A stretch of DNA of 63,197 nt, filler included, from Trichosphaerium sp. ATCC 40318 (Eukaryota > Protista > Tubulinea): assembly GCA_038496445.1 (NCBI GenBank). It is 3 parts of 3 records of this genome, joined end to end, with 100 filler letters (N's around TTAATTAATTAA, not from the genome) between each part and the next. Parts side by side here need not be neighbours in the genome. Positions count along the whole stretch, not along the records: positions 1 to 25,172 come from JALMLS010000582.1; 2 more parts are not named here. The stretch is one strand, 5' to 3'. This document shows positions 1-63,197 of this stretch, piece after piece; position 1 is the first letter of the stretch, and each line of letters starts with the position of its first letter. The notes beneath the pieces are model-generated. The model was not told where the DNA came from and made no database searches. It saw only the letters and a program-made list of their open reading frames with translations. Made by a program: the position numbers and the translations under genes.

Positions 1-1101
1 AAAGGTATTTTTTAAGATACCAGAATACTGTTGTGATAATTCACCATCAGTAATTCTTAGAGCAAAGGCGATATTGTACGCAGCTTTTGTATTTTGCACC
101 AAATAGAAGGGGTGCGCTTGTGCACGTTAAAATAAAAAGATATGGTAGGTTTTTTAGTTTGCGGCACATTTAGTTCACCCGGATGTCATTATATGAGCGG
201 AAGAATAATACCTCCGTTGGAATTGCAAATCTTTTAGGTAATTTCAGGTATAGCATATAAGTCAATGCTATGGCAATCACGTTATACTAAATGCACAAGA
301 AACAGACTAAATGCAACAAAAGTTGTTTTTACTACATTGTTAGCACGTGTTCATTCATTTTATCCTTTGGCTCGTGAATTACACTTGAGATATCTAAGAA
401 CGAACCAAAACTCCGCCCCACGCGCATGATATGACGTACTTACTCTAGTAAACCAAAACGTTACTTAAGTTTTCAAGAATTTGAAACAAACCAACTTTGT
501 TTTAAAAAGCCACAGGAAGTCCGTTAAATGCGTTATGTGAAAGAGATAGCTCAATTGCAGAGTGGGTCTCAAAAGTAATGAATATCCCACAACAGAGGTG
601 CCGAAACCTTAGTTGGGATGATCCCACAACCAACAGCTTCCAGCCAAGGAAAAAGCTCCAGACAAGTGTAAAGTTTGCCGCAAATCGATGGTAGTACCGT
701 GTAATCGCGTGTGGTACTAATTAAAATAGGTATCGTTTCATAAATCAAGTACACAGTATAGATGGCATTATAAATGTGAGGATAGCATATGTACATACCG
801 GGTGACACTTATTTCGCCTTCTGCCTTTATGCGAAAAATAAAGGGACATGCGCCTTTAAAGGCAAGTTCCACTACATGTCTGGCACGGCAGATACAGTAC
901 GTTATCTTTACCTGCTTTTTACGCCTTACAAGTGTATTTCAGATGAACTGTAAGAAATGTTCATACACCGAGTCGTACTAAACAGCTTAATGCGTTGTCT
1001 GTAATAATATGCAATAAAACCAATTGCCATTTTTGTAAAAGTGCTGGTTTTTGTTTAAGTACGTAGTGACGCTTGAAACAATACACAACATCACTCGTGA
1101 G

Positions 1102-2496
1102 ATGGCTAGTACTCAAACTACCCTACAGGCAAAGCTTGATAGGCTCAAAGACGCAACTGCAAAGTTAGGTACATAGCGATATGATTATTGTTTCCCCTCG
1201 GTGTTATTAAGGAGTTATAACGTTATGATAGCGCAAAATGTACCAAATGATCCAAACAGCGCATTTATATTCGCTGCTCAAAGGAGAGCTTAATACAATA
1301 AATGAACTCCTAAAAGACGTTAACACAAATGTCAACGCAAAAGATGAAGAGTCAATGACAGCGCTTCATTGGGCAGCTGCTTATAACGAGCCAAGGGTTG
1401 TAGACGCTTTGCTGAATGACAAACGTGTTGATCCTAATGTGCCTAACAAAAGGCAAAATACGCCATTACATCAAGCTGCGATGTACGGTAAGTAATCAAC
1501 CCAATTCTTTTAGTCGTTTTAATGACATGTTGTCAAAACAAGGTTCTGCGTTGTCAGCTGAGCGTCTACTAAAGGATTCACGCGTGAAGATAGATGCATG
1601 CAACGAATGGGGTGAAACTCCGCTTTTTCTGGTACGAGCGCCAAAAATGGTAGCAACGTCTAACATAACTCTAGGCTGCAAACGGTGCTAACAAAGAGGT
1701 TTGTGACCTAAACCCTTTAAAAAACCCTGGAACGTTACGCATTCTAAACTGCTCAATAGGTCATGTTGTCTCTTCTCAAAGGTGGTGCCGACTACAAGAT
1801 AAAAGATAAATGGAATAGAACACCATCAGAGGCTGCTAAGGAACACGGAGAAACGGAAATAAGCGAAGTAATAAAATCTTTTATTGCCGGAACCTATGTA
1901 CCCAAAGATGAAAGTAAAACTCAGCCGGTACCAAAGAAATCCGGTGTAAAAGGTAGAAAGAGAATCTTAAGCAAAATGATGGAAGCACCATTAAGTACAG
2001 AGAAGTTCTTGGGGTGGCTCAAAGAAGATGACATTGATATCTTGGGATGCGATATGTACAAGTGGACGGCACTTCATAAACTTGCTTCGTGGAACAAGTC
2101 ACAATGTATAGAAGCAATGCTAAGCGACCCTCGTGTTGGTGAAGAGAATATTTCAAAGAAAGGTCAAGGAGGTGACACTCCTTTACATTGTGCTATTGAG
2201 ATGCATGCGTCTGCTTCTGTGGATGTTTTACTAAAAGACGAGAGGGTCAAAAAAAATATTAATGCTCTAAATGATAAAGGTCTTACTCCTGCTGATGTGG
2301 CTGTTAATTCAGGTAATCTTCAGCGCTGAGTATTTTAAAGGATCTTGGCGCTGTTTGTGGCAGTAGCGGAGGTACAGAAAAAGAATCTCACCTTCCTGAG
2401 CATTATGGAAAGACTGAGAAGCGCGCTGTCAAGAAATTAAATACAAATAAGTTTGCGGCTCTTGCAAAGGCAATGGGTAAACCAGCTCCAAAATAA
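1102..2496 (+). CDS. Ankyrin-repeat protein (multi-exon; one apparent 1-nt frameshift at ~2320)
   Basis: Repeated ankyrin motifs (MTALHWAAAYN, NTPLHQAAMYG, GETPLF, WTALHKLASWN, GDTPLHCAIE, GLTPADVA). GT-AG introns join the ORF-track fragments. ATG at 1102, TAA at 2494-2496. Confidence 0.85.
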
Positions 2497-2789
2497 ACTA
2501 TTTCCATTAACAATTGTGTACGCTAGGCTTTAAATACAAGGTTTTTTAGACACCTTGGCTAGCAAAGTTTGTTGGTACCTGCCTAGACTTAACCGGTTTT
2601 CTAAGACCGCCCTATTTAAATATTGGCTCTTCTTAAGAGCTTGAATAGTAATAGCTGCTATCTCGTTGAATCGTGTATTTGTAAGTAATTTTGGTCACGT
2701 GTACCTAAGTCAGTTTGTTGACAGCGTTTTGACACTTGTTGATTAACTTATCAAAAGATTGCGGTTTAACCAACATCAGCTGTTACAAT

Positions 2790-5700
2790 ATGGATAAGCT
2801 TTGCTCAGTACGAACGAAGGATGGCAGACTCCTGGAGATCAAAGAGTGCTCTATTCGCGTAGATATATGGGGTTTTCTCGCAAAAACAACCGTTCAGGTT
2901 CTTTTACAACCGTTTTACCAACTTTGTCACCGGAAGAACCTAAATACCTATCTAGATGACCTTTTTTAATCGTGGAGACACTGAGGAAGAGGCAGAGTTG
3001 AATTTCCCCTTAAACGAAGGTGAGGATACAAACCAAAAACTTTCGCCAAACGAATCCAAACTTTTTCCTCGTTTCTTCACCTCTTAAGTGAATGAGATTA
3101 TCAATATGGCTACTCGAATGCTAAGAGTTTAATCTAGGTTCTACGGTTTGCGGTTACGCTTTAGATGTAAACGGTGTCATGGTAGACGGCGTAAGTGGTT
3201 GTTTGTTCGAATAAAAAAGTTAGTGTCTTGAAATGCTTACTTTACTACATAGGTTGTAGTCCCTAAAAATCAAACTAGAGCTGCTTTTGAAACCTCAGAA
3301 AGGACTAACAATAATACTTGTGGTATGGTTGAACACGTGCGAGGAAACGTGTACAAAACACGTATCTACCCAGTTCCTAAAAAGTAAGATAAAACCAAGA
3401 AAGCTTAAAACCTGACAACAAAAAAGGGGTTCTCGAGCTGTTAGACTTGTATTCTCTTCGCCTTTGAAGGTACAAGAAAAACGAAGACAAGGACAAGCAA
3501 CTAAGGAACTTGAATACAATTTCCCGCTTCAATTTGTTGAAAGGATTCCTTCTTATTCCGTTCTAGCGAATGTGAGTGCTTACACTATGCATGTTTTACC
3601 ACTAATTGACTCGTTTAGGTGTCCAGTGACTGTGGCATTAAACCAACTAAGTTTAGTTGTAATGGCAAGCCAGTAACCTTCTCGAAAGGTCATCAGGTAC
3701 ATTGTAGTGAATATACAAGATATGTCTGTTCTCTTATTAACGAGCTACAAAGGGTCATTCAGGTCATTTTGAGCAAAAAGATATATCTGCAAATTGCAGT
3801 ATAATCATACGTGCTACAACAGATGAACCTCTACTATTGGTTGAAAAAGACAGTAAAACAAGGACTGTTTTTTTCTCATTGATGGACATTGTTTCTGAAC
3901 AAAAAACCAGTAAGCCAAGGTACTGTGAAGATAGTCTGCGTTTACAACGTTAACTGATGCTTTTTTGTAGAATTGGTTCAGTTGTGAATCACTTGCTTGT
4001 TCTATGGGATGCTTCGCTTAGTCAACAGAACAACAACTGTTTGGAATCATTGAAAAGAATATGTTCATCACTTGGCAAAGTGGTTGTCGACATAATACCG
4101 TTTCGCAATGAACCAGATGCAATGACTTCGTTTGATGTGTCTCATAGCACTTCCGAAATGGAGAACTTCCTGAACAACATTGTATACGATGGAGGTAAGT
4201 CACGTGACCTAGTAACGATTCTCACTTAGTATCTAGCCAGCGCTTTCTATAATCTACACGCGAGAGCATTGAACAAGAGTGGTACAGCCTATAAGGCTTG
4301 TCTTCTGTTTACGAACGGATTCGCAACAATAGGTACTGCGTTTGCAAATTTGCGTATTCTAAAGCGCAACAGGTCCTCTTGAGCTTGGAAGTAGCGAGTT
4401 ACGTGTATTCTCATTCTCTCATGATAAAGAAGTAAATCATGATGGTTTGAGGAAGATATCTAAAGCTTCTGGTGGCGTATACACCAATTTGAAGGCAAAC
4501 ACAAGATTATGTAGTTTGCACTTATACTAATGTTTGTCTTTAGTCATCTGTGAACTTTTCTTCTCTTGCTGCGTCTATTCTCAATGTCCAGAACCAATTT
4601 TCTTTGTTGCGTATTGAAAGAGGTGATAATTGCGTTACCGATGTGTACCCCAAGCGAAAAGAGGCTGTCAGTCAAGACCAGACTGTCATGGTTGTAGGAA
4701 AACTGAGTGCTAGCACCAATCTGAAGCTTTGTACAGCTTATTTGTTTGTAGCACTACTAACCATTCGTAGGCTATGGCTATACCAGTGAATCAATCATTG
4801 CCCATGAGTTTAAAGTAGATGTCAAGGAAGTGAAACGAGGCAGATTTCTTGGAAGGCTATGGGCTCAAAAGAGAATCTCAGGTTTGTAACAAATTACTAA
4901 TGTCTCCAGCTTACATTTTTAGATATCCAAGAAGATGCCAATAATAACGAGCGCCTTGCGAAAGAAATGATAAGTTTAAGTACTATGTATGGAATCGTTA
5001 CGCCAAAGACATCTATGCTGGTACTTGAGTCAGTTATGCAATACGTCAAGTACGAAATACCACCTCCAAAGATGTTACCCGGTAAGAAATTTCTTACACG
5101 TGCTTAATTTACTTAACTGTTAGATATGAGAGCAACTTATTTTGCAATAATGAACGCCCAAATTAAGGATAAAAAGGATGAAAAAGAAGAGCGGATTCAG
5201 TACGTCTTATCTCTTTGGAATAGAAGAGTCGGTATGTAAAAATACTCAAAGGTTCTTTGTTTATTCACTAAAACATTAGCTTGGTGGGGTGAGAGTGGTG
5301 GAAATGTTTCATTGGCTCAGCACCATTTAGATTACAATATTGAACTAGAGACTAAGCATTCATGCGTTCGTACGTAAATCTATCAACAAGCCAAACCTTA
5401 ACACTTCGTTAAACAAGATGATTTTACCAATGTTCCTCAAATCTTGCGTATGCCTGAAGACCAACCTTCAGTGATGGCTGCAGAAATTAAACAAGATGAA
5501 TATGATCCTGAATTATTGGTAGCCATGGGTATTAATCAATCAGACATAACAGAAATCTTCAGTGTACAAAAAATATTCTTCCCCAATAATAACAAATTTC
5601 GACAGATGTTTGATAAAGATGGGGATGATGAGCTCACCAAAGGCGATATACATTCTTTAATGAGTGGATTGGGAGAAGCTCTTAGTTCTGCAGAGGTATG

Positions 5701-8598
5701 AAAGTACTGATTCTTGAAACAACTAACTTTTAAGGCTGCTGAGCTAGCACAAGGTCTCAATGCCCTTAAAACGAAACATCTGAAAAAACAAAGAGATACA
5801 AGTCCAAGTAGTAGGAGAGTTGTCAAGAAGGGAGGGAAATTGAATCGCATTTATCAACCACTAGTGCTACAAAGAAAAGTAGCAGAACAATACAATGACA
5901 TTGAAACGTCAATTTCTGCTTTGCCTTCTAGTACTTCATCCGAAGTTGTTGATCGTAGTCTGGCAGCCTATATGATACCTCTATCAGCATCTGAGGAACC
6001 ACAACGTGAATTCTCACGTAAACGAATAAGGGGAAGACCGCTTAAGAAAAAGGCGGAAAAGAGATCCGTACCACAAGAAGTCCAACCAATTACCACGTCA
6101 GATACCAATACAGTCGAAAAACGTACAACATGCCTTTTTAGTAATGATATTTACTTTTTATTCTTATTATAGGTAAGGCAATGAGTGTTAAAGCAGGAGA
6201 TGTTATTGTCGTAAACGGAAAAGAAATAACTATTCAAAAAGTACGAAGATCTCGCCCTGGTAAGCATGGACCAGCGAAGGTTGCTGTTGTAGGTACGTAA
6301 TGTTTCTACTATTTTCATTTCGTGCTATTGAATCGTGTTTATTCAAATCACGTGATGGATTTTCGTAGGCATAGATTCGTCCGGAAAAAAAGTAGAACAG
6401 TTAAAAAGGAGTAATGATAGCTTCAACATTAAGGCTGGAAACACAAAGAAAACTGAATCTATTGAATCAAGGGATGACAGGGTCATACCTAAGACCGCAG
6501 CTAGTAATAAAAGTACGTTATCACGTGAGTGTTGCTTATTTTGATTTTTAAAGACAAGCACAAAAGAAGGAGATCTGCTAAGAGATCAGAAAGTAACCTA
6601 TCGTCGTCCACAAGCTATAGCCCTAGATTTGATACTACAACGCCAACACTGGGCGCCACAATAGAAGTAGATGTATGAATTTCTTTTTCTTTCTTTGTGT
6701 TGACTGTATTAGGGCAAAGTTATGAAAGTTGGCGCAGTCAGATATGCCAAAGCAGGAAAGCACGGAATCCGAAAGGCATGCTAGCATACTGTGCAAATCA
6801 GCTCATAGTTCTACTAGAGATTCATACAAGGAACTGATGTTGTTACTGGTAAGAAAGTTACTACCATACAACGTGCTACTATTCCAGTAAAACAGTTAAT
6901 AATGGAAGAACAGAAAGAGGGTAAGCCAGAATTTTGTTCACAACGTTTTTTTTATTGACATGTTTCCTTTAAGAAGATCATTCCTCAAGTGCATCAAGTA
7001 GTGATGCAGAAGGGTCTGATAGCCCAGAGTCAGAGGTTGTCGAAGACATCAGTCAGAAATATGCATCTGAAGACAAGTATGATGACTTTATGATAAACGT
7101 TGTCGATGACTTCGTTGAATCAGAAGAGGAGCAAGATAGTTTTCAAAGTAAGATTAAATCAACAAATTCCTTCCAGACTATTCTCTTAAACCACTTTAAA
7201 ATAGGCGATTTATATTCTTCCATGCCCACAAGCGCTTTTAATAATATGGAAGAGATTATTGCGTCTCTTAAAGACAATGATACCTCATACGGTGCTCCTC
7301 AACCGGTGATCTCTTTCACGACATCAAAAAATGCTCAACGAAAAGTATCAGCAACTCAAGCCTACTCTGTACATCCTTCATTCCTACCAATCACATTGCT
7401 AACTTTCCACCAGGATTACTTGCGTTTAAGAACAGAAAAATCTGGTCCTGAATTCTACTTTGACGCAGCATGCTCATTTTTTGAAATGGGTCACGTTAAC
7501 CTAGGAATTCGCATCTTATCAAATCTTGCTGAGATTGATCTGGATAACCCACATTTTCTACGCATACTAGCAAGAAAATTACAAGAGCAAAATGTACGTT
7601 AGTACTATTGCTTGTTTCAAGAACTAATAGTTTATGAAGGATGTTGATAGTGTTGTTTGTCATGTTCTTGAGAAAGTACAAGAACTTCGACCTGAGGAGC
7701 CTCAAAGTTGTAGAGATCTTGCTGAAGTATTAATCAAGAGAAAAGATCTTAATAAGGCTGTAAGAGTTTTATATGATATAGTTGAAAAGAAATGGGACAA
7801 CCGCTTTGCACAAATCGAGGTCATTGCTCTGATGTACAAGTTTTTTTCTGTTCTGTTTCTGCGTTTTTTTCTTAGTATTTGTATTAAGGGATCTAAATGC
7901 ACTTTTACATCGTGTCAAAGATATCAATATGCTTGCACCGCCTCATTTAAGAGTCAACTATGATTTTGTTGACCCAAGATTAATAACGAACTTACCGGTC
8001 GATATCAGAGTCGTCTTACAATGGGTATACTAGTTTAGTACATCTTTTTTCTAAAGACGTCTGTAGCATACCGACAAAACCGATGTAGAATTGCACGTGA
8101 CTGAACCTAACGGTGATAAGTGCTACAGTTTCAACAACAGAACATTAGCTGGAGGCTTATTATCTAAAGACTGCGCTGCAGGGTATGGAAAGCTAAAAAA
8201 TCCAAAATATACTTAGTGCTCGTACTACAAGTTATGGCTAACTTTTTTCAAGATATGGCCCAGAAGAGTACTTGATACGCTCTGCACAGTATGGTAATTA
8301 CCAAGTATCCGTTAAACTATTCCATGCACGTCGTGTTACTGCTCTTGGAACTGTACGCTAAAACCTTTATGATATGTTCTTTTTTTTTCCTACAGATTTT
8401 AACTATCCCAATGTCATAGATTGCCACAGTGTCTGTTTACACTAACTTCGGCACTCCTCAACAAAATGTTACGAGGTTCGTAAAAAGTCTTCTACCTACT
8501 ATGACATCTGAACTGCTCACGGGGTTTTTACAAGGCATAGCGTAAAGCTTACAAAGAATAAGGAGGTCCTAAATGTTGCATCAATTAATTGGAATTGA
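2790..8598 (+). CDS. Large multi-exon VIT / vWA-like / EF-hand / 2x eIF5A-like / TPR / DUF2135(YfaP)-like protein
   Basis: N-terminus resembles VIT (IRVDIWGFLAKTTVQ..TFFNRGDTEEEAELNFPL..STVCGYALDVNGVMVDG..GNVYKTRIYP). MIDAS-like WDASLS, then GRFLGRLWAQKRI and YGIVTPKTSMLVLE. EF-hand MFDKDGDDELTKGDI. TPR-like RILSNLAEIDLDNP..LRPEEPQSCRDLA. C-terminus DIRVVLQW..TDVELHVTEPNGDKC..YGPEEYLIR. TGA at 8596-8598. Confidence 0.8.
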
Positions 8599-9510
8599 GT
8601 TGCCACTTCGTTAAGTCCCACTAATAATGATTCTCTGACATATGGTTTATGCTTGTTTTGGTTGTAGGCAAGGTTCAAAAATAAAGGTTGGTACATTGTT
8701 CGGGCTTAATCTTTTATTAAAGAACAAGTATGTCGTCATGTGCGTATACGTATACTATGCTATGAATGTACAGGTATTGGTATTGTGTTGGTGGTGTTTG
8801 CTGTACACGGTTTTTTGGGTATTTGTCTATAAGCCCATCTGAAAAGAAAGACACGCCTACTACGACAGTAATAGCTACTGCCAGTATGACTAAAACAAGT
8901 GATACTAAAATCCTTGGCACCTGAGATCTAGTATTAACCTAAAAACCCAGCACTCGTTTCGATAACACCGCAGATATAACTTCATTACTGAGCGCATAAA
9001 ATGCACCTATTTGCTGTCCTAATGATCTAAAAGCATTATGGAACTCCCTGCAGCGAGGTCTTATGTCTTTGATGATGATAAATACGTCCAAACAAGTTCT
9101 TTTGTCATTGTTTTTTGCCCTGAAAAAAAGTGAAAACACGTGATGAATCGGGATTTATAGAGTTGGGTGCGAAAATAAGTTGTTATTGTACTGTTATAGA
9201 CATTACAGCGGGACTCAAAATACGCTAGACAGAAGGAGAAAAAGCAAGCTGGGCGTTCATTTTGTGTTTTCTGTTTTGCCTGTTTCAAAAGTAACATTAA
9301 GATTCTGTTAATGATCCGAGATTTTACGGGCTGTGTGAGTCCGAAGATATAACGCTATAACCTGTGTATATAATAGACCTAACGTATATATAGCACCTTG
9401 TTTGTTATACCCTCTGGTATATTTAGAATTTCGGAACATCTCCGCACCTTAGATGTTGTCGGATTGCTTAATTGTTTTTGCGTCTTTATTAAACACACAG
9501 CAACACGTTA

Positions 9511-9589
9511 TGTCACGATATTGTAATGTACTTAGATAGAATAAAACACACTTAACTACAACTCGTACCTCGCACCTTTTCTCGTAACA
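9511..9589 (+). repeat. 5' LTR (79 bp)
   Basis: TGTCACGA...TCGTAACA with near-inverted ends and an internal AATAAA; identical to 16999-17077. Confidence 0.95.
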
Positions 9590-9594
9590 TAATT

Positions 9595-9612
9595 TGGCGA
9601 CTTGAAAGGATA
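9595..9612 (+). promoter_or_regulatory. Putative primer-binding site (TGGCGACTT...)
   Basis: TGG-initiated sequence 5 nt after the 5' LTR, complementary to a tRNA CCA end. Cognate tRNA not determined (tRNA-Arg-like is a guess). Confidence 0.55.
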
Positions 9613-9741
9613 TTTGAACCATAAATATAGCGATTGTTAAGTATAAACAAAAAACTTACAAATTGGGGGCAAACGCTTTAAAACACGTGTTAAAGCTCTC
9701 CTACAACAACAGAAATCGACTCACTTTCAGTAGTAAGTCGT

Positions 9742-10058
9742 GGGGCAGTACATCTCCTTAATACCTGTACAAACAAACGGTACGCGCGTCTAACGCAGTA
9801 CCGGGGGCAGTACATCTCCTTAAGACCTGTACACAAATTTAATTGCGAGACACCTTTGACTTGGGCGTTTCCAAACGGTACGTGCTTTAAACGCACTACT
9901 GGGGGCAGTACATCTCCATAAAACCTGTACACAAAATTAATTGGTAGGTACCTTTGACTTGGGTACCTCCAGGGGCAGTACATCTCCATAAAATCTGTAC
10001 ATAATCGGTACGTCAAAAGACAACGCCGGGGGCAGTACATCTCCTTAAAATCTGTACT
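9742..10058 (+). repeat. Five spaced copies of GGGGCAGTACATCTCC-N8-TGTAC in the retroelement leader
   Basis: Copies start at ~9742, 9803, 9901, 9972 and 10028. Spacers are ~27-70 nt and partly related to each other. Confidence 0.95.
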
Positions 10059-10208
10059 TCTGAAAACGAACGCTTTCATACGGACAAAAAGTTTAGACGG
10101 CAAACGTCCTTCTGTGCGCAGGTATCTAAAGCGCACCACGAAAGCTACGTACCACTACAAAACATAGAAATTGCTTTTGTAAGAAACATTATTTGATCAC
10201 GATTAGTC

Positions 10209-12038
10209 ATGTCAAACAATTCGAATGACCAGATGATGCAAATCCTGTTAAACCTACAGTCACAGATGCAACAGACTCAGAATGAGATGCAGCGACAGGG
10301 TCAGGTTATAGCAAATTTATCACAACGGGATCAGCCATCTACGAAGTCTCCTACTATTTCTGCGACGACTTCACCTTACCGACAACCATCGAGTTTTCTA
10401 TACGCTACACCTCACATTATGGCACAGCGACAACATCAAAGACAGATGCAGTATCTGTCTACACAACCTCAGATGACTCCTTTCTTGCCGAGAACGCAGA
10501 TGCAATATCAATCGACTGGTCAACAATTACAATCTGTACCACGAACTGCAACAGTACAGCAGCCGATGCCAAGGCCTCCAACAACACCGTTTGTTTCAAG
10601 GAAAGCCACTGTCACCACGACGACAGTGAAAAAGAAGAAGCAAGTTCCAAAGAAGAAGGACGTTCCAAAGAAAAAGAGCGTACCAAAAGAAAAAATAAAA
10701 AGAAGGTTTATCCTCCCTACAAAGATTCCTGTGGAGACAGGAAAGGTTACAAAACTTTGGAACAACGCTTTTGATGAAGCAAAGAAGAATATTCAACCGG
10801 GTATATTGGATAGTCAAGCTACGAAAGAACAAGTCGCTGATCGTGATAAAATTTACAAACAAAATCAACATAATTATGCTGTTCAGTATTTTGGTAATCT
10901 CTGTGTTGCTTATGCTAGAGAGATAGCACAGACAGAGTTAGACAAGTTCTTTGCTAGAGAGGGTAAAGAAGAAGAATCAATCAGTGACTCAGAGAGCGAG
11001 TCAGATGAAGATGATAAGGATGATGATGATGAAGATGATGATTCATTCGACTTTACAGAAATTCGCAAAGCTTTACCTGAAGATTCTACGTCGACATCAA
11101 ATCCTTTACCACAGCCTAACTTTGGTACTAATCCTATTGTTCCTCAAGTACAGCCTTACATGATGCCACAATACCAAATGCCAATGCCAGGTTATCCAAA
11201 TATTATCACCAACAACGCGAGTGATAATGAAATTTTCTTTTATGGAAAACCAGGTGAAAATGTATTAAGATGGATTGCTGATATATCCGCTGTTGCCACA
11301 CGTAGCCCTACAACTGTTCAGATGTTTATTGGGCTTATTGAGAAAAACCTTAAAGGATTCGCGAAGGATTATTACAAAGATCAATTTCCTGGTGGCGCTG
11401 TTGAAGGACAAGAAAATGAAGTTTTCGAGAAACTTCAAAATTATTTTTCATCTGAAGTAACTAGAGAAGGACTCCGACATGCCTTTAAGAGTTACGTTCA
11501 AGATCAACTACCTGTGTTACAATACGCAGCTAGAAAAGGAAAGAAAGCGAACGATGCCGGTTATCATATCAACCATCAGACGCGTATCAAATATTTTATT
11601 AAGGGACTTAACCCTGAAATACAAGAACATTTGAGGAAAGAACGATACAAGTGGAATGATTGGTCAGAATGTGTTACCAGAGCACATCATATCGAAGCGG
11701 CAATCAATGATACCAAGAAAGCCGTTGGAGATAAGAAAAAAGATAAGAAGCCAAAGCCAAAGCCGAAACCAAAAACGAAAACCGGTGATGAACAATCTGA
11801 TAAGACGAAAGCTGATTGGTCTGATCCGAATGTGCAACCAAATCCTAGAACTCATTGGTGTGTACATCACAAGAAATGGAGTTATCATACCTCCTACAAA
11901 TGCGAATTGAATCCGAAGGTCATAGCGAGAAAAAAGAGAAGAGCTGAAAGAAAGAAGAAAGCTGAAGAAGAAAACAAAGACGTCACAGTTGCTTCTGTCA
12001 AGACTGAAGACTCAGGTGAAGATTCGGGAAACGAGTAA
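10209..12038 (+). CDS. gag: Retrotransposon Gag
   Basis: 609-aa ORF. Capsid-like FYGKPGENVLRWI...LKGFAKDYY...FIKGLNPEIQ. C-terminal C-x2-H-x5-H-x4-C knuckle (CVHHKKWSYHTSYKC). Confidence 0.9.
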   Translation: MSNNSNDQMMQILLNLQSQMQQTQNEMQRQGQVIANLSQRDQPSTKSPTISATTSPYRQPSSFLYATPHIMAQRQHQRQMQYLSTQPQMTPFLPRTQMQYQSTGQQLQSVPRTATVQQPMPRPPTTPFVSRKATVTTTTVKKKKQVPKKKDVPKKKSVPKEKIKRRFILPTKIPVETGKVTKLWNNAFDEAKKNIQPGILDSQATKEQVADRDKIYKQNQHNYAVQYFGNLCVAYAREIAQTELDKFFAREGKEEESISDSESESDEDDKDDDDEDDDSFDFTEIRKALPEDSTSTSNPLPQPNFGTNPIVPQVQPYMMPQYQMPMPGYPNIITNNASDNEIFFYGKPGENVLRWIADISAVATRSPTTVQMFIGLIEKNLKGFAKDYYKDQFPGGAVEGQENEVFEKLQNYFSSEVTREGLRHAFKSYVQDQLPVLQYAARKGKKANDAGYHINHQTRIKYFIKGLNPEIQEHLRKERYKWNDWSECVTRAHHIEAAINDTKKAVGDKKKDKKPKPKPKPKTKTGDEQSDKTKADWSDPNVQPNPRTHWCVHHKKWSYHTSYKCELNPKVIARKKRRAERKKKAEEENKDVTVASVKTEDSGEDSGNE

Positions 12039-12091
12039 ATGACATTGCGTCTGGCTCAAGCAATGTCACTCGTAAACATACTCCAGAGCCA
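12026..12091 (+). promoter_or_regulatory. -1 programmed ribosomal frameshift signal (G GGA AAC plus stem/pseudoknot)
   Basis: Slippery heptamer at 12026-12032, just before the gag stop. 7-nt spacer, then stem TGACATTGC/GCAATGTCA. Loop TGGCTC is complementary to downstream GAGCCA. The -1 frame is open into the protease. Confidence 0.85.
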
Positions 12092-13424
12092 TTTGGAGAT
12101 GTAACAACACACAATAAAGAAGTTAGATCAAAACGTGTTGTCAATTCTCCAAGCCCTCCTTCTTATGTCCTGGCCCATATAAATCAAGCTCCTATAGTGT
12201 CATATTTGGATGGTGGATGCGATAAATCTATCATTCATTCTTCTTTTCTTAACAACTTACCGGAAGTAGAAGTACTATCAACAACTGCGCAAGCGAGTAC
12301 ATTGAATTCTAACAAATTCAAGTTGGATGGTATTGTTTCCGTCTCACTTTCCTTTGGAAATCAAGAACAAAGATTAGTAGAGCTATACGTGACATCAGAT
12401 ATGGAAGAAGTCTTGGTTATTGGACGAGATCTTCAAGAAAAATTTAACATGAGCGTCAACTATGCAAAGAGAACCGTTACTTTCGCAGATGATTCAACTA
12501 TTCCGATTATTAATCAATCGAATAAAGAAGGCGAAGTTCGTCTCCTATATTCAAGAGATCAGATACAAATATATCCTAAAGAGACAGTGATCCTGACTAT
12601 GAAGTTCCGTAGTCAATTACCAGATGGAACTGTTGGAATCATCACACCGGTTGGCCCTATATGGAAAAGAACTAGATTAGTTACTGGACCTATTATATCA
12701 GTGATTAATAATGGTCATTGTGTTATGCAAATGACAAACTTGTCTGAAAAGACGATAAATATTCAACCAGGTCAACGACTTGGTAAATTTCAAACTCAGA
12801 AGTCTAAAATGCTGGTTAGAGGATTAAGAACAATCGAACAGATTAATGAATACAAAGCAACTCAAGCGGAGCTAGATTTGGTGGAAGAATACTTTGGTGA
12901 GCAACTCAAGGAATGTGCTATCAAAGACGAAGAAGAACTTCATACTATTCGCAACCTATTGGCTACTCACTTGAAGTCATTCGACATAGCTTTAAACAAA
13001 CCTCCCAAGACGGCCGTACGCATGCATATTAATACTGGAGATTCACAACCAGTTGCTACGACTCCACGACGTTTTCCGAAGCGTTATGTTGAGTTTATCA
13101 GGAAATTTATTAAAGATTATTTGAAGACTGGACTGATCAGGCCTTCAACAAGCCCTTGGGCTTCACCCATAGTCATCGCTCCGAAGAAAGATGGTACATT
13201 GCGATTCTGTATCGATTATCATGGATTGAATGCAATTACTAAGAGAGATGTCTATCCTATTCCCAACATTGATGATGCTTTTGATGCATTGGTGGGAAGT
13301 CATTACTTTTCGGTAATGGATGCTTTGTCTGGGTTTCACCAATTGCAAATGGACGAAGCTTCAATTGAAAAGACAGCGTTTGTAGATCAATCAGGTCTAT
13401 ACGAGTGGACTGCAATGCCCTTTG

Positions 13425-14106
13425 ATTAATTTAGGTAAAAGATGGCTCTTTGTACCTATTATATAAAATCAAAAACCAAACAACCAAAAAATAGGTAAAA
13501 ACCAGCTTTGTGTGATCACAAGGTCAATGTAACACAGTGTGTCATCACAGACGACAACCTTGATACCAGATCAAGGTTGTCTAGGCTAGGTTTTATGTAG
13601 TATTAACTAATATTGTGCAATTTTCATAAAAATGGTTGTTCATGCCTTACATTATAAAATCATGGATGTTCAACCCTATGTAAAATAATGGTTGTTCAAC
13701 CCTATATAAAATAATGGACAGTCAACCCTATATAGAATATTGGATAGTCAACCCTATTACATGAACACTGTAGACACACCAACCGTCAGAATTAACCCAA
13801 CAATGAGCCATCACACATAAACACAACACAGTGTATCATCACAGACGGACAACCTTGATACCAGATCAAGGTTGACCTAGGCTAGGTACAACAAAACAAA
13901 AGTAACAAATAAAAAATAACAAAAAAAAACAAAGTCAAAAAATTATTGATAATGAGTTACAGTGGTTCTTTGCCCCTATTACAAGGTAACCGAATGCACA
14001 AGCCCAATCAACCATACAAACAGGCGTTAGAAACCACCATCATTAATCAGTCACTTCCACCCTATGCTCCAGCATTGCCATCCACATCCACATCCACACC
14101 CACACT
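13425..14106. mobile_element. 682-bp non-coding insertion in RT with 6-bp TSD CCTTTG
   Basis: CCTTTG at 13419-13424 and 14107-14112. Removing the insert and one TSD copy restores ATG CCC TTT GGG TTA ACG AAT GCA CCT (MPFGLTNAP). Confidence 0.9.
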
Positions 14107-16998
14107 CCTTTGGGTTAACGAATGCACCTGCTACTTGGCAACGCTATATGAACTTAGTCTTAGCGGGTCTCACCTGGCAGATCTGTTTAGTATACATTGA
14201 TGATATCATTGTATACTCTAAAGACTTTAAGACACACATTCAGAGATTGGATACCGTTTTAACGCAACTGGAGAAATTCAACGTTAAACTTAAACCAAAG
14301 AAATGCAAGTTCTTCATGAAGGAACTTAATTACTTAGGGCATGTAGTTACCAACAACGGAAGAAAACCTGATCCTGCAAAGATAGAGGCTATAGCTAGAA
14401 TGCCTCCTCCGAATGGAAAAAACTGACTAAAGCAACTCCAACGATTCTTGGTGATGATCAAGTATTATGGATGCTATGTCAATAACTTAGCTAAAAGATC
14501 ATATCATTTACGCATCCTAACTCATAAGAATGCTGAATGGGTATGGGGAAAAGAGCAACAAGATGCCTTTGAAGACCTCAGAAAGTGTTTAGTAACGGAA
14601 CCTATCGTATTGGCTTATCCAGATTTCGACAAAGAATTCGAACTTCACACTGACGCTTCAGATGAGGGACTATGTGCAATCTTAACTCAAAGAGAAGATG
14701 ATGGTAAAGAAAGAGTTGTGTCGTACTATTCACGATCACTCAACAAGGCTGAACGAAACTATTCAGCTTCCGTGAAGGAAGCGCTAGCGGTGGTGGCTGG
14801 TGTTAGAAAGTTTAGACCATACCTGTTATCTAAACATTTTACAATTTGGACAGATCATCAAGCTCTGGTTTGGTTCTACCAACACCAGAACCCTGATGGA
14901 AAAATGATTAGATGGTCTATATTTCTCTCAGCGTATGATTATACTATCAAACATAGACCTGGTGTAAGAAACGCTAATGCAGATACTGGGTCTCGGTCTC
15001 CTGTTATTTCTATTGAAGATGCTCCAAAGAAAGAATTCGAAGTCAACGAAATTTATACTCCTGTTATTCAAGCTAGAGGAGTTTCAATCTTTTCTGGACA
15101 TGTGGTCCACAAGAAACCAGTTCCAGAGCCGTTACTTCGATTATATTACTTACAAAGACAAGACGCTTTTATGAACAAACAGATTATGTATCTACAATCT
15201 CCTGATGTATTCAAATATTACAAAGATGTGGAACGTTTAACTAAAAGTACAAAAGATCTCTGTCTAGACGATTATGGTATACTCTGTCAGAGTTGGATAC
15301 CTCCAAAATCCCAACGATCCAATAAAACAGAAAGGATTCAAACAGTTGTTCCTACGCAGATGAGATTGGAACTTCTTAGATTAAACCATGATATTCCTAC
15401 ATCAGGACATCTAGCAGTTAAACGTACTTATCTTAAACTCATGGATAAGTACTGGTGGCCTAACATGTGGTTGGACGTTAACCAATATGTTAAAGGATGT
15501 ATACAATGCCAGACTAAGAAAATTGATCGTCGAAAGAAGCTAGGTGGACCGATGGGAACGGTAACTTCAAGATGCCCGATAGATGTTATTGCCGCTGATT
15601 TAATTACAAAGTTACCGCGTACCAGAAATGATAATGTTTGCATTCTGGTGGTTATGGATTACTTCACCAGATATGCTAAGTCCATTCCACTTCCAAACAA
15701 AAAGGCATCAACAATTGCACGTGCAATTTATGACGAATTTATATTGGAACATGGAACACCTAACGTATTTCTCTCCGATCAAGGTGGTGAATTTAAAAAC
15801 GTACTGAAGGAACTTATGAAGTTATTGAATGTCGACCAACGCCAAACTACAGCATATAAACCTCAAACGGATGGTCTAGTTGAAAGATTTAATGCTACCT
15901 TAGTCAATATGATAAAGATGTATTGTAATGACAATCAAACAGATTGGGATGAATATGTACGACCTTGCACATTCGCGTATAATACGTCAGTTCATGAAGA
16001 ATTAAAAGAAACACCTTATTTCCTTATGCATGGTAGAAGAGCAGTTTCGTCTTGGGATCAGGCTTTAGGACGAGTATCTACCAGATCAAAGGACAAATAC
16101 ATAAAAAACATTGCGAAAGTGATAAAGAAAACACATGAAACGTCAGCTATGCTTAGACAGAAAGCATATCAAAGACAGAAGAAACGGTATGATGAGAAGC
16201 ATCGTACCAAGACATTCTCTGTTGGACAAAAAGTTTATTTACGTGTTAACAAGAAACGTGATGTACCATGGGGTAAATCACGAAAGCTTTTTAAGAACTA
16301 TACTGGAGTATACTATATTGCTGAAGTTAAAGGACATCATAATTATCGTATTGGAGTCATGAATAAAGATGGTACTAAAGGACCTATCATCCCTGATGTC
16401 TATAACGTTGATCGACTCAAGGAGCACAATGAACAAATTTCCGGCGATACAGATAAATTAGTTCAAATAGTGGAAGCTATACCTGTTCTTTCCCCTGCAG
16501 AGAAAGCATATGCAAAAGAACAGGAAGAAAAAAATGCGACAAAGGATAGTAATCCTACTATCACTAAGAAAGTAAGCCCTTTTAAAGATGCTTTATTGGA
16601 AGTATACAATGCTGTTTCACAACGCTCTGAAGCGGGTTCTATTACGAAAAAGGTCTTACAGGTTTATAAAAATACATTACATGATCTTATCGCTGGCGAT
16701 CTTTCCATGTTTGTTACGAGAAATTCCAGAAGAAATTATTTCAAAGGACAATTAAAGAATGTTACCACAGTGAAAAAATTTCTGGATTATATGGATTCAC
16801 TCATTTCCAATTTCGAGACTATCTTTAAGCCTGAACTATAAAACGTATGGGTTCAGTTTGGAGGGGTATGCATTAGTATATGTGAGGTACAGTGTGATAA
16901 ATTAAAACTCATGTACATATTGTATGATATTCACGTGGTATGTAAAACCAAACCTCATGAACTAACTTATGTTTGGCGCTAACTCACTTACTGGGGTA

Positions 16999-17077
16999 TG
17001 TCACGATATTGTAATGTACTTAGATAGAATAAAACACACTTAACTACAACTCGTACCTCGCACCTTTTCTCGTAACA
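16999..17077 (+). repeat. 3' LTR (79 bp)
   Basis: Identical to the 5' LTR; preceded by a short purine run (GGGG-TA) as a possible PPT. Confidence 0.95.
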
Positions 17078-17081
17078 CGTT

Positions 17082-18235
17082 ATGACTTCTACGAAAGGGA
17101 TATTAGTATTATTGGTTGTTTTAAGCATAATCCAGCAAGGACAGAGTCTGAGTACGCAATAATACTCCAAAACACAAGAGGTTACAAAACAAAACTCTTA
17201 AACAGATTAGCAAACGGAGATACAGCTTATGCATTCATAAACACAGGAAGCAGCACTGTAAATGAATTTGAACAGGTTGCGGTGGCTACAGGAGGTAACG
17301 GGACTCTACCGTACATAGAAGTAGGCGGCGTATGTGAATGACACATAAACTACATAAAAACTAACTGTTGTAGTCTTCACTTTCTTATTTCGATTTTGCA
17401 GCACTTTCGTTATCAATTACCGAAACGCAAGTAACCATCACCTTGGCAGATGGATCGTCAGGGTGCATACCTGAAATGGGTGAAACATGCCCTATTGGAA
17501 AACATACAGTTGGTGCAACGTTTATTACACCACAAACTACAATGATATCAAGTACGAAAACTTCATAATGAATAACACAACACGATCAAAAGTAATCCTT
17601 ACTTAGCATAGATATGACATTAATTACAAACACATGGATAAGAGAGCCTACAATTGTATTTAATGACACTTCTTTTACGTACGGCAGTGATATTTCTTTA
17701 TTTACTAATAATGCTCTCTTGTAACGCTTACATATTCAATAGGATAACAATCCCAAGTGCAAGGTATAGCGTATCAAATACATGGAGGATTGTATATGAA
17801 CTCATGTCACTGCCTACACTTGAACCATCAATTCCTTCCACAGCATCGCCGACAACACCTCCAACAACATTACCACCGACAACTGTAGCACCTACCACAA
17901 TACCTTCAACATTGTCGCCAACACTTGTACCTACAACAATAGTACCATCAACAACAACGCCTGACATGACACCTACAACTATTCCACCTTCGACCACAGA
18001 CGATCCTTCGGGACCAACTAGTATTGCACCTACCGTACCAACTGCTCCTTCTATACCTACAACATTACCGCCTACATCTCCTTCGGTACCTACAACAACT
18101 GCTCCAACCTCAATTTCTTCAACACCTCCGGTTGACACATCCACAACAAACTCACCAAGTGAAACATCAGCATCTGTACCTGTTGTTAGTTTCGTGTACA
18201 TGTTATTACCTATCGTACTATCAATAATATTGTGA
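17082..18235 (+). CDS. Secreted Pro/Thr/Ser-rich mucin-like surface protein, possibly GPI-anchored (multi-exon)
   Basis: Signal peptide MTSTKGILVLLVVLSIIQQGQS. Long PTT-repeat stalk at 17810-18170. Hydrophobic C-terminus SASVPVVSFVYMLLPIVLSIIL. Confidence 0.75.
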
Positions 18236-18570
18236 TTTTTCAAGTTCAGTCCCTCTACATAAGGGATTTATTAAACAGTACGTCAGAACCCATATTGTTG
18301 CCCTTAAGTATTTGTAAGAGCGAAAAGACAGAAGTCATTCTTGTCCTTCCAATTTCAGTCAAAAATTGCCTATCACCATTGCTCCAATGGTTAAATCGGA
18401 GAAACCAAAAATAGAACTATTCAGATCTTAATTATATGAGCACGTGTAAATTATTTAGGAAGAAATAAGCGAAAATCAGGTGCGCTTGCACAAGAACTAT
18501 GAAATGTGACCTCAGCATTGAAACTTAACTACAGCAATTGTACATCATCGTTTACCCTGCCGGCGCTTCT

Positions 18571-19941
18571 ATGGAACCAAACCCGAAGGCTAAATTAAGT
18601 GGAAAGCACTTTAAAGATAAACCAGCAAATATCCATGTTTTAGACATTCCAACGGAACTCCTCGTTTGTTTACTCGAGTTTTTTGATGTTTCTAGTCGCT
18701 TTTCCGCATCTCGGACCTGTAAACTATTCTCAAACATCATACGCTACGTTGTTGGATACGGAACCATCAATATTAGATCGACAACATGGTGTTCTCGCCT
18801 CCGCGGGAGTCCTCTTCTCAAAAACACAAAAATATCGTTGAAGTTACGCAAAACCACAGACGACGATCTCGCTTACCTTACCGGAGTTCGCTCCCTCGAA
18901 CTAGCCAACTCTGATTACATTACAAAGAAAGGGTTCAAGTCCATCAGAGGTGTTCGTCACTTGAGCATCTCAAGATGTCCAAGGTTCAAAGACTCAAGCT
19001 TGAAACGTCTAGCGAAACACCTCAAATCCATTAGTCTGCATCAAGTTGACACAAGTGACACCACTTTGTGGCCTCGACCTGATGACGCATTGACAGATAA
19101 AGGTTTTAAAGCGCTTGCTGGCGTGCCTAAGGTCAGCATCCCCTATTCCAAAGTTACAGATGAAGCGTTGTACGTCATGGCTGGAGTACATACCATCAAC
19201 TTAGCTGGTACTTCAGTAACAGACAAAGGAATTAAGGCGTTGGCTGGAGTACATACCATAATTTTAAATAACTGCTATGGTATCACAGACGAAGGTATTT
19301 CAGCTCTTGCTGGAGTACACACTATAGACTTACATGACACTAAAGTATCAGATTCAGGTATTTCCGCGTTAGCTGGAGTGTACGATATTAACTTAGAATT
19401 TTGCCAACATATCACAGATAAAGGTGTTTCTTCTTTGGCCGGAGTACACGTGATAAACTTGAAAAAGTGTAGAGAAATAACAGATGAAGGCATAGTAGCA
19501 CTAGCTGGCGTACATACTATAGACTTAGCGGATACACATGTGACAGATAGAGGTATTTCGGCGTTGGCAGGTGTCCATACAATTAATTTGGGTGGTACTT
19601 CTGTTACAGATAGAGGAGTTATGGCGTTGTCTGGTGTACATAGTATATGCCTTTCTAATAATGAAGTTATCACAAAAGAGAGTATGAAAAGTCTGTCAAG
19701 TGTACACACACTTGATCTAAACGAAACTAATGTATCAGATGATTGGCTAATTCCGTTAACAAGACTAAAGGTGTTAAAGTTCACTAAGGTCACTAGATTC
19801 ACAGTTGGGTGCCTTAAAGCAATAATGGACAAAGGAGTAACAGTATTCTGCAAGAACCGCATTTTGACGACGATACCACGTGATGAGGGCAAAGATATTT
19901 GTGAGTCAAGTCGTGGCGTAGTTTTTTATTTTAATAGCTAG
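18571..19941 (+). CDS. F-box plus leucine-rich-repeat protein, intronless
   Basis: F-box ILDIP-like motif VLDIPTELLVCLLEFFDVSSRFSASRTCKLF. About 10 repeats of 21-22 aa (AGVHTIxLxxTxVTDxGIxAL). Confidence 0.9.
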   Translation: MEPNPKAKLSGKHFKDKPANIHVLDIPTELLVCLLEFFDVSSRFSASRTCKLFSNIIRYVVGYGTINIRSTTWCSRLRGSPLLKNTKISLKLRKTTDDDLAYLTGVRSLELANSDYITKKGFKSIRGVRHLSISRCPRFKDSSLKRLAKHLKSISLHQVDTSDTTLWPRPDDALTDKGFKALAGVPKVSIPYSKVTDEALYVMAGVHTINLAGTSVTDKGIKALAGVHTIILNNCYGITDEGISALAGVHTIDLHDTKVSDSGISALAGVYDINLEFCQHITDKGVSSLAGVHVINLKKCREITDEGIVALAGVHTIDLADTHVTDRGISALAGVHTINLGGTSVTDRGVMALSGVHSICLSNNEVITKESMKSLSSVHTLDLNETNVSDDWLIPLTRLKVLKFTKVTRFTVGCLKAIMDKGVTVFCKNRILTTIPRDEGKDICESSRGVVFYFNS

Positions 19942-20580
19942 TGAAATGATTGAAAAAAAACCTGCCCAACCATTATTGTTGTGTAAAAAGATAGGTCAAA
20001 GAGTAGTTATAATAAAAGACGTTTAATTACTTGGAGAGTACTCTACACGCTTAGGCGTGATGTAAATAGTGTTTTCTATCACGTGTTGGTTTAACGTTTG
20101 GTTGCACAGGATTTGACGTGGTATAAAGTCTATTTTGTGTTTGCCACAAGCCTGATTTTCGGGATGCTTCGTGACCATATTTAGCCCCATGTAATTAGTG
20201 TTCTTTGCAGAGTAATCTACATGAGAATAAGAGCAGAAACTCAGGTGCGTGCCACAAACTGGGGCCTTTTACCCGTACAATAAAATACGTAATTTCAGGT
20301 ACTATCGACAAATCAGGAATTAAGTCTGCTACAATTGGTAAACCAACATGATTAAAAGAGCTTTAGTTACCTTGATAGTTGTAGCACTTATCTCACTGTG
20401 TATAGCAGAAATAAACGTTAATGGTGACTGTACGAAAGAAATTAAAGTGAATAGACTAAGACGCTGGAAAATTGAAGTAACCCAAAACTAGTTTTTTCTG
20501 TTATTTGTACATTTAGCTTCTTTTTATGGTTTTTTTTTTGGAGGAAACACTGCCGTCCACGTTATTTCGCGAACAACACC

Positions 20581-22435
20581 TCACGTTGAATGTGCACTTT
20601 TACGAAAATTGGTAGGATCTAGTCGATTGTTATCAATATCTTCCAAAGTCTGAGCCATTGGTGACTTTTTCTTTGCTAGTGATGATAATTGGCCACATGC
20701 GGCCATAATATCTCTACCACGTGGCCACCGTACAGGTGCACGTACACCTAAACGAACTACAGTTAATCTCTTGGCAAGAAAAAAATAAGAAAGTTTTACT
20801 CTCACCTGCTCCGTTTACTACATTTGCAAAATCTAAAATTGTGTCATCTAGTGATGTTTCAAATCGTATACCAGGCACAGGATTATATGGTCTAATAAAT
20901 AAGATAAGTAGAGAAGATTATTTGTGATGAGATTGCCGTACATTAAGTTTACAGTTGCATCCAGTTCCGACTCTTTCAATAGAGCTACTAATGATTTTGC
21001 ATGTGTTATTGTATCATTCACGTCCTTTATCATAATATATTCGAACGTAATTGGTTGATTAGGACTTGCTGGATACGATTTCAATGCATCCATTAATTCT
21101 AAAACAGACTATCAGCAAAAGTTGTACGGAAAGAAAAAAAACAAGTTATCTTCGTTATACAAACCTTTTATCGGCCATTGCTTATTTATAGGTACTAAAA
21201 TATCTCTGTAAATAAGAAGGTTAGTGGAAAAGTAATAAATCTTTGCGACATAAAAGAGTGGAGACTTAAACACAAAAGGTTCGCCAAAACCAGGTTTTTT
21301 ATCAAAGGCTCAATTATGTACCTTAATTTATCATCACATGCGTGAAGAGATATAGCCAAATTAACGCCAGTCTCATCTCCCAATTTTTTAATCTTAGGAA
21401 CAACACCTGTACACCCAAGCCGGTCAACAACAAGGCGATAAAAAAAAAGAAAACAAAAAAAAATTAGCGCGTCAAAGTCTCACCTGAAGTTGATACTGTA
21501 ATACGCCTTTTTGATATTTTAAAGCCATTAGAAGCAGCCATAAACTCAATAGAACGTCTAACATTTAGGTAATTATAGAAAGGTTCGCCCTGACCCATGA
21601 AAACAACATTTGAAACAACTCTATCCTACAAAAAATTAGGAGATATAAAACGCCTTTGTTTACAGATACTGAAAAAAAAAAGTCATTGGGTGTACCACTT
21701 GCGTAGGTATGTCATACAGGAGTTTTTTGGCTGTGAATAACTGACCAAGTATTTCTGAAACTTTCAGATTCCGCTTCTAAGGCATTGTATAAGTTTTCGA
21801 CGCGTAGGGCGTTGAGGCATTTGAATGAGTAAAGCCGTACTACTGGTTGAAGGCCTGTATGACAAAATGCGCAAGAAAGCGTGCCTACGTGCTTTTAGAA
21901 GAGTTTTATGGCGTTTTGGCGTACATCCAACCTGTGAACTTACGCATAACGTTCCTCGCTTACTCTCGGGAATAAATACCGCTTTTTACGCGTTAATTAA
22001 GCTTCTAATATATATCTAGCGTACTTTCGACTTGATCTCCATCAAAATCAATTAGCCATTTCCTTGTTCCATCTTCTGCAAGCTGATCCTCTTTTACCGT
22101 GCCATAGTATATGCGATACTTGTCGCTAAGCTTGTCACGCAAAGAGCGAGGTAAATTTGTTAAATGTTGAAAATCTTCGACTCCTATAGCGCCAATGTAA
22201 GAAAACTAGCGTATAGCGTTCATATACCGTTAAATATTTGCGAATAAACTTGATGCGCTCTATATTTCTGTTTAACGCCCATTTCTATCATGTCCTTCTC
22301 TAACTCCTCTATTGTCATACCAATAATGTTCTTCCGCGCATCTTTAGCAATTTGTACTCGCCGTACACCAATAATACTGCTAGTGCGTCGTGTAAGACAT
22401 GTACGTAGATTAACACTAGTGCATGTGCTCAACAT
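20581..22435 (-). CDS. rlmN: RlmN-family radical-SAM RNA methyltransferase, probably organellar (multi-exon)
   Basis: RGTLCVSSQVG|CTLSCAFCHTG (CxxxCxxC split by an intron), NVVFMGQGEP, ITVSTSG, LAISLHA, TFEYIMIKDVND, RGRDIMAACGQL. Arg/Ser/Thr-rich N-terminal presequence. Confidence 0.92.
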
Positions 22436-22670
22436 GTCGTGTAATCAAGGTGTCGTCTAATTATTGCGAGTTTTCTAAGCACTACTTACAAAAAACGGTT
22501 TTCGACCTGCCAATATTGTATTAACCTGTAAGCTTGTACACCTCTGTAGTAGCAACTGTTTATCAATACTGTGTTGCTCATGGCCACCACTGTTGTACAA
22601 TACTGAACAACAAGAAAAAAAAAAGCAATTTATTTGAAATACAACTTGACGGTGAGTACAAGCTGAGTAA

Positions 22671-24199
22671 TCACAAAAAGTCACGTATAGTGTACGATTG
22701 GTATGGTGAATGTTGTTCTAGATGTTCATATGCAGGTTTTTTTCCATTAATTATTAAAGTACCACAAGACCAAACAAAGAAATAAGACATTCTTGCTGAA
22801 ACAGAATCACATTTGCAATGCTTAAGAGGTCCAAATAAATACAAGATACCATAATCACTGATAAGAGGACAATCATTTGCAGTCAAATTAGTGACTCCAT
22901 AGAGAGATATAATGCTGTCATCCGTAATATTTTGACATCCAGAAATATCAAGTTTTTCTACACCAACAAGATATTTTAATCCTTTATCTGTAATTTCACT
23001 ACAATTAACCAAACTGACATCACGTGCTCCTGAAATATACTTCAAACCTTCATCTGTTATAAAAAAACAGTGATCAAGTTTTATCTCTGAAACACCTCCC
23101 AGTGCTTTCAAAGACAAGTCGGTAATTAATGTGCAATTTTTTAGATTTATCTTGTATACTCCACGTAATGCTGAGACACCTTCATCAGTGATATAGTCAC
23201 AGCCACTTAGTGATATTGTGTGAACACCTGCAAGGTATGATATACCCAATGAAGTCACATTGAAACAGTTATCTAATAGAATTGTATGTACACCTTTAAG
23301 ACACTTAAGACCAATATCTGTTATAAATGTATCACAAATGTCGATTGTGTGAACTCCTGATAGCGCCTTCATACACTTATCACCAATGTTACAACGATTC
23401 AAGTTGATAGTGTGTATACCAGAAAGCGCTGATACACCTTTATCAGTGATATAAGGATTCCTGTGGATAATAAGCTTTTTAACACCTGCAAGTGCTTTCA
23501 ATCCAACATCTGTCAGATTATTTGATCCAAAGTTGTATCCAATAGGAGCAAGCTTTGCTTCTTTGACACCTGCCAAAGATGCGTATCCTTCGTCAGATAC
23601 TTTGTCACAGTTACTGATTCTTATTGTTTTAACACCAGCAAGTGCTCCAACACCTTTGTTAGTGATGTTGTTGCAAAAAGATAAGTCAATGGTTGGCACT
23701 CTAGAAATAGCTTCCAGATGACTGTCAGTAACACACTCCCAATCAATGATATTTCTTTGAGTCTAGAGAGTGATTTTAGACCTTTTGGAGTGATTATTTC
23801 ATTAGGAACAAAGGAAAGCTTGGTAATATTTGTAAGCGCTGACAAACCAACATCCGTGATTGTACTGCGACCAATATCTAGTGTGCGGACGTTTCCGAAG
23901 TGTGTTATGACCTCATCGCTGATTTTTCTGATGTCCATCCTCAGATTATACGCTCCGTGAAGAAGAATGGCTATTTCTGGCCTCAATAGCATTGGTACAT
24001 GAATATGGGTTGACTTTAAAAGTCCTTTGCTCTTGCAGAGGTCCAGTACGTTGTAATTTTTTGCGTCAATGTTAGCAAAGCCAATATCATTTCGTACTAC
24101 GTGTAGAAACTGTTTACAGGTCAAAGAGATAGATTTCAGATTTGAAGTGCGTAAGAACATCAGGATTTCGCATACCATCTCTCGTGGTAGCGATGACAT
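22671..24199 (-). CDS. F-box plus LRR protein, intronless, with a 1-nt frameshift at ~23733 (error or pseudogene)
   Basis: MSSLPREMVCEILMFL...TCKQF F-box. Same GVHTIxL..ITDxGL repeats as 18571-19941. Two overlapping ORFs join at GS(x)VTDSHLEAISRVPTIDLS. Confidence 0.85.
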
Positions 24200-24436
24200 A
24201 AAGCAAGTCATTTACGCAACACGTTGTAAGAATTGTTTTGAACGAGCTTTGACCAGCATTGGGTAAAAAAAACTGCCAAAAAGATTGTCGGCGGTTCTGA
24301 GGCGCTTCAATGCAGGTCAGACTCTGGGCATGGATCTCTCGTATCCTGCTGTTACTTGTTAGGTGGAGTAATTCCATAACCACAATAGTATAATGATTGC
24401 TCGTGGTTTTTATTTGGTTTTTTTTTTGATACAATT

Positions 24437-25172
24437 TCAAATGTGTGAGAAGTTATTGCTTGTTGAGAATACTGAAAAATTTCCTACGCCATCACATGAT
24501 GAGTCATTCACATAATTAGTATGTCCAATAGCCCAATAAGAAGTTAACTTTCTTTTAAAATCATCGTTAAAGTATCCTTGTAGTGTTAGTTTCTTTAAGC
24601 AAGATAAAACCAATAAAGATTCAGCAAATCTTTCTTCTTGATGTTCTTTGATATCTGGTAAAGTGACTGAAAGTTCTTTAATACTAGGTCTCCTCTCTGG
24701 TTGTGTTTTAAACGTATTAAACAATAATAAAACACCTTCATAAGATAAAGATGTTCCACGTAGATCAAGAGTCTGTAAGCTTCTAGAAGTATGCAAAAAC
24801 TGAGCAAGTAGCCCACAAACCTCATCTGTAAGATTACAACGGCTGATATCTAAGTGCTCCTATGTAACAACAATATATTAGCTATCAAAGTAATGATGAA
24901 AGAGATGTACCAGTTTGTATAGTTTATACAAAGAAGGTATTAGATTTGAAAAACTCGAAAAAGAGAGGCATCTTGATAAGTCAAGTATTTGAATTGAAGA
25001 ACTTAACGATAATCCAGAGCGCAGACCAGAAATGAATTTATCATCTAAATGACTACCCGATAAAATAAGTTTGTTCAGTCTTACTGTAACAAGAAAGTCT
25101 TTAAGAGCGACAGATATCCCAGAGCAACAAGAAGAACCAAAGTTATCTTTAAGGATGAAATTCTACAATAAA
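24437..25172 (-). CDS. LRR protein, 3' part (truncated by the linker)
   Basis: RLNKLILSGSHLDD, SIQILDLSRC, LEHLDISRCNL, SLQTLDLRGTSL repeats with a short intron. Confidence 0.7.
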
Positions 25173-25271
25173 NNNNNNNNNNNNNNNNNNNNNNNNNNNN
25201 NNNNNNNNNNNNNNNNTTAATTAATTAANNNNNNNNNNNNNNNNNNNNNNNNNNNNNNNNNNNNNNNNNNN
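25173..25271. other. Artificial contig linker (N-run + TTAATTAATTAA + N-run)
   Basis: TTAATTAATTAA, which gives stops in all six frames, centred in Ns. The same construct occurs at 49860-49959. Confidence 0.95.
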
Positions 25272-27465
25272 NTTTTTTATGACGTTCTCTAGACTTCGGA
25301 AATGGACCTGTTGGTAGAGGAAAGATGAAGTTTAAAGATCCTGCAGTGATGGTAGCTTGTGACTTTTGTACTAAACGTACACCACAAAAGCAGGCTGTTG
25401 TACAGACGTCCTATTCTTTGGGAACGTAAGTCTGTTCTTTTACTTTGCGATATTTGATTTCTTACATACTTTATTAGACGTGACAGATTATACAAGAACA
25501 TGCCTAACCCAAGTATGGAATACAGACTTCTTGGTTTGTTTAAGCTTTGGAACGCAGTAAGTAGTCGCTACCGCTAGAGGGTTCTTTACCTGTTTTGCTG
25601 CGTTTTGTGTTTCGTTTAACGCTTGATCTGATTTAATGGATTAGATTCAATTCTTCTATCCTTACAAAGACCAAATGGTACGTCCATGGTCTGAGGTACT
25701 TGAAGAGTTCCTCCCTAAGGTTCAAGCATCAAAAACTGTTGAAGAATATGTTCTATGTATTGCAAAGGTTATAGCACAGACAGGGGATTTCCAGTGCTTC
25801 ATGCAGTATGTTACTTTGTTTATAGTACTTTATGTGTACTAATTATTCTATTCAAAGATCACCTGTACTATCCAACTACGTCGGTACACACGTGCCTCCA
25901 ATCAACGTCAAGTCAATCGCCGGTAATTTTTACATTGCTCATGTATCAGCTATTGAGCACCTCACTGGTGCTAATCCTGATCTGACACGTGTTAAACCGG
26001 GTGATATTATTACAGCTGTTGATGGTGTTTCAGTACGTTTTTTGTTGTTGAACAAAGTAATTGACTTGGTGTTTAGGTTCAAACTTTGTTTGAGAAACTT
26101 GCACCATTATACTCTGCTTCATCTCCTTATGGATTGAATTGGCGTGTGTCTCTATATCTACTCGCTGGACAGATTAATAGCATTGCGAAGGTCACATTAA
26201 AGAGAGGAAAGACAACATATGAAGCAGAGCTCCTTAGGTACAAAAAGCTTCTTATGAAGCATATCTTAACCCTTCTTTGTAAAGGTCTACAACTCCTGCT
26301 TTTGTACTCAACGAGCTCGAACAACAATCGAATCGTCTTCCAGTTTTCACAGCCACCCATCCAAATGATCGCACAGTTGGTTATATGGACCTTACGCGTC
26401 TTCTCTATTCTGTACGAATTTTCGTTCTCTTTTTTTTTTCTGTTTTTTTCTTTTTTGATGTTAGATCTGACTGTCGTGCTTAGTCTGTTGACATTGCTAT
26501 GCATTCAATGATTGATAAACGAGCCATAATTCTTGATCTTCGCGGACCAACAAAGAAAATTATGCCAGAGTACGCTATATACAACAATAGTATTAATTCG
26601 CTTTGTACAAGGTAGCTTTTGAAAAAAAAACCATCAAAATTGGAAACTATTTTTATTCTTCCTTTCTCTACTTTCTACCAGCTTGTGATTGTAATTTTTC
26701 CTCCGTTTAGATTGGCTAGATGGCTTTCATCAAAGACAGTTACAGTTACAAACACTACAACACCTTATTTTTCACCTTCCACTTTTCTTTACGATGGTTT
26801 ATCTTCAAGCGTAATGGTTTCAAAACAACTTTGCTATACGTCTCACGATGAGCGTCAACGCGTCTTTAAAGGTGAGAATAGAATGAATATATTGTATGCA
26901 CTTTGTTAATGCTCTTTTTCAGGTAAACTAGTTGCTCTAATATCCACAGCAACTCTTGGTCAAGGTGAACTTGATTGCCTGTATTTGAAGGTTCGTTTTT
27001 TTTTAACCCTTTTTTTTACTTACGTGGTCACGTTTAGGCTTGCCGTCCTGATTGCACTGTTATTGGACAAACCACACATGGCGTTACTGGTAACGCAACA
27101 AATGTTGTATTACCAGGTGGTATCACCGCATTTTTTACTGGCAAAGGGCTAACGGTAAGACACTGGTTTGAACAACATTATCGTTGTTTTTTATTGTAGC
27201 ATACTTGTACTAAGTGATTTTTATTAGAGCGGTAAATCGGGATTTCATAATGGTGTAACACCAGATATCCTTGTAGAGGTAACAACTCCTTTTTGTTTGT
27301 TCGAAAACACGTGCTTTTTCTTTTTTTTTTGGAACTTTTTTTCTGTTTGTGCTTATGTCTTGTTTGTAGGATACTGTGTCAACTCTGATGCAAACAAAAC
27401 GTGATCATGTACTAGAGCGTGCTATGGAATTCCTTAAACAAGATGAAACAAAAGCAACAGCTTAA
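25272..27465 (+). CDS. Peptidase S41 (tail-specific protease)-like protein with PDZ-like segment, 5'-truncated, multi-exon
   Basis: EYRLLGLFKLWNA..QFFYPYK..WSEVLEEFLP. VKPGDIITAVDG (PDZ-like). IILDLRG. GKLVALISTATLGQGE. TVIGQTTHGVTGNATNVVLPGG. GVTPDILVE. Confidence 0.85.
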
Positions 27466-27775
27466 AAAGAAACAAGCAAAAAAACAAACTAAAAAAAATA
27501 AGTGTATAACAACGTTTTTTTCTTATCTCTCAATGTTGTTTTATGTATTTTGGCTTTCAAAATATTTTGTTTTTAGTAGGCGTGGATTACACAAGCTTCT
27601 TATGTTTGCCGGCCAAGAAAAGAACCGTAAGCTTAATAAACAAATTCGAAGTCAATCTTTTTGAAGAAAAAACCCAAGAATTTAATTACAAAGCGTGTTT
27701 GTACGATAGAACTAGATCCATCAGAGAAAAATGAATACAAAAGACAAAGATGAAGTGATTGAAATGAGTTGACGT

Positions 27776-28684
27776 TTATTTAAAGTATGAGGTTGTAAGT
27801 AGGATCTTGTAAAGTCTTGCTCCAGAAGGACCTGTTTTTTTTTTCGTTTAATCCTTCTTCTGGCTAGCGAGGTACTCCATGACTAATTTATATTGTGGAG
27901 GATAATTACTCTTTAGCCACTCAAGGTCAACGCCACGAATCTTATCATCAGCTACTTCCTTTCCTGCAAGTCTTGCCTCAACAACCTTCCATACCTATCA
28001 AATGTTAAATCTTTATCTAACATGATGCCGCCTACTTTCTCTGAAAAAAAACCGTACTAATTCAGGAATTGGACGATCTGTAGCACCACCCCAGTTCATT
28101 TCACCAGGTACAATAATCCACTTGTACAAAAACTTGCCGTGTTTGTCAACCTACAGCAACACCCATTAAAAAGAAAGCCAACAAGGTATAAAACACTACA
28201 ACTTACAACAAATAGAGCTGGCTGTGCCATGAGACCGTCGTACCTAGCGTGTTCACTTAGAGAAACTCCAAGTTCTACATATGTCGTTAGTCAAAAAGAA
28301 TGGCGGTTATTACACTCAACCTTTAGCAAGCTCATTCGCAGGCTCGCCAAAGATTTTGAAATCCAAACTGAAGTTGTTTTGCAACTTGGTCGCAGCCGCT
28401 TGATCTTGAGTTGTCACGCCGAATAGTTCGCCTCCTATAAGTCATGTAAGGCAATTTTAACTGTGGGGGTGTAAAGTACCTTTGGCTTTCAGTTGAGGCA
28501 AGAGTTTGGCATTTAATTCCTCCAAGTATGCTGTACAGAACGGGCACCTAAGAAAATACAGTTAGGAAAAAGCCAAACAAGTTTGAGTAAGAACCACCTA
28601 CCAATCACCTCGGTAAAATACAAGAGCTGTTAAATCCCGCTTAGCGATTTCTTCTTTGTACCAGTTAACGGTTGCGGATGTCAT
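27776..28684 (-). CDS. AhpC/TSA-type redoxin (peroxiredoxin-like, CxxC), multi-exon
   Basis: LVFYRGDW|CPFCTAYLEEL, GGELFGVT, AQPALFV, NWGGATDRP. Confidence 0.8.
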
Positions 28685-30264
28685 TTGTTGTTTGTGTGTT
28701 TGATAGAATAATAAAATACAGCCGAATTAAAATTGATAAATTCTGTCTGTTCCGTGGAATCTTTTGTGACATTTTCAAACTTCAAAAAATTTAACCTGCA
28801 CGCTTATTCTAGTGCAAGATCAATAAAAAAAAAAAACGCAATAAAAACGTCAAAAGTCGGCAGTTTTCTGGGTACCCTTCCTTTTTCCCTGAACAAATTT
28901 CTTCCGAGGAAGTCCTTTTATGTACATATTGTATAGCGCAATATTTCATGTTGGTGTATAGAGATATGGAAAGATAAAGATAATGACAGTACTTAAAAGC
29001 AACGGCTAGAGGCAATTACGCAATGACTACGATGTATACAGAAAGTTTTTGGTTGTAGTTTTATTGTGACTTTGAATAAAACAAGGATCGCAGGCTTCGT
29101 GACCAAGCCGTCAAGCCAAGATTTAGGTTCTCTCAATCTGTGTTAATTGTACAATGATGCCAATGGGCGATAGGAGTACTATTTCGTATGTATAAAACAA
29201 GATCTATTCGGTTCTTGATTTGACGTTCTGTTTTGGTTCTAATACCTCTAGGTTTACTGCAACTATAAATGGGGCTGCATTGATATGAATATGGCTTTAA
29301 TCAGTGAGTTTTGAAGTGTAAATTTCGCATATTTTGTGAGGTTTTTTTCTTCCATTACATAGCATCTGCGCTTCGCCTAACCTGTCTGAAAACTACCACC
29401 ACATAACTGTAAGTAGGTTAAGGGTATTTGAGTTTTGAAGAATCAGTTTAAAGCTTACATTTTGGTTGTAATCCACTAAAACAAACTATATATGTTGTAA
29501 AATAAGCCTTAAGTTCATTTCAGCTTGTGGTGTAAGTTAAAGCGTATGGTTTTCTTATTTTGGAAGGTGTAAAATCAAGTTTGTGTTTTTTTCTTTTGTG
29601 CATGCCGATGAATTACTGTAGCGTGATAGTATATTATCATAGACAGCATGTTGTACACAACCACCATAAACAAAATGATAAACTACGGCATTTTTGCGTG
29701 TACAAGCTTAATATTGGTGTATACGCCTGTAATCTCGGTTTAAAGGTATTTTACAATAGTTTCGCAGCTGCGAAGAATGTTTCAACCAAAAGCTGTTCAA
29801 TAAGGACAAACATAGCTCTCAGGTCAGGATCAGTGTTACATGTATTCAATTAGTAACTTATAGAGGTGGAGCATATAAAGGCCTTTGTAAATAGTGTGAT
29901 ACAGAATTGTTAAGCCACCGCCTTTGGGTGACTATGTTAGAACTACACGGAAAAAAACCCTAAATACGATCTTTGTATGTGCACCACTGTGTAGAGTACC
30001 AAAAACGTAGTTAGAGTTAAAAATAATTGGGTGCAAAGTAACGTGAAACTTGGTGGACTTATGAGGGCAGAAACGAAATAGCGTAAATCAGTTCATTGAA
30101 AAGAATTATAAAGTTTATTTGGAACTAAACCGTTTCTAGTAATTTTCTTGGTGAAACTATGAACGTGAAAAAAAATCAAATCATAGAAACAAACGTACAA
30201 GCAACAACAACAGCTTGAACAAAGAAAACAAACAAACCCCCCTCGTCGTAACTTAAAAACGTGC

Positions 30265-31829
30265 ATGTCAAAGAACAAGAACAACAACGATAAAACTCAC
30301 ATTAATCTCGTTGTAATTGGTCATGTCGATGCAGGTAAATCAACAACATGCGGTCACTTGATCTTCAAATGTGGTGGTGTCGACAAGAGGAGAATGCAAT
30401 TGTTGGAACAAAAGGCAGAAGAAAAGGGCATGAAGTCATTTGCTTATGCTTTCGTCATGGACAACACTGAAGAAGAACAATCTCGTGGAGTCACAATCAA
30501 AACAACAACCAAGCAATTCTTCACGAACAACTACCACGTAAGTCACTTTTGATTAATTACAGCGCCTCTGGAACCTTTTTTCTGACTTGCTGTTTAGTTT
30601 ACGATCATTGATGCTCCTGGACACCAAGATTTTATCAAGAATATGATTACTGGTACCTCTCAAGCTGACTCGGCATTGCTTGTCGTTCCAGCAACAAAGG
30701 GAGAGTTCGAGACTTCCATCTCTACCAACGGACAAACTCGCCAACATGCTTTGCTCGCTTACACTCTTGGTGTCAAGCAATTGATTGTCGGTGTAAACAA
30801 GATGGACGCAAAAACTGTCAACTATGCTGAATCCAGATACAAGGAAATTGTCGCTGAAGTCTCAGCCTTTTTGAAAAAGTACGTTCAACAACTTCACATT
30901 GAGTTTTTTTTTATCCACTAACCTTTTGAGCAGGATTGGGTTCAACATTAAGCGTGTTCCTTTCGTTCCAATCTCTGGATTCGCTGGTGATAACATGACG
31001 GAGAAATCAAGCAACATGTCATGGTGGAAAGGCCCAACATTGCTCGAAGCACTTGACAACTTGAAGCCTCCAAAGCGTCCTACAAACAAGCCATTGAGAA
31101 TGCCAATTCAAAGTGTCTACAAAATCAACGGTGTCGGTACTGTTGTCGCTGGACGCATCGAAGCAGGTCTTATCAAGGTCGGCCAAAAGGTGAAACTCGC
31201 ACCGTCTGGTTTAACGGCTGAAGTGAGATCTATTGAGATGCACCATACCCAGATGACGCAGGCCGGTCCTGGTGACAATGTAGGTGTAAACTTGAGAGGT
31301 GTCTCTGTAAAGCAAGTAGAACGTGGTACAGTCATTGGTGAGATTGGTGCTTCAGTACCTCTTGCTGAAGTGACTGAATTTGTTGCTCAAATCATCATCA
31401 TGCACCACCCAAAGAAGATCTTTGCTGGATACAGCCCGGTCCTTGGTAAGTTTTCTTTTTAGCTTTGTCTGTTTTAATACTTACGTTTCTTCTTTTCTAG
31501 ACATTCACACTGCTCATATTGCGTGCCGCTTTGCCGAACTCTTGACAAAGCTTGATCGCAAGACGAACGAAGTGACAGAAAAGAACCCTGCTTATCTCAA
31601 AAAAGGAGACTCTGCAATGGTGCGCTTGATTCCTACCAAGCCACTTTGTTGTGAAGCCTTCAAAGATATGCCTCCTCTTGGTCGTTTTGCAATCCGCGAT
31701 ATGAACAAGGTACCATTTCTTTAGTTTAACTACTCCCATCGCTGTTCCTTCACGTGCTTACTTTTGTCTGTCTAGACTGTGGCTGTAGGTGTCATCAAAT
31801 CAGTTACCAAGAAGGTTCAAGATGCTTAA
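30265..31829 (+). CDS. EEF1A: Translation elongation factor 1-alpha, divergent paralogue (5 exons)
   Basis: [78 protein letters not shown]. Confidence 0.93.
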
Positions 31830-32648
31830 AAAACAATGTGCTTTTTGCTTTGGATCGTGTTCCTCAAAGCAAAACAACAAATCAAATAAAATCCTTTTTT
31901 TTAGACCCTTAAACAATCTGTTGGTTTTTAGTTCAACTGTCCTTTATTCAACCCTGTCACTTACTCAACCTTGTAATTTTGTCTACAATACAACTTGTAA
32001 CATGCAATACTATATGGTAACACGGGCGCCCGATGTACCTACCTATAGACGATGAAGAACTGTGGGAGATATAGAAACGACTGTAGTGTGTCTAAACAGA
32101 AAAAGCTGCTAAGCTCAGAGCCACTGCAAAAACGATAAACCAAGGCGTGCTACATACTTCGCTGGATAAATTCAATCATATGGTTGCAAGTATGACATTT
32201 AAACAGTACAAATCTTTCTTCAATCCTAAAATCAGCAATGTCTGTGGGATCAAGGTGCTCACTTTTTTTGATTGGTTTTGGACTATTCATTAATAGCAAC
32301 ACACATATTTTTGCCTTCTTAGCGTTTAATAACCCTTCTTATATCCACTAGAGCTATTATATAGGAAAACGGTATTTGAATGCTGATTGTAATGAAAGGA
32401 GTTCTGTTTTTGGTTTTGGTGCAAGGTTTCATTAGATGAATGCTTGCTTTTTGCATTAGTGTTACCAGAATGAATACATAAGATTAACTCTTCCTTACGA
32501 GTGTGCAGTGATCAGTTCTCATATTTCGATAAGTTAGGAAAATATGCCTTTCTATGATTTTCGGAAAATGCTTGTATGGAAAACGTGTTGTCATGTGGAA
32601 CCTAAGGTTCTTACACAAACCAAAAGTATACATCTTCATCACAACATC

Positions 32649-33493
32649 ATGAGCACCTCATCAATTTACCAATCATTGATTTACGCACTTGTTATATTTG
32701 GTTTGATATCTCTTTCACATGAAGCTATTAGTACGTTGTTAATAGTTTTGTCAAGGTGTTCAGCAACCGCCAATACCTGTTTTACCTTTTTGCTAACAAC
32801 GCTCAAGGCGAGGGTGATCGCGGAACATGCACCTTGGTTGTAGGCCCTTCTCCACAACTTAGTTACTTCACTGTAGGTTTTGCAGAGACAACAGCACCAA
32901 ACTTTCCAGACTTTGTTGTTGATAATGATGTTATTGAATACGACACTGATTCTGACCCTATTGCCATTAACAGTCGGCTTATGACAATTGACTTCACAGA
33001 TAATATGGTAGAGTACAGAGTCGTTCTAGGAGATGGTGTAAACGTACAGACATTAGAATGTACATTCGAAACTGCCACTTTTGATGGTACGGAACATACA
33101 ATTCTTACAACACCCCTTATAAATGGTATGCTTACCAAGTCACAAAGGTTTTTCTATCCTCGAAAACACGCTTGACGTAGATGTAACAAGCACAATGAAT
33201 TCGTTCAGGTATGTATTCCTTATTTTTTTAAATAGTGGTACACGTGGCTCTTTGAAATATGCACGTGTCGTAGTTGTTCGCAAGTTGATAGTACTATTTT
33301 AGAGCATCTATACCCGCTGCACTAGAAGGTAGCCCAGACATTGTACTCAGAATTCTATTTGACGACTTACCTCTACCATCAACCACTGCACCTTCAAATC
33401 CACCACCAACAACAACTTCGCCAACTGCACCACCACCTGTATACGCAAATGGTAGAAAGCCTTGTATTCGGAGACTATCTCAAATAAATTAGC
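32649..33493 (+). CDS. Secreted protein family, copy 1 (Pro/Thr-rich tail; 3' end approximate)
   Basis: Signal peptide MSTSSIYQSLIYALVIFGLISLSHEAI. Shared core GDRGTCTLVV...FPDFVVDNDVIEYD...ECTFETATFDG. Confidence 0.75.
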
Positions 33494-33680
33494 CATAAAA
33501 TATTCTTCCTCTCATTTAGTATCGTTACCCGAAAGTCACGTGTTTTTAAAGTAAAGAAGGTATTGTAGTGGCGGTTTTAACCATTTCTATAACCTCTCTA
33601 CGGGTCATAAGTCACTGGTGTGAACTAATCACGCTTAAGATTGTTAAGAATCAAAAAGCACACTTCTTCATCACAACAGC

Positions 33681-34527
33681 ATGACCACCTCAAATTACTT
33701 ATCATCGATTTGCGCACTTGTTTTATTTGGTTTGATATCTCTTTCACTTGGAGCTATTAGTACGTTGTTAATAGTTTGTTTTAAGGTTAACTAAAGCAAT
33801 AAGCACGTGTTTTTAGGTTTTTAATTTTATAGTAACTCTTACAACACTCAAGGTGTGGGTGATCGCGGAACATGCACCTTGGTTGTTACCTCAACTCCAA
33901 CATTTAGTTACTTCACTTCAGTATTGGCTTAGCAGAGACAACAGCACCAAACTTCCCAGACTTTGTTGTTGATAATGATGTTATTGAATACGACGTTGAT
34001 TCTAATGATATACCTTCCAGTAGGCTCATGACAATTGACTTCACAGATAATATGGTAGAGTATAGAGTCGTACTGGGCTCTGATGTAAACGTGCAAAGAT
34101 TAGAATGTACATTCGAAACTGCCACTTTTGATGGTACGGAATACAGGTTTTTCTTACAACCTCCATTCACTCAATGGTTTGCTTACCACGTTAAAGGTTT
34201 TACTATCCTCGAAAACACAGTTAATGCATTGGTAGAAAACACTGCTAATTCATTCAGGTTTGTTACTATTTATGTTCTCTTTAAAGTTGTTCACAGCTCT
34301 TTGTTATGTTCGAAGAGCTATTGACTTTGTTTAAGGGCAGATTTCCCCTCCAGACTAGCAGGTGATCCTGACATTGTACTCAGAATTCTGTTTGACGACC
34401 TAGCATGCGTACCTGTCAGGTAATAGGGGTTTCTTAAATCCTACTTTCTTTGTTCAAACTAACCCACGCGATTAGAAGAAGGTTAGCACGTAAAAGAGCA
34501 CAGAGAATAGCACTCCTTTCCCAATAA
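33681..34527 (+). CDS. Secreted protein family, copy 2
   Basis: Same signal peptide, intron positions and core as copy 1. Basic C-terminus RRRLARKRAQRIALLSQ. Confidence 0.75.
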
Positions 34528-35466
34528 ACCACTTTCCTTCCCACTTTATGATAATCGCTTTGCCTACACTTTCTAGATCTTTGTCTAACCGTTCATAACG
34601 AGTGTGAGAAAACGTTATTTCATGTTATTTTTTGTCAACGCTCGAACTTCATTGGCTTATTGCAATATTATGGCGTGATAGCAACAGAACACAGGGCTAT
34701 TCATGGACACCTATCCCTTTGCATGTTTTCTTTTGCTTCCAATCTGGTTGATAATAGATTAAGCTCTATGTAGTGGGAGCTTTTGTTGGAGCTCTTGCTG
34801 GTGATGTAGTCGGCGTTCTAGTTGGAGGTTCTGTTGCACTTCCTATGTTTCCAATAAGACCATGGTTGGCGACCCAGGAACTTTTCTATCATTGAAATAA
34901 AGTAATCTTGCAATGTACGATAACTATCTGCTACAACAGTCTTGAGTACCGTATTATCCTGATACTTATACAATCACCGAGATTTTCAATTCATAGGTTG
35001 GTACCACCTCAAACACGTTTCCTACAATACAATGAATAGCTCCGTGCTAAATAGACTCGTGATGATTCATATTAACAAAGTATGAACATTTGATATTTAT
35101 TTTGTGTACGATACAATAGTGACACTCTACGTACAGCATTACTGAGTGGCATCGTTTTAGGTAAGGAAGTTTGTATTCTTTGAAACTTTTTTTTAGCCTT
35201 CTTAGGACTTAGTTAAACCACGTTGATATAAGCTATGTCGCATTAATAGGGGGATTCTCTAATATCAAATCAATAAGCAAATATTGGAATTGACTCAGAT
35301 TATCGATAAACTGTTCTATCGATAATTTTTTTTTTCACGTGACGGAAATCAATGAAAGCCGGCTGTACTTTTTATGCCGGTAATATAGCCGGATCATAGA
35401 ACCTCAAGAAACCGGCTATTTTGCCGGCACCTTGGAATTGAAAGAAACGCGCGTAAATAAATGCCT

Positions 35467-36029
35467 TTATTCAACATTATTTTTCCACGTTGATGAGGGT
35501 ACAAATTTACCACCTTGTCCTTCTTTGAGCCATGTGACGCCCTTGGCACCAAATGCGTATAGCTCCAGCTTTCTGAGTCGGTTTTCTAGTTCCACTACAC
35601 GACTCTCAACTTCAGAACCAATGGGTTCTATAGGTAGCACTTCGATATCTTCAGCTATGACAGATATCTCTACCAAAGCAAGCTGTTGTATTATCCCTGC
35701 CTCATGTAGTATTGTCATGAGTCCATCAGAAGGTGCTTTGCCTCGCTTAATGGTGCTTGCCAAAGATTGTCCTTTGTCATCATAGCCGCTTGCAAGTAGT
35801 GGCAGTAGGTGTTTAGGTACTATACTTAGTAAATTTATAAAGTTTTCATGAATACAGTACCTGCTTTGCGAGTTTCCTCATTATTGTATATCTTTCGGTA
35901 GCGTTCTATAATACCGCTACATACTAACGATGCAATAGTTGGTGCGTTTTTAGTGGAAGCAATGGTACTACCCAGAAATTTAGATAGCAGCTTTTCTTGA
36001 TGAGTTGTGCACGTAAATAATGGGTCCAT
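35467..36029 (-). CDS. Transposon-borne hypothetical protein A (probably two exons; coiled-coil end)
   Basis: ORF pieces 35835-36029 and 35467-35763 (ESRVVELENRLRKLE) inside the TIRs. Splice junction not firmly resolved. Confidence 0.4.
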
Positions 36030-36089
36030 TTTCGTTTGTTTACCTCAGTTTACCAACTTAGACTTTCCAAAGTCAATAACCAAGCACAA

Positions 36090-37314
36090 ATGGAACAACA
36101 AACGGACTTGGAATCCAAAAACCCCTTAGATATGGCAGCGTTCATGTCTGCTGCTAATCTCGTGTGTTCACAATTCACAGTTTCGATTTCTAATGCTATC
36201 ACAATAGATTAGCGACCCAGAACTGTCAAGTCACGCGGAAACTACCACAGAACCAATAGAAGCTGATTCAAGCGTACCTTTTGAGAGTTGGTTTGATATA
36301 ATAAACCCAAAAGCATGCCATACTGGAGATCTTATTGCATTTTTACGTGTTGACGGTGTTAGAGTCAACGTGTTCATAGGCTATGCGTTTCGTATGGGTA
36401 GTTCAACTACAATTGCGTACTTTAAGCCCAAATCGCTACGAGGTGGATTGGTACGGTACCACGTTGATAAATGTGTACTACCTTCTGATGCAGTACGTCA
36501 TAAATTTATCAATTTCTTCAAATTGACTTTTTTCAGCGAGTTGTATTGTACCTTGGAAAACGCTTTGACAACTGGACATGGCCAGGTGGGCGTAAAGGAT
36601 GCATGGCAGCATTTGCAACAGAGCCAATACTACCAGATGGGTGCACCGAAGCTCCAAATGTACCTGTTATTCTTGAAGCCGATCTTCAAGTATGCAAGAA
36701 AGTGCTTACAACGGGACAAGAAAACGCAGAAAAGTATGAAGCACAACTACTTACTATCTTGTGTCTTCAAACAGACGAAATGATACAGAAACTTATACGG
36801 CATGGAAACACTGCAATAAAAAGAAGTGCTAAAAAACAGGTTCCGTCAATGCATAATCGAGGTACTGTATGTAGCAGTATAATATTATACTTACTCACAG
36901 TTTAGCACACTCATCACCAGGACCAACACGAGAACTTGCTATTAAATACAGCAACCATAGAAGTAAGTTCGCTGTGATAAATTTATCAATTTATCACTTT
37001 TTTTGCTTAACACTTTAGCTGAGACAAAGCAAAAAGAAGAGCGACAACTTGCAGCAGAAATGGAAATAGCTATTCAAAAACAAGCTGCGGAGATGGAAAG
37101 AGTGCAACAGCAAGGTCAACCACCACCACAACTTCCCCAAACACCAGATGAATTTGAGCGTATGAATATGCAAATGTATCAACAGCAGAAAGAACGTAAA
37201 CAACGAGAAGAAGCAAGACAAGAACACCAAGAAGAAGCACGAAAACAAAGTATGAGGTATGTAGTTAATACAACCTACTCAAATACTTCATCAGATGTAA
37301 ATATGACAAACTAA
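36090..37314 (+). CDS. Transposon-borne hypothetical protein B (multi-exon, Q/E-rich coiled-coil tail)
   Basis: ATG at 36090 (MEQQTDLESK). Exons joined by GT-AG introns (...HTGDLIAFLRVDG...DA|RVVLYLGKRFDNWTWPG...). Confidence 0.6.
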
Positions 37315-37351
37315 AATAAATAAATTTATCAATTTTTTGTGAACACATTGT

Positions 37352-38264
37352 TTATTGTGCACATTCGTGGTGAGGCCAGGGACCAATAGGATTGTATCTA
37401 AGTCGCCGCTTTAGAACTATGTTGGATGTATGTGCTGTAATATACAAGCACGACTCCAACACGTACAATGTTCCGCGAAAACGTTGCTTAAACATTCCGT
37501 GTCTATCGAAATACCCATTCACATGCTCAACACGTCCACGATAGTTTTGCATCAATGCGTTAAAGCGATTTTGCGCCCTTGTGAGTGGTATTCTTGTCCT
37601 ACCAGTTGAATAGGGTAGAACAAAGTGCTCGTTGCCCGGAATCACATTGAAGGCGCCGTCACCTAGAAATACCTCCCAATCAAAGGTTGGATGTGTTGCT
37701 ATGGCATTATTCCATATATACCCGTCCCACAGCGTACCCAAATGAGGAGAAGAGAAGACTAAGATAGTGCCTAAAAAAGAAACTCCGAGGAGTACTTTCA
37801 CAACACAGTCTTTATATTTACCCGAATAAAATCGGGAGCGAATAGCGGACAAGCTTGGTTTGTTTATGCGCACAGGTAATGTATCTACAATACATGTTAC
37901 TCTGTATGGGAAGTGTTCCCCATGATTGAAGGGATTTCTAGAAAATAAATTTATAAAGTTGCAAAGTGTTGTGAACTTACAAACGTTCTTCCCAAATAAT
38001 CTCATCTAGGACTTCTCCCATCAAGTGCATCAACGGAACCAAGTTTTCAAGAAAATATGGCTGTGACTTTACTCCAATTTCATCCAATCTACGCCAAGTT
38101 GGGTACGCATGAATGTATCTATATACCAGATACATTTCACGTTGAGTATACTTTGTCTTTACCAAGTATTTGTAATAGACATGCTTTAGTGCCCATTTAG
38201 GAACTCCTGTTTGTGCGTGACACTTCCAATTGGACACGTAATCTAGTGTCCACAGTTTGTTCAT
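37352..38264 (-). CDS. DDE_Tnp_4-type (Harbinger/IS5/ISL2EU-like) transposase
   Basis: CIVDTLPVRINKP, YSGKYK..VKVLLGV, HLGTLWD, FLGDGAF, RFNALMQNYRGRVEHVNG; one intron near 37940-37985. Confidence 0.88.
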
Positions 38265-38338
38265 AGCAAAAATGGAACAAAGCGTGGGCACTAGATTACC
38301 TAATTTGTCTTTGAGTTCACCAAATTTATAAATTTCCG

Positions 38339-39829
38339 ATGGAAAAACCTGAGGATGAACCAAAAGAGCAAACAGATGATGAACTGTGTAACCTTGTTCA
38401 ATCTATCTTTCGTAAATACGATGTTCAGTCAAATGGTTCACCAGCAGTAAACTACAACGCTCTTGCTGAAGATATAAAAAAGCTGAAACAACATCACTAT
38501 CGATGGATACATGCTGCTCTCACTGGACCTCTTAAAGATATTAATAAAGGTATTAACAGAAGTTGCGGCTCACCTAACACACAAATTAGGTTTCTGGGGT
38601 AAGATAGCGTTATACTTTTCCGCGTACTTTCAGTGTGTACCAATTGGTCATGCCCAAATGAAGTACCGTTTTCGTGCATATCGACTCAAACACAACGCAA
38701 GTACACTTACGAAGTACAACAACTAATTCCACACAGTTACCATGTCCACGCTCAAACAACAGCACGCCAACCAAAAGTATACCGGCAAAACAAACTGAAC
38801 CAAAAACTGCAATTCCACCACTCCCAAAAAAGAAAACAACAACACGTCCACCAACTCACACAGATTTTTCAGAACCGTACAATGTCTTTAATGATACAAC
38901 TGTTGTGCAACACTTGAATCATCAACTAGCGAGAGACGTACCAAATAATAGTATGAAGTAAAAATTTATAAATTTTTGTTGATCTCCTATTTTTAGACCA
39001 AGAAGCCGATAAATTAGCAGAGCGTGTAACTGATATACTTATGGATGTGGAATTCAAATACTCACAGTACAATCGATTTTTATCAATATGTATCTCCAAA
39101 ATGTCCAAGACTCGGTGTAACCCCAGCGATAGGCGTAAGTACATTTTTTTTGTATTCTTTCTCAGAGTTTTTGTAGCTAAACGACAACGAATTGCTATGT
39201 TTGCTAAGTATCAGGCTGATACTCTTGATTTTTGTAAGAGGCCTGTTGCAAACCCTGAAGGACTACCGCCCACTGAACTAGAGCTACAAAAACGCATGGA
39301 TGAGCTTGGTGCCATTAATAATTCCTTGAAGAGTGTACAAAAGCATAACCGTAAACTCGCTGGTAGGGTAAAGACAAGAGAAAAAGAAATTGAAGATGAG
39401 AGAAAACAAAGGAAGGCCCGAAGAAAAGAGCAAGCTGAAAAAAAAAAAAAAAAGCAGAATACAAGACATCATGCTAGAATTGTCACCGAAAGTGGTAATG
39501 CGGCTATTATAGATAGCATTCGTCGTCCACCAAAATATAATGAAGGCAACAGAAGGGAGTCATTTGCAGCAGATGTATACGATGGCTCACCTTTGAGATT
39601 GAAGAAACCAACTACACAGCGATGGGATAGAGTAGACCCAACAGCGCCAGCTACATCAACGTACTACTCTAAGTATGAATCAGAGAGTGCTGATTTCCAT
39701 GCTGCTCGTGGTGGTACTCTTAGAGCGAACGACAGGGACAAAACAGAACTTGAAGACATAGACCAGTATGTTGACAGTGACGGAACTTCAGACAGCGAAT
39801 TCCATCCACAATATGATGAGGAACAATGA
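38339..39829 (+). CDS. Transposon-borne hypothetical protein D (multi-exon; coiled coil, K/R-rich NLS-like segment, acidic tail)
   Basis: ORF blocks 38339-38602, 38674-38961 and 39041-39829 on one strand, divergent from the transposase. Exact splicing uncertain. Confidence 0.55.
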
Positions 39830-40247
39830 AATAAACGCCACTGTTTTTCTTATAATCTATTGTTTACTGTTTATTTACTGCCGGCAAAATGGCCGGAATT
39901 AGGTACAGTAGTACAAGGCCGGCACTCATTCTAGAGCCGGTAAAACAGCCGGAAACTTGACGTCTCTGTCACCTGACAAAAAAATTATCGATAGAAAACT
40001 TTATCGATAATCTGAGTCAATTCCATCGGAACGCAAAACTGTTGAGATTTTGAGCCTATACTAGCTTGTAATTATCACAGAAAGAATTCTAGCACGTGGT
40101 AATGTACTAGTTAGACAGGCTAGTTATTGTTCTGGACTATCCGAAAATATGTTTGTCTGGAAAATGTATTGTCATCAAAGAAACTGCGAAACCAAATCAC
40201 GTTTTTGATTCTTAACAACAACGTAAAACGTCTTTCGGTATAACAAC

Positions 40248-41104
40248 ATGCGCACCTCTTCATATCACCTATCATTGATCCACGCACTTGTAGTATGTGG
40301 TTTGGTATCTCTTTCACTTGGAGCTATCAGTACGCCGTTAACAAGAAGATTATCAAGCTGGTCTGTCTAACCAACTACACTATCTCTTATCACCTTTTGA
40401 TTGTGTTAAAGCTAACAACACTCAAGGCGAGGGTGATCGCGGAACATGCACCTTGGTTGTAGGCCCTTCTACACAACTTAGTTACTTCACTGTAGGTTTT
40501 GCAGAGACAACAGCACCAAACTTCCCAGACTTTGTTGTTGATAATGATGTTATTGAATACGACACTGATTCTGACCCTATTGCTATTAACAGTCGGCTTA
40601 TGACAATTGACTTCACAGATAATATGGTAGAGTACAGAGTCGTTCTAGGAGATGGTGTAAACGTACAGATAATAGAATGTACATTCGAAACTGCCACTTT
40701 TGATGGTACGGAACATTAGGTTTTTTTCTTACAGCCTTCATTTCATTAGTTTGCTTACCAACTGTTTAAGAATTTACTATCCTCGAAAACACGCTCGGCG
40801 TAGAGGTAACAAACACAGAGAATTCATTCAGGTTTGTGTTTTTTATTTCTTTACTCACATGCTCTTAAAGTTGTTCAAGCTAATGGTTTTTTTTGTAGAG
40901 CAGAAGTGCCTTCTCAACTTGAAGGTGCTCCAGATATTGTACTCAGAATTCAATATGGCGAACCACAACCTAACATGGGGGAATGTGAACCTGTCAGGTA
41001 TATTTTTTCTTAAATCCTACTTACTTTGTTCAATCTCTAACCACACGATTAGAAGAAGGTTAGCACGTAAAAGAGCACAGAGAATCGCACTCTTTTCCCA
41101 ATAA
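40248..41104 (+). CDS. Secreted protein family, copy 3
   Basis: Signal peptide MRTSSYHLSLIHALVVCGLVSLSLGAI. Core nearly identical to copy 1; last exon nearly identical to copy 2. Confidence 0.75.
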
Positions 41105-41577
41105 ACAACTTTTTCTTTCAATTGTCACTTTACGGTAAATCCATACCTTCGCTAAAATGAGGACAAAATTGCCTTTCAAACTTTGTATTGCTATACTTAG
41201 TTAGCCGCACATACCGTAAAAACTCTCGGTTAAGCTTTGTGGGTAATTCAGAGGCTCAATCAAACAATGTTTCTTATTGATTCAAAGCTCAAGCTGAATC
41301 TCAGGTTAAAAGCACGTGCACAAGTCCTAGGGACAAATTTCCCTTTCGGTTTTACGTAGGTTGTACCTTTAACTACCATTGCCACAAACTAAGTAGCAAC
41401 ACTTTATAAAGAAGTGGCTATGATGAACGTCAAGAGGGTCTACTTAGGTCTGGAAATGATTTTAAGTCAACTTTTTTTAAAAGCACTTTTACTATTCAAC
41501 GCACTGTATACACTAGTAAACCAAGGGAGATATCTTTACGTTCTCCAAGCGAAAAACCACGTCAAAGGGCCCTCTGA

Positions 41578-42266
41578 ATGGAAAAAGAAGAAATAAACGC
41601 TGTAAAACCAGTATCCAAACCAAAGAGAAAGCGTTCCAAGCGCCCAAAGCAAAAAAAGAGGCGAAAACTCAATAATGTCGCTATAAGACGTACATCTTAT
41701 TTAATACAAGCTGCTGACCTTGTAGCGGATTCAAATCCAGAGTTAGCACGATACTATGCCTACACAATAAAAAAAGTAGCAAAAAAGGTCCCAAACGACT
41801 TCAGACTGTACGCAAATGCATAAAACATCAATTTCAACTAATTTAAACAAGTGGAGCTGATGTAAAAGCCAATATATGCCGTTACTGCCATGCAGTGCTA
41901 ATTTCAGGCGTAAACAAACAAACTAGAATGAAAGGTAACGCAAAAAAAACCACACCAAGGAAATCATAAAAGAGTCGGTTAACCGTTCAAATATTTAGCT
42001 CAAAGAGAGACACATGTTGTCGTTACTTGCACAGAATGTGGGGCGTTACAACAACGTAGAATGGTTAAACGTCCTAAACCTAGGGTAAGACGTACAGATA
42101 TACAAATAGAGGATACAGTACGTCAAGAAATCATTCATTTAATATGCACGTGTACTAATCGGTTCTTTCCCAAAAAAGACTATAGAAAATTATCAAACGT
42201 AACCCTCTTATTGTTGGTACTACGACCATAGACGATGTAGATCTTGTAAAATACTTTTCAACGTGA
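41578..42266 (+). CDS. RPP21: RNase P/MRP subunit Rpp21/Rpr2 family (multi-exon; 3' end approximate)
   Basis: RRTSYLIQAA...ELARYYAYTIKKVAKK, KANICRYCHAVLISG, HVVVTCTECG (two CxxC zinc-ribbon pairs). Confidence 0.8.
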
Positions 42267-42461
42267 CAGTTTCACAAACAGCTAACGGACAAACATACAC
42301 ATCGAAGTTCGAGTGATACATTTGTAAGCTTTAACATAAATACTCAGGCTTTTGTATCTTTATATTGTGTACGCCTTGTACCTCCTGTTATTGTGGTGAG
42401 CACAACAATAAACGTGAGGCTACAACCTGATGATATTTTATTGTATAGTAGTTTATTATTG

Positions 42462-45400
42462 TTACGCAGCCTCATACATTGGTTTATATCCGTCCGGTAC
42501 TTCATACCTATAATTTAATAAGAATATCAATAGGTTCGTTGGACAGTTTGCATCAACGCACCGGAACCCATCCACACCAAAATTCGCTGTGCATGCCTGG
42601 GCTATTTCAAGAGAAAATGCTGGTGCTAGACCTCCTTCGGGTACCTCAAATCCTACAAATTTATCCGCTAGCCAAGCCTAAAAGGCATCATTAGTTAGCA
42701 TTCAACCAAAAACAAAATCGTTCAAAAAACCCCGAAAACATACTCCTCCGTTAAGACAGAATCTCATCCTTGTTGGTGTCTATTATACATTTAAGAAATA
42801 ATAATCATGCATAATACTAGATTGACTTACCGAATCTAGGTCTAGGCAACACTGGAGAGTCATTCCTTTGCTCCACTTTGGCATTTCGTCCAAATCTTAG
42901 AAACCAATTAATGTTAAAATGTTGTTGTTTGGTTTACCATAGAAAGGAACACGCTTCTTTCCAGCATGCCAGTAAACACGTCTGTATAAATCAATAGCCC
43001 ATGATAATTCATCATCTCCAATTCCAGAACCATGCTAGTACGGAAAGGTTAGATAGCTTTCCAGACAAAACAAGCATAAAATAGTAATTTACCTTGTAAT
43101 CTAACAAACAATTGGGAGATGCCCAACCAACTTGCATTAGTCTGCTTGTGATAAATGTCACTTCATAATACCATTTACCTATAGAACTATTAATTCAAAT
43201 ATCGTGATGCCTATACGCACCAGTAGTTACAAAGCAATCAGCAATACAACTATCAAAAGCACAGAATCGATTAACTACGGTTAAACCATCCTACAAAAAA
43301 AAAAGTTAGCCTTTCGTTTTTATTTACCCACATCACGTGCAAAACACATATAAAGCACGTGCTTTGTACATGTTTTTTGTTTTCTTTTAATGTGTTGTTA
43401 TTACGTACAGGGCATGTTAAAGCTCCAGGCGTTATATACTTTAAGTTTTTAAAAGAACCTCTTGACATTCTGATTTTGCCTTTTGCAAAAAAATTAGTGA
43501 AAAGAAAAATCGTATCCAAATGGATTTGCCTTGTGATAGAATATCCGATAACAAGAAATACTGAGAAAAATAGTTTTACAGTTCTTCGATTGGTTGTAGT
43601 TCATTATTATGGGGAAAGGGACTTGTAATAGATACAAGGCATAGATTTGTCCAAAAAAGAAAAAAACTTGACAATAACCAGGAGTTGTACCTGAAATAGT
43701 CTGTTGTGCACAAGATAATAGTAAACCATTCAAATGGCTTTGATTGGTCGAATTTTGGGGATCTTTCAGTTGTTCCGCAAAAGTCATATGTGATGCAGAT
43801 GTTGTTTTTGCTAATTTCTCAAGCTCTCCTCTATGGTCACGCATTACTGCTTCTATGATAGAAGGTCACAACAAACTCAATACAGTATAAAATCATGTAA
43901 TACTTACCATTCCTAGATAGAGCAACAAGAGCGTTGATAAGGTATCCAACAGCCTTTTTAGTAATATCACATTTAGCACGAAGAATATCTTTGAATACAG
44001 AGAACAGATTTTGACCAATCAAGTACTCGACAGCTTGTGGTTCAAAACAAAGTGTCATTACTGTAAGAGCAATAACACTTAAGCATAATTTATCAGGTGC
44101 ATTATATAGATAATCACAGGCAAGATCCCATACTGACGAAAGAGATTTGGCTAGAAAAAAGTAAGAAATAAAAAAAACCAAACAATTGCTTGAATCATTC
44201 AACCTCTTACACCCATTAAATTGTTTTTATCAAAAAAATCAGTGTAGTATCTTATTATGTGGGATGGGAGGGTAAAAAAGTGAAGAGCATTCGAATGATT
44301 TGAGTTGTGTCAAGAAAACCAAAACCGTACCATCTTGGCTAAGAACACACATAGTACGTGAATAAAATTTAGTCATTTGCTGTGAAAGGTCAATCTTAGT
44401 ATAGTATTGCATCATGTACTTAGCAGTACGACATTTACGTAGTGCCATATAGAAAGATTCAGAGTCAATTGCTCCTAAGGGTCATAAAGTTAGCCAAAAC
44501 AAAATCAAAAAACGAAAAAAATGTACCTTCATTTGTATAAAATCTACTAAATATGCATGCCGTCCAATATGTCGTATCATTATGTCTGTGGAATTTCTCA
44601 GCATGCTGCATATCCTTTTCGAATATACCAGTGAGCAAACCAATACCACCAGCATTAAGTAGAGCATTGGAACCTTCTAAAGGAACAGTCAAAAAAAAAA
44701 ACGCGCTTCCAAAAAACTGTTTTTTCAATTACCAGTACTGGAAGATACTACCAAGCGTAGCAAACATAACACCTCTTCAAAGCTGTCCGCATCTCTACGG
44801 ATCCTTATAGCTTTATGAAATATGTCAATAATGCCTTTACTAATCAAGCCATTGCACACACTTGCTAAAGATAAAGTAAGCCTGTAAACGGTTTTTTTTG
44901 TGTACTTTTCACATGTTTATTGTACGCATAAATCAAGTGCTTTAAACACTCTGATGTTGATTGCATTAACTCCGGTTCATTAATACTATCTTTAATATGC
45001 TCAAATAGAGTACTTTCAAACTGCATAGAGGCAAGGAGATGCTCTAAAATGTAGTTTAAAAAAAAGAGGGATAGTTGTTTATTACTTACCACTGTCTTCT
45101 CCACCACGGTCAGAGTAAGCCTCAAATAATCTTGCCATAGCTTCAAAAGAGTCATTAAAGCATCTACTTCGTAATTCTTTGTTTGAGACATTATCTTTCC
45201 GAGCTTTTCGCGCAGTTTTGTATCCATGCCCAAAGCTATTAAAAAACGAGATTAGTTAGCACTTTTTCTGTAAAGATGCACCTTCTTCGCATTTATCAAA
45301 ATCTTCCTTAGAAGAAACGGCGTTACCACTAATCAAGAAAGCAGAACAAGATGCTAGAGTATGTATACATGAAGCTGCCATTATAGGATCTTCTCCATGG

Positions 45401-46841
45401 GCTTCCAGTAACTTCCAGTTCTGTAGGATAACTACAACATATTTGAGCAAACAAAGTGAAGAGATAACGTACACTTATCGAAAGAACCTGACCATTCTGA
45501 CATATTAACAAGTAAATTACATTCCTTACACCCATCTTTTAGATCAACAGGGATAAGCAGCTAAGACGTATTAGTAGGAAAGCAAAAAAAAGCAAGAAAA
45601 TATCAGCTAAAAAAAAAATCCTAAAAAACTAATAGAGAAAAGTACAAAGGTCTGGCTGTTTAACGTTTTGCCTGTAGTTTTCTTTGAATATTAAAATAGC
45701 GCACCGTTGAATTCACAATTTTTAACCCACAGCCAGAGTTAACAGTAATACCACCATTGCCAGTTCGCTTATTTTCTTCAAGCAATGTATTGGTGAATAC
45801 AACTTTGCCACTTTTGACTTCAACCTGACTAATAGATCCATTTGCCATATACGCAATAGCAGATGGATCTTTTAGTTCAATAGTAATCAAACCTTTCCAT
45901 CCTTGCAAAATATACCTCTTGTGTTGTGCTGTTATAAGAAAAAAAAAGATTAGATATTAAGTCGCATGACAACTTAAGAGTTTGCCTTGTACGTACCTAT
46001 ACAACGTGAAATTCCAGAGCTTATATGCACAGCTTTATTTATAACTATATGATCTTCTGTATCTATGTCGTAGAAATGTCAGAATGTATTAGGAACAGAC
46101 GGAACAAAAAAGAAAACAAGAAGTACGTTTCCAAAGTCCTAAGTTGTGTGCCACGTGTATGTAATCGCCATCATGTGCGTATTCCACTGCTTCATTAAGT
46201 GTTTTAAATATTCTCTTTTTTCTTATAGCTTGGTGGGGATGTGGCTGTTCATTAGGATCCCACACATCACTTTCATCCCAGTCTTCTGTTTCACTGCAAA
46301 CAATAGTATGTGTTGCCTACCACAAATTCATGTTTTTTAGAAATAACCAACTCAACTAGAACTAAAAGTATTGTTTTTCGCTGTACTGACGTACCAATGT
46401 ACGATATATGTACTGTGGTGAGAATTTCGGGCGGTAGTATTGAATACCATAGAACCAAATGCGTTGAATGAGTTCTGCCTTTGTTATGAGTGCTCTATCA
46501 GCGACAAACCTGTCTTTTCTAATAATAATAATTAGAATGATCAGTTATACTGTCATAGTCGCTTACGGAGTCTCTTGGTCCTTTGGAAGGTATTTAATAT
46601 AGCTATCACACAGTTCTTGCCAAATTTCGTCCGTGTTCGCAATATCGCGCCACAATTGGCATGTTCTTATACTAGCTACTAGTGACTTGCCATCCATGCA
46701 CTTAAATATGGCAAGCTACAAAAATTAGCATTTTCTGTCTTCTATGTACAAAATACGTACTAAAATCTCCTGTGGTAGGTCAGTTATCTCCCAATCTGAC
46801 GATTCCATGTCAGTTATACTTATTTTCGATCCTCGTAGCAT
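42462..46841 (-). CDS. F-box protein with central helical-repeat region and C-terminal SPRY domain (many exons)
   Basis: N-terminal ITDLPQEIL...SRTCQLWRDIANTDEIW. C-terminal GYYEVTFITSRLMQVGWA..GIGDDELSWAID..CCLDLD..LAPAFSL..ANFG. Might be more than one gene. Confidence 0.65.
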
Positions 46842-47043
46842 GAAAAAAGAAGAAGATAAATAGATTAAGTCAGAAAAAAAACTAGCTCAAGTCAAGAACT
46901 ACATTTTTCTCGTTCGAAAAATAAGTCAACACCCATCCACAGTCATTTATGACTACACTATGATGTAAAGATTGATATGACAGTAAAATGAGATCTCAAG
47001 GTAGACTCTTTTTATTCTTTTTGTTGAAAGAAATGTAGAAAAC

Positions 47044-48470
47044 TCACAAATTTTCGTCTGCGCTATCAGAAGATAACTCTTGTGGAATGTCTCTTACATC
47101 ATCAACATTAGCGATAAGTGTTCTATCACCTTTGGTATCATCTCCGCGGATAAAAGCTAGAAAACGCAATACAACACATACAAGTCCCGTAATACCTGAA
47201 AGAACGCCCAAGGTCAAAGCCATAAAGAAGATGATTTTGTACTCGAATTGCTTAATGCTGATTGCAATGAGAGCCCAGCATACAACAAAGGCATAAGCTG
47301 CATCTCTCCTAAATACAACCATTGAAATCGTTGCAATAGCAATTACAACGAACAAAGCAATAGCTTGACCTTCAAGCCAAAATCCACGAATTTGGGACTT
47401 GTCAAGAACTAAGAAAAAATTATTTGGCAAGAAAAACAAACATTGCAAATAGTGCTGTATTAGCTCATGGTAAACACGTCGAAATAACCTTAACATTACC
47501 TCTCAACGTTTTCGAGGAACGTGAAAGAGGTGTAAGGGATATCTCTGAGCGTGTTATGCAAAAAGAAAAGAAAAGAAAAGTGTGAAAAAAAAAAAGAAGT
47601 TGAGCGTACTTGTGTAAAAACATATTGCTAGATTAGCACATGATGCTACAGATAACCATCCAAAGTAAACTGAGAATGGCAATTCGACTGTAAGAAGTCT
47701 AATAATTTGCTCTCTCTTAGTCTTACCATAAGGGTACTTGTGCTCATCTGTCAAAGGCATCAGTAAAAAACAATTCGAGAAAAAAAAACTGATAATAAAA
47801 TTCCTTAAGAGGCCGTGAACGGAGTTGTCATCTCCAAAAGGGTTTTATCATGCGAATTTACAACCGCACGTATTACTCCGAGCCGTAATAATGGTATTTT
47901 TATAAAAATGTACTAAAACGTACCTGATCTCCCGCCAATATCTAGACGGTGGTATATCATGGCGACGGAGAAAAGGGCAATCAAGATAATGACGAACGCA
48001 GCCCAAAGTTTTTGATAGTTGAATGCAACGGACCTGTTAGTTATTGTGAGTTTAATTTATGCGTATTCCAATACCTACCATACACCTACAGACAAATTAG
48101 AGATTTTGGTATCAAAAACGGTTATTTACCATTTGCTAGGCCATTCACCAATATCCAGATGGATACTTTGTCCACTAAACCGTTCTTGTCCGCGTTACGA
48201 GGGAAAAGTTGATAAATAGCGAAAATCATAAGCCCAATGAATATTACTAGCCATATGCTAAACGCATAGCCAGCAGGAGTTATTCTAAGAGGTTTTTAAC
48301 AGTTTGCTTGGTTTCGAGTTCGTATGATGTACCTTGTGTCGTACAACGCTGATACCTTTGCATTGGTAGTATTGTTCCAGCCAATGGTAGAGCTTAGCGC
48401 GTTCATAACAATCATGAACAAAACAGCGCCAAGATTGCAGATTTGTAGTAAAAGCAAAGCGTAGATTCAT
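47044..48470 (-). CDS. Multi-pass membrane protein, TspO-like tryptophan-rich sensory family (apparent +1 homopolymer error near 48451)
   Basis: NALSSTIGWNNTTNAKVSALYDTR|ITPAGYAFSIWLVIF, LPFSVYFGWLSVASCAN, RRDAAYAFVVCWALIAI. Confidence 0.75.
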
Positions 48471-49064
48471 TGTTGAAGTCAAAAATCAAGCGTAAACACC
48501 AAAAAGCGCACACAAAAAAGTTCCAGTTTTCAAGTCAAATTCCGTCAGTCCGTTACACAGGGTGGTTCAAAAAGGCGTCAATTCCATTTCCTTAGTAAAA
48601 TAGTTACAGAGCTAACTGCTGCTCTTGAGCATTGACACTAGGAAAACAAAATTTTCTCAATTTCTTTGCATGCTACACGTGGTTTGTGCATTTTTTGGTG
48701 AATTTATTGTATACAAACAAACTTCGCTTTTTCCATTACGGAAGTAGTCAATTGAAGAGAATTTTCTCCCAGTTGCTACAGTATGACCAATCTTCAAACT
48801 CTAAAGGAACCATCCGTATTGGAAAAGTAAGCTCTAACATTTGGTCTGCGGATGCAGACCCGTTCTTCTCACTAATTTGAGACGCTTCAGAATTCTTTAC
48901 AGTCAAATTCCGTTTGGAGCAAATATCGAAGTATCGTACAATATTTTTGCGAAATACAGAGTAACTACGGACGAGTTATCTCCGTAGAAGTAAGTAATGC
49001 GCTATACATAACCAAAATACGCTTAAGGATATTGTTTATTTAAAGAAGAACAAGAAAACAAAGT

Positions 49065-49859
49065 TTATCTTAAACTAAGAATTTGGAGAAGAGTGTCTCC
49101 AGCAGAAACATTATTTTCTTTCATTGTCTTCTCGTTCACTAGCTTGACATCCTTCCCATACAATGAAAGTTGGGTAGTGGGTATGCCTTCTGAGTCGTTA
49201 ATTTTAACGAGTAGGACATCAAGGGCGTCATCGGCAACGTAAGGGTAAAAAGAAGTACTGAAAGTTAGAGTCTCAATACAAATATAATTTGGAGGAGTGA
49301 GTCCTAATTCTTGTAAAAGTTCAGGGTCCGTAGTGTCTTTGAATTCTTTTACAAAGTCATCAATACTCATCCCAGTTATATCTTTACCACCAGCAATAAA
49401 ACTGAGAAGTTGAGCTCACTGGCATCCAAGGAATCGGTTTTTTCCACTATTTGCAACTTTGTAGAATATTTGAAGACGTGTCGATAAATCACGTGATTTT
49501 GCTAAATCGCACATGTGAATGAATTCACCCAAATCAACAAAACCGTTTCCATCATCATCTAAAGCCTTGAATATCTGTTCAATATCTCCAAGCTTCTTTC
49601 TCTTCAAAGTGCGTTTTAACCTGAGAAAAGGCATAATACCGATTATATTATCTAGACTTATTTTTTTTCTTCCTCTTTCGCTACCAATAGTATATTCATT
49701 CTGATCTACAAGTTTTCCGAGAGTTTCGCATGTCAAAACGGCTATTTTGCCTTTCTTCTTACTATGATCTGCAAAAGTAGCTTTAAGAGACCCTACTTCT
49801 CCCAGACTAAGGTTTTCTACGTCTAGACTTGATAGAGAAAGCGTTCTCGCTTGCTTGTA
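49065..49859 (-). CDS. EF-hand protein with C-terminal ubiquitin-like domain (5'-truncated)
   Basis: IFKALDDDGNGFVDLGEF EF-hand. KINDSEGIPTTQLSLYGK..EKTMKENNVSAGDTL resembles ubiquitin. Confidence 0.7.
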
Positions 49860-49959
49860 NNNNNNNNNNNNNNNNNNNNNNNNNNNNNNNNNNNNNNNNN
49901 NNNTTAATTAATTAANNNNNNNNNNNNNNNNNNNNNNNNNNNNNNNNNNNNNNNNNNNN
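49860..49959. other. Artificial contig linker (N-run + TTAATTAATTAA + N-run)
   Basis: Same construct as 25173-25271. Confidence 0.95.
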
Positions 49960-50317
49960 CCTCTGGTATTGGATTAATCCAGGATATTGAGATTAATCTA
50001 AAAGATGTTACGACATAAGTCTCATTCACAGATACATACTTATAGTTATTTATTCCACTGTTGGTTAAGTAACTTTCCAATCTCAAAAAGTAAACAGTAA
50101 GTAACTTTACCAACCACTTCGCAAGTTTCCCAAATTCAATAGGCATTTAGCGATTGGTTTCCATTTTATTCTTTAGTTGACTGTATTATTAGTCATGGCA
50201 TAGGAAACATTACGTAGGCAACCTTGTTGGAGTTTATTACTTTGTTTTATTGTCGCTGTCAATCTCAGTTAGAACATGTTTAAGTATTTGAACTACTTTT
50301 TGCACTTATTAATTTGC

Positions 50318-53300
50318 TAAATTTGTAAATGTCGAATACTTGACCAAAAATGTCAAGTTTTTGGAGATGGGTGTACTGAGCGCCATTAGTACCTCTTGTA
50401 ATAAAAATTTATTTTTAATGTATGTACAGGTATACAAGTAGTCCTAAACCGAGGTAAAAAATACAAATTGAAAGCCTTTAACAAATTTTATTTAACAACA
50501 AAGGAAAAGTATTTTATTTGACATTTTTTTTTTGGGCTACTCTGTGTAGTTCTTACGTGTTGTTCTCTTTTTTGAGGCCACCTGTAAGCGTTTATTGTAT
50601 AGGCTGACTGTTTTGAGCTCTAAACTTGGAATTTTAGCCAACTTTTTGCCGTTTCACAACTTGTGTCTGTTGTTCCATCCGACGCTTTTTTACACGTATT
50701 GTGGTTTTCTTTGCTTTGCCCTTTTTTGGTTGCTTTTTTTCAGTAGCCTTGCTTTTTTTTTCTGCTGCTTTTTTTTTCTTTGCCTTAGCCTATGTAGGAT
50801 TTAGTATTAAATATGGATTGAGCATTCATACTATCTTTCGATCTATGATTTTATGAGCAACAGCAATAATTTTAGCTGAGTTTATTTTTCCTACAAAAAA
50901 GCTTAACGTTGTTTACATATTTACTTACTTCTCTTAGCAATGACACCCAATTGGACACCCTTTTGGTGCTTTGTAGCACTTTTGAGTGTTCCCACACCTC
51001 CAACACCTTTCAGTAAGCGTTGGCATTGTCTGCAGAGGTTTCACAGTACGCTACTAAAGCATCAACTACTCTATTTGATGTTCCCTTTTTAGCTCTAGCT
51101 AACTTCAATGCATCTTGAACAACACGATTGTTTCCTTCACTGGTGTTGTTAGTACGATGTGAGTTAGCTTCTACATCATGCATATATGTATATGGCGCCC
51201 AAGTACAAGGTGGCCACCTAAATAAAACAACATTAGAACAAATAAATTGATTACCAATATGGACCATTTGTTTTGTGGTGCAGGAGTTATATAATGCTTC
51301 TTTAAGTAGTTCAAATGGGTTTTAACGTTTTTTCCAAGGTACATGCCATCCTATACACGCTTAGTCAATGTTCAAAAACGTACTGGTACCTCATAGCACT
51401 CTGCCCATGTTTCTTCAAATTCTTCTTTGGTGGTTGCACTGAATAATTTATCAGCAACACGCTCACACCATGCATACTCCCCTTCATTGGCCTCCCCACC
51501 CATACCATGCTTCAAGCGCTTTTTTCGGAATGCATCTGCTACATGAAAGCGACAGTGGTGCATTTTAAAATCCTCTGGCCATACTTCTTTAGCTGCTAAA
51601 ATTCAATGTCAGAAAAAAAAATGTGAAAAAGAGAAAAAACAATACCTTTTCGAATGTTGAGCTCACAATCAGCCATAATACGCTCAAAAAAGAACCCATA
51701 TGTGTCTCGAAGGTGCCTAAACGCGAAAATATATTCTTGTAAAGTTTTACCCTCTGTAAGCGCCCATCCAAGGTTCATACCCATTGTACTTGTTTCTGAC
51801 TCTGCCCTGATCCAGTAGAGCATGGCCTGACAAAATAAGTGAACAGAGGGAAGTAAATAATGGACAAAATGCTTACATGTGCGCCTGTGTCCGATACTTT
51901 GTGTATGGAATCCATGTATAGTGTTTTGGTGTTGGCTTGTTTGAACAGCGAACCAACTTCCAAATTTATATAAGAAAAAACAACATGCTCAGCAATAAGT
52001 ATTTGGATAGTTTTGGGGTATTTAAGATGAATGTGGGTAAACAACTGTGCCTTGTAAGGAATAAATAATTAAGCTTGAGTACCTCTGGATGTAATCTGTC
52101 CATATTATGCGCTTTACGCACTTGTGACGCCATAGTATAGCCACTAGGTACTTCTGAAGTGTTTACATTATTTTTTGTGGGATCTTTTAAAAAAGATTGC
52201 AGCTGAGTGATTGTTAGTGTTATGTACTGCACATACTATGCTCACAATAGTAGTTGTTCGGATACCCAGTTCAATATCTTTTTGTATTTTCTTTCCTGCC
52301 GCATAACTTAATTTTAACTTGAACTCTGGGGTGGGTTGACACGCTTCATTGTGTTCTAAAAAGAAATAAGGTGGTTTTTTCATTTGAATGAGTTTATGCA
52401 CCTGTAGTTTGCGACAGTTTGATCATTTTACCATCTCTAAGGTTTTCCTGATGCAATATTACGCGGGCTTTACATATCTTACGGTTAGGGCATTTAAAGT
52501 AATGAGCCCACACTGAATTCTTCTTGATGAGTGCTCCATTGTTGTCCGTATGCCATTGGTAGGCAAAATCTTTCTTTGTATTGGTGTAAAGTACCAAACG
52601 GTCACCATGGATCCACACTCCAAGTGTTTTGAACATTTCAGGCGTTACATCAGCCGCAACATTGTATTCTGGAGGAGTACCTTCCTCCATTATGTGTTTT
52701 AATGAGAGCAACAAATGGTTTTTAAGTTTTTGCTCCTATTTTAGCAAGTACTTAATGTTAATACCTCATACCATTGTTGATACGTTTAATAGGTCTGGTG
52801 AAAGCGCTGATAGAGTCTTAGCACGTTTCCTTTTTAAGACTCCTTGTAATTATATCAACAATCTTGTTTGACTGTCAAAAAAATATTCAAAGTCTCTACT
52901 GGACATATCTACGCGTGGAAAATGCTATCCTTGTGGTTTGAAGTGGTTTCATTCTTCGTGTTTCTTTGAAGCTTCAACCTTTTTAAAACAGTGGCAAACA
53001 ACTAATAATGCTTTAATATGACCTGTTAATGTGCAAAAGAGAGGTTAGGTAACAGCATCAGGTCTTTACATCGACATTTTACCAACTATTGTAAAATATG
53101 TATATTTAGCTTTTCTACGCGTCTGTGACGCCTATGTATCTATTTTGAGGGTGTTTGACACTTCATTGTTCTTTGAAGCCCCAAACCTCTTCAAAATTAC
53201 TGGTTCTCTTCAGATTGTTGTTTATTTAACGTGTAAATGCACTGTATTATGTATAACTGAGTCACTGTTAACAAGATACGTTATTTCAGAAAACAGTTCT

Positions 53301-53453
53301 TATTTTCGGAAGAAGTGGGCCAATCACGTGATATTATTCACAGTCACATGGTCTGACTAGTCAATAAACCAAAAACAACACTACAGTCTACAGCAAAACA
53401 ATTCACCAAAACTCGACATTTTTTGTCAAATATTCGACATTTAACATTCAAAC
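50318..53453 (-). mobile_element. Mutator-like (MULE) DNA transposon, ~3.1 kb
   Basis: Direct repeat ATTAATTTGC at 50308-50317 and 53454-53463 (9-10 bp TSD). Imperfect ~50-bp TIRs (TAAATGTCGAATAcTTGACcAAAAATGTCaAGTTTT). Internal MULE transposase. Confidence 0.88.
50514..52690 (-). CDS. MULE transposase (multi-exon; possible homopolymer frameshifts in the K-rich tail)
   Basis: WRKY/FLYWCH-like YFKCPNRKICKARV...HN. Catalytic LYMDSIHK, IMADCE, HHCRFHVADA (CxxH), RTNNTSEGNN. Confidence 0.85.
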
Positions 53454-56400
53454 ATTAATTTGCCCATATTTTCTCTAATTCTAGATTGGCTTGTTTAAGT
53501 TCTTCATTTTCTTTCAACACTTGTTGTAGCTTGTCATATGTGGTTGGTTGTTGTATTTGAGACTCATTCAAATAACTTGAGGCCCACAATTGTCTTTGCA
53601 CAAAAGTAAGTAAGGAAAGTGATTGATGCACACTTATTTTGTACCGATTGGAGGTAAAGTTGTCACAATCGTCAGAATCAGACAAGTCATCGGAACCAGA
53701 TTCACCAATACCCTGTGATGTTGCAGGTGATTTCTTTGCTCTTTTTGTTTGTTGTCTTGGTTTTCGCATAACTGTGACAATGTAACGAGCAACAGTCTGT
53801 ACATCTAAAATCACAACTTAGTCAACAAGTACATCATCAAATATATAATCACTACCTTGAGCTACAACCAGCTCATCATATACTGCCTTGTTTATTTTAT
53901 CTTGCTTCAACACCTCTCCTTTCCTGTTCACCAATACATAGTGACTTTGATATCCAGCTTTAATTGGCTTACCAACAAGATTGGCTTTATCTTGAGGGTT
54001 TTCTGTAACCTATCAATGCTTTGTAAGTAAACAAATCAATAATGTGATTGGTTGCAGTTGTGTACAGGATATACATTTCCAGGTGTAACCAAACTAAGCA
54101 CAAGTGTCTTTTTATCTTTACCAGATGTATCGTATGAACAGGCATACTCAATGCTGTGCTATTTCAAAAAACAAGTAAGATTGTCAATGGTGACTTTTTA
54201 AAAAGCACATACTGTAAAGTAGATTCCTTGTCCATAGTATCCAGAATCCAACGAACTTATCACTCCAAATCCAGCTTTTACAATACCCCAAGCGGCTTTA
54301 TGAGTTGTTCCATGAACCATTAATACAACTGGTAGCTGATTATTTGGTGAGATTTTATCATATTTCGAGGCAAACTACCTGCTCTGAATTATTGTTTGTA
54401 TTTTCGCCAACAAGTTCTGAACAACAATCTGCAACAATTGTTTTGTGACTTTTGTTGGTTGCCTGTTTCCAATCATTTTTACAAAACAAGTTACTATGAA
54501 GCTCTCTAAATAACAACTAAGCTTATTTGGAGTGAATTAAACAAGTATACATACTCATGTCTGTGTTTAAGTACTGTATTGTACATGCCAAAGTTTTGTG
54601 TCAACATATCATTGCAAACAAGATGAGCTTCTACAACATCATATTTATCATAGCCGTGCATCGTTGACATTTGTTTGTGAAGAAACTCTAGTTCTCTATT
54701 GGCTACAATATCATTTTTATTTGAATCAAGAAGATTCAGTGTTCTATAGTGCGTTGCTTTTTTAATTGTACCCCTTTTTTGTTTGACAAAAACAGTTAAA
54801 CACGAGTTAATAAATACAAGTGTAACTACTCACTTGCTATTGGATCTATCCCAGGTGTGGGCATAATGTAATCTTGGATTTAAGTCCCATGATGTCTCAC
54901 TTTTTAATCCTAAAAGTGTTATTGTCAGCTATTGAAATAACAGTGTTTTTTTACCTGTTGTGGAATGTTTACCACCATGATTTGGTGAGAAGGTATTAGT
55001 GAGTATGTGATTGCAAGCATTGCATTCACATTTTTTGAAGCTACCAATTTGCTTTGAGAGCTTCTACTCAAACTGTTAGCAAAAATAAATACAAAACAAA
55101 TACGTGGGTTTGATTATGTTGAGTAGCACAATAACTGCACAAATACAATCCATATTGAGAACAATCATAGCAAGCAAACGCTGTATAATGTTAATAAAAG
55201 AAATACCAACTAAACACATACTATCTTGCTTGGGTACTTTTTGAAGAGAATTTGTACACCATCCTTCTTTTACACACAGTTCAATGACAGACCCAGGCTG
55301 TGTAGTACTACTCCACATTTTATCTGATAAGTCGGACAGAATTCCTTCCATCAGCTCTCCTTGCTGTAACCAAAAGCTCTAAATTAAACAAAATAAGTTA
55401 ATGTACGTTTGTATTTTGTGTGTTTGTACCGAAGACTGTACAAACATGGGACTGTATGTACAAATCAAATGGCAAATGCCTTTTTGCATTGCAACTTTAA
55501 AATATGGACGTGTTGGCTTTGTGTGATTAGTGCCTAATTGTTGGTAAAAAGGCCATACCAAGTATTGCAACCATTTTGCAAGATTGAGTCGCCACTGTGG
55601 TATCTCTTTCATGTGTGCACATGATAACCATAGTCCACGACTGCATTGGTCATTTGGAAACAGTGTCAAAAGAGTTTCAAACACATTAATGAATGCAGGA
55701 TCATCATCAACCACCTGTTTTAGTATCTTAATTAAAGCTTGTTTCCATTTTATAGTTATTAATGATATGTCTGTAGTTTGTTTCAATAAAGTCTGCAAAA
55801 CTGGGTTGTGTCCAAATAATGCTAATATGAATTAAGTGACTTCAAATCAAGTATATATACCTGCATCAATTAAAGCAGTACATCCATTGTTTTCTTTGGC
55901 TTCAATGTTGGCTCCTGATTCAAGTAATACTTTTATCACATTATCATGTCCTTTAATGGCTAACAATTAAAGTGTATGTGAGTAACAGATGCTGTTATGG
56001 TTAAGCATTATCATACCTGCAACAATTAAAGCAGTACGTCCATTGTTTTCTTTGGCTTCAATGTTCAATCTTGGTTGGATGCATAACATTACGACAACAT
56101 GGAGATTGTTGCGAGCTACAAATTGGGTTGATACTTACACTGTTGGTAAATACAAACCTGAGTAGAATAGAATGTCTTTTGCTGTCTCAAGAGTATGTAG
56201 TTTTTGTTTCAGCACATCACCTAAAGGAGCAGTGTTTTTAGAAAAAGAGAACGTGTTTAAACCAAGGAAGGTACATGTTGTAATATTGGGGTATTTGCAT
56301 TGAAGCTGCGCCAATTCGGCTATTGAAGAATTTTAATAAACACAGAGGCAGATCGAAGATTCGCTTCTATTACCTTTTAATTCTGATGATTCTTCGATAT

Positions 56401-57158
56401 GTGGCTCCGTCATGAAGCGTTGTAACCAGTGTTGATTGTACGGTAAAATGGATTTAAGTTTCGCCGACGGTTCATAGAATTACTTGTGTTATGGCTCGGT
56501 GTACATTGTTTGCGTTCAACATATCTCCTCGTTCATATACAAAGCCTTTTCACACGTACGATGAGAAGATACGGAGATAGTACATTATGGCGCAATACAA
56601 ACCCAAAAATACGGTTCGTTTGCTTAAAATTATGCGCCATTTGTAGTTTTTGACGTTTTTTTTTGCCGTTCCTTTTAAACTACAACTACTGCCAAAAAAT
56701 TGGCTACATGGTCTACACGTATAGTATAAAGAGGGTTAAATCACTGGTTTGCCATCAGATTCCACACGCAACGCACTCGCGTTACGATAATGTCATTATC
56801 ATAACGAGAACCGGTAACGCGCAGCGAATTCGTTGAGCAAGTTTCTCTATCTCGCCACGCTACAGGATATCATTTACTTTTTTTTGAAAATCACGTGGGC
56901 AAGATAGATTTTTGCTCACTATATTTGTTTACAAGGTTTTTTTTCTATCCGACGCTTTTATCACGTATCGTAGCAATTAAAATATAGCGTACCGGAGCGA
57001 AAGATTAACAAACATAAAGTATGAAACGGCAACTAATTACGCCATTAAACGCTATCTACACGCTAATTATAATTAGTGCAAAGAGCCTACTGGTTACATT
57101 GCAGGTTTAAAGAGCAAACGAAGTGATTTTTGTCGTAATACAATACGTTCGTTGCAAT
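52478..57158. repeat. Left arm of a large inverted duplication (paired portion visible in the window)
   Basis: Reverse complement of 58517-63197. The ORF track shows identical mirrored ORFs. I noticed only two 1-nt indels (~56128, ~56880). Confidence 0.97.
53455..56413 (-). CDS. Ankyrin / B-box-like Zn finger / PARP-like ADP-ribosyltransferase, copy 1 (multi-exon)
   Basis: ANIEAKENNGCTALI ankyrins. ACYDCSQYGLYLCSYCATQH. MVHGTT..GYYGQGIYFT|HSIEYACSY..YDELVV (H-Y-E triad). Confidence 0.85.
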
Positions 57159-58104
57159 GATACCGAGTATGTAAGGCTTTTTACCATGCTGTCAGAATAC
57201 AGCATGTACATAGATCATCAAACCCTTTAGATGTGGTTTTCCTTTGAAAACACTAAATAACATCATCATAATTTCTTTCGCCCACTTCTTTGCTCCCAAA
57301 GCACATTGTTCCTATAAACTTCATAACTTCCTTAGGCTTGATTGCAGTGTTCCGCTATGTGTTTTTTTCGACCTTGCGCCTTGAACCCTGCCATAAATGT
57401 TTGTTGGTTTTTTTTTGTTTGTTCGATCACGTGATTCCAATTTTTTTTGAATCAAACGCGAATAGATATGTTTCGTGTAAGAATACACATCATCCGTCCT
57501 TTTGAATAACGTAAAGAAACTCATGTGTTTTTCAATAAAGCTTAAGCTTGCATACGTCGCAGTTTCAAATGCATCCGTCATTATCTTGCTATCCCTACAC
57601 CTTTTCTAGTTGGCAATAGGGTTGGCAGTAAAACAACTTTAAGTACCACATGGCAAAGAAAAACAATTATTTCTAGTGCTGTTAATCACTCGGTCTTAAA
57701 GTTGTGTCGACAAACACTGTCGTTCCTGAAAAAGAACGTGGAAGCTATTTCCAAGCGCGGGCATCATTATAATAAGATGTGAGCTCAAATTACCTTTATC
57801 ATATGTAACACAAGACGTACTATGGGTTATTGATAAAGTAGCTTCTTAATCAATGATGAGTCCATCAAGCAAGAATACTGAACGCTTCAAGAAAGCACAG
57901 AGAATTTGAAACAGGGAACAACCTTCTGTTTCCATTATGACTGAGTACTGGTGGTCAGTGACAACTGGTATACTTTCAAATTTGATTAAGTATTAACTGT
58001 TAGGTACGGACCAAAGCCATTGACTGAAGCGAGTGTTACAAGAAAGGAATCTTATTTCAGCAGTACATTTGCAATTCTTATCTTATTGCTACTGCTGGAT
58101 TACG

Positions 58105-58365
58105 CGGACCCACGTTTTTTCCGAATTTTTCGAAAGAAAAAATTCGAAAAAATAGAATTCGTAGAAAGATGCATAGCTAGGGCAGTCCACTAAACTAGAA
58201 AGCGCCTGGTTCACTTACGGTCGGGTCCTCCCTGTGCTCGGAACTAGAAACCGACCTTTGCTCACATATAGTGATCCATTGGTGGGTATAGGCATTCGGT
58301 TTTTGTATCGAATTCTATTTTTTCGAATTTTTTCTTTCGAAAAATTCGGAAAAAACGTGGGTCCG
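58105..58365. repeat. 57-bp perfect inverted repeat pair enclosing 147 bp (MITE-like or cruciform)
   Basis: 58105-58161 is the reverse complement of 58309-58365. Each arm is itself quasi-palindromic (TTCGAA motifs). Confidence 0.9.
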
Positions 58366-59262
58366 GTTTAGAGTCGGCTTTTACATTGGTTTTTAAAAAC
58401 GAGTAGTAGGCTGTACCAACCAACCTATGTAAAAGTTGTTGCAAAAGTTCTGATTCATTCGTTACATGTGCTCTTATGACAGCTTTGGATAACTTTAGAA
58501 GATAGCTCAATATCATATTGCAACGAACGTATTGTATTACGACAAAAATCACTTCGTTTGCTCTTTAAACCTGCAATGTAACCAGTAGGCTCTTTGCACT
58601 AATTATAATTAGCGTGTAGATAGCGTTTAATGGCGTAATTAGTTGCCGTTTCATACTTTATGTTTGTTAATCTTTCGCTCCGGTACGCTATATTTTAATT
58701 GCTACGATACGTGATAAAAGCGTCGGATAGAAAAAAAACCTTGTAAACAAATATAGTGAGCAAAAATCTATCTTGCCCACGTGATTTTCAAAAAAAAAGT
58801 AAATGATATCCTGTAGCGTGGCGAGATAGAGAAACTTGCTCAACGAATTCGCTGCGCGTTACCGGTTCTCGTTATGATAATGACATTATCGTAACGCGAG
58901 TGCGTTGCGTGTGGAATCTGATGGCAAACCAGTGATTTAACCCTCTTTATACTATACGTGTAGACCATGTAGCCAATTTTTTGGCAGTAGTTGTAGTTTA
59001 AAAGGAACGGCAAAAAAAAACGTCAAAAACTACAAATGGCGCATAATTTTAAGCAAACGAACCGTATTTTTGGGTTTGTATTGCGCCATAATGTACTATC
59101 TCCGTATCTTCTCATCGTACGTGTGAAAAGGCTTTGTATATGAACGAGGAGATATGTTGAACGCAAACAATGTACACCGAGCCATAACACAAGTAATTCT
59201 ATGAACCGTCGGCGAAACTTAAATCCATTTTACCGTACAATCAACACTGGTTACAACGCTTC

Positions 59263-62220
59263 ATGACGGAGCCACATATCGAAGAATCATCAGAATTAAA
59301 AGGTAATAGAAGCGAATCTTCGATCTGCCTCTGTGTTTATTAAAATTCTTCAATAGCCGAATTGGCGCAGCTTCAATGCAAATACCCCAATATTACAACA
59401 TGTACCTTCCTTGGTTTAAACACGTTCTCTTTTTCTAAAAACACTGCTCCTTTAGGTGATGTGCTGAAACAAAAACTACATACTCTTGAGACAGCAAAAG
59501 ACATTCTATTCTACTCAGGTTTGTATTTACCAACAGTGTAAGTATCACCCAATTTGTAGCTCGCAACAATCTCCATGTTGTCGTAATGTTATGCATCCAA
59601 CCAAGATTGAACATTGAAGCCAAAGAAAACAATGGACGTACTGCTTTAATTGTTGCAGGTATGATAATGCTTAACCATAACAGCATCTGTTACTCACATA
59701 CACTTTAATTGTTAGCCATTAAAGGACATGATAATGTGATAAAAGTATTACTTGAATCAGGAGCCAACATTGAAGCCAAAGAAAACAATGGATGTACTGC
59801 TTTAATTGATGCAGGTATATATACTTGATTTGAAGTCACTTAATTCATATTAGCATTATTTGGACACAACCCAGTTTTGCAGACTTTATTGAAACAAACT
59901 ACAGACATATCATTAATAACTATAAAATGGAAACAAGCTTTAATTAAGATACTAAAACAGGTGGTTGATGATGATCCTGCATTCATTAATGTGTTTGAAA
60001 CTCTTTTGACACTGTTTCCAAATGACCAATGCAGTCGTGGACTATGGTTATCATGTGCACACATGAAAGAGATACCACAGTGGCGACTCAATCTTGCAAA
60101 ATGGTTGCAATACTTGGTATGGCCTTTTTACCAACAATTAGGCACTAATCACACAAAGCCAACACGTCCATATTTTAAAGTTGCAATGCAAAAAGGCATT
60201 TGCCATTTGATTTGTACATACAGTCCCATGTTTGTACAGTCTTCGGTACAAACACACAAAATACAAACGTACATTAACTTATTTTGTTTAATTTAGAGCT
60301 TTTGGTTACAGCAAGGAGAGCTGATGGAAGGAATTCTGTCCGACTTATCAGATAAAATGTGGAGTAGTACTACACAGCCTGGGTCTGTCATTGAACTGTG
60401 TGTAAAAGAAGGATGGTGTACAAATTCTCTTCAAAAAGTACCCAAGCAAGATAGTATGTGTTTAGTTGGTATTTCTTTTATTAACATTATACAGCGTTTG
60501 CTTGCTATGATTGTTCTCAATATGGATTGTATTTGTGCAGTTATTGTGCTACTCAACATAATCAAACCCACGTATTTGTTTTGTATTTATTTTTGCTAAC
60601 AGTTTGAGTAGAAGCTCTCAAAGCAAATTGGTAGCTTCAAAAAATGTGAATGCAATGCTTGCAATCACATACTCACTAATACCTTCTCACCAAATCATGG
60701 TGGTAAACATTCCACAACAGGTAAAAAAACACTGTTATTTCAATAGCTGACAATAACACTTTTAGGATTAAAAAGTGAGACATCATGGGACTTAAATCCA
60801 AGATTACATTATGCCCACACCTGGGATAGATCCAATAGCAAGTGAGTAGTTACACTTGTATTTATTAACTCGTGTTTAACTGTTTTTGTCAAACAAAAAA
60901 GGGGTACAATTAAAAAAGCAACGCACTATAGAACACTGAATCTTCTTGATTCAAATAAAAATGATATTGTAGCCAATAGAGAACTAGAGTTTCTTCACAA
61001 ACAAATGTCAACGATGCACGGCTATGATAAATATGATGTTGTAGAAGCTCATCTTGTTTGCAATGATATGTTGACACAAAACTTTGGCATGTACAATACA
61101 GTACTTAAACACAGACATGAGTATGTATACTTGTTTAATTCACTCCAAATAAGCTTAGTTGTTATTTAGAGAGCTTCATAGTAACTTGTTTTGTAAAAAT
61201 GATTGGAAACAGGCAACCAACAAAAGTCACAAAACAATTGTTGCAGATTGTTGTTCAGAACTTGTTGGCGAAAATACAAACAATAATTCAGAGCAGGTAG
61301 TTTGCCTCGAAATATGATAAAATCTCACCAAATAATCAGCTACCAGTTGTATTAATGGTTCATGGAACAACTCATAAAGCCGCTTGGGGTATTGTAAAAG
61401 CTGGATTTGGAGTGATAAGTTCGTTGGATTCTGGATACTATGGACAAGGAATCTACTTTACAGTATGTGCTTTTTAAAAAGTCACCATTGACAATCTTAC
61501 TTGTTTTTTGAAATAGCACAGCATTGAGTATGCCTGTTCATACGATACATCTGGTAAAGATAAAAAGACACTTGTGCTTAGTTTGGTTACACCTGGAAAT
61601 GTATATCCTGTACACAACTGCAACCAATCACATTATTGATTTGTTTACTTACAAAGCATTGATAGGTTACAGAAAACCCTCAAGATAAAGCCAATCTTGT
61701 TGGTAAGCCAATTAAAGCTGGATATCAAAGTCACTATGTATTGGTGAACAGGAAAGGAGAGGTGTTGAAGCAAGATAAAATAAACAAGGCAGTATATGAT
61801 GAGCTGGTTGTAGCTCAAGGTAGTGATTATATATTTGATGATGTACTTGTTGACTAAGTTGTGATTTTAGATGTACAGACTGTTGCTCGTTACATTGTCA
61901 CAGTTATGCGAAAACCAAGACAACAAACAAAAAGAGCAAAGAAATCACCTGCAACATCACAGGGTATTGGTGAATCTGGTTCCGATGACTTGTCTGATTC
62001 TGACGATTGTGACAACTTTACCTCCAATCGGTACAAAATAAGTGTGCATCAATCACTTTCCTTACTTACTTTTGTGCAAAGACAATTGTGGGCCTCAAGT
62101 TATTTGAATGAGTCTCAAATACAACAACCAACCACATATGACAAGCTACAACAAGTGTTGAAAGAAAATGAAGAACTTAAACAAGCCAATCTAGAATTAG
62201 AGAAAATATGGGCAAATTAA
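59263..62220 (+). CDS. Ankyrin / B-box-like Zn finger / PARP-like ADP-ribosyltransferase, copy 2
   Basis: Mirror image of 53455-56413. ATG at 59263, TAA at 62218-62220. Confidence 0.85.
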
Positions 62221-62221
62221 T

Positions 62222-63197
62222 GTTTGAATGTTAAATGTCGAATATTTGACAAAAAATGTCGAGTTTTGGTGAATTGTTTTGCTGTAGACTGTAGTGTTGT
62301 TTTTGGTTTATTGACTAGTCAGACCATGTGACTGTGAATAATATCACGTGATTGGCCCACTTCTTCCGAAAATAAGAACTGTTTTCTGAAATAACGTATC
62401 TTGTTAACAGTGACTCAGTTATACATAATACAGTGCATTTACACGTTAAATAAACAACAATCTGAAGAGAACCAGTAATTTTGAAGAGGTTTGGGGCTTC
62501 AAAGAACAATGAAGTGTCAAACACCCTCAAAATAGATACATAGGCGTCACAGACGCGTAGAAAAGCTAAATATACATATTTTACAATAGTTGGTAAAATG
62601 TCGATGTAAAGACCTGATGCTGTTACCTAACCTCTCTTTTGCACATTAACAGGTCATATTAAAGCATTATTAGTTGTTTGCCACTGTTTTAAAAAGGTTG
62701 AAGCTTCAAAGAAACACGAAGAATGAAACCACTTCAAACCACAAGGATAGCATTTTCCACGCGTAGATATGTCCAGTAGAGACTTTGAATATTTTTTTGA
62801 CAGTCAAACAAGATTGTTGATATAATTACAAGGAGTCTTAAAAAGGAAACGTGCTAAGACTCTATCAGCGCTTTCACCAGACCTATTAAACGTATCAACA
62901 ATGGTATGAGGTATTAACATTAAGTACTTGCTAAAATAGGAGCAAAAACTTAAAAACCATTTGTTGCTCTCATTAAAACACATAATGGAGGAAGGTACTC
63001 CTCCAGAATACAATGTTGCGGCTGATGTAACGCCTGAAATGTTCAAAACACTTGGAGTGTGGATCCATGGTGACCGTTTGGTACTTTACACCAATACAAA
63101 GAAAGATTTTGCCTACCAATGGCATACGGACAACAATGGAGCACTCATCAAGAAGAATTCAGTGTGGGCTCATTACTTTAAATGCCCTAACCGTAAG
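62222..63197 (+). mobile_element. Second copy of the MULE (partial; transposase ATG at 62985)
   Basis: Mirror of 52478-53453, with the same flanking TSD half (GCAAATTAAT at 62212-62221). Confidence 0.88.

Follow-up and report, generated by a model that had tools for sequence, protein, structure and literature searches.

The window, that is, the whole stretch of DNA analysed (63,197 nucleotides from Trichosphaerium sp. ATCC 40318), carries in its first 25 kb piece one expressed gene whose product is a large scaffold of cytoplasmic type, built in this order from a VIT domain, a vWA-like part, a slot of variable content, a TPR-like part and a DUF2135 domain. Two copies of the N-terminal domain of eIF5A lie in the slot. 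The features of the gene are given below in the order in which they are read, all of them on the plus strand.

2790..8598, + strand: host gene of about 30 exons, model of 1,421 aa, with VIT, vWA-like, variable slot, TPR-like and DUF2135 parts
4008..4022, + strand: DxSxS (D-A-S-L-S) MIDAS-type motif of the vWA-like region, read directly; Arcella has D-C-S-Y-S at the aligned position
5612..5647, + strand: EF-hand-like loop (DKDGDDELTKGD) in the slot; weak Pfam EF-hand_7/EF-hand_6 matches, E 0.009-0.02
6123..6172, + strand: predicted GT..AG intron of 50 nt leading from the upstream slot exon into module 1; the single stop-free continuation found
6175..6421, + strand: eIF5A N-domain module 1 (aa 824-880), split by intron 6293-6368; Pfam, PDB phmmer, AF2, Foldseek and an RNA joint
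6259..6270, + strand: G-K-H-G loop of module 1 (GGT AAG CAT GGA), Lys codon 6262-6264; read directly, within RNA contig X1 record 6
6422..6642, + strand: basic low-complexity linker between the modules, containing intron 6513-6553; no Pfam match
6643..6889, + strand: eIF5A N-domain module 2 (aa 941-995), split by introns 6673-6712 and 6776-6817 (GC..AG); Pfam, AF2, Foldseek and RNA joints
6755..6766, + strand: G-K-H-G loop of module 2 (GGA AAG CAC GGA), Lys codon 6758-6760; read directly, an invariant alignment column
6905..7143, + strand: strongly acidic stretch directly 3' of module 2; 70 aa with a net charge of about -18
7414..7889, + strand: TPR-like helical region; weak Pfam TPR_19 match (E 0.0012), conserved family-wide
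8284..8565, + strand: DUF2135 domain, spliced over introns 8353-8419 and 8476-8534

The gene model is the shortest-intron stop-free path, fixed by RNA joints and by homology to a transcript of Arcella intermedia. The RNA evidence consists of spliced RNA-derived contigs from a close relative (runs X1 and X2), which are short (150-460 nt). The initial annotation had proposed one transcript spanning 2790-8598; 13 introns of the model were matched as joints in these contigs, and the remaining 16, including 6123-6172, follow from GT..AG splicing that keeps the frame free of stops, with the Arcella orthologue as guide. A 45-nt intron at 7369-7413 is treated as optional. It had also described an open frame that is kept when five introns are removed around the modules, and RNA joints support four of the five (6293-6368, 6513-6553, 6673-6712 and the GC..AG intron 6776-6817). 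X1 record 6, 460 nt long, extends from about position 6244 to 6905, crosses all four joints and holds both modules in one frame; over this interval the relative departs from the window in the linker alone, by one substitution and an in-frame 3-nt deletion. Skipped exons and other frames were looked for, and the RNA contigs kept the frame first read. The fifth intron, 6123-6172, and the step from module 2 into the acidic exon (6921-6973) both lie outside the listed RNA joints; the intron is modelled on the grounds that the frame continues across it and that the gene is colinear with the Arcella orthologue.

Those two links, together with the shortness of the RNA contigs, would favour the view that the fusion is an artefact, arising either from mis-assembly or from a model that wrongly joined a VIT/vWA gene to a small eIF5A-like gene. 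This is extremely improbable, as the independent Trinity transcript of Arcella forms one ORF from VIT through both modules to a DUF2135-like end, window positions 3253-8355 are colinear with it, and the spliced frame shows no start or stop codon between the parts of the host gene.

The host had been named a VIT/vWA/TPR/DUF2135 protein, and the four labels stand on different grounds. DUF2135 was recovered by Pfam (PF09906, 28.4 bits against a cutoff of 22, profile 1-48/48). For VIT (PF08487), exon 3253-3381 alone scored 17.2 bits (E 0.006, profile 60-100), which is below the Pfam cutoff on single exons, and model residues 9-596 align to residues 34-598 of the bacterial family member P0006, whose VIT scores 81 bits. 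The TPR matches are sub-threshold in both species (TPR_19 at 19.6 bits versus 25 in the window, TPR_9 at 19 bits versus 35 in Arcella), and the TPR-like region is the best-conserved part across the family and the query region by which the family was retrieved. The vWA label comes from the DxSxS motif and the names that the sources gave to homologues; at the thresholds applied, no Pfam vWA model matched either the homologues or the exons of the window.

The host model matched the Arcella protein P0119 by phmmer at E 1e-151, and family members of about 1,000 aa at 1e-129 to 1e-98 over aa 15-590 and 1130-1420. Outside the amoebal sequences, this VIT-vWA-TPR-DUF2135 family is known almost exclusively from bacteria and metagenomes. 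A census of 62 members placed a variable slot between the VIT/vWA and the TPR/DUF2135 parts, in bacteria at the same place as in the window protein. Its contents differ: a ubiquitin-like domain occupies it in Amoeba proteus (P0001), and TonB_C, Plug, CarboxypepD_reg or secretin-type modules occupy it in bacteria, in place of the eIF5A modules found here. Cytoplasmic VIT/vWA proteins are known in Amoebozoa from Dictyostelium Vwa1 (PMC10539598), and the words eIF5A, hypusine, TPR and DUF2135 do not occur in the paper that describes it (PMC10539598).

The initial annotation had placed two eIF5A-like domains at 6173-6900, and this assignment held at the level of profile, PDB sequence and fold. Against Pfam PF21485 (IF5A-like_N, profile length 63, curated cutoff 27.1 bits), the spliced module 1 scored 36.0 bits (E 6.3e-9, profile 8-61/63), above the cutoff, and module 2 scored 26.6 bits (E 5.4e-6, profile 19-59/63). 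These scores rule out chance, and the 0.5 bit by which module 2 falls short of the cutoff makes it borderline on sequence alone. All PDB sequence matches by phmmer at E up to 0.05 were eIF5A or aIF5A, the eukaryotic proteins scoring best. AF2 models, built from input alignments of 5 rows only, reached a pLDDT of 86 for module 1 and 88 for module 2. When these models were compared with the PDB by Foldseek, the top 50 matches of each were all of the eIF5A/aIF5A/EF-P family, EfpL and Cth-95 among them. They aligned over domain I with TMq values of 0.69-0.82 for module 1 (0.75-0.82 to eIF5A domain I) and 0.61-0.79 for module 2 (0.67-0.79 for the top hits), and they included the complexes 8a0e_E, 8put_E and 8qzx_E with deoxyhypusine synthase (DHS). 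It is thus near certain that both modules are, structurally, true homologues of the eIF5A N-domain with its SH3-like fold. They are also strongly basic, with net charges of +9 and +8.

The intact G-K-H-G motifs reported earlier were found again, by direct reading, as the same peptides in the same frames, and a six-frame translation of the whole 25 kb piece contains only these two occurrences. The lysine of module 1 aligns to the hypusinated Lys50 of human eIF5A, and phmmer sets one gkhg upon the other. The loop contexts are R-P-G-K-H-G-P-A-K in module 1 and K-A-G-K-H-G-I-R-K in module 2, both following the K/R-x-G-K-H-G-x-x-K pattern that the modules share with the eIF5A/aIF5A N-domain along with fold and basic surface; eukaryotic eIF5As are the closest. 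The resemblance ends with this domain. The eIF5A C-terminal OB domain (PF01287) was found by Pfam neither in the window linker exons (a 60-aa linker) nor in the whole of P0119, and the modules stand in tandem between disordered linkers of a protein of ~1,421 aa, whereas eIF5A is a stand-alone protein of ~155 aa. The window and Arcella proteins are not translation factors; in their lineage the slot captured two copies of the eIF5A N-domain without the OB domain. A large non-translation-factor protein with two hypusine-loop modules, as had been suggested, is therefore what profile, PDB-sequence and fold matches, RNA contigs and the Arcella orthologue jointly describe.

A search for the same fusion led to Arcella intermedia, where transcript TRINITY_DN5886 (EukProt EP01124; P0119/P0056) carries two IF5A-like_N modules at the same position (89.8 bits). 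It is the orthologue, with the same domain order and module placement; it is unannotated, and no description of it was found. The tree united the window, Arcella and an Amoeba-like fragment with 100/99 support, from which an amoebozoan affinity was deduced. Both Arcella modules keep G-K-H-G, and conservation extends further: K/R47, G49, K50, H51, G52 and K55 (human numbering) are retained in all four copies of the two species, and GKHG and K55 are also invariant in the metagenomic sequence P0121. At position 48, eIF5A and Arcella have Thr, the Arcella loops being fully canonical (SSKTGKHGS), whereas the window has Pro in module 1 and Ala in module 2. Module 1 and both Arcella modules have one residue fewer in the hairpin after G-I-D.

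Between window and Arcella the modules are 38.6% and 35.2% identical, about as conserved as the core domains (43.7% over the TPR-DUF2135 part), whereas the flanking regions are not (linker 11.7%, acidic region 16.9%). This bears on the idea of a neutral relic, in which exon shuffling left an eIF5A fragment without a function of its own in a disordered slot. Such a relic would suit a slot that is elsewhere poorly conserved and of low complexity, and modules known from two species only; it is nevertheless very improbable, given that module conservation equals that of the core domains, that the loop residues are invariant in 4/4 copies whose overall identity is only ~30-35%, and that both AF2 models fold with high confidence. 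Since the fusion is known in two species only, the conservation evidence is thin. Homologue searches with the Arcella two-module region returned Arcella itself and P0121 only; a representatives search with the 209-aa exon gave no close orthologue and the shared TPR part only, the proteome of the window organism being seemingly absent there. Scans of a genome-contig collection and of metagenomes found no match (the module exon being too short a query for the latter), and a protein-feature atlas yielded only short eIF5A fragments and TPR/DUF2135 clusters. P0121 was considered as a second fusion and was not counted: it is an ORF of 326 aa from a GC-rich metagenomic contig of 1.9 kb, it closes with an N-domain alone, and its Ala/Gly-rich upstream part may be an over-extended ORF ahead of an eIF5A first exon.

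Two proteins with eIF5A-like parts offer comparison. Hex1 of the Woronin body in filamentous ascomycetes resembles the window protein as the one known eIF5A copy recruited outside translation. It is a stand-alone protein that keeps both eIF5A domains. The window modules differ in consisting of the N-domain only with an intact loop, whereas Hex1 lacks the hypusine domain (PMC4838825). Nmd3, the 60S export adapter, likewise holds an eIF5A-shaped module within a larger protein, by which it docks on the large subunit at uL1 and the E site (PMC6795138). The eIF5A likeness of Nmd3 was described from ribosome structures, and it is not known to have a GKHG loop or hypusine, whereas the window modules are sequence homologues that carry the loop.

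Binding to DHS uses the 3-stranded sheet of eIF5A and the loop 46-SKTGKHGHA-54, the C-domain makes no contact, and the positively charged N-domain faces an acidic patch of the enzyme (PMC10042821). As DHS contacts only the N-domain β-sheet and loop, each module is most likely recognised by it, and the lysine of each GKHG would be converted to deoxyhypusine or hypusine. The modified loops may then serve as docking heads by which the chassis is tethered to a partner of eIF5A, of which the ribosomal E site with the P-tRNA end appears the most plausible and DHS itself another candidate. This proposal mirrors the other slot modules of the family (ubiquitin-like; TonB_C, Plug and CarboxypepD_reg). 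Recognition by DHS with (deoxy)hypusination, a prediction from sequence and fold, ranks top among the functional options, and we give it a chance at or slightly short of even. The fuller explanation that we prefer, a scaffold with two captured eIF5A modules that are predicted to be modified by DHS and to dock through the modified loops, is in our estimate evenly balanced; the putative docking on ribosomes is speculative.

Several observations count against parts of this proposal. In place of Thr48 the window copies have Pro or Ala, and the clinical eIF5A variant T48N is singled out in discussion of the DHS interface (PMC10042821). Module 2 covers profile positions 19-59 only and scores under the cutoff, and the module 1 hairpin is one residue short. 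Because both ends of each module are tethered within a protein of ~1,400 aa, access to the DHS tunnel or to the E site could be blocked. As to the ribosome, its binding by eIF5A also involves part of the C-domain (PMC10042821), which is missing in the window protein. No DHS or DOHH gene was visible in the window.

The modules may instead be generic basic adaptors that bind RNA or protein (for example rRNA/tRNA, uL1 or an exportin) in unmodified form, their loops kept for contact and not for the action of DHS. We regard this as unlikely, although the marked basicity of the modules, the resemblance of other family slot modules to docking domains and the precedent of Nmd3, whose eIF5A-like domain binds uL1 and the E site without hypusine, all accord with it. 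So does the conservation of positions 47 and 49, which, as Cano et al. reportedly found in 2008, matter for eIF5A activity and not for DHS. Against unmodified adaptors stands the exposed G-K-H-G with K55, the exact recognition loop of DHS/DOHH, which Hex1 has lost; moreover, if the cell has DHS, a free-standing N-domain bearing this loop would be hard to keep unmodified, because DHS needs that domain only.

A pseudo-substrate or decoy is a further possibility, in which the modules would sequester, recruit or sense DHS (two heads for a tetrameric enzyme) or would be bait for microbial effectors directed at eIF5A, with the vWA/TPR chassis signalling the hit. Intracellular bacteria exert heavy pressure on amoebae, a tandem pair of modules on flexible linkers fits avidity, the acidic stretch adjoins the basic modules and the slot carries swappable modules. 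This possibility is nonetheless doubtful, more so than unmodified adaptors, as the chassis yielded no known immune or effector domain and the literature searched gave no effector targeting the hypusine loop; at the level of sequence, a decoy cannot be separated from a true substrate.

For about forty years, hypusine has been treated as a modification of a single protein, eIF5A; the extra hypusination candidates from chemical proteomics are recent and have no recognisable DHS-binding domain. A literature search found no description of a fusion between eIF5A modules and a VIT-vWA-DUF2135 protein, in agreement with the initial annotation. Returning to the preferred reading, in which DHS modifies the modules, the protein and its Arcella orthologue are tentative candidates, at somewhat less than even chances, for second substrates of DHS that would carry two hypusines each and dock a vWA/TPR machine to ribosomes or couple it to polyamine status. 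They provide a natural test case, with the complete DHS-recognition domain present twice in a protein without any other link to translation, in two amoebal lineages. If hypusinated, they would be the first natural non-eIF5A proteins with the canonical recognition domain, and would show that the hypusine system can be redeployed and provide a handle on the role of the loop away from the eIF5A C-domain. If unmodified, they would reveal what DHS needs in vivo beyond the N-domain, or represent a natural DHS-binding pseudo-substrate.

In the chassis of bacterial VIT/vWA/DUF2135 type, a single slot takes interchangeable adaptor modules, a hint at the role of this uncharacterised family. The slot also differs in detail between the two amoebae: the EF-hand-like insert of the window protein is gapped against P0119 and thus absent from Arcella, and the acidic stretch precedes module 1 in Arcella and follows module 2 in the window.

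In the window, whose DNA is eukaryotic with a GC content of about 38% and numerous introns of 40-120 nt each, the peptides quoted in the initial annotation for 6173-6900 (+) were reproduced exactly by direct reading once its introns were removed. The first G-K-H-G lies at 6259-6270 (+; Lys codon 6262-6264) and the second at 6755-6766 (+; Lys codon 6758-6760), and translating the 25 kb piece (positions 1 to 25,172) in all six frames gave no GKHG besides these two. RNA-derived contigs from two sequencing runs of one study, 95-99% identical to the window, supplied 13 joints over 2700-8650, ending in GT..AG, or in GC..AG for 6776-6817 (+), which lies inside module 2. These intron-like joints indicate that the contigs represent spliced RNA from a close relative or another strain. 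Four of the five introns proposed initially (6293-6368, 6513-6553, 6673-6712 and 6776-6817) were recovered as RNA joints, and 6123-6172 stands outside the listed joints as a predicted intron. A single 460-nt contig (record 6 of run X1) covers about 6244 to 6905 and crosses all four, so that both GKHG loops are carried in one frame; over this interval the relative departs from the window at just two places, a single substitution and a 3-nt deletion that keeps the frame, both within the inter-module linker. Elsewhere in the gene, a 45-nt intron at 7369-7413 (+) was removed in the relative's RNA contig; its length is a multiple of three and it contains no stop, and 7393-7413, if retained, aligns to residues of the Arcella protein, so this intron may be optional and in-frame.

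The host gene was modeled by fixing the RNA-supported introns, taking the shortest stop-free GT..AG path and correcting two places by homology, leading to a 30-exon gene from 2790 to 8598 (+) encoding 1,421 aa, in which some exon borders of the vWA region are approximate. The RNA contigs are short, and one continuous transcript over 2790-8598 in this organism is a model. A DUF2135 match on the spliced C-terminus (28.4 bits, Pfam cutoff 22) further supported the model. The modeled protein aligned over aa 15-590 and 1130-1420 (E 1e-129 to 1e-98) with proteins roughly 1,000 aa long from metagenomes and bacteria, which have strong VIT and DUF2135 matches of their own; the vWA label follows the DxSxS motif and the names given to homologues by the sources, and the TPR matches in the host protein were sub-threshold in Pfam. 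The two conserved blocks are separated by a slot of about 540 aa, arranged as follows.

Order of elements in the slot of the host protein
5612-5647 (+), EF-hand-like calcium loop DKDGDDELTKGD, weak Pfam matches (E 0.009-0.02)
basic stretch
6175-6421 (+), module 1
basic linker
6643-6889 (+), module 2
very acidic stretch

The EF-hand-like loop is absent from the Arcella orthologue.

Both modules are true eIF5A N-domains. The first exon of module 1 alone scored 25.8 bits against Pfam IF5A-like_N, and spliced module 1 reached 36.0 bits (cutoff 27.1; E 6e-9; profile 8-61 of 63), while module 2 scored 26.6 bits, slightly below the cutoff of 27.1 (E 5e-6; profile 19-59). All PDB sequence matches of module 1 up to E 0.05 were eIF5A or aIF5A, with eukaryotic factors at the top and the two gkhg motifs aligned onto each other. 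AlphaFold2 models, built on a shallow alignment of 5 rows, were all-beta with pLDDT of 86 (module 1) and 88 (module 2), and the best 50 Foldseek matches in the PDB were exclusively eIF5A, aIF5A and EF-P domain I (TM-scores 0.69-0.82 for module 1 and 0.61-0.79 for module 2; rmsd 1.3-3.0 Å), including eIF5A chains from deoxyhypusine synthase (DHS) complexes (8a0e_E, 8put_E and 8qzx_E). The eIF5A-like assignment in the initial annotation is thereby upheld. No Pfam family matched in the linker exons, and the eIF5A C-terminal OB domain is absent.

An exhaustive protein search with the 209-aa exon returned 117 weak matches, to the TPR part, and only one of them carried an eIF5A-like GKHG, twice: P0056, an unannotated Trinity transcript in EukProt from the testate amoeba Arcella intermedia. 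Its longer isoform P0119 (1,191 aa) contains a partial VIT, a vWA-like region, two IF5A-like_N domains (89.8 bits), a TPR-like part and a DUF2135-like end, and is colinear with the window gene from 3253 to 8355. Arcella module 1 matched eIF5A in the PDB at 2e-10, and its loops are canonical (SSKTGKHGS). As this independent transcript shows the same fusion, an artefactual origin is very unlikely.

Identity between the window and Arcella proteins
VIT/vWA core, 35.6%
module 1, 38.6%
module 2, 35.2%
TPR-DUF2135, 43.7%
inter-module linker, 11.7%
acidic stretch, 16.9%

In all four modules of the two species, G-K-H-G, the K55-equivalent Lys (human eIF5A numbering) and the G and K of the next G-K-K turn are invariant, and position 47 is Lys or Arg. 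Considering that module identity resembles that of the core, the modules appear constrained like the core and the exposed loop more strongly. Searching the two-module region against 5.8 billion protein clusters found no further long two-module protein, and the fusion carriers found are the window organism and A. intermedia. A tree computed from 80 rows of the TPR-DUF2135 region placed both with the Amoeba-like fragment P0027 in one clade (support 100/99), nested in an otherwise metagenomic and bacterial family (P0002-P0117); the tree is unrooted, and an old bacterial transfer followed by intron gain would fit it. Separately, P0121, a 326-aa ORF on a 1.9-kb ENA metagenome contig (L001, 280-1260), has a canonical C-terminal eIF5A N-domain (76 bits, SSSKTGKHGS) preceded by an Ala/Gly-rich part, and downstream of the N-domain no OB domain was seen. 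Either a further fusion restricted to the N-domain, or an ORF extended too far upstream of an eIF5A first exon, could account for it.

The 320 aa preceding the TPR part were scanned in 62 family members.

Modules in the slot (members of 62)
CarboxypepD_reg-type, 11
TonB_C, 2
Plug, 2
Secretin/STN, 1
ubiquitin-like, 1 (Amoeba proteus P0001)
IF5A-like_N, 1 (Arcella)

This census points to one chassis position that accepts varied small modules. The slot modules of bacterial members belong to types known to dock onto envelope machines, and by analogy the eIF5A modules may be the adaptor of this lineage. In P0001 (EukProt EP01126), the ubiquitin-like domain (PF00240, 26.6 bits) in the same slot is preceded by a long repetitive Glu/Lys-rich region.

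In the cryo-EM structure of human DHS-eIF5A, contacts come from the N-domain only, through its sheet of three strands and its loop 46-SKTGKHGHA-54; DHS does not engage the C-domain, an acidic patch of DHS faces the positive N-domain, and modification requires nearly the whole N-domain (PMC10042821). The modules here are complete N-domains with net charges of +9 and +8 and a retained loop. In contrast to Hex1, the known derivative of eIF5A that took on a new role and lost the hypusine domain (PMC4838825), the loop was kept here despite deep divergence, which argues that it is in use. From these comparisons, the chance that DHS would recognise the modules and that their GKHG lysines would become deoxyhypusinated or hypusinated is put at just about even, if not slightly less; the loops would then act as docking heads towards an eIF5A partner. 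Against DHS recognition, Thr48 of eIF5A and Arcella is replaced by Pro or Ala in the copies of the window, and the clinical variant T48N was singled out in discussing the DHS interface (PMC10042821); the following hairpin of module 1 is one residue shorter, and each module is tethered at both ends. Rival accounts would make the modules a DHS pseudo-substrate or effector decoy, a binding module that works unmodified, or a neutral relic. Docking has a precedent in Nmd3, where an eIF5A-shaped module within a larger protein docks at uL1 and the E site (PMC6795138); against it, ribosome binding by eIF5A also involves the C-domain (PMC10042821), which is missing here.

Reviews and recent papers still name eIF5A as the sole known hypusine protein, and a 2026 protocol, which described the modification as long considered restricted to eIF5A, now counts RIPK1 among candidates identified by probe labelling, whose modified sites are unproven. 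With this fusion, whether a second protein is hypusinated can be put to a direct test. No description of an eIF5A domain fused with VIT/vWA or DUF2135 proteins was found in the literature searched, in agreement with the initial annotation; the domain itself is known, and what is new is the conserved architecture around it.

Several other genes surround the host gene.

1763-2329 (+), ankyrin-repeat ORF directly upstream of the host gene (Ank_2, 48 bits)
10209-16841 (+), long intronless ORF run with dUTPase, reverse transcriptase, RNase H, integrase zinc-binding and integrase core matches
18538-19941 (+), F-box and leucine-rich-repeat (LRR_6) gene
22671-24211 (-), F-box and leucine-rich-repeat (LRR_6) gene

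The run at 10209-16841, downstream of the host gene, looks like a Ty3/gypsy-type LTR retroelement, and its first ORF (609 aa) had no Pfam match. In Dictyostelium, a reported partner of a cytoplasmic VIT/vWA protein is an F-box protein (PMC10539598).
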